Shown one piece after another: positions 1 to 64,000 of a stretch of 64,000 nt of DNA. This DNA is from Takakia lepidozioides (lineage: Eukaryota; Plantae; Bryophyta): contig CM060734.1 in the NCBI GenBank assembly GCA_030704615.1, forward strand, positions 54,126,001 through 54,190,000. The letters run 5' to 3'. The number at the start of each line of letters is the position of its first letter. The first letter of the stretch is position 1. The notes beneath the pieces are model-generated. The model ran no database searches. It saw only the letters and a list, made by a program, of their open reading frames with translations, and was not told where the DNA came from. A program made the translations under genes and the position numbers.

Positions 1-3000
1 TTGTCTTTGGTAAGGGAAAAGGCTGGTTAGCATAAAATCCTTTGTGAGATTCCTTCTCTACACTGGTGGCATCTTGTAGGCAGTATGTCTGTTTTGCTGG
101 GAGGCCTCTGTGTGGATGACACATCAGAAGCTACCACGTCGCTTCATCGTCACCATGCACAGAGGGAGAGACGTTGATGCATCTTCCGATCACCTTACGC
201 GTGGCAATAACACTGTGCCCCCTGGTTCTTAAGCTTTGCAGTTTCAATTAGAGCGTTACACCTGGAAGTCATCCAGGTTAATCTTGAAATACTTGAAGGT
301 TTCTGAAGCTGCATCAGTCCGCTCACCCAATTATTTCTTGTTGGATGAAGGCTTGAAATTCCGTTTTCCCAAATCCGACCTCCATCTATCGCGGGATCGG
401 AATTCTGCTGCAGTTTTAGCCCATGTTTTTTCAAATCAGCAGTGGCTTTCTGGAGCTAAACCAGGTCGTGCCAAGATTAGCTAGGTGTCATTATTCCACC
501 ATAAGTTTCCTCCTATTCAGGGTTTCCATCCTTGCCTCTTAGTCAGTAGTTTACCTAGACATGGCTAATCGATGTTAGAGGGGTCTTAGAAACATATCTT
601 TCCCCCTGTGAATGACCTTGTGTATACACATCAGTTCTACTTTCCACTCCTACTGCATGAATATATTTGCATGGGAAGAGTACAGAAATTCTTGCACTAT
701 GCCTTCTTCATTCTGCAATCTTTCTTGTTGCCTTTTCGTATGTGTTTACTGTTACTCTCTCCTTGCTTCATAGAGAGTAGTTTGCTTCTTAGAATCAATA
801 GATCTGCTTTTGCCCAGGACATGCTTTTCTCGTTACCGAGACATGATCCGCAATCATTGCAGCATTTTGTTGCTCCTCCCCTTTGGCCTTGGAGTTAGTT
901 TTTGGAACTAGTGGCCCATCAAACAAATTTAAACTCATTTTGTGCTGGCAATAATGTTGCAACATCCTGCTTCACTGAAACAGTCGAGTTCCATGACCAA
1001 GGTCGTCAAGGTTAGAGAGCGATACCTCGGACAGGCATAGCAATGCCCCTAGATTCACTTCTTATACTTTGAACCCTCCGAAAACTGAGTTTTCAATTCT
1101 GCAGTGTTGGGCACAAGTACATAGTTGACTGTTATGCAAACCTTACTTATTCCTGGTCTCCTTTGGTAAAGAACAGGTGTCAACAACTGGCAGACCGTTG
1201 CGGTGCATTTGAAGAAATTAAGAAGACGCCGGCTGAAGGTAGTGTAACGAAGAGCCTCTTCCCTGCAATGGTTACTGTCCTCTTTGCAACTAAGCAAACT
1301 TGAAGTTTTAAGGGCTCTGTAAAGTAGCACCTGTAGATGCACAACAGCAAAGGTATGTGCTGTTGAGCCACTATAATAAGCCCCGCACAGAATGCTTCCT
1401 GGACCTCCTCCTTGCCTTCCTACACATTTTATACTGGTTACGTGCTGCAATGAACAGCTCAATTCACATCATGCTTTCAGTAGCTCCTGGTTATGTGCAG
1501 GCAAGGTAGCCCCGTATATAGGATCAAGTGGGTGTCACTCTGACCCCGACTCTCTGGTCCCACAACCTTTCTCCCCCTTTATTAGCCCTCACACAAACTT
1601 TGCTGGACCTCATGGCCACTTTCACTGACATGCGTTGTGGGGACTACAAAAGTATTGTCAACAGACAAACACTAGGCCAACTGCCTACTAACAATGCAGG
1701 GCTTTGCATGCATTCGTGTGGTTTGTTTGCCATGCTTTTCCCAATGTGGGTGACGTCTTGAAGATGTGTGAATTGCTTTTGGAGACCGACTGCTCGTTCG
1801 CGCCAAGAAGATGACCAACTTGTCTCCAGACTTGTTCAATGGTACCACATCGCCTTATGGCGCCTTAAAATATATTTTTTGTCTCCGGGAAGAGGCCAGA
1901 ACTGCAGCGGTTTTGTGACAGGGTCTTTAGCAAGACCAAGACTTAGATCTTGCAATCTTACTTGCCTATGGAGGGCTCCATCTCTCCATGTTTGGTCGAA
2001 CGTAGCACAATACAAAATATAATATATTGGACCCGGTCGGAATGATGACGACGATAACGACAATTGTTCCTAACATCCCGCAAGGACCCATGTTATATAG
2101 CTCAATTTCTGGGCCACTTTCTGAAGACAATTGTGGCACTGCCCCCGACAAGAGAGAAAAGACTCCGGCCAAAGCCAACGTAAGTAAGCCGACCATTGTT
2201 TGCCAAGGCTGGAGTTCGATTTAAGGTTTTTTTTAATGGGACTGTTCTAAGCATGTAAAGTAAATACTACATACACAACAAGACTTCGCCGGAGTAAAAT
2301 CTAGTATTATCCCCTTTCACTCCGACCACACTGGGAGAAAAAAACTCACCTTCTTTGTGATGTGAACTTGCCATCAGCTAAATATCCTCTCATAAACGCG
2401 AAAGCGCCATCGACATGAGTAATTCATCCTCTTTTCCAGCAATAATGTGTAGACAGAGACTTGACATTATTGACCCAAAAATTCACTCTGCTACCAAGTA
2501 CCTTTTACGTCGGGCAGAGGTTGCTTGGGCGGCTTCATCTGGCATCCAGGCACTCTCTGATCCACCCTCTTTCCTGTTGTCTGACCTTCTTTGATCCACC
2601 CTTTTTCATGTTGTCTGACCTTCTTCAGGCTGTAGGTAATACTAGAACAGTTTGATTTCTTTCTTTGTGTCAATATATCTAGCTCTATGAGCTTTGGTTA
2701 TTTCCTCTTGGGGACAGTTGCACCCATTTGTACAGTCACCCCACTTGGGTCTTTTTATAAAGCTATGCAAGTTTTGCACGTTTAATAACTATTATCCCTC
2801 CCACGAGGGAAAAAAAAAAGCATATGATGCAGCCCGAAGAAAATTATTAATTTGTTGTGTTCCTAAGTTCCAAAGATGCTAGGAGAAGAGATGGTTTTGG
2901 TGGATTATTGTCAGGTTTTGTATCGCGGTAACATTACCAAGTTTCTTTTGCCAGTGGGTTTCTGTCCGGATTGTGGGGCAAGCTAGTGTGAACTTACATT

Positions 3001-6000
3001 TGTTCACTCACCCAACAAAGTGGTATGCTTTGTCGACAATTGAGACGTATAATTTGAGTGCAAGATGGAAAAGCAATTGCGTAAACTAGTTCGGTTTGCG
3101 CATCCCGCATCCGGGCCGGGCCTCTTCTTAAGTATAATCACCCAACTTAAGTAATTAGTCTTCCATAAGAATGAGTAGAAAGCATGCAACCCAGCACAAC
3201 AACAACAACAACAAGAGTGTTGAGGCGGTTGGGGATTCGGAAACCCTTGGGATACCATTCACAGTGAGGTGGCGGCTACTCATGAGTGTGTGCAGCAGTT
3301 ATTCAGGCCGATTGGACGTGGGCGTAAAGGCTCTTGGCAGATCGGATTTGCCTGCTTGTGAATGGATGGGCAGTCATGAATAGATGCTTCGGCAAATCCC
3401 TATGCGACCTTCAATATTAGATCTTCCCAAGCTGGGTTTTCTTCTCATGCCTGCTGTTTTGACTTGGGCCTAATCTTGGTCTTGATTGAACAAGATAGAG
3501 TTGAATCCGGAGCTTCTTGGGCGATGGAGGCGATGGAGTCTGGTTGTTTTTGTTTTTAATGCATGATGAATGTTGGGGTTCTCCCATATTCCTTGCCAAC
3601 AAACTGCTCTAACTTACACGGAATTGTGAAGTTGAACAGTTTGCTGGGATCATTCTGAGCAGTGAGATATGGTAATGCGAAGGATCATGACTAATGCTTT
3701 CTGTGCAATGATTGGGTATCAATATGATCTCAGTTGAGCGATTTCTTTCAGTTCTGCCCACTCTTTCGATTCACCGCATCATGCCTTTGCCATGCACACA
3801 AACAAAGCGGTGACCCACATGCATAGCTTACCGACACCATCGATCTCCAAACTCGGAACTCCAAACCCTTTGAAATCTTGAGGAAGATGCGATGCTCTTG
3901 GCATCTGGGCATCCGTCCTTTGTCGTCGTTGGATGGATTGTGTAGGCACGTAGGCACCATGCCTTGATGCTCGAGCTTTAAAGAGGAAAATCCATGGCGA
4001 GGAGAGATGTGTCACTCGGGAGTATGCATAAGAAGTAAGTGTAAGTATGGAGGGTGGGGAGGAGAGTGAATGATGTTGCGGTACCGAGCTGTGTCACGTG
4101 GCTGGTCATGATCGGGCATTTGAGCGTAGGAGGTGAAAATTTGATTTGATTTGGATTGCCAGGTACGGGGGAAGTGAGTGGTGACTGAGGTTGGTAATTG
4201 TCACTCTCACATGTGTACCACCCCTGCCATGGCTGCTGCTTCCTGGCAACCAGGTCACAACGTGAATCGTGCCACCCCCCCTGCCTCGTAGGTACCACAC
4301 ACTCTTGTGGTGCTCGCCCCCCTCTCTCTCTCTCTCCCTCTCTCTCTGGCTCTGCTGCCCTCCCTCCCTCCTCGTCTCAGACCACTTGCGCACCATCACA
4401 TTCTCCTTTCTGGTCTCTTACACTTCCTCGCTCCAGCAGCACAACACAACACACTCTGTGCCAAGTGCAGAGCACGGCCGGGCACTTGCCTCCGCCCCAC
4501 GCGTCACGTAGCCAACTGCGTGGCCGCAGAGCTCCTGCTTCTGCTCGTGCCGCGTGGTGGGGCGATGCCTTGTGCATGCGCCGCCACTACTCTGCCCTTC
4601 TTGTCTTGTCGCCATCGCCCTTCAGACTTCTGCTGTCCAACCCCCCTTCCTTCCTTCCTTCCTCCCTTCCTCCCTCCTTTTCTCTGTCGCTCTCTCCCCA
4701 CCACTGCTTCGCTCTCTCTCTATCATCAGTGACCATCTCCCCCACCATCTCTCCCCCACCATCGCTTATTGCTCCTGTCTCTGGGCCAACCTGTATCGGA
4801 TCACCGACAAGAGTCGTGTATAGTAGTATATGTCTGATCACGACCTCGCTAAGCCTTTTGACCGGGGGATGGCCCATCCGACTTAGTTGCTTCCTGAAGA
4901 TTTGTGACTCGTGTTGGGAAACTTCTGAGATTAGCATAAACTGAAATAACCAAGAATAAGCCCCAGCTGGGCCGGGCCACCTGGCATCAAAAGATCTGGA
5001 AACCAGAAAATCCCCATTGCAAGAATTCTAAAAGGATCTGGAACTGGAAGTACTGTGGTTTGAACCCATCAAAAGGGCGGCGAGAAATCCCCATTACAAG
5101 AATCCGGAAAAGGATCTGGAGCTAGCCCATCAGAAAGAAACAAGAAAAAGAAAAATCCACCAGAAATCTCTTTCTACAAGAGTTCTGAAAAGGATCCAGG
5201 GTAGAAGAAACCCACGGAGTGAATGAGAGGTATTAAACATCCACCCTCCCACCAAAGGATCCGGAACAAGAAGAAACCCATCAAATGGGCCGCCCTAAGA
5301 AAATGAAGCAGAACAGTGTTATAGTTTCTTTGTGCGTGCAGTAATATATACTCACATTGCAGACAATGTGTTTTTCTTTTGCGACCGCTCACAATTCGGG
5401 CCCCTCAATTACAGTGAGAGGAGAAGTGTAAGTTGGGGAAGATGAAATCTCTGGAAGGAAAACCAAAATATGATTCATGGAGTGATTGTACCTACAGGCT
5501 ACATGAGAGTAAAACATGATATAAAGACAAGAACAGTAGCCCTGACAAAAAGCAACGTCTCAAGGGCCTGACAAAAAATCCCAACCTGAAGCAAATCAGA
5601 CAGTGGAAGGGGGGGGGGGAGTGAGTCTTGTCCGGTAGAGTCTCTTTCACCGATAAATATGTCACAGGATTTTGTAAGATTTGTCGGAGTTGTGTTAAAC
5701 CCACCAAGGGAAAGGGAGGGTTGGTACACTACAAATATCAGTCCGGTACAATACAAACGTTGACACATGTTATGACTACATAAGTATCCGTGTTTACAAC
5801 CACTCAATCCACCGCCAATACATGAGAAAGAAAGTCCAAAGAAAGCGGCCACACAAACAATACAATACAACACAATACAACACAACACAACACTGTGTTG
5901 TAAGACAACATTCTCTGAGCAACTCATGCACACAGATCTCAGATTTGAGATGTGGTGACCAGGATTCGAGCCCCAGAGTCATAGTCCCCGGGGGGAGTAA

Positions 6001-6428
6001 CTGTGATTAGCGGATAAGTAAACCCAATTAGAGATAACAGAAGGGTAACTGGCCTGGGCACTGTACCGGACCCTAGGCTAGCCAGGTTCCGTTACACTCA
6101 CAGACATCCCCCAACACACACGGCGCACCAGGCAGGCATGGCGGGCACGGCAGGGCAGAGAGAGATGGAGGAGAAGAGCTTGTAGAGATTGCTTGATTCC
6201 TCTGCCATCTGCCGCCTCTTACCTTTGTTGGGTCGGTGGGGTTGTTGGGTTCCCAACCTTTGTGCTTGGTGGGGTGTTGAAGGCATTGCACAGCTTCCGG
6301 CATGCGAGGCTGTAAACCTTGCTGGGCTCTTGGAGAGATCATAGCTTTGGGGGGTGCAAAGAAAGGTTGAGGAATAGATACGGAGGAGGTGGGTTGGGGT
6401 GGTGGGGGAATTGGGAAGGAGGGAATTG

Positions 6429-9400
6429 ATGGCAACACTGCTAATGCGGACTCCGGAATTTGTCAGTGCCGAGAACCTGTCCATTGCCAACGCTCATTCC
6501 CGGATGCAGAGTGAGAAGAGCAACCATGGCGATCACGAGGGACCGCACAAGGTGGCAGAGGGACGCAGTAGGGCTAGGAAGGGCAAGAATGGACCCAAAA
6601 AACAACCTCAGCGAGGGTTGGGGGTGGCACAGCTAGAGAAGCTCAGGCTGCAGGAACAGAGTAAGCAAGAAGCAGCTTGCATGGCTTCAATGCACAGCCT
6701 GCCACCGTTCGCGTTCGCAGAGCATGGTAGCGCTCTATGCCTCTCCCACTCGCTCACACAACAAGTGAAAGGCAGCGTGATGACTCAGGCTAGCAACAGC
6801 ACTGCGGTGGCTTTCTGTAATGCACGGTTGCGCCCTCCAGACAAACTGTCGGATTGTTTTCCTGGGGAGGAGCATCATCTTGGTAGCGCTGCCGAGAGTG
6901 ATGTTTTGCGTACAATCATGTCATTAGCCAGTGAGCACTCCGATTCGGGCTCTATTTCGAGGCATGGACAGCGCCCGTCACTGTCTATCATGCTCTCTCG
7001 GCATGGAGACGAAAGTGAGCCTTCTTTTTCGTCTTTACCTCACGGCGGTCCCAGCCAGGGTACTCCCAACCCCCTTTCCTTGATTGAACCCTCGTGCACT
7101 GGAGTACATTCTCACCAAGACAAGCCACCAAATGTGTCTGCTAGTGAGGATGATCCTGACAGGGTAGCTTCATGTGCCCGGGCATGCTTGGCTTCTCCTG
7201 CAAAGTATGCGGCGAAGGCATCCTTCTTCTCTAATATCTTGACCAGTCGAATTAACGTGATTGACAGTCAAAATCATAGTTTGAAAGAGGAAGAAAGAAG
7301 CACGGGAGAGTTTGATAGAGCGAAGGAGCCTGCTTATATTTTTCCGGGCGCAAGTGGTGTACTAGAGGCCGGAATGCTCAACACCAATGGCGGTTTCAAA
7401 CTGCATCCACTGCAGAAAGAAGGGGCGGGCGCCCTCTTTACTCTGACCAACCTGCAATACTTCGAATCCTCACTGGGGCCTGCAAACGTGCGTCGATTGC
7501 AACGAGAGTGCACGGAATTGCCAGTGGTGCGCTGTCTTCGCTTTCTCTCTGTGGTTAATGTTCTAAGGCTTTGCAGAGGTCCTCGACCGAGAACTCCACA
7601 TGCTCTTGTTTAGTTGTGTAGAAAGTAGCGCCCACTTCACAATAGAAGTAAAGCATGTGCGCAATTGAAGGGTTATCTCCTAGGTGGGAAGAGGAAAGCT
7701 GAAAAGCTGACCAAGCTGTTTCTTTGAGTCTAGGACCAGGGATGTTGAATGTATGAAGGAGTCCTTCTATTTTGGCTCCTAATGAAGACATGAGGAGACA
7801 CTCAAAGCTTAAATTACAGACAGATGGATTGGGCAGGATGAAGAGATGAGACATTTGATTTTTGGAACTGCAAATCTTATAACAGGTGGGCGGTGCCTCA
7901 AACACCGACAGTCCAAAGGAGCTCTCTTCTTTCCAAAGCTTTCCAAGCAACCAGACATGGTCTACAATAGAAAAGGTTGGCACTCAAGCTGTACAGTTGT
8001 CGTAGGTCTGGGATGATGCTCTGGTAATACAGTTTGAAAACTTGAACTGTATCTCTCCAGCTGTCGGGAACTGATGAAGTCAGTGGGGAGTCACAACAGC
8101 TGGTCAACATCACGCATCATATAGTCTGACTCTCTAAGTTATGAGACAGCATTCTTTCTGGTTAATCTTGAAGCTGTCTGTGGAATGCAACTGAAACCAT
8201 GATGTGTTGCATTGTCATTGTTTGAATTTAGTGGTGCCAGGCACATCATATCACTGCAGTACCCTCATTAGACACCATGAAGATGACCTGCCGAAGATGT
8301 CTGTTTATTGGGGCTAAAGCCTTCACCAGTGACACTTTGGAATCTGATGTGTCCCATATTTAATTAACTGTCTACTCCAGCTTACAGAGCTGCTTGATGG
8401 AAGTCTGGAGGAATCAGGGACCATTTTTTGGATTGAGCATAGATGGAACTTGAAAACATCATTTATCTGAGAGAGCTATTCTGTTGCCGGTACTTTTGAG
8501 AAATCTAGAATGAGTATAAAGCTTCTACCTGATGAAGGTTATATGAAGCTGGCAACTAGTGCCTGATAAATTGATCAGCACTCTCTTTTCACCTTTTCAT
8601 GAGCCACATTGACATTCTTCTGACCCCCACCTGGTGACTGGACAACTATGTGCTTTTGTTCATGAAGTGTTGTTGCTATTCTCTTTCTAGGAAAAAAGAG
8701 GTGTGATCTGAATTTTTGATTTGCCATGGTTGGATCAGAGTACTGGGAGGAAACGACCCTGGCCTGCTATCAAGGAGAGTCCAAGCAAATTGCTACATTC
8801 CAAAGTCTTGGATCTTAATGCCCCGGCAGGAGAAAATGATGGACACAAGGAGTGTCGTAGTCTTGGTGTTGTTGAGGGGCAGGACGGCCAAATTGGAGCA
8901 CATTACACCACTGGTATCATCCGGTAGAGTACTCCCCCTATATGGCCTCCTCAAACTCAGTAGATCAAAGTGGTCAGTAAGAAGTCATCTCACTTAGCAG
9001 TGCGCATTACCAGCAGGCATGAATGTAGATTCAGCGGATGTGGGTGTGGAAGGGGAGGGGCAAATGAAAGTGCAGTGGCTACAGTTTGAGCATTTGGAGA
9101 GAACTAGATTTCCTCATGGCAGTTCAAGTTGTTGCTGATGCTGATATCTACATTTCTTTATTGTGCAGAAGTGCCCTGGGTAATTCCTGTGTGCCTCTTC
9201 TGAAGATAAAATCATGTGCAACCATGTCAACCTGGCAAGACAGTGAAACCCCAATCCCAAATGCCATTCCATCAGACATGGGATTCCTTTCTGATGAACC
9301 TCTTTTGAAAGGTGGCCGCACATCTCAGTCCAGTGCCAATTGCTCAAGTGCTTATCTGACTCTCAACAGGAGGAGGTGCTTGTCCAATCCTGAAGTCCCC

Positions 9401-10542
9401 ACTCTGATGGGGATTGAGGCCCAGAAATCTGGTGATTTTCTCACACTCAGACTCTCCAGCTGTTCGAACCCCATCGGTGCTAAGCCGAATCTTGATGAAA
9501 ACAACCAAGAGAACAAAATTAGTTACGAGACGAGCAGATCAAAGCGCATTGCTACTTGCCCTCACTGGGACGACAAGAATCTGCAGCTTCAAATGTGTAA
9601 CCCTCATCAGGTACATACTTCAGGGCCTTTGTTTCTCAAGAGTACTCACATAATTTTAGGCAGGCATAGGGTCTTTGAGTGGGCTCTGATAGGAAGACAG
9701 ACACAAGAGGGGTGAGGGTAGAGCGGAAATCCGAGGCAATTGCTCTTTCGAAGCATTGGTTAGGCAATGATAGCCCCAAACTATCCTACTTATACTGGAT
9801 TGGCATTTGACTCTTACTACGCTATAGCTCCAGATAAGACCCCACAGAAGGAAGATGGACAATCTGCCTAGCTCGTCTCAAGTTAGTTGTTGGTGCAGAC
9901 AGAACAAGTGCAAGAGAGGGAGATCACGGCTCCTTCTGTTCCTTGAAACTTCATAACTAGAGATGCCCAGAACAAGCTTTTGCAGGTTTGAATCATGTTG
10001 TTCCATGAGATCAGGCTAGGGCAACATGACAGGATGACACTAGGTAATAGAGCAAATGTTGAAGATTTTTTCCCCTTTGAATCCATATTGCTGGTCTCTT
10101 GCTTGCAGGTGTTGCACTAGCATTGCTTAGACTGTAATGGCCATTGTATGTCATTTTGACTCTCAAAGAAGAAGGGTGGCAAAACTTGATTAGGAAGATA
10201 CCCCATAAGTCCACATGGATGGCTATAGACTGAGGTGTTTTGGGGTTAGCATCCTTCGTTTGCAACTCTTTGGTGAATGCCTAAAAGTTATTTTGAAGAG
10301 CATCCTCTCACAGATATGGGGTGCCTTTTCAGGAATTGGTTGCTGCTGTGGAGGGGAGCCGACCCTTTTTCCCTGCCTGCGGAGGCAACAGGTCGTGCAT
10401 TGCCATGGGAAGTGCAATGCCTGCACAGTCGTTGCTCAGATGCAGGTTCCCAGCATTCTCATCGAGCAGCACTCCAGATGCTAGTCACAACCACAGTGTT
10501 GAAGAAGAATCTCTGGATCTGAGATTGAAGTTGGCTCTATAG
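6429..10542 (+). CDS. SPOROCYTELESS/NOZZLE-like EAR-motif repressor (SPEAR/TIE family), 5 exons, ~661 aa
   Basis: SPL motif KKQPQRGLGVAQLEKLRL in exon 1. Phase-compatible GT-AG exons 6429-7487, 7886-7975 (KELSS motif), 8739-8923 (GRKRPW, LDLN), 9169-9610 and 10333-10542. Ends in the C-terminal EAR motif LDLRLKLAL*. Confidence 0.88.
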
Positions 10543-11629
10543 TTGTGGGTGGGTTCTGAAAAGATCAACATGCGAAGTATGCCCCAGACTGGATGTGGGG
10601 TCAACTGGCATTATGGATTATTCTGTATTGATGATCAACATGGTGCGATTGTAAATATACTGTAGCAGGCATCTGAGCGGAGGACTGCTGAGTAGGAATG
10701 TGGAGTGTAATGGATTATCCTTATTGTACAGAAGAGTGAGTGTGCAAAAAGAGATTGCAAGTTTTTTGTGTAACATATGGTCACAGTATCCTATCATCAA
10801 CATGAGGCGAGATCAGAGGGGACCTGCTGATGAGGGGAAATGTGAAGAAAATGGTTCGAAGAAAAGACGTGTCATCTTCAGTACCCTATCTGGTTGAAGT
10901 TCACAATCCAGAACTTTCCCCACTTCTGGGTGGTTTCAGTCTGACACCAATGTGCAGGCGGATACTGAAGTTTGCCTGAAAGCAGGCACTTACAGTTAGG
11001 AACTGAATGCAGGGTTTATGTATAATAAGCTGGCATCTTTCCAATCAATTCATGTCGAGTAGTAATGTCATGAGTGAGGTAAATCTTGCCTTCCAGTGCT
11101 GAATTGGACTGCGAGTCTGTGAGAGAGAAGAGGGTAGGCAAGGATGAACAATTGGTGCAACCTAAAAAGATTCAAAGACCATGTCATGGTGGCCATGAAA
11201 TATAACTTATTGGGAGGCATTCGTAAAGCAGCTCCTCAGTCTGCAGACAGCTCTCACATCGTAGTGGAAAGGAGCTTTTTGGGCTGTGAACTGACACCCT
11301 GGCAAGCAGCGGAACTGGAGTTTGTTACTCTAAAACTAATTTCTGGTATTGTACCGCGCTCTGCTGGAGAGGCTCTCAAGCACCCCGTACCTGGAACTGG
11401 CTCGAGCTGGCGTACCAAATCACAGAAGCAACATCCCGCACACAATGCTAATGGTACAGCAAAAAGACCAGGCACGAGTGGATTGCGCCGGGTAAGCACG
11501 AGGGTCGTCAGCCCTCTGTTTCTGCACGGTTTGCAGCTTTCCACTTTCCACCTTTACTCAAACAGTGTACTGAAAACATGGCAGGAGGATGATACCCAAT
11601 GTGATTCTTTTGATTAATTAGAGGGGCTT

Positions 11630-11638
11630 AAACCCTAA
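11630..11638 (+). promoter_or_regulatory. telo-box (AAACCCTAA) upstream of PWP2
   Basis: AAACCCTAA ~250 bp upstream of the PWP2 ATG, plus a partial reverse copy AGGGTTT at ~11672. Telo-boxes are typical of plant ribosome-biogenesis gene promoters. Confidence 0.5.
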
Positions 11639-11883
11639 TCCTTGAGCTGCTTGCCCTACAGTGCAGTTGCAAGGGTTTAGCGTCCGTGTGTGAGCAGAGC
11701 ATTCGGGGTTTATTGGGGATCGTTGCTAGAGGGTGCCCTCTTCTCCCCCTCGTTGTTAGCCTCTTCCGAACCTTGAGGTTGCTGAATTTTTATGTTCGTG
11801 GACTGCCACGCTTTCAGGCCGACTTCGCTACGAACTGCATGTTCTACAGGCTGTGAAGTTCGAAGTTGGGCACCTGCGTCCTC

Positions 11884-14800
11884 ATGAATTTCAAATTCAA
11901 CAATCTCTTGGGGGCGCCCTTCAGGGGCGGCAACATTGTTTTTAAAGGAAATGGTCTTCTTCTCTCACCAGTGGGTAACCGTGTCTCCCTCACCGATCTT
12001 GTGAAGTCGGAAACTGTGACACTTCCCTGTGAGAATTCCAAGAGCATAATTAGGATTGCATTGTCTCCAAATGGGGCTCTCCTGCTGTCTGTAGATGAGG
12101 ATGGCCGATGTTTGCTGATAAATTTACAGAACCGGGTCGTTCTCCACCATTTTTCCTTCAAGGGGCCTGTTACAGCATTGAAGTTCAGTCCTGACGGTAC
12201 CCTCTTTGCTGCCGGGGTAGGGAAGCTCGTCCAAGTTTGGCAGACTCCTGGATTTCGAAAAGAGTTTGCTCCTTTTCAGCTACTCAGAACTCTTACGGGT
12301 TGTCATGATAAAATCACATGCCTCGATTGGAGTTCTGATAGTCGGTGGATTGTGGCCGGGTCGAAAGACCAGACGGCTAGATTGTTTTCTGTGTATAAAG
12401 TACAGGCATTTCAGCCAATGACTTTTATGGGGCATCGTGATGTCATTATGGGAGTCTTTTTCTCGAAACCTCTTTCGATAGAGGATACAGGCTTGTATAC
12501 AGTATCCCGGGACGGAGCTATCTTTGACTGGAGGTTTTTCCCAAACAATGGTGTGACTGCAATGAGTGACAAGGACCTGAAGGGGGCCGTAGATGAGAAT
12601 GATGGGGGCCATCTGCAAGCAGAAGGAAGGGAAAAGGAGTCCATCCACTTCACCAGTGGACGTTGGGAGCAAGTGAAGAAGCATTTTTCTATGCAGAGTG
12701 GAAAACTGACAGCTTGCGACTATCACATGGGCCTCAATCTTCTAGTTGCTGTATTTTCTTCAGGAGTTTTTGGTCTCTATCAGCTGCCTGACTTCACATG
12801 CATCCACCTCCTCTCTATGTCAAGAGAACGAATCACAACGTCAGTGTTCAATAGTGCTGGTAACTGGCTGGCTTTTGGGTGTGCAAAATTGGGTCAGTTA
12901 CTGGTGTGGGAATGGCGCACGGAAACGTACATTTTGAAGCAGCAGGGTCACTTCTTTGATGTGAACTGTGTAGCCTTCTCTCCTGACTCACAATTACTTG
13001 CAACTGGTGCTGATGACAATAAGCTCAAGGTAGACTCCTCGCTTTAGCCAGAATTTTGCGGATGTTCGGTTGGGTCTTGAGTGTGGTTGTAGTTGTGAAA
13101 GAGAGAAAAAGAAGGAGAAAGAAACTTAATGGTGGCAAAAGAGAGAAAAAGAGGAGAGAAAGAGATTGGTCTGATTGTACTTGGAAGGTGCTTTAATTAG
13201 GTGCTGGAGTGGTGCAGGTGTGGAATGTGGCATCAGGCTTTTGCTTTGTGACCTTCACAGATCACACAAACGCCATCACAGCAGTGCTATTTTTGCCAGC
13301 CAGTCATGCAGTTGTTAGTGCATCATTGGATGGAACTGTACGGGCTTGGGATCTGATGCGCTATCGCAACTTCCGGACCTTTACCACTCCATCTCCAACC
13401 CAGTTTGTGTCATTGGCTGCTGACCAGAGCGGGGAAGTGATTTGTGCAGGCACCCTAGATTCGTTTCAGGTATTAAACAGCCATTCTCATTTCTTATGAG
13501 CTGCACTGTATTTCGCAGCATTGAAATCAGCTCAGGCATTGCACAACAGTCAGCCTTGCATGAGTTTTGTTGTATTATTTTACTGTCATGTCACGTGAAT
13601 CTGCATAAGATGTCTTTGATGGTGTTGTTGTGGAGAAGTTGGAATGTTTCTTGACTCTCAAGGGGTGTGGGCAGATATATGTCTGGTCGATGAAAACTGG
13701 ACGACTGCTGGATGTGTTAAGTGGGCATGAAGGACCAGTTCATGGCCTGTCCTTCTCTCCTATCCATGTGAGTGACCCTTTCAATCTTTAAGGTTCTGGG
13801 CTGTTGGAATTATTTTGGGTAAGGAGTTCACATGAGTGGTTTCTTTGTGTGGAGCAGGAGATCCTTGCATCGTCGTCATGGGACAAAACAGTGCGACTGT
13901 GGGATGTCTTTGAAGGCAAGGGTGCCATTGAAACATTGGTGCACACACATGATGTGCTGGCACTGGCTTACCGGCCTGATGGCAAGCAACTGGCCTGTAG
14001 CACACTGGATGGCCACATCCACTTGTGGGATCCCATCAATGCCCAACTCATGGCCACCATTGACGGCCGCCGTGACATCGCCGGTGGAAGGCTGATGGGT
14101 GACCGCAGAACGGCAGCTAACTCTAGTTCAGGAAAGTGCTTTACCAGCCTTTGCTACTCTGCCGATGCCTCCTTTCTCCTTGCTGGAGGTACCAGCAAGT
14201 ACATCTGCATGTACGATGTGGCTGATCAGGTTGGCAACCTTTCTCCAACCCGCACACTGTCTCAAAGCCCTTTTCCTCTTCTTCTGCATCCAAAGTTGGC
14301 CTGTCATTTGGTTGGGAATTGTTTCTGTGGGTGACCTCCTTTTGTCCCATGAACCAGCATTTATTGTTCCCATGCACCCAATGTTCCATCCATTGTGACA
14401 TGTATCCACACTTACAGACTAGTTATTCATAATATCACATATCACTCTACATATAACTTCCCAATGAACTAAAGGCTAAAGCTGTCTGCAAAGGAGGACC
14501 TCACAAATTTGTCACTTATCATATTGACAACCGTAAGGGAAGAGGATGTACTCATTGACTGATTCCTGTTGATGTTGGCATAGAAGGCCTGGTCCCTGTA
14601 AACATATGCCCAGAGTAGTTGTGTGGGAAGTTGTGGATTGTGTTAGTCGCACAATCTGCCAGATTGTTAGAAAGTGTGAGGAATTTTTTTTGTGTGAGTA
14701 GTAATGGTGTAAGAGTTCCCGTGTGAAGTTAAAAACTGGCTGTGGCAGTAATACAGCCAGTCTAGGAGGCACTCAACGATTGCTTCATTTTATCCATTCA

Positions 14801-16207
14801 ATTTCAAGGTTATCTCATTAGGATATCGATTTACAATTTGTTGTCAGCAGAGGTGTAAGCTGAGGGTTTCCGTGTCTTTGGTGCAGGTGTTGCTACGGAG
14901 GATTCAGATAACGCACAACCGTTCCTTTGATGGTGTGTTGGATTTCCTGAACTCCAAAAGAATGACAAGTGCAGGGCCACTTGACCTAATTGATGATGAC
15001 GACAGTGACAAGGAAGAAGGAGTAGATCGCCAAGCACAAGGAAAATTGGGGTTGGGACTGCCTGGAACCAACAGCAACTTGGGGCGGCCCATTGCCCGTA
15101 CTAAGTCTCTCCAGATCTGTCCTACAGGCAGGTCATGGGCAGCTGCCACCTCGGAGGGCTTGCTTTTGGATGCCCTAGATGCTGCCCTTGTCTTTGATCC
15201 CTCAGACCTTGATGTGGACATAACACCTGAGGTATTCTTACATTTTGAATTCTGCACTGAAATTGGCGTCTGCTGACTTTAAAGCAGAGCAGGATGAACC
15301 AGGGGCCAGAATAGGAGGGACAGAGCACTATTAACGTGGCTTCAGACAGTTCTAGTTTGACAACTCGTAGTTGCTATTCTAAGGCACAAGATGTTGGTGC
15401 TTGTGCTTGTTGGTAATTGACTGGCATGGCAATCTGATTGCAGGCAGTTGAACTGGCATTGCAAGAGAAACAAAATGGGCGTGCACTGCTACTGGCCCTG
15501 CGACTAAATGAAGGCAGCATCATTATGCAGTGTGTAGAGGCTGTGCATCCTACAGAAGTTACAAGTGTAGTCCATGCAATCCCAATCTCTTACCTAGGCA
15601 CTCTCCTTACAGCACTTTCAGAGTATTTGGAGAATTCTCCTCATCTGGAGTTCCTACTTATTTGGTGTCAGGTACCGTCTCTCTCTTGTTCTTCCGAAGT
15701 TTTATTTTTGATCTTTCCTCAATCGGCAGATGTTCATGAGATAGAAGCATCCATTTTTTCCTTGTGATGCCCTTTTTCAAGGGGCTTTGTTTGGATAGCA
15801 GGGCTGGTGACATTGGATGAGCAGACAGAGTAGGCAATAGTATGTCCGGCTCTCATGTTTGTTCACAGTTTGACTCTAATCAGCCAAGTAGAGTCGGGAA
15901 CTTCCCTTCCAAAAGTTGCTCGGATTGTTAGATGACGGCATCTGCGTATTCCTAATTTTACTATTCCTGTTTTGTCACAGCTGTGCCACGAGATTGAGGG
16001 ATCTGGCTTTGATGGGTGCAGGAGCTGTGTGTTGGGCATGGGAAGTCGATGGAAGCGCGTCACAGAGAATTGTTGCCTCAATTGCGATCCCTCCAAAAAG
16101 GCCTTATCCAACTGCATGAAGATTTGGCCGGTTCATGTCGTTCCAATCAGTATTTACTTCAGTATCTATGGTCTGCCCCATCTAGCATGCAGGTGGCTAG
16201 GACATAA
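11884..16207 (+). CDS. PWP2: Periodic tryptophan protein 2 (UTP1), WD40 small-subunit processome component, 7 exons
   Basis: Begins MNFKFNNLLGAPFRGGN...LLSPVGNRVS; contains LGQLLVWEW..ETYILKQQGH, RAWDLMRYRNFRTF, IDGRRDIAGGR and a C-terminal Utp12-like SPHLEF segment. Exons 11884-13029, 13218-13469, 13675-13767, 13858-14229, 14887-15231, 15444-15671, 16022-16207. Confidence 0.96.
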
Positions 16208-17305
16208 CCTGTCATGTCTCTGCCACTTACCCCAATGCAGGTTTATATGCAGGCTTCCAGGATCTCAGACTCCAGCTCGTCTGCCATGTCACTGGCAAGT
16301 ATCATAACTATTCAATACACTCAGTTTGAATCCCTGTTCAGCGAGATAACTGGGTGGACTGAGTTTAAGTTCACATCCTGTTTACACGCAGATGCAATCC
16401 ACCCACATAATTGAGCAACTATGTACAAGCTGCACAGTACCTGCTCAGCAACTCATATCATTCATCAACAAAATGACTGAGGCAATGAGAAAATCGTTTA
16501 CATTATTTTGAATCAACATTATGCAAGACCAAGCTTCAAGATGACATATATCTTGTCTTACTGGTTTAGGTAGAAGTAATGGATTGTTGTCTGCAACTCT
16601 GAAATGAGATGCCCGCCGCATGAACTGCAAGTGGAGTGTAATACCCAGTATGTAGGTTGAAACTAGCACCCATGAGCTCTTCTAATTCTTTGACTTCTTT
16701 GTACTATTGTAGTAGAGCAAAGTATGCCATAAGGGAGCAGAAGAGACATCAAGGTGTGCTGGAGGGGGTTTCAGCATCCATATCTATGTCCCATATTTGA
16801 GGGCACCACATGTCCATGCAGTTTGGAACAGGCAGAAGGTAGGTGAGGGAGGGATTTTTTTTTTCTGACTATTTGTATATGTCAACCTATGGATTACAAT
16901 GGATTACATTCGATTACATGACCAGTGGTGATGCAGAGGACTCTGATCAAAGTTTGTGGAGTGGGACAACATTTTTCTTAGTGCTGCCTGTGCCGCCGAG
17001 CACCTTCAGTAGTACCTTGGCAAGATGGACAATCATCTATCCAATATTTATTTTATTTTGAGAATTTCGTTTCGACATATGGAATATTCCTAAAGATGCT
17101 TTATTATATTCACAGAGTTGTTTAATTTCACAAACCAATTTCCAAAAACTTTAACATTCTTTGAAATATTAAAAATTGTGTCGAAATTGCCAAGGTTACG
17201 GTATTCAAACTTTCCTACTCATGAATTTCCAAAGACGAAAAATACTTGAAATTTAATATCTCCCACGGTAGTATTCCAAAAAAACCCAATTTCTTAATTT
17301 TTTAC

Positions 17306-17762
17306 CTTCGTTGTAAATGACAAGTTGCATCCCAGAATTAAGGAAATCCATGCTGAGCTGAGAAGATTGTCTGGGCAGATGAAGGAGGCGGGGTATGTGC
17401 CTGACACGCGCTCTGTATTGCATGATGTGGGGGAGGAGGAAAAGGAATTTTCTCTTTGCCACCACAGAGAGAAGCTGGCCATTGGTTTTTGGCTTATCAG
17501 CACGACCCCTAGGACGCCTCTCCGTCTCATCAAGAATCTTCGAGCGTGTGGTGACTGCCACACCTGCACCAAATTCATCTCAAAGATTGTTGGCCGAGCA
17601 ATTGTTGTACAGGACGCTAACCGCTTTCACCACTTTGAAGATGGGATTTGTCCTTGTGGGGATTACTGGGGAAAGGATGTTTTGTTGGAAGATGCAGGTG
17701 TCTTGCTTCATTCATTGATCTGTGTAGCTACTCAGATCATCAAACATTTCCGAGACTATTGA
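17306..17762 (+). pseudogene. Orphan DYW cytidine-deaminase domain fragment of a PLS-PPR RNA-editing factor
   Basis: [10 protein letters not shown]...[10 protein letters not shown]...HHREKLAI...[10 protein letters not shown]...[19 protein letters not shown]. No ATG or PPR repeats upstream (AT-rich sequence instead). The codon after DYW is GGA rather than a stop. Confidence 0.85.
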
Positions 17763-19324
17763 CCATGATGTACTGTTTAGTGCATTTGTACTGTTGAGTC
17801 ATCGAGGATTGGTCATAGACGCCTGTTCGGTCATAGGCCATTTTATCCTAGTGTTTTGGATGGAAGACTAGTGATGAATTGAGAATCCCCAGAGTTCTCG
17901 ACGATCTTACAAGGTCAAATTGGGGGGCTCTACTCTTCCCACCACGAGAACTAAACAGGGCCACTCACCCCGTCAGTCCAATGCGACCGCATCATGCCGC
18001 TGCAGCGGAACATGGGCGGCCACAGCCGACTTTCACTTAACACATGCTTCATCCCCTAAGTGACTCCCTGTTCATTTGTGCATGATTGTGCGAGATACCA
18101 TCCCGTGTAGGCCACGCGTCCAAGCACCTGCACTTTGCCATCGGTCACTGAGCTACACCATGTTCAACGGTGTTAATCTGATCAATACTCCCCTAGATTT
18201 CACTGCAGGCAGTCCTCACGACTCTGTATTCTACCAAGCTCTGCCCACAGTGACGATTCACAGTTCGCCGTTGCTGTCGATGCTCGTGCTCATTACACCT
18301 TAGTGGTTAATTTCAATCATGCACCGATCCCCAAGGAGTGTAAAAGGACCGAACTTTACACACACCTGATTAGAATATTTCTTCAGAAAATAATGCAATC
18401 CTGGTACATTTGATACATCCAACAACTCGTCATTGTCAGCCTTTTTTCAATGTTGCAAATAGGACGCCTTGCCCACGTCTGGTAATTACGAAGTTATGAC
18501 TGAAGCCAAGGAGGTTAAAGTTGAATCTCCTCTCCTAAAGCGTAACCATCCTTACACAGAACTAGCCCATCGTGGGTTTCAAAAGGTTTCAATCGATGTG
18601 AAGGACAGCTACCATAGTAAGATATCAGATACTTTTGAAAATATGTACATGTACGAAACCCGTAGCAGTACCACCTTAAAAACTTCCAGTGAGTGGTATG
18701 TCAACGAACTGATTGCAGAAGGGCAGCACTATTGCTGGACGGTCAAAACCCAAACAAATCCTCAAAGATGCTGCTATTGCCAAGAAAAGTACAATTCTTG
18801 TTTCCAAATCCCTCTAAATTCTGTCCATACTGTACAAGTCGAATCCCGTTGATGCAGACATCATTTTCAGGATTGTTTATGCCTTCGGCAAAGAACCTTT
18901 CCAGTGGATTCCATTCACCTGCAAAATTCCAAACGCACCCGTTACTGCACTACCTAATTCCCTCACCGAAGGTGGGAAGTACATATGGAGTTCATTCCCC
19001 TTTGATTACCAACAACGTTTATTGGTAAATGGAATAGAGAGTCAAGTTGATACATAAATCATGAAATGTTCACTCGGGAGTCTGCATCCTCAGAGTTCCA
19101 TCTCCTGACATATTTATAATAATGAAGGAGGAATCCAGCTAAAATGCGTAAACGGCTTTTCCAACTGCAAGTACCTCAGACTTCGAACAACATGTCATAA
19201 TCATGAGCAGGCAGGCATACCGAAGTGATAGAATCGAGTATTTTACACCCAAAAATAGGCCACGTCCATGTTGAGTGCATAGCATCTTCCAGAGATGTCT
19301 TGGAGTGTGCACTTCCTTTATGAG

Positions 19325-20967
19325 TCACCTCTCATAAGATCCAGGGGGTTCCTTCACTAGCGCTGAAGCAAAAGCCAGTTGCCTTGATTTACACTGCTTC
19401 CACAACCAGTGCAAATCAAATTAGTGAAAGACTTTCATACTATCTTGCTGACTTTAACCCATGTCCCAAAGAATGCAGAGAATACAATAATGTTTTGGTT
19501 TGTCAATGACTCGGCAATGTACCATTCAGTATGTACAGAATGAATCGCTTTTGAAACATGTAAGTTCTGCGAAGACTAACAATGTCAGATATTCAACGTT
19601 TTCCTGAATAGGATAAGCTACTGCAGCAACATACTTCAGTCATGGTTGATTAACGGAGTACCTGATGGCAACGGCCGCAATGGATGGGTCGGCCGACCAT
19701 GCAGCTGTAAGTGTCAGCCAAAGGCACACCCAAGGACTTGCCCAAGCTGACCACCTCAGCCTTCGTCAAATGGCTGCAATCACAACAAATGAAGTTACTG
19801 ATCACTGGCTGTTACAAGACCAACAATAGATTCATGCACCATACATACATGATTGCGGAGCTACAGTATCTAAGCAAATTTGCAGAGAACAGCCGACCCT
19901 CGAAAGCTACCTCAAAGGAGTAAGTAGAGTCACAGGTGGCTGCAACGAGGCTGCTGTAGAGCGGAAACTATCCAGAAACGTTTGAGATGCACTGCAGAAT
20001 GACAATCACTCAGGAACCACTTGTCATTATCCTGCAAAGTGAATAAAACTCAACGCAGTGGGAGGGGATGGTAAGGAAGGACAAACCGGGCATGGCCTTA
20101 CCTTGAGTATGAGCCAAGGTCCTCTTTATTGAGCCCAAGGGCGACCACATTTGATCCTACCTTCAACAAAAGAATCATATCACAGACCATTTTCATGCCT
20201 TCAGAATCACAGTTGAGAATCATTTGAGAAAACTGCTTTCAGGTAATCGGAATTCAAGAAAGCCAGAACAAGTGCCAAGCCTAAGGCGACATTTGTGGAC
20301 AGGTCTTTATACTGGCTCTAGGGAATTCTATAATCAACGTCAAAAAATTGCTGCATGGAGAGCTTCGACGTGTACGCCCCGACCTGAAATCACTTGTGGC
20401 AGTGGAAAAATAGCGTATTTTACAAGTGAGGAATGTAGAAACCTGACTAGCATAACTCGCTGCCAGCCCTAGAATCACAAGATTTCTGTGTGGCAGTGGC
20501 ACGAACGACTTGGCCCCCTGTTGCAAAGCCCTAAATTGTTCGCCCACCTGCAATCCTCAGACAGCTTCAGAACAAGTCCAATGTTCCTCGAATTCTTTCG
20601 TTTCTTTCATTACTGTGGTTTAGTACATGGTTAGAAAATACTCAAATGAAGCAGGGGGAGCACATACCGTGGACATGTCGATGCGACTTAACTGTAACCC
20701 AAGTTTATGGCAGATCTTGTCGCTTGCCTGCTCCTCCATTGCTGCCCCCTTTTGACCATAATTGATGTACCTACGTTAGGAAAAATAATACAAATCGTCA
20801 ATTGCAAGAAATAGGAAAGAAATGTCTGTGTTTAGGGTTTAGGGTTCAGGGCGCGATTGAGAGGCTTACAAAGGATGAAGGAGCGCAGAAGATGACCGCC
20901 AGTGATAAAGCAACGCAGCGCTCTCAATTCCACCACTCATCAGCACCACACTACTGGATCCGGCCAT
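19325..20967 (-). CDS. QueC-family (7-cyano-7-deazaguanine synthase-like) PP-loop ATPase, 7 exons, 208 aa
   Basis: Exons 20967-20870, 20770-20668, 20547-20443, 20160-20102, 19991-19911, 19773-19662, 19393-19325 are all GT-AG and phase-compatible (627 nt, open). Motifs: VVLMSGGIES (PP-loop), YINYGQ, VPLPHRNL, TPLSHLTKAEVV, and the zinc site TYSC-x7-CGRCHQCKSR. Confidence 0.9.
20831..20851. repeat. Three telomere-type repeats / telo-box in intron 1 of the QueC-like gene
   Basis: TTTAGGG TTTAGGG TTCAGGG read directly from the sequence. Confidence 0.7.
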
Positions 20968-21366
20968 GGCTTCTCTCTTCCAGAACCGAAACACACCCCG
21001 GAGCTTCAACTTCACCACATCTTGAATCGAAATTCTGGTGAAAAACGCAATCACAAAGACCTGGATCATGCGATTCTCTGACTCAAGAAGCACAATCACC
21101 CTAAAAAATAATCCGAAACACAATTAAGCACTTACAGCATTGAATTAGTTAATATTCATTGAAACGTTTCATTGAGAGCGGCAATCACGCGAAACGGACC
21201 GGAAGAAAGGTAACTTACAAGAATGATATCGTTCTATGTACTTATCAAAGCACTTTCCCTTGCCCATTTGAGTCGGGATTCCATTGGTCTGTATTAGCTG
21301 CGCGGCTCATGTTCGAAGAAGTAGTCCGAAGATCAAGGTTCACTGAATTGTTGCAAAGATTTGGAA

Positions 21367-23538
21367 ATGGAGTCAGGAGAGTCACATTCCGGAAGATGGT
21401 GGTGCCCACAAGGAGTTCCTGGCATCGCAAGCTCGGTTGGAGGAACCATTGGGGTGTTGTTGATTTCCACGCTCCTTGCTTATGTAGTGGTGGTACATGA
21501 GCGCCGGAAGAAGCTCCCCCCGGGTCCTTGGCCATGGCCCATCTTCGGCAATCTGGGTGTCTTATCTGGTCTTCCGCACAGACGTTTGCAGAAGCTGGCT
21601 GCCAAGTATGGCGGCCTCATGTATCTCCAGCTGGGTATGCGCATTGCAGCTAGATTCCACTTCTTCATTTCCCGTATGGATGCACTTAATTGTATGTCGA
21701 TTGGTAGCTTGAGATTTGACAGCTTAATCGCTGAATTTGCAGAGGATAGAATGCGTTGAAGATTCTTCTTGTGTGGATTAGACCGGGGTGGGCATCTTCA
21801 ATTCTTCACTACAGTGTCGTGTGAACCCCCCATTAGGTCAAGTGCCCTGTCTCGTCGTGTGCACTGCCGCAGCAGCCAAGGATTTGTTCAAGACCCACGA
21901 CGCGGTATTTTCAAACCGACCTAAGAGACTGGACCACAACATCCTATCTGGGTCTAGTTACAAAAGCTTGACAAGCGCTCCTTATGGGCCGTACTGGCGC
22001 CAGGTTCGAAGAATCTGCAACACCGAGTTGTTCTCGCCTGCGCTTCATGCGTCTCATGAGAGCTTCAGGAAAGAGGAGATTCACACCATGATGAAGGTTC
22101 TTCTGGCGGCGTCGCAGACAGGAGATGCCATTGACCTCCAAAGCTGGTCGACTGGGGTGACTGCCAACAACACGACGAGGATGCTCGTCAACAAGAGGTA
22201 ACGATTCCATTTGCAAATCTCTGGAACATCACGAATCTCTAACTGCAGTGGTGTAAGTTTTTTCAATAATGTAGATGAAGCTCTCATTGTGTTCGAATAC
22301 TAATTGAGGTTTTTTGATATGTAAACTGATAACTCATCAACATTGTTGAACTTCGGAACAGAATCATGGTAACCATTGAATTCAATGTGTCTTCTTCGTG
22401 CAACAGGTACTTTGGTACTGACATTTCGGATCAGCAAGAACAGAAAGACTTCGAGGAGCTGCTCGATCACCTGTTTGCTGCAGCTGGGGGCTTCTTCATC
22501 AGCGACTTCATCCCATACTTGGCATTCGTCGAAAAGTTGCGGGGTATCATAGCCAAGCTTGAAGCAATTCGAGCATTTCTAAGAAGAGTCATAGGCAAGA
22601 TTTTCGAGGTGGAGAAGCACAAGCAACGGACAGTGGAAAGAGGGCAGGATGTGAACTATGTGCCAGACTTTGTGGATGTCTTGCTGAAGACCCCGCTCGA
22701 TGACGGAGAGCAGTTCACCGATGGAGAGATCATATCCATACTTTCGGTACAAAGTTTTGCATTGTACTCAAGCTCTCCTACTCCTTTACAGCTTGTAAAG
22801 GAATCTAATCCATAGCATCAGATTTATGACAAAGATTCTGCCCATACTGCAAGATTTAAAACTTAAAATCTTATCCCTGCGAATCTGTTCTCGGTGTCAT
22901 TGCAGAGCATGATATCTGCTGGAACGGAAACCAGTGCAAATACGGTGGTGTGGGCGATGTCGGAGCTCATGGTAAACCCGGATATCAGGAAGCAAACCCA
23001 GGAGGAGCTGGATGCGGTGGTTGGAACCGGACATCTTGTGCAAGAATCGGATATCCCAAACTTGCCGTTCCTTCGTGCCATCGTCAAGGAGACATTTCGT
23101 TTGCATCCTGCTATACCCCTATCGCTTCCTCGTTGCTCGAACCAACCATGTGTAGTTGCAGGGTGCCAGTTTCCAGAAAACACGAGACTGATATTAAATA
23201 TATTTGCTATTCACCGTGATCCAAGCATGTATGAGAATCCTGATAGTTTTCAGCCGACCAGGTTCCTGGAGCATCCGGAGGTGGATCATCTGTCGGGCCA
23301 GAATTACTATCAGCTAATTCCGTTTGGTGTTGGGCGACGAATGTGCCCCGCTTACAATCTCGGCAACACCATGGTAATGCTGATGGTGGCCAATCTTCTC
23401 CACAGCTTTGACTGGAGCCTGCCTTCGGGAGTAAGCGCCGAGAACCTCGACATGGCTGAGGTTTACAAACTCGTATATTTTAAGAAGGAGCCCTTGTCTT
23501 TGATCGCCAAACCCAGGAGCCCAGCCTATCTGTACTAA
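21367..23538 (+). CDS. Cytochrome P450, CYP71 clan (A-type), 4 exons
   Basis: N-terminal membrane anchor then LPPGPWPWPIFGNL; APYGPYWRQVR; I-helix AGTETSA; ETFR; heme motif FGVGRRMCPA. Exons 21367-21634, 21837-22197, 22407-22746, 22906-23538. Confidence 0.95.
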
Positions 23539-23851
23539 TCTGTATTATTAGTTTGTCAAATTTGCAACGCCTTTGAAGGAAAAATGGATCTCTGTCGACT
23601 CTACATGAACAAGGTGGATCATTGAATTGAACTGGCCTTTCTGCATATACGGAATGTTCTGCCATGGTTCAGGCTAGAATCTTGTAACAAATTATGTAAC
23701 TCCGTACTCGTGAGCAATTCGCATATTTGTCCTCTAATAGCCGCAAGTGCAGCATGACCTTGTCTGTGTTATCCTTCAAGCTTCCAAATGCCAATCAATT
23801 TAAAAAAAAGGTGAGTTTCATTCTCACCTGGACAAGGGTCCCCATTCTTTT

Positions 23852-23917
23852 TCAGGCCTTTCCAACGAACTCCAGATCGAAGATGAGCACTGAGTTGCGC
23901 GGGAATAAGACACGAAC
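23852..23917 (-). pseudogene. Isolated terminal exon of a plastid FKBP13-type peptidyl-prolyl isomerase, with a 1-bp frameshift
   Basis: After acceptor ...caacag the exon reads (G)SCLIPA, then +1 frameshift, NSVLIFDLEFVGKA*. This matches the recalled thylakoid FKBP13-type C-terminus (GSCLIP..SVLLFD.E..GKA). Confidence 0.7.
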
Positions 23918-24506
23918 CTGTTGATCAATAGAATGGAGATTTGACCTTCAATAACATGCATTGAATAACAGTTATTTTTGTGTTTAGGTGCAATAGAATC
24001 CCTGCTCCTTGAAACTAGTAAGGCAGAGTGTCAGATAGGTACAGGTACACAAATTAAGATTGCAGTCTTCTTCGATCACTGAGAGATGAATCAGATTGAA
24101 ACACTGCATAAGGTTATGAGTAGAGTAGTTAAAAGTATAAATTAAGAACCCCAAAGGTTTTGTGACATACAGCCAACTCATCTCAAAACCCAAGGGGGCT
24201 CCCAACTCTTGGCCTACTTGGGAAACCATTCAAGGTCATCTTCTCCTAATCTGTTTGGTGAAATTTGAAAACACTATGCAACTACCAATCAACTGACTTA
24301 GGCTTTCTGACATGTAGAAGTTCAAAAAGAATTATTAACACAATTACAATTACACTCAATGGAGTGTTATATCACTTAACTGGAAACTGGCAGTGTTAGC
24401 CAAATTGTGGACAGCACATTTTAGGTCGACACATTTAAGAGCCGCTTGTTAGTTCCATCTTCGGTTAAGACCAAAACAGATGAATGAGGAAATGTAAATC
24501 ACTTAC

Positions 24507-25465
<959 letters not shown>

Positions 25466-25499
25466 CATTCATGATATCATTGAAATTGAATTTAGACTC

Positions 25500-26590
25500 T
25501 GGCACGGCGTTGGGGCTCCTCGATGATTTCAAAGGCGTCCTCGAATTCAAACCTACTTTAACTAAGTTGGAGCTCAAACTCGCTTATTGGGGAGGCACAT
25601 CTCTCTATAACAGGTAGAGCCCTAACTGCCAATCAAATCCTATCTGCTGGAATATGGTACTACTGGCGCCCCAAATCATCCCAAATTCGAGAGGTTAGAA
25701 CGCTCATTAGCAACTTCATCTGGGGAGCAAGAGAACTCTGCAGAGAAGAAAAGGCCGTAGGTGGCAAGGAATCAAATCTGCCGTCCAAAAAAAAAGGGGG
25801 GACTAGGGATCATAGATCATAGATCCTGAAACCCAAATTTCGGCACGGCTGGCCAAATGGATCCCCAGGTTTCTGGCCAAGAGGGGGGCCTATGGAAATT
25901 CCTGGTGTATGACAATATCACTCTTTCTTCTCCATTGAAACTCTCCACTTGGGCTCCCTCCCTCCGAAGGATCACACATGGATTCAAACACAAATCTGTC
26001 GGTTGCACTCTATGGTCCAACATTTGGCAAGCTTGGGGCAAGTTCTGGCAGTTTCTAATTGAGAGAGAGAGAAGACTCCAGCTGAAGCCGGCGAACCAAA
26101 AGCCACTTCGCCTTGCGGCTACTAATTTCTAATTCAGAAACCTACCACATCTTACTATGAGATTCTTCGTCAACTCCTGTTTCTGAACACCAACAAACCA
26201 ACATCCATATGGGTGAACGATGGCTTCAAATTCCGGATACCTTGGCTCTCTGTGTTGGTTTTGCCAGTGGGTATCAGGAGATCATTCATTCCTTACCTCC
26301 TTTGTGGATTGCAACTCTTCGATCCTGTCCATTAGTCCCCTCCCTCCCACTCTGGGCGCTTGTTATCTTTGTTATCTTCCACGACCGTCCTTTTTTTCTT
26401 TTTGTTGTTGACTCTTCCCCTTCCCACCACTCTGTCTTCACCTTCAGTATAGACACTATCTCTTTGTCTGTCACCCTCCTCTCCACCACCCCTCTTAATA
26501 TTCCATCCAATCCACTCACCCCCGTGTGAATATGTGGGTGGTCTTTACCAGGCAAACCTCTGGACCCAAAACAAGATCTCCTAAGGCCAC
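25500..26590 (+). mobile_element. Degenerate L1-type LINE ORF2 fragment (region C-terminal to the RT core)
   Basis: Frameshifted translation gives KLELKLAYW..LSITGRALTANQIL..IWYY..ISNFIWG..ICRPKKKGGLGII, resembling the plant L1 'PK..GGLG' motif. Boundaries approximate. Confidence 0.7.
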
Positions 26591-27744
26591 TGATGCATTG
26601 GCTTGCAAATAATACCTTTGGCTGGACCTTGGGTCGTCCGCCGGCTAAGCTGGAAATAGACCCTATGGAATGGTCCTAGAAATTTGCTAGGTTGCCTGAG
26701 CCTTTCTTTAGCTACACCACAAGAAAAAATTACAAGGTTCTTTCCAACTTTCATTGCCTGAAGAGCAAATGGGAAGCCAGATGGGAGCTCTATTATCGCG
26801 GCCCTTTGCCTTGAGGGCGGGGGGTCGGGACACAAGTGGGGCTGCCCCTGTGGTGGGGGCAGTGGCAGCGAATAGGAAAGGGGGCTGAAGCACCTTTGAG
26901 TGCTGAAGGCACTCAAAGAGGCGGAGGCGCTCACTAGGTGGAGCCCTACAAACCGGGTTGCGGTGGTGGGGGCTCAACGAAGGGTGGTGGTAGTGTAGGG
27001 AGTCATAATGGGGGTGACAACACTCACCATGAGGCTGAGGCCTTGTGGTGGGAGTCGTAGGACTCACCACGGTCCATTGGGGCCGTGGTGGGTGGGCCAA
27101 GATCGACTCACCGCAACTCACCACAAAAGGTTGAAGGTCTTCGTGGTGGTTCACCATAAGAAGACTGTTGGACGCCTATAGAAGTATATATAGGGATTAG
27201 TAACCCCGAGAACGGTGCAAGTTCATTGGTGACCAAATGCTAGTGAGTAAGCGTACGAGCCAGAAAGCGACCAAGATGTGGGGAGCTATTCCGGATTGCC
27301 ATCTACCAAAGGGAATTTCCACTAGGTCCAAAGTGGTGGAGGGTCTTTTGGAAACACAAGGGGGACCGTTATGCCCCGGTGAGCAGCCGAAGCTCCGAAT
27401 TGGCCTAACGGCCAGTTTGGGAGTTAGGCGCGCGCATCAAAACGAGTAACTATGACTTGAAGAGGAGTTCACCGAAGTGAGGTGTGCGAAATCTATTTCA
27501 AAATGAGAATTGGTCAGTCATATGAAGCTTCGTATGGATCAAATCGCGCCTTGCAAAGATAGTTGCGTTTCTTTGGCAGGTGGTCAATAGAGTGCTTAGT
27601 TCTAGGCAGCTCTCTTCTGTAACTGTTGTGCAGCAGGTATTATGGAATCATTGGAGCATTGCCTTCTTTTTTGTCAAGCAATGTTTGGCCTCTGAGCGTG
27701 GGCTCACGCCACGTCAGCCCCGCGTGAACGTGCGCTCATCGCTC

Positions 27745-27952
27745 ATGCCGTAACGTCGCTCCCAGGCTTGCACATGCACTGCAAACGCATAAAAACGTTA
27801 TTTGGTCAGGGTTCACCTGTTCCCCCATCATTTGCTCATAGGTCTCTGAAGCCTCTATCCCATGCCCCTGCTGTGCAGACCCTGCAAGCATCGCATTCCA
27901 CGACTCCATATTTCGTTCAGTCATAATGTTGAACACTCATTTTGCATACTTT
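27745..27952 (-). pseudogene. PLS-class PPR fragment (3' part of the host PDF-PPR pseudogene)
   Basis: VFNIMTERNMESWNAMLAGSAQQGHGIEASETYEQMMGEQVNPDQITFLCVCSACASLGA, preceded by the same acceptor (tgtgacaacag) used by the PDF-motif exons. Confidence 0.8.
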
Positions 27953-27978
27953 CCTGTTGTCACATTAGCAGTATCCTG

Positions 27979-30900
27979 TGTCGCACACCTAAGCATCGTG
28001 CCACAACATACATCGCTGTCCACCATACATTCTAAGCACACAATCTTAGAAAGCTATGCCACAATGATAATGAAAGTGAACACAATGGAAACACTCCACT
28101 CATGAATCCACTCAATCACATAAACTAAGTCAAGCCAAGGGCACCCTTGCTAAGGGAATCCACCCTACAAAGCCCTCATCACACTCCCTCTCAATACCTA
28201 GAGCTATGGGAGAGAGGCTCATGGAGGCTCAGCTATAAGAAGATGAGCCCTCCTCAACACTCACAAGGGGAAAATCCATCCCCACGTCCCAAGTGAGGTT
28301 TGATACCTCACTTGGCATGTGAGACCAAATGAAGTCCAAACACACAAAATACAAATATAAATATCCAAAATGTCTTAGTTAACTAGAAGGAGGCAGGGAG
28401 ATTCGCACTTGGCAGACAAATCTGGTTCTCAGCCGAAGAGAAGAAAATAAAGCGATAAGGAGGCAAGTGATGCTTGTTTGCTGAACCTGTAGCCCATAGC
28501 CAACCAAAGTAGCTGAAGGTCCCAATCTCCCAGGTGTTCCTTTTGCAAACCGTACTTATGCAAACCCCTCTTGACGGTCTGAACAACTCTCTCCACCAAG
28601 CCATCAGCCTCGAGATGATCCCAAGAAGTAGTGCGGTGATCTATCAAGGCTTGCTCACACAAAGCCTGAAACTTCCCCAAGAACTCTCTCCCCTGGTCCG
28701 TGAGTACCTCGGCTGAGCACCAAATTGGCTAATCACTCAATCTAAAAATGTATACACAACCCCCTCACTTACCTTGACAGGCAAAGACACTAGCTCAATC
28801 CATTTCGAGAAGTGTTCCACCATCATCAACACATACTTGTTGTGGCGCATCATCAATGGCAATGGTACCGCGAAGTCAAGACTCCATCGATATCCCAATC
28901 TCATGATGGGTAAAGGATGCAATTGTGGAGTAGGTGCATTAAAAGAAGCACACACCCTATCACACACCATGCACCTTGCCCCTAACTGTTGCACATCTGT
29001 GTGCATGCCCCGCCACCAATACTGCCATTGTAGCAAACTATGAGTGCGTCGCACCCCAAAATGTCCCAACTCCTTATGGGCATGGCGTACCAATCGCGCT
29101 CGTTGTGTTGGATGAGGCACAATTCTCACTTGTCCATCCTCCTATACTCGGAGCAGGTGAGTCCCCTCCCACTTGAACCTCTTGGCCCGTTGTAGGATCC
29201 GATCTCTCTCCTTAGCAGTCACACTGGCTACTGTCTCTCCGGTACGAAGGTAGGCCAACAGTGCTGCATCTTCATGTATATCTTTAGCACCACCAAGCTC
29301 ATCATTGATCTCTGGATCGTCATTGATCTCTATGACCAATCACATGGGATAGACCAGCTTGAGCTCCCATTGCTAGAATGCACAAAAAAACAGATACATA
29401 CGATCCTGGCACCATCTCCTCATCCGTCTCACCATGCCACCGAGCTCCAGTATCATCATGTTTGCTCATGCATGGATTACGACTCAACCCATCTGCATCC
29501 CGATTGACTACACCGGCTCGATGCACCCCCTGGATTGGAGCAATGTTCACACAGGTGGATGACGAGGTAAGAGAGTTCGTAGTGGCATATGCTAGCAGCT
29601 CGAACAATGATGTCGAGGCGAAGTATAGCTTATATGAAGGGGAGTGTTTAGCTGCGGTATGGACAGTGACACATTTCAGATGCTACCTCAATGACAATCT
29701 CTTCACCTTTGTCATGGATCACCAACCATTGAAGTGGTTGATGGAGTCAGACAAGCTTACAGAAAAGCTTGCACGATGGGCATTTATGCTTCAAGAGTAT
29801 CCCAGCATACTCTAATCTGTATGTAGCTGGAAAGGCCACCCCCGAATAGGCCGCCTCAGAATAGGTGCAGAAGTCAATCGAGCCTTGAGTTCCTCAAAGA
29901 CTTCCTCCTGCTCCTCCTCTTACTGCCACTCCTGACTCACCTTGGTCAACTTGGTAAGAGCCTTTGCAATGCTGCTAAATCCCTTGACAAACTGTCGATA
30001 GTAGTTTGCCAACCCCATGAAAGCACGAACTCTGCTAACAGCGATGGGGCGTGGAATGCGTGTAATGGCCTCCACCTTCATTTTTTGAACACCCAATCTT
30101 CCAAGGTATATCATGTGGCCCAGATACTTAATCTGGTTGTGGAAGAACTTGCACTTCCCAGGGTGCAATTTCAACCCATGCGCTCTCAAGCGCTCAAACA
30201 CCATCTGAAGGTGTCTCTCGTGTTCCTCAATCGTAGCACTAAAGATGATGATGTCATCAATGTAGCACCGGGCGAAGTTTAGCCCTGCAAGAATCCTATC
30301 CATGACCCTCTAAAACTCTGTAGGAGCATTCTTCAACCCAAATGGTAGGAACCGCCATTGGTACAAGCAATCCTTCCCATGTTGGTCAATCCCCCAGAAT
30401 GTCATCTTTTGCTTGTCAGCCTCTTTGATTGACAACTGATGATAACCGGATTGCAAGTCCAATGTACTAGACACCTTTGCATGCCCAATGGCATCAAAGT
30501 TCTCCTCTGGAGTTGGCATGACATATCTATCGGACTCTGTCTGACGGTTCACAGGACGGTAGTCCCCACACATCCTCCTTTCTGTCCAATTGCCATAGAT
30601 ATCCTTCTTAGCTGACATCACCGTTGTCGAGGCATACTCCCCGCCTGACAACTCCACCAATCCAGCTTTGAACAACTTCATAGTCCGTGACTAGATCAAA
30701 GAACTCTCAATATCACTATACCTGTAGGGCCTTCGAAAAATTGGCGTGACACTTGTCAAATCAATACGAATCTCCTGGCCCTTCATACTCCAAAAATCCT
30801 TCAAACCGAAGGCAAAACAATTTCTATAAGCCCTTAGAAATCGCTAGATCATCCGTCTCTCTCCTCCGATAACTGTAGGTCCAACATCTAGTTCCCAGTT

Positions 30901-32885
30901 GTCATCAGTGACTGCCCTTGGGTACATCAGGCTTGGAAGTAGGAGACGCATCCTTTGGTTGCTAGATAGCAACCTCTTGGGCTTTATCCGCCAACCCTGA
31001 CCGTGGCGTAGCCTCCACTTGCTCCGCCATAGCCACCTTGAGAACATCCTCTGGGGAAGAAACATTCTCAACCTCTTCATGAGCCTTTGTCACCTTGGCC
31101 TCCAACTGATCCTCCCGTGTGTATGGCTCTCCCCACTTCTCATATTACTCCTTGAGAGATCCAATGACTCTCTCTTTCCGCATCTCATCCCATATCTGCC
31201 ATGGGTGTTTGCACTCCATGATCCTGTCCTCGCCCCCACTCATTGTCTCAACCGTCCCGGTTGGCAGAGAGGATGCAATACCAAATGGGAGTGCAGAAGT
31301 AGCCACCATTGTCTGCAACCTCCGTTGCTCAGCCATGCACAAACTAATGAAACATGTCAAGCAATTTAGATCCATTGCTTGACCCAACACATGTAGTGCC
31401 CGTGACAAATCCCATTGCCCGCTCTTGCTCATCCGCATTGGGCTCCACCAATTGTTATAGCACACTGTCCCAAATCAACCCAGGACCATTGTCTCGAAGA
31501 ACATGAGACGAGGAAAAGCCAAACACAAGAAAATCAAAACAACAACACCCCCACATCAAAATCACTCCACAGTGTCGCTCTTGCAATGACATCCCAGCCC
31601 AAGCCTGGACTGACTCCTGTCTCCACCTACAGAAAGGTTTTGGCCTACAGAGAGGGTGAATGACTACAAAGAAGAGAGACTAAAACAATTCCTAATCCCA
31701 GCATGCTCTTATCCCACTACCCTATCTCTACACTCTCTTGTTTGAACAATGGACAAAACTACCTTTCAAGGGTCTCTCAAATAACTCTCCATGAGCCTTC
31801 AAGATGTCTCTCCAACAATCTCACTAAGACTCCCAAAGCTTGCACAATGGGACTCCAAACAGTACACCAAGGCCCCAAGAGCCTGCCAAAACTTGGCCCT
31901 CCAGGACCCCGAATAATCCCTCATACAAGTCGCCAAAGACTCCTCCAGCTCGCCAAATATTGGCCTCCAAGGACCCCAAACAGTCCTCCAAGGACTCCCA
32001 ACGGTCCTTCAAATAGTCCTCCAATAACTCCCAACGGTCTTCCAAATGGTCCTCCAAAGACCCCAAACAGTCATCCAAGGACTCTCAATGGTCCTCCAAA
32101 TAGTCCTCTAAGGACCCCAAACAGTCCTCCAAGGACTCCCAATGGTCTTCTTAATGGTCATCCTAATGGTCTTCCTAGGACCCCAAACAGTCCTCCAAGG
32201 ACTCTTCCTATGTCAATATGTTCCCAATGCGTTCCCAATGCATTCCTAAGTTCCCAATAGGTTCCCAAAGTTCCATAAGAATATTCTTGAGAATATGCCA
32301 TAGTATTCCCCCAGTATTTCTGTGGGCCTATATGTATTTTCCTTGTATTCCCCTTGTATTCTCTTTAGGAATAGCCATTTCCCCCTCATAGAGTAGTTCA
32401 TTTCCCCTTAGGGTTTAGCCATTTCCTCCTAAGCTTTAGCCACTTCCCCCTCTATTTCCTTGAGGTTTAGCGTTATCAAGCTAGGGTTTGTGCTCTTTGG
32501 GGCTCTATGCTTAACATAGTTGAGCCTCCATGAGCCTCTCTCACCTCCATAGCTCTAAGTATTGAGAGGGAGTGTATTGAGGGCTTTGTAGGGTGGATTC
32601 CCTTAGCAAGGGTGCCCTTGGCTTCACTTAGTTTATGTGATTGAGTGGATTCATGTGTGGAGTGTTTCCATTGTGTTCACTTTCATTATCACTACAAGAA
32701 GATGAGCCCTCCTCAACACTCACAAGGGGAAAATCCATCCCCACGTCCCAAGTGAGGTTTGACATCTCACTTGGCATGTGAGACCAAATAAAGTCCCAAC
32801 ACACAAAATACAAATATAAATATCCAAAATGTCCTAGTTAACTAGAAGTAGGTAATTCTAGTTAACCATGACTAAAATCATGACA
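27979..32885 (-). mobile_element. Degenerate Ty3/Gypsy LTR retrotransposon
   Basis: Minus-strand RT (RMCGDYR, LDLQSGYHQ, LPFGLKNAP, YIDD), then RNase H, then integrase (HHCC zinc finger, WSLDF, GLVERVVQT). Termini TGTCATG...CGACA; LTR-derived blocks shared between 28064-28390 and 32517-32848. Flanks cctg / catg form a 4-bp TSD with 1 mismatch in a site that reads gcaatatcatgtcaaag in an uninterrupted copy (~33992). Confidence 0.9.
31963..32205. repeat. Degenerate 12/21-bp tandem repeat inside the retrotransposon
   Basis: Repeated cctccaaggaccccaaacagt / ggtcctccaaat units, which produce the spurious PPRTPNS/PNG ORF at 31703-32260. Confidence 0.85.
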
Positions 32886-33539
32886 CATGTCAAAGTCACT
32901 CCAAACTAGATTCACTCAACCAGATAACTTGCAAAATTCAACATGCACTACAACAGCGGCTTTTACGTCTCTGTGTTATGACTGCAAATGCAGTCATGGA
33001 AGCCATTTACGACTTCCTGACTCTGCAGACGTAAAGACCTAGTCAGTTATGACATGGCAGATATGACTCTCCAGGCTGGCTATCACGTGGCGCCAGAGCA
33101 GCTGTGGGGGTAGTCATACACGCTGGCATTACTGAATGACTGAACGGGTCCATGTCAGCCGCTGTGTAATAGAGACACGTGCTCTCTACAGAACACGCCA
33201 CGTGTCAGACTGCGACGCCATCTGACTGCAGAGGAGGGAATCAGACGTCAGCATGTGTCGCATCGTGATTTTGACACGTGGTTCCTCATGTCAATTGACA
33301 CGCGTCGCTGTTGGGGGTTGTAGATTTACTTTATTGTTATTATAATTACTAAAATAATTATTATAATTATTTGTTATTATAATTATTATTACTGACCAAC
33401 ATGGGACAGTGGCACATTATTAAATAACGAATTTTTGAAATTATATTCTTAGATAAAATATTTATTCGCTCAGATACCAAAACACACCCTTACGGGGAAG
33501 GAGAGTTTGCCTTAGTGCCTGTGCTGAATTGCATCTGCT

Positions 33540-36500
33540 ACTGTTACCTGTTTATGGATACTTTTTTATTGTCACTTTGGCAGTATCATATCAAAGTCAC
33601 TCCAAACTATCTACCATCTACCCATGACCATCTACCCATGCAAGTTTCTTGTAGCTATCCTTCCACAGGGAATCATCAGTAATCTGGAGCTTGAAATCCG
33701 GCTTTCTTGGATGATCTGGACCCACACTCTATCCCTACTCCTTCAGCTATCCATGCCTCTGCATAGATCATGCATATATCCTTGCATTGCTGTTAGCAGC
33801 TCACAATGACAGCCTACATTTTACCACACAAGTTCTTATTCTCAATTGCATCTGTTACTCTTTGTAATCCAACAGGCATTTACCTTTTTGCCTCGGTTGT
33901 CCCACCATTGACTGGGGTCAGAAAAGTATTCATTCCACAACTTCCCCTCATCTCCGTTAACTGTTTTTCGATACTTTCCTGTTGTCACGTTGGCAATATC
34001 ATGTCAAAGTCACTCCAAACTAGATTCACTCAACCAGCTAACTTGCAGACATTGAAATTTAGGGCCGGTTCTGATAAGAGGGAAAAACAGGGTGAAATGT
34101 GTTGAAGAAGGTGCCTTTATTAACAGTGCTTGATTTTATCAATTGTGCCGCTACTCCTGCGGCTTCCAGTTCACCATCTACCCATGCAGGTTTCTTATAG
34201 CTAAATCCACAGGTAATCATAGGTAATCATGTGCTTGAAATCTGGCCCTCTTGGATGAATCTGGACCCATACTCTTTCCCTGCTCTTTCAGCTATCACTG
34301 CTTCTGCACAAATCATGCATACTTCCTTGCCTTGCAGCTGATAATGACAGCCTACATTTGTTCTAGGAAACACCCAACTCAGCTTATCACACTAGTTCAT
34401 ATGCTGAATTGCGTCTGCCCTCTATAATCTAACAGGCATTAACCTTTTTCCCTCGGTTGTCCCACCATTCCACAACTTCTCCTCGTCTCTGTGACCTGTT
34501 TCTGGATACTTTCCTGTTGTCACATTGGCATCATGTCAAAGTTCAGATCGACATCTAGTACAATTCCACCACGAACCTCTTTGCTATTTTGCAGGGCTGC
34601 CAGGCTTGCACACATGTTGCAAATGTAACAAACGCGATGTGGTTGCGCTGCAGTATCCCTTCCCACACCACTTGCTCATAGACCTCTCCAAAGGGCCTCC
34701 ATCCCGTGCCGCTGTTGTGCATATCCTGGGATCATCATCCTCCATGCACCCCAATTTGGCATACAAGTCCACAAGGGCATAGTTCAGAACAACATTTGTT
34801 TAATTCCAGCTTGGACGATCAACATCACAAACCCCGTCTTCACTCATTGCCTACTCTAGGTAAGTGCAATTATGGGCTAGGCTGGTACCACATCTCATTC
34901 AGCCATATTATCAAAACAACCATGTATCCTTGTAGTTGCACCCTGCAACCTTGGCATACATGTCCACTACGGCAACGTTCAGAATCACATCAAATACAAT
35001 ACCAGTTTTGACAATATCACCGTGGACCTCTGTACCATTTTTCAGGGCTGCCAGGCGTGCATTTGACATACATATCCACCAAGGCAGTGTTTAGAGTGAC
35101 ATCTAGTGGTACAATTCCAGATTTGATAATGGACCTTTGCGTCCTTTCCAGGGCTACCAGGCTCGCATTTGACATACATGTACACCAGGGGAATGTTCAG
35201 AATGACATCAGGTACAATTCCAGCTTTGATGATGTCACCATGAACCTCTTGGCCCCTTCCCAGGGCTGCTAGGCTCGCATATGCATATTAACAAACACAA
35301 ATGAACATGACCTGGTTTGGCTTCATCCTTTCCCACATCATTTGTTCTTAGGTTTCCAAAGCCTTACTCCCACACCTATGCTACACACACCTTACAATCA
35401 TGGCAGTCCACAACACCACATCTCATTTAGCCATGTTGTCGAACTCTCCCTTTGCATCAGGCTTGCTGCACCCACATTTGGCATACATGTCCACTAGGGC
35501 AGTGGTCAGAATGACAACTAGTACAGTTTCAGCTTTGACGATGGCACATGGCCAAGAGATATCCCAATATCCCGCTACCAATGGGTTCAATGCATACTCT
35601 TGTCACATTGGCAGTATCATGTCAAAGTCACTCCAACTAGATTCACTCAACCAGCTAACTTGCAGAATTGAACATGAAAATTTAGGGCCGATTCTGATAA
35701 GAGGGGAAAATAGGGTGAAATGTGTTTCAGAAGGTGCCTTCATTAGCAGTGCTTGATTGTATCAATTGTGATGTTGCTGCTGCGGCTTCCAATTGACCAT
35801 CTACCCATGCAGGTTTCTTGTATCTATCCTTCCACAGGGAATCATAGATAATCTGGAGCTTGAAATCTGGCCCTCTTCCACACTCTATCCCTGCTCCTTC
35901 AGCTATCTATGCCTCTGCACAAAATCATGCATACAACAATCATTCCAGCAAACACCCCCAACCCTACTTATCAATGAGCAACGAGCTAACTTACATAATT
36001 CAATATGCATCTCAAGGCCGAGTCTGATGAGAGGGCAAAACAGGCTGAAATAGGTCGAAGAAGAACCCATAGAGGATTTGACCGACCATCAACCCAAAAG
36101 GCCTCTTGTGTGTGCTGCTTGTGTCTTGTAGTCAGGTAATGTCGGATTGGTCTGTGAGAACCAGCACGGTGCAGATGATCAGGCAGAGATTGAAACACGG
36201 CCTGCTAAGACCAAGCTGACTCTCCCAAGAACCTTGAAACATCAGGAAGAATACCAAATCATGGTACTAACAGGAGCCAACAGCCCACATTTGCAGGATG
36301 GACAAACTTCTTCACATCGTACATTAAGGAAAAGCCACACCTTGCCATTGCGGTTGTCGCACCATCGTGAAGGATCTTTAAAAATCTCATGCCAACTCTG
36401 CTCCGTGCTGCAAATGAAGGGCCGAGTCTGATGAGAGGGCAAAACAGGCTGGAAGGTGCCCTCACCACATTGTCCTCGACCTTGTGTCATGGCCCATGGA

Positions 36501-37005
36501 GGATTTGACTGACCATGAACCCAAGAGGACCTCTTCAGTGTGCTGCTTGTTTCTGTAGTCAGGTAATGTCGGATTGGTCAGTGAGAACCACCACGGTGCA
36601 GCTGAGTGGGCAGAGATTGAAACACGGCCTGCTAAGACCAAGCTAACTCTCCCAAGAACCTTGTAAACATCAGGAAGAATACCAAATCATGGTACTAACA
36701 GGAGCCAACAACCCACATTTGCAGGATGGACAAACTTCTTCACATCGTACATTAAGAAAAACCCACACCTTGCGATTGCGGTTGTCCCACCATCGTGAAG
36801 GATCTTTTAGAAACTCATGCCAGCTCTGCTCCGTGCTGTAAAATCAGGGCCGAGCGGGTAGAGATTGAAACACGGCCTGCTAAGACGAAGCTGACTCTCC
36901 CAAGAACGGCGGGCTCCTAGCCGAAACCTCCTCACACACATACCGTAGCGTTTCTAGGGTTGCTTGCTCCAAATGCGAAGGTTGATCCAACTGCGGGCCT
37001 CCCAT
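33540..37005 (-). pseudogene. Degenerate OSB-type PDF-motif array plus PLS-PPR gene carried inside the CACTA element
   Basis: Exon pairs encode PDF motifs: TEQSWHEFLKDPSRWWDNRNRK (36835-36769; copy 36407-36341), TNPTLPDY..HKQ..EAFWVDGRSNPLWV (from 36151), KLWNEYFSDPSQWWDNRGKK (~33960-33883), IHPRGPDFKHMIT..LWI..KKPAWVD (~34260). PPR block 35595-34560 (TALVDMYAKCG, MDLYAKLGCMEDD). Many stops and frameshifts. Confidence 0.78.
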
Positions 37006-37150
37006 GCATGTTTGCCCTCTCTCCCGCTCGCTCGCTCTAAGTCCCAACCCTCTCTCTCTCTCCCTCCCGCTCGCTCTAAGTCTGTTCACGCTACCGTGAT
37101 GGGCAACTTTTTAAGTTTTTTAACCTTTTTGTAAACCCTAAAAGCCCCTC

Positions 37151-37365
37151 TTTGATTTTTTTTCTTTTTTTTCTTTTCTTAAAGGAAACCACAGGTCCTT
37201 GAGGAGGGGGGAAAATTCACCCGCCTTCATTTATGGGCCATAAGACGTACAGGACGATCAACACCCAGACATACTGTCACGAACAATCCCACACACGGGA
37301 TAAAGCAGCGGGTTTGAACCCCAAACCACCAGGGCGACACACTGTGCACTTACCAGCCGATGTGT
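37151..37365 (-). mobile_element. tRNA-derived SINE-like element, copy 1
   Basis: Minus strand shows an A-box-like tcggctggtaag, a B-box ggttcaaaccc and an A-rich 3' tail. Homologous to 39390-39510. Confidence 0.6.
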
Positions 37366-37899
37366 TTTTTTTTTTTTTTAAATTGCATTTTGTTTTTAAA
37401 AAAAATTGATTCTAGTGGTCAGAGTCTCCGTTTTTTCAAAATATAAATACTCATATATTATATATATAACCAGAAAAGCATGTGTTGACATGTGCAGTCA
37501 TGTAGTGATTCATCCATGTGATGATCTGGCAGAATGCGTTAGAGTGAGAGTCATGAAGTCATATGTCTTTCTAGCAATATACACACGTCATTCTAGTGTA
37601 GCCATGACCGTGACTGGTAGTCATATCTGCCATGCCAATATTCGTGGTCAAACATGTTTGGCATGTGTTCCGCAGAGTCCGGAGCCATGCAGTCGCATAT
37701 ACGCCTTCCCCAGACCTGCATTATGACTTCAAAAGCATTTTACGACTGCAAATGGCATTTCTGCCACAAATCTGTCATGACTGCGCACGCATGGGAGTCG
37801 TAAAAGCCGCAATCTGTTGTAGTGATGGAAATTTAGGGTCGATTCTGATAAGAGGGAAAAACAGGGTGAAATGTGTCGAGAAAAGTGTTTTCATTAGCT

Positions 37900-38645
37900 G
37901 CGCCTGATTTTATCAATTGTGTCGCTGCTGCTGCGGCTTCCAGTTGACCATCTACCTATGTAGGTTTCTTGTAGCTAAATCCACAGGGAATCATACGTAA
38001 TCTTGTACTTGAAATCTGGCCCTCTTGGATGAGTCTGGACCCACACTCTATCCCTGCTCCTTCAGATATCCATGCCTTTGCACAAATCTTGCATACATCT
38101 TTGTTTTGGTGCTAGCAGTTGACATTGACAGCCTAGATTTTTTCTAGGAAACACCCAACTCAACTTATCACACTAGTTCATATGCTCAATTGCATCTACT
38201 ACTCTCTGTAATCCAACAAGCATTCACCTTTTTGCCTGGATTGTCCCACCATTGACTAGGGTCAGAAAAGTATTCATTCCACAGCTTCTCCTCGTCTCTG
38301 TTACCTGTTTCTGGATACTTCCATGTTGTCACATTGGCAGTATTATGTCAAAGTCACTCCAAACTATCAATGGTTCACTCAACCAACTAACTTGCAGAAT
38401 TCAACACGAAAATTTAGGACCAATCCTGATAAGAGGAAAAACAGTGTGAAATGTGTTGAAGAAGAAGGTGTCCTCACCACCTTGTGTCATGACCCATGGA
38501 GGATTTGACTGACCCAGCCCAAAAGGACCTCTTGCGTATGATACCTGTGTCTGTAGTCAGGTAATGTCGGATTGGTCTGGGAGAACCACCACGGTGCAAT
38601 TGAGCAGGCAGAGATTGAAACACGACCTGCTAAGACCAAACTGAC
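37900..38645 (-). pseudogene. Host copy of the PDF-motif array (5' part of the gene interrupted by the CACTA and Gypsy elements)
   Basis: Exons ~38575-38478 (TNPTLPDYRH...NPPWV), ~38320-38227 (RDEEKLWNEYFSDPSQWWDNPGKK) and ~38034-37900 (THPRGPDFKYKITYDSLWI...). Confidence 0.75.
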
Positions 38646-39389
38646 TAGACCACAAGGCCAATGTAATAGAGCCCTAGCTCTTCAAAAAGAGTAGATCGAC
38701 CCAGTGATCATACCACGTGCATACTTATCTACTTTGGAGGTCATCATATGCATTGGCCCTCCGAGTTGCTTGGTCACCCCCTGTTGAAGTTAGAGTTTTA
38801 AAAGCCAAAAAGACCCACTGATACAGAACCTCTCCAATAACAACAAAAATCTTTCCCTGATCATCTCTTTCTCTATTCATACATTACTGATGCAAGTACA
38901 GAGAACAACTCCATAGAAATATGAAAAAATAATCTGAACAGATGTTGCATTAGTCTGAGTTAAACCTACCTACAGCATGGCTTGGTATCCTGATTTTGGA
39001 TGTATCTATTATATACAAACTAAGTGGTTGTTCTTATCTTGAGGTTTCACTTCTTATCTCGTTCTCCTTTTTGCTTACAGTGACATGGGTGGAGAACTAC
39101 TTGGTTTGGCCTTAGCCAAATCCACGAAGAAAGCATCAGTATTGTCTGACTTGTTGAGCGATGAGGAGGAAGGCATGTACAGTGGTGGCAAGAATCATGA
39201 CCATGAGATAGCTAGTAAATACAAACGTGGCCATACTGATGGAAGTACTCAGGACAGTGATCCTGCTCGAGCGTGTGACCATGGATTTGAAGATGTAAAT
39301 CAATCACCGACTGGTAAATACCCTTTCAAATGAAATTTAGGTCTCGTATGCGACCTCCAATGAATGATTTAATGTTGCGGGCCATGGAG

Positions 39390-39510
39390 GCACACAGAAC
39401 TCATAACATCCAGACAGAACACCACGAACAATCCACACACACGGCAGAGCAGCGGGTTTGAACCCCGAACCACCAAGACGACGCGTCGTGCACTTACCAG
39501 CTGATGTGCT
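39390..39510 (-). mobile_element. tRNA-derived SINE-like element, copy 2 (partial)
   Basis: cacgaacaatcc..acacacgg..agcagcgggtttgaacccc..accacc..gtgcacttaccagc.gatgtg is shared with 37279-37364; Pol III A/B boxes lie on the minus strand. Confidence 0.6.
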
Positions 39511-39627
39511 ATTATATTATGATTTGAATAGGAATCGCACAAGACACAACATTTTATTAATTGTTTTAGTAATTTGAAACTAGGCTTCCAATGAGCCTTG
39601 TTTTGTTTTCAAATTTGGAAAATAACA

Positions 39628-39876
39628 GGAGTGGCTAGTGAGTTTTGCAGGAAATAGCCATATTTTCTGTTCATCCACTGAAATTTGGACAGAATCATCC
39701 TCCTCTGTACTTTCATCCATGTATATCATTCATATTAGGCGAATTCATCCTCAGTTTTTTTTTTTTGGAGAATTTTGGTGATTTCATCCATGAGAAAATA
39801 GGGAATTTACGACAGAATATTCGATTTGTTTTTGAGGTCGAAAAAGTGCGAAATTTCGCCAGAAATGAAAACACTG
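39628..39876. mobile_element. Probable MITE / hAT-like end fragment
   Basis: AT-rich with repeated TTCATCC motifs; ends in GCGAAATTTCGCCAGAAATGAAAACACTG (CAGTG-type terminus). Matching left TIR not established. Confidence 0.35.
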
Positions 39877-40400
39877 CTTCCAATATTATTTTTTGTCCTC
39901 GAAGTAGGGCCACCCGTCCGGAGCGGGGGCCGGGAGAGCGGGCGGGCGGGGGACCCGGGCCGGTATCGACGGCAGCGGAGAGAGACAACGTGCGGAAGGG
40001 GGGAAGAGAGAAGAGAGCCAGAAGAGTCGGTCTCGGGCAGGCAGGAGGCCGGGGGTGCCAGAGATCGCACAGAGAGAGAGAGCGAGAGAGAGAAGGGCCG
40101 CGCTGATCGCTTGTCAGTCGGTGGAGCGTTGCAGGCTGGCAGCGAGGGTAGGGCTAGGGTGTGGGCCTGCGGTGGGAGCAAGCACTAGCAATGCGCTAGG
40201 CTAAAGTTAGGGAGGTGCTTTTACCGTAGCGGGGCCTTGATCCACAAGATATCGCTGTAGATGCGTTGTGTGTGAGGATGGGAGCGAGCGACAGCAACCT
40301 CTTGCGGGCTAGGGCAGCATCCGGTCAATGCTGGTGAGGGAAGGGGTGGTGATTGATACAAGGGGCGTGAGAGAGAGAGAGAGGGCGGGGAGAGGGAGAG

Positions 40401-48247
<7,847 letters not shown>

Positions 48248-51200
48248 CAAGAAGGTTTTGCCTCAGGTGGTTGCTATTGTAGAGTGTCTAGAAAATACAC
48301 ATTAGTATACGAACCAAGTGACAACCAGAGCTTGTATATTAGAGGCGTGCACAACCCCTTAATGTAGGTCAAGTATAGAAGAGTGTTGAAGGCTGGTGTC
48401 ATAGAAAATTCTTGAGAACTAGTGGTTGTTAGTTTCACCAGGCATGGATTTAGTTGCATTTTGAACAGATGATCCTGCTATCATGAACTTCTGGCCAGTC
48501 CATGGCATGGTGATGTCCAGCTAGTGCTACCGTGAATAATATTTAACATTTAAGTATTGTGATGACTGAAGTGGAAGGATTATGAGAACTGAAGGTATTC
48601 AAGCCTCCAGGGATTATGCCAGTAGCTATTAAAGGCAGGTGCTGCAGTGTGGTGCAAGCGGTCTTTGATTATTTGAGCTAGCTTTGGCAAGCTCAAGTTC
48701 TATGTGAGTGCCGTCTATTTGTTTCAGGTTTTCGGGCTACAAGGTCTGCTTCAGTCCAAAGGCCTGTGCTTGTATGAATGTCAGTGGTTTTGGCAGGCAA
48801 AGCCCATGCATTTCCTTCTCTGCTGTCGTGGCTATACCAACAATCAGAAACATGGAATATACTCAAGTAAGTATTCTCTTCTTTTGAAGTGACTTGGGCT
48901 CTATTAACGTCAGGCAGATGTGACTTATCATACCTCACTGCATATTCAGCTTTGAAAGCCTTGAGTATGATAGCTGGTTGGATCCTGGACCTATATGCTA
49001 AGTGTGTAAATCAGTTGGTTGGCCATGTTGTGGAGCCTTCCCTCTGCCAGATTCATTGCCGACAAAAGTTTGGCCTGGTTGTATCTCTTGGTTTTCCGGT
49101 TACAATTCAGTTGGTGTACACCCAATTATTCCAATGTATTTTGCCGAGGTCTCCCACCTAGATTCATCTGTTGATTCAATGTGGGGTGCCGGCAGGGCTT
49201 ATCCATTATTTATGTTGAGGGAGGTCAAGTTGTCTTGAAAGTTGAAAATGTTGTGGGCAGCTGGAGCCCTGAAACCCTTAAGGATGGCGACCGATGGATT
49301 CCAAATTTATCTCATGTACCAAGGCTTCAGTAGTTCTGCTTTGCTTTGTTATATGCATAGTCTGCTAAGGATGACCAATCCTGTGTACCTAGATATTCAG
49401 GTATGAACAACTGCAAGCTATAGATATTCTGCAGAACTGAAAACCCATTATACTGCATCCCCATCATGCATCTGTATCTTTTGGATGGTGGCACAGCCTG
49501 GTTCAAATGCACGCAGAAAAGTCCCCAATATGCGCCCACCGCCCACAACAGCTAAAAACAAAAGGCGGTGCACATGCAAGTAGTCGAGGCAGTGTTTCGT
49601 CCTTACCTTGCCTTACCTGAGTGAGGATGGTGGTTGCTGTTAGCCCACATTCTAGCAGGACTTTCGCAACCATGGGCCAAATCATCAACTGCAACTCCTG
49701 ATCTGACCTCTGATCTAGTCTCACTCCCCGAAAGTCAGTTTTCATCATGAAAGGAGCTTGCTTCACACAACCTCTCCACACCAAAGCAACCATGAACATA
49801 GTTGTGCTTCCCAACAGCATGGGTGTCCACTGGGGGTACCCATTGTCCCCAATCTGGCTCAGCAAGCCAACAAGCAGTGGGGAGCTGTCCCAGTGGGGTG
49901 AATGTCGCAATCCGCCGCCCCCTTTAGACTTGTGGGACACTAACTTTCTCTCTTTAAGGATAGGAAAGGGCCCATGAAAGGGCTCTTTCCACCCTCTGCA
50001 TTTGCATTATTACACACCTTTGCTGCCCATCACTAATATGGATATACACTCCGCACATTCCCTCTAATATCTCACGTTGTGGATACAAGAGAGTACGTAT
50101 ACTTCCTTCCAACACATACTTGCACTTTGCTTACACTGAATTCCCAGTACTTACATTGCATGGCTGAGAAGTTTGCTTGTGGCCCATCACACCAGAGGGC
50201 TTTATAGCAGGATGCCACCTTAGGATCACAGCCAGAAGAGAGAGAGATTGACAGAGGGAGAGAGAGAGAGAGACACACCGGGAAAGATTGGGGAGGGAGA
50301 GATAGAGAGGAGAGTAAAGGGGAGAGAGGGAAGTAAGTTAAGTAAGCGAGGAGGGTGAGCACGCAGGACACACCAGGGCCGAGATTAGTGTGTAGGGTAC
50401 GGCAGCAGCACGCTTGTGTTGCGTGCTTGCTTGGCTTGTTGTGCGTGAGTGTTGCGACCTCCATGTCGTGGTTCCGGTCGCTGCGCTGCACCTCCACCTG
50501 GACCAATTTTCTGTTCCGTTCCAAGTCGCAGATCAGGCGCAGCTCGGGGTTGTGCCGGGGTGTGGGGATGCATGAGCTGCCACCATATTCAGCATGCACC
50601 AGCCTTATTACGTTGTGTGGCCTTCACGCTGTTCCTTGAATTGCTAGTGACCGTGGAGGGATTTTAAGGTGGGCGTTGTGTTTGCTGCGTCTCAATTGTA
50701 GTCTGTATGTAGAAGCACTACAGCGAGGTCAAATTCATCACACAGCTAGCTTTGTGGGAGGTGTGATCGCATTACGAGGACTCCTGGGAAGAAAATGTCT
50801 GCCATCATGGCACGGCAGGTGGAATTTGAAACGCAACTCTGGTAATTGGAAGAGATAATGTTCTGCGTGAGAAAAGCTAGCATTTGAATTATGGGTGAGG
50901 ATGATGAATTTCGAACTGGAGAATCGCAATAGGTGGAGTTGTAAAGCACAGCAAGCGCCTGAGCCTATGTAGTGGCCTTAGATTACAGTGCACAAGCAGG
51001 CAGGTGCCAACAGTCTGCGTGCCTGTTAGTTTACTAGAGTCCACGTTGTCTCATCTACTCAAAGTTTATGGAGGTCTAGTTCAGCTTCGTGCTTCCCCTG
51101 CAATCTACCCATGCTATCAAGAGGTCATGCTGGGACTATCGGAGGTCTCCCAAGATTTTTGTGCAAGATTTAAAGTGAGAAAGTGCTGGAGCTCTATGTA

Positions 51201-52146
51201 CCGGATCAGAGTCCTTGAAGTTTCAGAAACGTTGAAGTAAGCGCCTTTGCGTGGTTATGTGTGTGGTTTTTCGTGGAGAGAGAGACAGGGAAAAGACAGA
51301 CGAATAGAAGGAAGACAGAGATTTAGTTTGTGAAATGTTTCGGCCAATGATCTTGCAAATGCCTGGTATTGTTACAGGCATAAGAAAAGCAATGAATACA
51401 AATTTGCCACTGTAGTGGGCAGAGTAAAATGGCTGACTGGTGTGTCCTGTCCTGTCCTTCTCAATCATATGTAACTTGTATCAATTTAGAATTTGAATGT
51501 TTGAGAAGGTGGATGAATAATCTGAGTTGCAAAGTTTGGTACATATTTAGTCACATAGACAATGGAAACTAGGATGAAGGTGAGAGCCTTTCAGAAGTCT
51601 GGCAGACACCTTGAAGATCTCAAAAACCTTCAAATGGGAGGGTGGGGAGCTTACAGAGGGGGTGCGAAGACATTGCTGTGGATTTGCAGTTGGCAGGAGA
51701 GGTTTTGAGGTTGTTTTGGATCTTGTGACAAGGAGCTACAGGGAAAAGCTTGGATCAGCAAAATTGAGGATCTAGATGATCTTGTGATGTTGGGAGGACG
51801 AAGACCTATCAGAAATTGAATGTGAGGGGTTACATCTGAAGGATTTACTGTAAGGCCATCCCATCCCCTTTGTCAGGATGCTCTGAATGGTCTGAAGATG
51901 TTCAATATGGCAGCTCTGAAATTGTAGTGGCATCAGGTGGTATGACTACTGGTTTGTCCAAGCAAGAGGCTAGCTTGTCATGAATTAACTGAAGAGTTCC
52001 AAGCAAAACAACCCCAGATCAAACAGGGATCCTCCAGAGCCAATTTCAAGCCTTGTTTGTCTGACTGGGGGAGAAGTAGCTGTGAGGAGTTGCTTGAACT
52101 GCTGGATAGTGTTGAACATGGAAAGAGTGGAGGGGCTGCCAATCTC

Positions 52147-53925
52147 ATGGAAGTCAAGAGCAAGAGCCTAGCAGAAGCCAGGGCTCAGGGCAGACTGGGC
52201 AGAGATGTCCTTGGGGTGCAAGGCCTACTCCATGGATTCCCAGGACAATCTCAGTGCCCGGGTTCACACGCCGCAGGAGCAATGGGATGTGCACATAAGG
52301 GAGGCCAATCTGGAGCCAAGGTAGGGGAGACTGCTCGAGAGGTCAGTACCACAGCCCCAACCCAAAATGTGGACCCTCAGGTGTATGAAGGAGGGAGTGA
52401 GGTAGGAAGTCAAAGGTCAAGTGGCGGTGACAGGCAGCTGGAAGTCGGTGCTCCATGCCAGATAAGAACAAATAGCAGGGGGGTTAAAGACACGGATGTT
52501 GAGCATTTAGGGAAGGCTTTAGGGTCGCAAAGAAGGGCTGATGGGGGAGATGAGAGGAGAGTGCGTATGCGAGTGAGTGATGATGCAGATGAAAGCAAGG
52601 GAGCCCGAGCTTCTCGACCTTCCGGAGGAAAAGACCGCCATAGTAAAGTTAACACAGCCAAGGGCCCAAGAGATAGGAGGGTACGGCTGTCGGTTTCAAC
52701 AGCAGTGCAGTTTTATGATGTGCAAGACAGGCTGGGTTTTGATCAGCCTAGTAAGGCAGTGGAGTGGCTCATTAAGAAGGCACAATCAGCTATTGATGAG
52801 CTTGCCCATCTTCCTGTGCACAGAGTAGATACTCCAGATATACAGGCTGGTATTCATGTCTCTAACTTCTCTGTTACCTCGCCTGCTGCTGTCAGCACCT
52901 CTGTAATAAGTTCTCGGCGTGGATCCTTTGGAACCCTAGGGATCTATACCCAGCCAAAGTTAGCCCTGAGCAAAAACGTACAGAGTATAGAGGTTGGGGG
53001 AGGGCAGGGACAAACACTGGCAACATCAGGGCCACTTGCAGAGGTAGGCATAACCATGTCAGGCTCAGAAGGTGCACGAGGTAGAGATATGGCTGGTTGT
53101 CTCTCAGCCCGAGTGGAGTCACGAGCAAAAGCAAGAGAGAGAGCCCGGGAGAGGGCGAAGGAGAAGATCTCAGGCAGAGAGGGAGGGAAAGGAATGGGTA
53201 ACCTATCACTGGCATTACGACAGCAGTCTTGTTCCTACACCAATTTGCCATTAGAGGTGGGCAGTTCACTGCAGCACCCATTTCAGGCTCCCTTTCCTGC
53301 TGGCAATCCTCATTTGCGCATGGGATCTCCTTCACGTGCCTTATCAAATGTTTCAGCAGACTCACTGGATCTATCTTCCTTCAGTGGGTCCTGTCTTCCT
53401 TCGTCCCTGTTTGCACCCCATGGACCTCTTTCTCCTCTTTCACTCTCCCAGTCTTTATCGGTCTCTCAGCTCTCTGCTCTATGCCTAACTTCAAACTCCC
53501 TTGGAGCCCATCATCAAACAGCAAATACAGCAACACCCCCAGGCTTTTCTCCTCGTCAGCCTGCCTCAGCTCTTAGGCCGAACCCACCCCCTCATCTGAG
53601 GCAAGAGTCACGACCGCCATTTCGAGGACCTTCCATATCAAATCAAGGGTTGTTTTCTACCTATGCATCTGCATCTCCAGCAGGACCATTCTTAGTCTCT
53701 CCCTTACTGTTGGGGTCTCCTTTCTCTATTTCACATGGCGCGGTTCACCCAACTGCTACTTCTCTCTCAATTGTAGGTAGTGCCAGTTATGATCACCATC
53801 AGGGGTTACAGATGACGTCCCCTGGCAGGAACTCCACCCTCTTCCAGTCTTCAGGCTCTCACATACCTGCCAGGATCCAGGGTTGTCTTGATGAGCTTGA
53901 TGAGGATTTGAAGCCATCCGATTGA
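52147..53925 (+). CDS. Class II (CIN-like) TCP transcription factor with R domain, single coding exon
   Basis: TCP domain [50 protein letters not shown] domain [16 protein letters not shown] and C-terminal IPARIQG. First in-frame ATG is at 52147. Confidence 0.95.
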
Positions 53926-56900
53926 TTTCAAGCCTTCCTTGAGTGATGTTTGATGCACCGTATTAATGAAGAGGAGGCTGCATGGGATTTGCAGTGTAAG
54001 CATCTTGCAGAGGTACTTTTAGCTTGTGCTGTAAAGATCATACTTCTCTTCTTGGCATTTCTGGATTCTGTGAAATGGAAGCACAGTGTCATCTTCTGCT
54101 GATGAAGATCACAGGGAGCTTGGAAGTTGTGATGCCTAGATGATGGACAAGATGGACATCTGGCATGTATATGTGGATGTGGGGTTTCAACATGGCTGCA
54201 TTGATGAGTACACTGTTCTGTACAATAGCTTGGAGGGCTTCCACTTAGGCAACACAAGTATGTAAACTTATTTGTACTAACATACATGGAACCCTAAGCT
54301 CTCTTGTTAAAACTTGACTCCCATAATGTGTTTAAATTTGGACGGGGAAGACCTATTGAGTTGTATTTTACAGATATTATTATATTGATGGGGTTCTAAT
54401 AAGGGATGACTCTGACATCCTTCATGAATGTCATGTACAAGAGGTTCAAGCTTTGCATCTTAGCAAATTTCTCTCTCTCTCTCTCTCTTGCATACCTTGT
54501 GGGGGGGGAGGGGATTTCTCACCAAGCGTGACACTCTTTAGGAACATGAAGAACATGGTTCCTCCACTCTGTTCACCAACTTTGAAAATCTCAAGGATGA
54601 CCCTAAAGCCCTGGCCCTGTTGGGTCTAGCTTTTGGGTTACTCACACACCGCAGATTGATGCTCGTGTGAAGGATTTTGTAGAGGATATCTGGAAGGCCT
54701 GCACTAATTGTCATTACCAAGTTAAGTCACACTACCGGAGGGAACCCCTCACAATGGTGGTGTCTATTCCCTGTGTTTCCGTCCAAAGTGTCCCCGGGGT
54801 CTGTGGCCACAAGGCTATGACAAACAAAGTCTTTTGAGTACATTCTTCTCTTCCACATACTACCAACCTAAAAAACCAACAGCGGGTCCGGGCTTGCAAC
54901 TCTCATGTGCACTTTGTTCTTGTTTACTTCTGAGAAGTTATTGACATTGCTGGTAAAGTTGATTCTGAGCAATCACATGATTCTCTTGAAATGTGGAGGC
55001 TCAACTCAGAGTGGCTGTCTAAGCTTAATACATCATCAATGCAACGACCATTAATAGTAGATTGTCAATTGCAAGCTGCCATTGAATTGAAGTTTGTGAA
55101 CAGCACAGATGGACAACAGTTCTCAGCGCTTTGGAACTAGAGTTTAGATCAAATAGAAGGCATCTGCAGTCTCGCAGTGTTCGTGACGCTGGGAGTTTCG
55201 TGCAACTTGTGTGATGATCAGAGAACTCTCGAGGGAATTTCGGAAGGCTTTAGCACGCAGTTTTTCACCGTAACTGTATGCTCTCAGCCTCTCGTGTTTG
55301 TCCCTTTGCGGAAATCCAGTCCAGGAGAAGTACCCGGCTTCTCACCCTCATTCTTCTTTTGCAGGGTTTGATTTCTTTTGAATCTACGACGCTCAGAAAG
55401 ACTTTGTGCATTCGTGATCGCCTTCGAATGCCTGGATGTCGTTCGGCCGTGCTGCCGAGTGCAAAGGATAAGATTGAACAACTTGTTACACTGTGAGCAT
55501 CTTATTGCACTCGTGCAGTATTTATGTGAAGTGGTTCTAAAGTTCCAGACTACTGGAGTTATGCCATACATATGTCTACATGATTGGCATAATCAGTTGC
55601 TCAGGGTGCTGCATGGATAAAGCATTGATAAAGGGAAAATTTCGTGAAGATTTGAGTTACGAATTGAGATGTTCTCAAGTTCCTATTTGAATGTATGCCT
55701 GACATGGGTGGCATCGCATGTCTATAGTTCTAATTGGACACACAAAGCTGCTTTGATGTGTGCTGAAGATCACCACGACAGCCATCACTATTGCAGGTCA
55801 GTGGTCCTTTACAGTCTTCGCTGTATAGATAATATAGGTCTTTAGAATCCATACATTCAGTCCTATGGGAGTACTGAGCTGTTGCTTGTCTTCTCAAGAC
55901 ATTCGTCTTGCAAGCACCTCCACAAGCATGCGAGGGCTTGAAGTTGTGATTGAAGAATTCTCCTGTTTTTTTTGCCTTTACACACTCCTGTTCATTTTGA
56001 TATCCTGATTGTCCTAGTTCACATATTAAGGCTTTGAACATCTTTATTTCCCGCTGAGTGAGCATGTGAAAGAAACTTCTCTTTGGTCTGTTTCATCTTT
56101 AGCAGAAAGTTTGTTATACTTACTCGGGTTGAAGTTTTGGCCTCTGAAGCAGATTCCTGATAGCGGGGCTTATAATCTTGTTTCTTTTCATGTCTAGATC
56201 ATAAACAATCCTGTCATTCTGTTTTTGATGTGTTTTCTCATATGCTTTTTGATAGTTTATTCAGCTTTTCCTGGTTTATTCAACGGTTGTTCCTGCTGTC
56301 GATTGTTTTGGCTTTTCTCTTTCCTTTTCTTGTGTGTTCCTTCTGCTTCTTTGGTTTCGCTGGTTTTTCACAGAGGAGGGCCAAAGTATGGAAAGCCGGC
56401 ATCTTCACCGACAACAATTTGGTGCGATAATGGAGAAGCATCATACGAGTGAGAGCGACATGGATGCTCGACTCATGCGGACTCATCTCAGTTTCTGGTT
56501 GACGGCGGTCGGCAATGCAAGCTTACACAGAAGCAGTGAAGTGGCGGAGCAACCAAGCCTACAGCCAGGGTTACAGACTTTACAAAATCTGGGCCGCTTG
56601 AGAACCGCTGAAAGGTTTAGCAAATCCATGAGTTAATCGGGGAGCTAGTTCTGGAGCAGAGGAATGGCATGTACTACGCTCTCTTCATGCGCAGATGTCA
56701 ACAGGAGGAACGTGTGCTAAGGAGGGTCCGAGCGGCGGCGACCGTAGGAAGGCAACAACGATGCGAGGTTGGTACATAGTGTTGAGCGGCTGCTAAGTTA
56801 TCTCAAGGAACTTCCGTGGCCCTTTTAAAAAAGAAACAAAATCGAGACACTGTTGCAAGTACAGTTCAGACAGGGCCACGTACATACGCCTTCGGAGTCT

Positions 56901-57062
56901 AGTTCCTGGGCCGCCCACGGACATGTATCTTGCACAGGATGATCTGGTCACCATGGAGCCGCAAGAGTCGACCTTCACGGCTGTGAGTGATGTAGGTGCA
57001 ACCGAGGATCCTGTCACCTACTGGCGCTCTTACTCGCACAGAGTGGGCAATTTGGGGAGGAA

Positions 57063-57822
57063 TGCGAGTCTAATGTATTCTATTGTAACCTTCGGGCATA
57101 GACATATATATATACTTGAGATCAGGTTGTAGTAGTTGGCAGTAAAGCTACCGGTGGAGGACTTGATGTCTGCACATATCAACAACCTTCTAAAAATCTA
57201 AATTTGTTGATCTAAAAATACAAAGAAATATTCGAATCCACAACAAAACAAAGAATACGTAAATAAACTAAGTTTGTCGCAAATGCTGTTATTTCAAGGA
57301 TGAAATCGCCAAACTTCTCCAAATGAAATGTAATTTCCTGTTATTTTCCAAGAAAGTTAAGACAAAAAAAAAAAAAAAAAAAACGTTGCTTCGTATCCTG
57401 CTTCAAGAAGACATGCAGCTGACATTTTTGGTACACTACCACGAATATTAACTTTCCTAAAGTCTTTTGACACTTCTTAAAGCAGAATACAAATCAACGG
57501 TTTTTTTTTTTTTTTGAAAAATAGCAGGAAATAACCATAATTGCGATTTCATCCTTGAAATAACAGCACAATTTATTGGCGATTTCATCCTTGAAATAAC
57601 AGCATTTGTGACAAAACAGTTTATTTACGTATTGTTTGTCTTGTTGTGGATTCGAATATTTCTTTGTATTTTTAGTTCAACAAAGTTAGATTTTTAGAAG
57701 GTTGTTGATCTATGAGGACATCAAGTCTTCCACCGGCAACTTTACTACCAACTACTACAACCTGATCTCAAGTATATATATGTCTCCGCTCGAAGGTTAC
57801 AGTAGAATACATTAGACTCGCA
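57063..57822. repeat. ~760-bp imperfect palindrome (arms ~350 bp) directly upstream of the KP4-like gene
   Basis: The left arm (tgcgagtctaatgtattct...gaaatcgccaa...poly-A...gcttcaagaag) is the reverse complement of the right arm (cttcttaaagcag...poly-T...ttggcgatttc...agaatacattagactcgca). Confidence 0.95.
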
Positions 57823-57886
57823 ACCAAACAAACACAAGCGACCTCCTCCTCGTAATATTTCTTCGTCTTACTCATTGCAATTCATC

Positions 57887-58338
57887 ATGACACTACATTC
57901 ATCAGTTGTGCTCACCGTTCTCATTCTCATATTAGCCTTGAGCATTCAAGGCGGTGCTCTGGCACTCGGCATCAACTGTCGCGGCAGCATGTATTGCTGG
58001 AAAAGTTGGGACAAAGGACCAATACTGCAAACGTTGATAACCGTCATCAATTTATATATCGACCCCAATCGCTTTTACAACAATGAAGAACAGATTGTCT
58101 GCGGCTTTTTTGGAGGAGATTACTTTTGTGTCTTCTGCCAAAATTCCGGTGGCGCTCCCGGCTCCTCAATCAAGACCTTGCAGATCACGGTTACGAGACC
58201 TACGGGAGAATTCCACTTTTTTATCCAAATGACAACAATGTTGCCAACGGTATGCTGACCGTCAACGCGGTCATCTACCAGGCCTGCTTTCAATATAATG
58301 GCAAAGGCAATAACGCTGTCCTATGCGGCCCCAACTAA
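57887..58338 (+). pseudogene. KP4 killer-toxin-like secreted protein, frameshifted
   Basis: Signal peptide, then LGINCRGS..C..IDPNRFYNNEEQIVC..FCQNSGGAPGSSIKTL. After a frameshift at ~58180 it continues DHGYETYGRIPLFYPNDNNVANGMLTVN..AC. The conserved HGCxxCG reads HGYxxYG. Intronless. Confidence 0.85.
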
Positions 58339-59419
58339 TGTATGCTATAAAAGTGAGTCTCACTAGAGTGAGTCTTCACTTGCGGCAATGCCCGGAAAGC
58401 TAATCTCCTGAAGTGAACACGGTGACGATATATCAAGGAAGAAACCAATTTACTTTGGAAAACTCCATAGATTTTGGGTAGAATATCAAAAATGAAAACC
58501 ATGTATGGATGGGTAGAATTGTGAGCCCTATGGCCATTCCCCAAAAAACTACGTCAAAGAGGTTTTATATGACCAAGATATGGCCAAACCTACAATATAT
58601 AATCTAAATCTGACCTTATCAATTTCAAAATTTGAAACAATAAATGTTAATTCCGCATTCATTACAATAATTTGAAATTTTGGCTTAGAAGCATATGATT
58701 GACTGATTAGTAAAATCATTCACTATAGCTAGGGAACATGACTCACCTATACACGTGGCACAATATGAGTGGCTGAAAAATGCATGGTACCAGCTACGTG
58801 GGATATACAGTCATAGACACTTTTTGACTTCGTCTTTAGTTTAGCAAAGTCCTACATGTGCGAGCTTGCGTGATTATGTGTAGGAGCTAAGTCGTAAAAT
58901 GTGTGGTTTGTATTGTGTGTGTGATTTTTTAAGGTGGTTGACCTAACTTTTCTAATGCATAAAAGAGTTTGTTGTCACTCACCACAGCTTAACTAAGATT
59001 TTGTAGATTTTGAGAATTGATGGATAGTGGTGCAGCGACTATGTTTGGTCGCGGCTTGATGAGAATACGGCGAGGCTGAAGGGGCAGCGCTTTGGAGTAG
59101 AAGACAACTTCTCCATCTTGCAAATGTAGGTTTTTTATCATAAGCATGGTTTGATATTTTTATTGGTGTTTACAAGATTCTTGGAAGGGTCAACTTGGTC
59201 TTAGGAGGCCGAGTTTTCTATGGCAAATGGCTGCTCAGCTGCACCAAAAAATTTGCATTTGAAGAATAGTTTCGATGTCAAGGTTAAACTTCCCAGAAAA
59301 GTTCTTTAAAGAATCAACTGAAGTAGCTCTTTGAGGTTCATACAATTGAGCTCGAATTTGTCTTGCTTTGCATCCAGTACAACCATAAATAGACAACCAA
59401 TAGTTGTTGTCAGGAAGAA

Positions 59420-59500
59420 GCATTCTATTATAACCATCGAGCGGAGACATATATATACTTGAGATCAGGTTGTAGTAGTTGGTAGTAAGGTTGCCGGTTG
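59420..59500 (-). repeat. Third partial copy of the palindrome arm (TATA-containing segment)
   Basis: attctattataaccatcgagcggagacatatatatacttgagatcaggttgtagtagttggtagtaaggttgccggt matches 57076-57155 and the reverse complement of ~57733-57808. Confidence 0.9.
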
Positions 59501-60361
59501 ACGAGCCTCGCCGCGCACGCAATTGTGGAGAAAAGACGATCTCAATCTGGGGCCTGGAGTCCGGCGATGAGGTGGGTTAGGCTCAAGAACCGCCCATTTG
59601 TGAGATGTGTCGCTAGTCTTGGAGGGTCAGCGGTCGACGGAGGGAACTCCTCCCGCTATTCTAAACTATCAACAAACGCGGGGTCCAACTCCCATGCTCG
59701 AAAGGCAAACTGTTGGTATGACCTACGGAATCTACTCCTAATTAATTGTCTTCCAAGACTTCTTTATTCGCGTTAACACGGCTTCACCCTGGAGCTTGTC
59801 AGTTTTCTCGGGATGTCCTCTCCGCTTGGAGTGACTGCTTTCGGCAGACTCTGCACAGCATTAAGGGCTGCAAGCCGCTTAGGTCGGGGCTGCTTCACAA
59901 ACATGTTTCCCCGGATTGCACGTGTGTGCAAAGGGGTCGCCTACGTTCCTAGTATCTAGAGGGGAAGCACATCCTAGCCTAGAAGAAAAACTCTTTACCG
60001 GAAAATATCCCAATTTTACGCTATTTTCTAGGGCTCATGGCTTTTTTCTAGAAATAGCTTTCAATAAGTAAAATGAGAAACATACTATCCTAGGTAAGCT
60101 CTTCTAATTAGGAAATAGAAATAACCTAGATTTAATTATCTCTATTCCTATTTTTTGGTAATTTTCTAAGCAAAAAACCCCTTTAATTACTTAGGCTGGA
60201 AATTCACTAATTCTAGAAAATTAGGCATTAGGTAGGAATGTATCCAAGCTTTCCAAGGACCTATGGCTTGGCCTCTACATAATTCACTAACCCCTTCTCA
60301 TAGCCCAAAAACCCTTCTTACAGTGGGGAAACCATAGGGAAATGGCCCTATAGGTCAAAAC

Positions 60362-61088
60362 CAGTGTTGGGCGGGTATATATGTTGATATATATACCCAG
60401 CCGGGTAATAATCAGGGTATCATACTATTGACACCCGCCACCCAAATTTTTGGTGGACCCGGCTTGAGTTAGAACCGGCGAGGGTCATCTCGTCACTTAC
60501 CCGGCCCAAGCTAGAACCGGGAGGGCCCAACTTGGCTTATTACATGAAACCGGACTTGAACCTTGAAAATTAGACGGGTAGTAACTTTGAACAACACCTT
60601 GAGATTTTATTAGAACCTTGCTGCATTCATGGGTAGTAATTATGTAGCCACATGGGGTCCGCATTTAAGAGGATTGTTACTCAAAGGCTTGTGGAAGAAA
60701 ACCCAAGTATGGAGTTGTAGGACTCCTATCTCTTTTCTTTTTCTTTTTTTCCCTTTTCTGAACCAATTCTGGTCCTCTTAATTGTCATTCTTCATATTTC
60801 ATTTTGTTTATGTTTTTCTTTCTTTCTGGTCCTCTTAAAATCTTAATGTATCATAACTGAAAATCAGGTTATATTGATAACCGTTGTATGGGACCGGTGG
60901 TGTTCCACTTGGATAATGACATATTGATAACCTGAGAACTTTTTTTGGGGGACACTTCTATTGATAACCTCTATCCGCCACAATTTCCAAACCCCTACAT
61001 TATATATAACCGTCTCCATACCGATTTACACAAAGATGCCTTACCCGACCCTTCAATATGCCCAAATTGTCATACCCGCCCAACATTG
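60362..61088. mobile_element. hAT-family MITE, 727 bp
   Basis: TIRs CAGTGTTGGGCGGGTAT / ATACCCGCCCAACATTG with a perfect 8-bp TSD GTCAAAAC (60354-60361 and 61089-61096). Confidence 0.92.
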
Positions 61089-61163
61089 GTCAAAACACCC
61101 CCCCTAGGCCCTTAATAAACAACACCCTAGCCCCTAGGTCTCAAGTTCAAATCCCCTTACAGC

Positions 61164-63090
61164 TGGACTGGTTTTTCATCCAGTAGATGAAAACCTATTT
61201 TTCTCATCCATTGGTCATCCGCTGTTTATCCCTGCAATTGGATGAAAAACTGCATTCCTCATCCTCTATATATCCACCGTTCATCCATCCCACGGATGAA
61301 ATACTGCCTATTTCATCCACCATCATCCATCCGTAAAAAAATCAACTCAAAGACACATGCCAGTCACTCGGTCATTTCTCACACTTGGAAACCCAATAAT
61401 CATTGGTTCAAATTCTATGGACTTTCTTCCGCTTTCTTTCGCGAGGTGTCTCGTGTTGCCCCGCAAGGCCGTTTCGGCCCTAAGTAATTTCCTATGACTC
61501 TAAACGACGGCACCGAGGTGACCTTAGCAGCCCCTTAAACTCAAGATTAGCCACTAAAATCTACCCCAAATGCACCATCCCTACCCCTCATGCTATACTA
61601 ATCTCTCTCAAAAGATTAAAGTGATCACCCCCGTATCCGCTGGATAGCCATGCTTGGAACAGATGAAGGAAGCAAAGATCAGTGAAGGAGGACTTATCTT
61701 TATCATAGGATTCGGACATTGAGGAACAAAGATCACCTAAACCGAACATGCAATCTCGGTTATCAGCGTCACGTCTGTCAATCAGCGTCAGGTCATGTCA
61801 GACATGACGCTGACGGGACCTCCGTCACGTCAAGTCCCGGGAATATTTTGGTAAAAATAGTACTAGGTAAAATACTATCACTTAAGCAGCCACGTCGCCG
61901 ACACGGTGGTGGTGGCAAATATATTTTGAAAATTAACCAAATGAAAGCGACTGCCAATTCTGGCGGTCGCTTTATTTTTCGAAAGTAGGTTGCGTTGTAG
62001 GTTGCGTACAAAGTGTTGGGCTATCACATTGCATTCTACATTCACATGTTTATTTATAGGTCACTGTTTTTTGTTGCTCACATCACTAGGGCCCAGGGGA
62101 GTGGATATTGGGTGAAAGTATGGAGCCCTTGGTATACGGTAATCCCGAACACTGTCAGTGTCATGTGCAGTGTTGAGTGCAACCTATGTGGACTGAAGCT
62201 TTCTTATCGTAAGGATCGGCTGCTCACTCACCTCGGCTATAAAGGTGTGAAGAGTTTCGGGGTGGGTTTATGCCCTAAAGCATCTATGCGGGTAAAAACC
62301 CATTTTCCCCAGTGTGGAGGCAATATTTCAATATCTCTGGATCGCGACACGATCTCTGAGCAGAATATTTCATCTTCCCGTCAGGATGCCTCGATTAGTA
62401 CCTAAGGCGACAGGTTTCAGGTGTCTTGTGGGTTGTACCAGAGCAACACCTGCTTCAACACCTTTTTGTACCCCTACACTTCAACGGAGTAGAGTATTAC
62501 AGCAGCAATCCATGCAGAAAGGCATTAACTTGTCTGCGAAAAGGCAATTGGATAAAAAATGGACGTAGTTTTTATTCGAGGCCAACATACCGTTTAATGT
62601 GGCAAGGCTTCCGGCATTTGTTTCCGCCTTTAGAGCAACCTCGGAGTCCAGATCCACGTACGTGCCTCTTTCTTATCACAATCTTTGCACGAGATTGCTA
62701 GAAGACGCCATGACCGAGCTTACCCAAAACGTCAACGATAGGATGGGCAAGTACATCAGAAAATATGGAAGCACTATATGTGCCGATGATTGGAATTATG
62801 TTACAAATAGACCATTGTTCAATGTCGTGCTCGTATGTCTAGCTGGGGAACAATTCTTGGAATCGGTGAATACTAGCGGCGAGAAGAAAGATGGACGTTA
62901 TCAATGCCAACTATTGACAGACTTCATCGAACAGACCGGAAATGAAAGAATCGTGCAAATATGCACAGACAATGCCGGTAATATGAGAAACATTGCAGAC
63001 ATGTTATTGGCACGTTATCCCCATATGTACTATCAAGGTTGTGCTGCTCATATCTTTGATCTTTTTTTGGAAGATTGGGGAAAAGAAACC
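61164..63090 (+). mobile_element. Truncated hAT transposon with BED-finger / DUF659 transposase pseudogene
   Basis: TCATCC/GGATGA subterminal repeats at 61164-61335; VECNLC..RLLTHL..GLCPK zinc finger; EANIPFNV, STICADDW, TDNAGNM and CAAHIFDLFLEDWG motifs. Frameshift near 62400, stop at 62566, 3' half missing. Confidence 0.85.
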
Positions 63091-63094
63091 AACA

Positions 63095-64000
63095 CGGGCA
63101 AAACCACATTTTCCAATATATGCAAGGAAATGGGATCCTGATGTACACTCAGTGAGTGGACTAAGAGATGGGTGAGTAAAAGCCGTTCGACAGCCTCACT
63201 GCGTCTAGCAATGGCGCCGTAGTGTGGATTCCCCATGGCACAGTCTTCAAGAATACCTGATGTGTACATGGTTGTCTCTGGAGCAGTCTTTGACCACCCA
63301 TCGATGAAGAAGGGATACGAGCTCAGATGTCCACTGGGAATCAGCACAGTGTAGATGTACCTGCACAAATGAAAAACATAATGATATGAAACTATGTAAA
63401 CAGGGGCAGAAGGAGAACACAGACAAAGTGTAGTCTGGCAGCCTTGAAAGATCAGTGGAAGACAGTGATTATTTCTGGCAGAATGACAAGGTATTGTTCA
63501 GGCTTGCGTCAATGCAAGCCTGATCCTAGTTCTGCATAGACACCAATCACTGCCTTACTATCTGCCCAACAACCAAAGTCCCTTCTGTTCAGGCTTTCAT
63601 TGACGCAAGTCTGACTGCAGACGACAGAACTACACATTCTGCTTCACACTGGAAAAGCAGAACAAGAGCAAAATTTCACTTGCTTACCGAGATTTCATGC
63701 AGGAAGAACCATCTGGAAGGCAAAGGGAAGCCGGCCATAACTCTGCAAACATCCTTGTGTTAACGCAAGCCTGCCCAGAGCTAGCAAATGGAACACAACG
63801 AAAACAAAATGCAAAAGATAATTCAGCTCCATACTAACCTGTAAATGACTCGTTTGTCTGCTCTCCGTTATACTGCGCACTGAACATGTTGGAGCGTCCA
63901 ATCTGTCCTAGTATTGCAATCTCCCGAAAGAAGGCGTACTTCCAAACAATCCCTTTCCACCTCGAATGAAAGTGGAGAATGACTCGTCGGGCTCTGTGAC
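63095..64000 (-). other. Possible exons of an unidentified gene continuing beyond the window end
   Basis: Splice-like boundaries at ~63838 (donor), ~63780/63688 and 63360 (acceptor) bracket open frames. The phases do not join cleanly and no family was recognised. Confidence 0.3.

Follow-up and report, generated by a model that had tools for sequence, protein, structure and literature searches.

The closest described relatives of the gene analysed here are QueC, which converts 7-carboxy-7-deazaguanine (CDG) to preQ0, and a growing set of QueC paralogues. In Escherichia coli QueC, residues Y35, R99, Y131 and Y189 are essential, and Y189A abolishes the enzyme (PMC13329287). The recently studied paralogues Cap9, RoyL and QatC all carry out, or are suspected of carrying out, new ligation chemistry. 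Cap9 of type IV CBASS (PDB 9NTO) is a minimal QueC scaffold encoded in an operon with a CD-NTase and Cap10; with product bound, Y115 and R86 stack against the base while D117 reads the guanine edge, hydrogen-bonding N1/N2 of the deazaguanine (bioRxiv 10.1101/2025.04.06.647259; PMC13279940). QatC, a paralogue of ~400 aa from the qatABCD operon, has remodelled motifs and a replaced Tyr/Asp pair for CDG recognition (PMC13279940), and RoyL-type deazapurine amide synthetases and PfkB-linked paralogues (Cluster 4, PMC13329287), likewise of changed specificity, are found in biosynthetic clusters or beside pfkB. For eukaryotes, a 2026 family survey reported authentic QueC to be absent, attributing eukaryotic sequences in the canonical cluster to symbiont transfers or contaminants, and its sole trace of the subfamily described below is Physcomitrium as the top match of a haptophyte (Haptolina) protein (Table S1, PMC13329287). 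Physarum has been reported to possess QueD, QueE, QueC and QueF, its QueC matching Rhodospirillum QueC best (PMC4758236).

Within the window (the whole 64,000-nucleotide stretch of Takakia lepidozioides DNA analysed), joining seven minus-strand exons yields a 208-aa frame (CDS 627 nt) with zero internal stops, separated by six coding introns of 99-282 nt that are each GT-AG and have a GC content of 0.38-0.48, as against 0.52 for the coding sequence. The spliced moss protein contains SGGIES, YGQ, VPLPHRN, YSSAS, TPL..L.K and SC..CGRCHQC. Exon 1 (20870..20967) supplies the ATG and the SGGIES pyrophosphate loop, exon 2 (20668..20770) the YGQ...E motif, and exon 3 (20443..20547) VPLPHRN with its catalytic Arg retained; exon 4, 59 nt long (20102..20160), encodes D...Y-S-S in place of D...YPDC, exon 5 (19911..19991) TPL, exon 6 (19662..19773) the conserved Lys along with the SC-M and CGRC zinc ligands, and exon 7 (19325..19393) the last zinc Cys and the stop. 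When the moss gene was searched exon by exon (full-length searches used relatives, among them P0004 and P0121), exon 6 by itself scored 28.4 bits against Pfam QueC (PF06508, cut-off 22), and exons 2 and 3 gave weak QueC matches at colinear profile positions. An intact seven-exon, 208-aa gene of the QueC family is what the sequence-only reading had proposed, and the open GT-AG frame, the motifs and the PF06508 match bear this out.

Two public runs from two studies, presumed to be RNA, contain about one third of the words of the stretch, the pattern expected of a spliced transcript, and the joints in their contigs are themselves spliced forms. Contigs from the two runs join exactly at introns 1, 2, 5 and 6 (four of the six coding introns), which covers exons 1, 2, 6 and 7, the acceptor of exon 3 and the donor of exon 5. 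Introns 3 and 4, which flank the 59-nt exon 4, have no joints in the RNA-type contigs of these two runs, and exon 4 is missing from them, so that the proposed check of splicing by RNA succeeded for four introns but not for these two. Introns 3 and 4 are supported by Ceratodon and Klebsormidium, both of which match the exon 3 donor and have a corresponding AG/GT exon 4; exon 5 is likewise matched in Ceratodon.

Contigs lacking exon 4 continue for 35-55 nt within introns 4 and 3 (19992-20041 and 20390-20442). Because an early stop results from retaining intron 3 or 4, or from skipping exon 4, unproductive splicing may regulate the QueC-like gene. Beyond the coding region, loose contig ends from both runs that match 18888-18917 point to a GT-AG intron of 302 nt in the 3'UTR (18919..19220, minus strand), 104 nt past the stop; a 3'UTR intron so placed is a usual trigger of nonsense-mediated decay (NMD). 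Conservation of its donor region in Ceratodon is ~80%; the annotation of that genome has a separate 117-aa gene starting there.

At the other end, a contig joint in one run supports a GT-AG intron of 184 nt in the 5'UTR (21035..21218, minus strand), and the spliced leader upstream of it enters the 5' end of a head-to-head cytochrome P450 gene (leader 21219-21400; P450 21361-23538, plus strand). The two genes may overlap or have a common promoter, although the contigs cannot prove a single transcript. Inside the 5'UTR intron lies an in-frame ATG (~21067-21069, minus strand). Retention of the intron would let it extend the N-terminus by a basic, hydrophobic stretch of 34 aa, and the region with this ATG has unspliced coverage in one run. 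We considered and rejected an organelle-targeting extension, as the spliced leader contains in-frame stops and the ATG 34 codons upstream is intronic and unconserved in Ceratodon. Transit-peptide-like extensions are seen in several other eukaryotic members (P0216, P0047, P0046, P0065). A longer C-terminal isoform like that of Diphasiastrum P0128 was also rejected, the downstream region having no matching sequence.

The closest protein is P0121 of Ceratodon purpureus (KAG0564830.1), which aligns without gaps over 208 aa at 92% identity. In the Ceratodon genome, all seven exons (7/7) occur at identical AG/GT boundaries and their translation equals the deposited P0121. Between the two mosses dN is 0.044 and dS 0.44 (dN/dS 0.10); the gene is maintained by purifying selection. 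Further full-length relatives come from the lycophyte Diphasiastrum (KAJ7540259.1, 61% identity), the liverwort Riccia (KAL3688762.1, 59%) and Klebsormidium (GAQ78844.1, 52%), with a fragment from Mesotaenium; a word-based search missed even the Riccia protein and is a poor guide to absence from seed plants. The Klebsormidium locus has exons of equal length and phase and shares all six intron positions with the moss, and the gene is therefore older than land plants, having been in the green lineage since before the split between Klebsormidium and land plants. In the Klebsormidium nitens assembly, a TAG interrupts the frame of exon 2 (L079:8503-8605) where a Cys is conserved, reflecting either an assembly error or a recent loss, and the deposited GAQ78844.1 is wrongly framed there.

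The P450 neighbour is syntenic in Ceratodon, where the pair lies 3.5 kb apart with a PDF1-like gene in between. Spliced joints, this synteny among mosses and the introns shared with Klebsormidium rule out contamination, as had been argued from the sequence, and mark the locus as part of a genuinely eukaryotic QueC-like lineage whose six intron positions are the same in Klebsormidium and moss. A plant biosynthetic cluster with the adjacent P450 was rejected, given the extra gene between the pair in Ceratodon and the missing pair in Klebsormidium.

Turning to family assignment, P0121 scores 126.7 bits against PF06508, its sole Pfam match, and QueC is the best-scoring family among PP-loop models in every library. 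The match to the QueC equivalog model TIGR00364 falls below its cut-off (113.6 versus 150.3 bits), as it does for other subfamily members (69-114 bits), while a control QueC from Microvirga reaches 176.4. LarE, ThiI, MnmA and TtcA models match only marginally (at most 26 bits) and in few relatives, and the QatC model NF041925 (cut-off 280) does not match P0121 and reaches at most 27 bits in relatives. For the fold we used the predicted structure of a bacterial member, P0123 (pLDDT 95), the single-sequence model of P0121 reaching only pLDDT 48; the closest structure to the P0123 model is QueC 3BL5 (TM 0.78), followed by Cap9 9NTO (0.75), with 2PG3 also among the best PDB matches and other PP-loop enzymes at TM 0.62 or below. 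A better score to another PP-loop family had been named as grounds for abandoning the assignment; both the HMM scores and the fold exclude such a family.

A profile built from these proteins divides the fetched QueC-like sequences into those scoring at least 200 bits and those below ~170 bits, with Sulfolobales members at the boundary (166-179 bits). In a maximum-likelihood tree of 88 rows, from which long branches and near-duplicates were excluded and for which bootstrap convergence was incomplete, the subfamily forms one clade (support 100/99) separate from the QueCs of E. coli, Pseudomonas, Acinetobacter and others; within it, 14 eukaryotic rows cluster at 98/87 and six streptophyte rows at 100/89, and PfkB-linked QueC paralogues lie in the neighbouring branch (96/85). 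Prokaryotic members are found in beta- and gammaproteobacteria, Acidithiobacillia and Sulfolobales. Named eukaryotic members comprise plants, Klebsormidium, Copromyxa and Filamoeba, the remainder being assigned to eukaryotes by eukaryote-like neighbours (L077, L078, L148) or by tree placement alone. The plant gene is genuine, as the sequence-only reading held, but the lineage is not plant-specific, amoebozoans and other eukaryotes having it as well as the prokaryotes just listed. The idea of an ancient acquisition stands as regards age; the base of the subfamily is poorly supported, and the AU test does not reject a root on the streptophyte branch (p-AU 0.40), so no donor or direction of transfer can be assigned. 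Searches of plasmids, phages and IMG/VR yielded zero subfamily members, only canonical QueC or other paralogues with best matches of at most 35%, and a feature search of the ESM Atlas returned general QueC clusters only.

To compare active sites, we numbered residues after E. coli QueC and tallied them over 179 subfamily members. Y35, Q37, E42, R99, N100, D127, K165 and the zinc ligand Cys188 are kept in 98-100% of members, none of the four zinc Cys varies in the alignments (and the moss model has all four), and Y131 is found in 11/11 scored eukaryotic members and 77% overall. With canonical QueC, to which identity is 26-30%, the subfamily shares fold, size, PP-loop serines, YxQ..E, RN, the conserved Lys, the four-Cys zinc site and the Tyr of YPDC. 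What has changed is the recognition side: YPDC has become YSSA, the D133 position being Ser in 74% and Asp in 1% of the subfamily compared with Asp in 79% of sequences outside it (moss Ser122), and the Y189 position, Tyr in 74% outside, is Tyr in 0% of the subfamily, which has Met or Leu there (moss Met174). H39 is lost, the YxQ-to-RN spacing is 47 instead of 61, the lid loop lacks ~14 residues, and the motifs HVPxPHRN and CxQC are new and particular to the subfamily. In the SGGxDS loop both serines are present; its Asp is Glu in the moss and in 87% of the subfamily, and Asp in Diphasiastrum and Copromyxa. The two divergent motifs first noticed in the moss, SGGIES and YSSAS, are real, the Glu of the former being the subfamily norm and Ser122 of the latter replacing the guanine-reading Asp. 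Mosses have Phe at position 82, where His is 97% conserved in the subfamily, and the moss enzyme may for this reason differ from the rest.

The Asp of YPDC corresponds to Cap9 D117 and aligns to the moss Ser. Judged from this residue comparison with QueC and Cap9, the machinery for carboxylate activation by ATP is intact and CDG recognition is altered. The moss protein is best read as a soluble PP-loop enzyme that binds zinc and belongs to a separate subfamily of QueC paralogues, not as canonical QueC, and its substrate probably differs from CDG, in keeping with the new substrate suggested earlier; the authors of the QatC study reasoned likewise. The mutants of the Libby study did not include Asp133, whose role might be taken over in part by Ser or water.

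As to chemistry, we regard it as about an even proposition that the protein is a stand-alone, ATP-dependent adenylating ligase acting on a small acid other than CDG to form an amide, perhaps a nitrile. ATP would bind at the SGGxES loop, as in QueC and Cap9, the carboxylate would be adenylated with release of PPi, and AMP would be displaced, with ammonia or an amine as the likeliest nucleophile, to give the amide, which might be converted onward to the nitrile. The acceptor would probably be a small planar or aromatic acid sandwiched by the retained Tyr and Arg, and presumably not 7-carboxy-7-deazaguanine, since Ser replaces the guanine-edge Asp in a pocket remodelled by HVPxPHRN, CxQC and the shortened lid loop. 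Its role would most likely be in stand-alone housekeeping or in metabolite repair or salvage, and neither in queuosine synthesis nor in a defence operon.

Gene neighbourhoods bear on this role and on its rivals. None of 89 subfamily loci (mostly prokaryotic, covering up to ~6 kb per side, 37 with long flanks) has queE, queD, folE, yhhQ or pfkB nearby, compared with queE/queD in 12/45 control loci of other QueCs (p = 7e-7, a value that overstates the strength of the difference because the loci are mutually related). Bacterial members are mostly single core chromosomal genes in lineage-typical surroundings, with ferredoxin and hydrolase genes as typical neighbours in betaproteobacteria and terB/HU in gammaproteobacteria, and no same-strand partner gene recurs across the ~90 prokaryotic loci, among which CD-NTase, TGT-like and qat genes are also lacking.

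Surroundings of another kind in Sulfolobales raise the alternative of sulfur-linked adenylation, in which an activated carboxyl or carbonyl group would lose AMP to a persulfide (on a TusA-type carrier) or to sulfide, giving a thiocarboxylate or thio-product, or a sulfur-damaged cofactor would be repaired. LarE, ThiI and YcfA are sulfur-transfer precedents yielding such products. In these archaea tusA lies 1-1.5 kb away in five loci (L152, L155, L157, L158, L160), the lipoate assembly genes lipS2-lipS1-lplA adjoin the gene in four, a gcvH-like gene does so in seven, and hdrC is near in one; named bacterial hosts, moreover, are largely sulfur oxidisers (Thioalkalivibrio, Acidithiobacillus, Thermithiobacillus, Acidihalobacter, Thiohalorhabdus, Sulfuriferula and Acidiferrobacter), by a raw tally. 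However, the Sulfolobales gene is oriented away from tusA, and since the Sulfolobales members form a single, long-branched clade, the proximity of tusA and lip genes counts as one event. Neither tusA nor lip neighbours occur at any bacterial locus examined, the Cys cluster is of the QueC zinc type rather than the three-Cys iron-sulfur type of LarE, and the sHdr/lipoate literature examined does not mention QueC. We consider sulfur chemistry unlikely on balance.

Protein conjugation of the kind associated with Cap9 and QatC, whereby a small acid would be adenylated and joined to the N-terminal amine of a partner protein, perhaps in immunity, strikes us as distinctly unlikely. The subfamily is as compact as Cap9, with the same longer YxQ(x)5E spacing, a short lid loop and a non-aromatic residue right after the first zinc Cys; among structural matches Cap9 ranks second, the PADLOC CBASS QueC model scores 90 bits, and QatC too has its Tyr/Asp pair replaced (PMC13279940). 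Yet Cap9 retains the Asp of its Y-x-D (motif H(x)4YxDC), and the subfamily has neither this residue pattern nor the Cap9 operon. The absence of any recurrent partner gene, the core chromosomal setting and the lack of members in the plasmid, phage and IMG/VR searches also speak against conjugation, QatC being distinguished besides by its length, motifs and operon. The RoyL-type and PfkB-linked paralogues are set apart from the subfamily by its pfkB-free loci and by a zinc motif that differs from the CH(x)5CxxC variant.

That the moss protein is a genuine preQ0 synthase acting on CDG or ADG, as part of a hidden or incomplete deazaguanine pathway in non-seed plants that has its own QueD/QueE or takes up bacterial CDG, appears improbable. 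Three of the four essential E. coli QueC residues (Y35, R99, Y131) are retained in the moss and QueC is the top family throughout, but the guanine-reading Asp and the essential Y189 are missing, the equivalog cut-off is not reached, and linkage to que genes is zero. Because eukaryotic TGT inserts queuine, and neither preQ0 nor preQ1 (PMC3660597), preQ0 is not known to have a use in plants. The eukaryotic Que genes of Physarum provide a precedent (PMC4758236), but the subfamily-wide loss of Asp133 and Tyr189, along with prokaryotic members that never lie beside queD, queE or folE, leaves without support the hidden plant deazapurine pathway that the sequence-only reading had entertained. A zinc protein that is non-catalytic or senses ATP, or else a decaying gene, to which the P-loop Glu, the stop in the Klebsormidium assembly and the NMD-type 3'UTR intron might point, is very improbable given invariant catalytic Ser, Arg, Asn, Tyr and Lys, the low dN/dS and a Glu that is normal for the subfamily.

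A more far-reaching reading is tentative: a QueC-derived family common to sulfur-oxidising prokaryotes, protists, algae and non-seed plants might make a nucleobase-like or sulfur-containing modification or cofactor (of a small molecule, RNA or protein) new to eukaryotes or, less likely, represent the first plant enzyme of 7-deazaguanine synthesis. UniRef automatically names the Ceratodon, Riccia and Klebsormidium orthologues 7-cyano-7-deazaguanine synthase, a label that is probably wrong. Literature searches pairing QueC with mosses or land plants, with gene transfer or with Acidithiobacillus, and ExsB with the oxidation of sulfur, did not yield a paper on the subfamily; the plant orthologues are represented by database entries, and we found no experimental or comparative study of them. 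The earlier claim of novelty thus holds for characterisation but not for the sequences, which were already in UniProt under the automatic label. The subfamily's clean signature, bacterial members that are small and soluble, and Physcomitrium as a host that lends itself to knockouts make the function directly testable.

Other features were seen along the way. The window also contains genes for a PWP2-like WD40 protein (11866-16200), an NDR-like kinase (~43580) and a TCP factor (52057-53925), as well as a DYW deaminase domain from a PPR protein that stands alone (17325-17762, plus strand), apparently with no PPR repeats upstream, disrupted Ty3/gypsy sequences for reverse transcriptase, RNase H and integrase (28737-30681, minus strand) and, judged by eye, a short piece similar to the FAD-binding beginning of phytoene desaturase (~24840-24980, minus strand). 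Among the loci retrieved for comparison, a Streptomyces angustmyceticus plasmid cluster (L001:540-4195) combines queE, queD, folE, a QueC paralogue without YPDC and an ATP-grasp gene, an arrangement that we liken to roseomycin-type deazapurine clusters.
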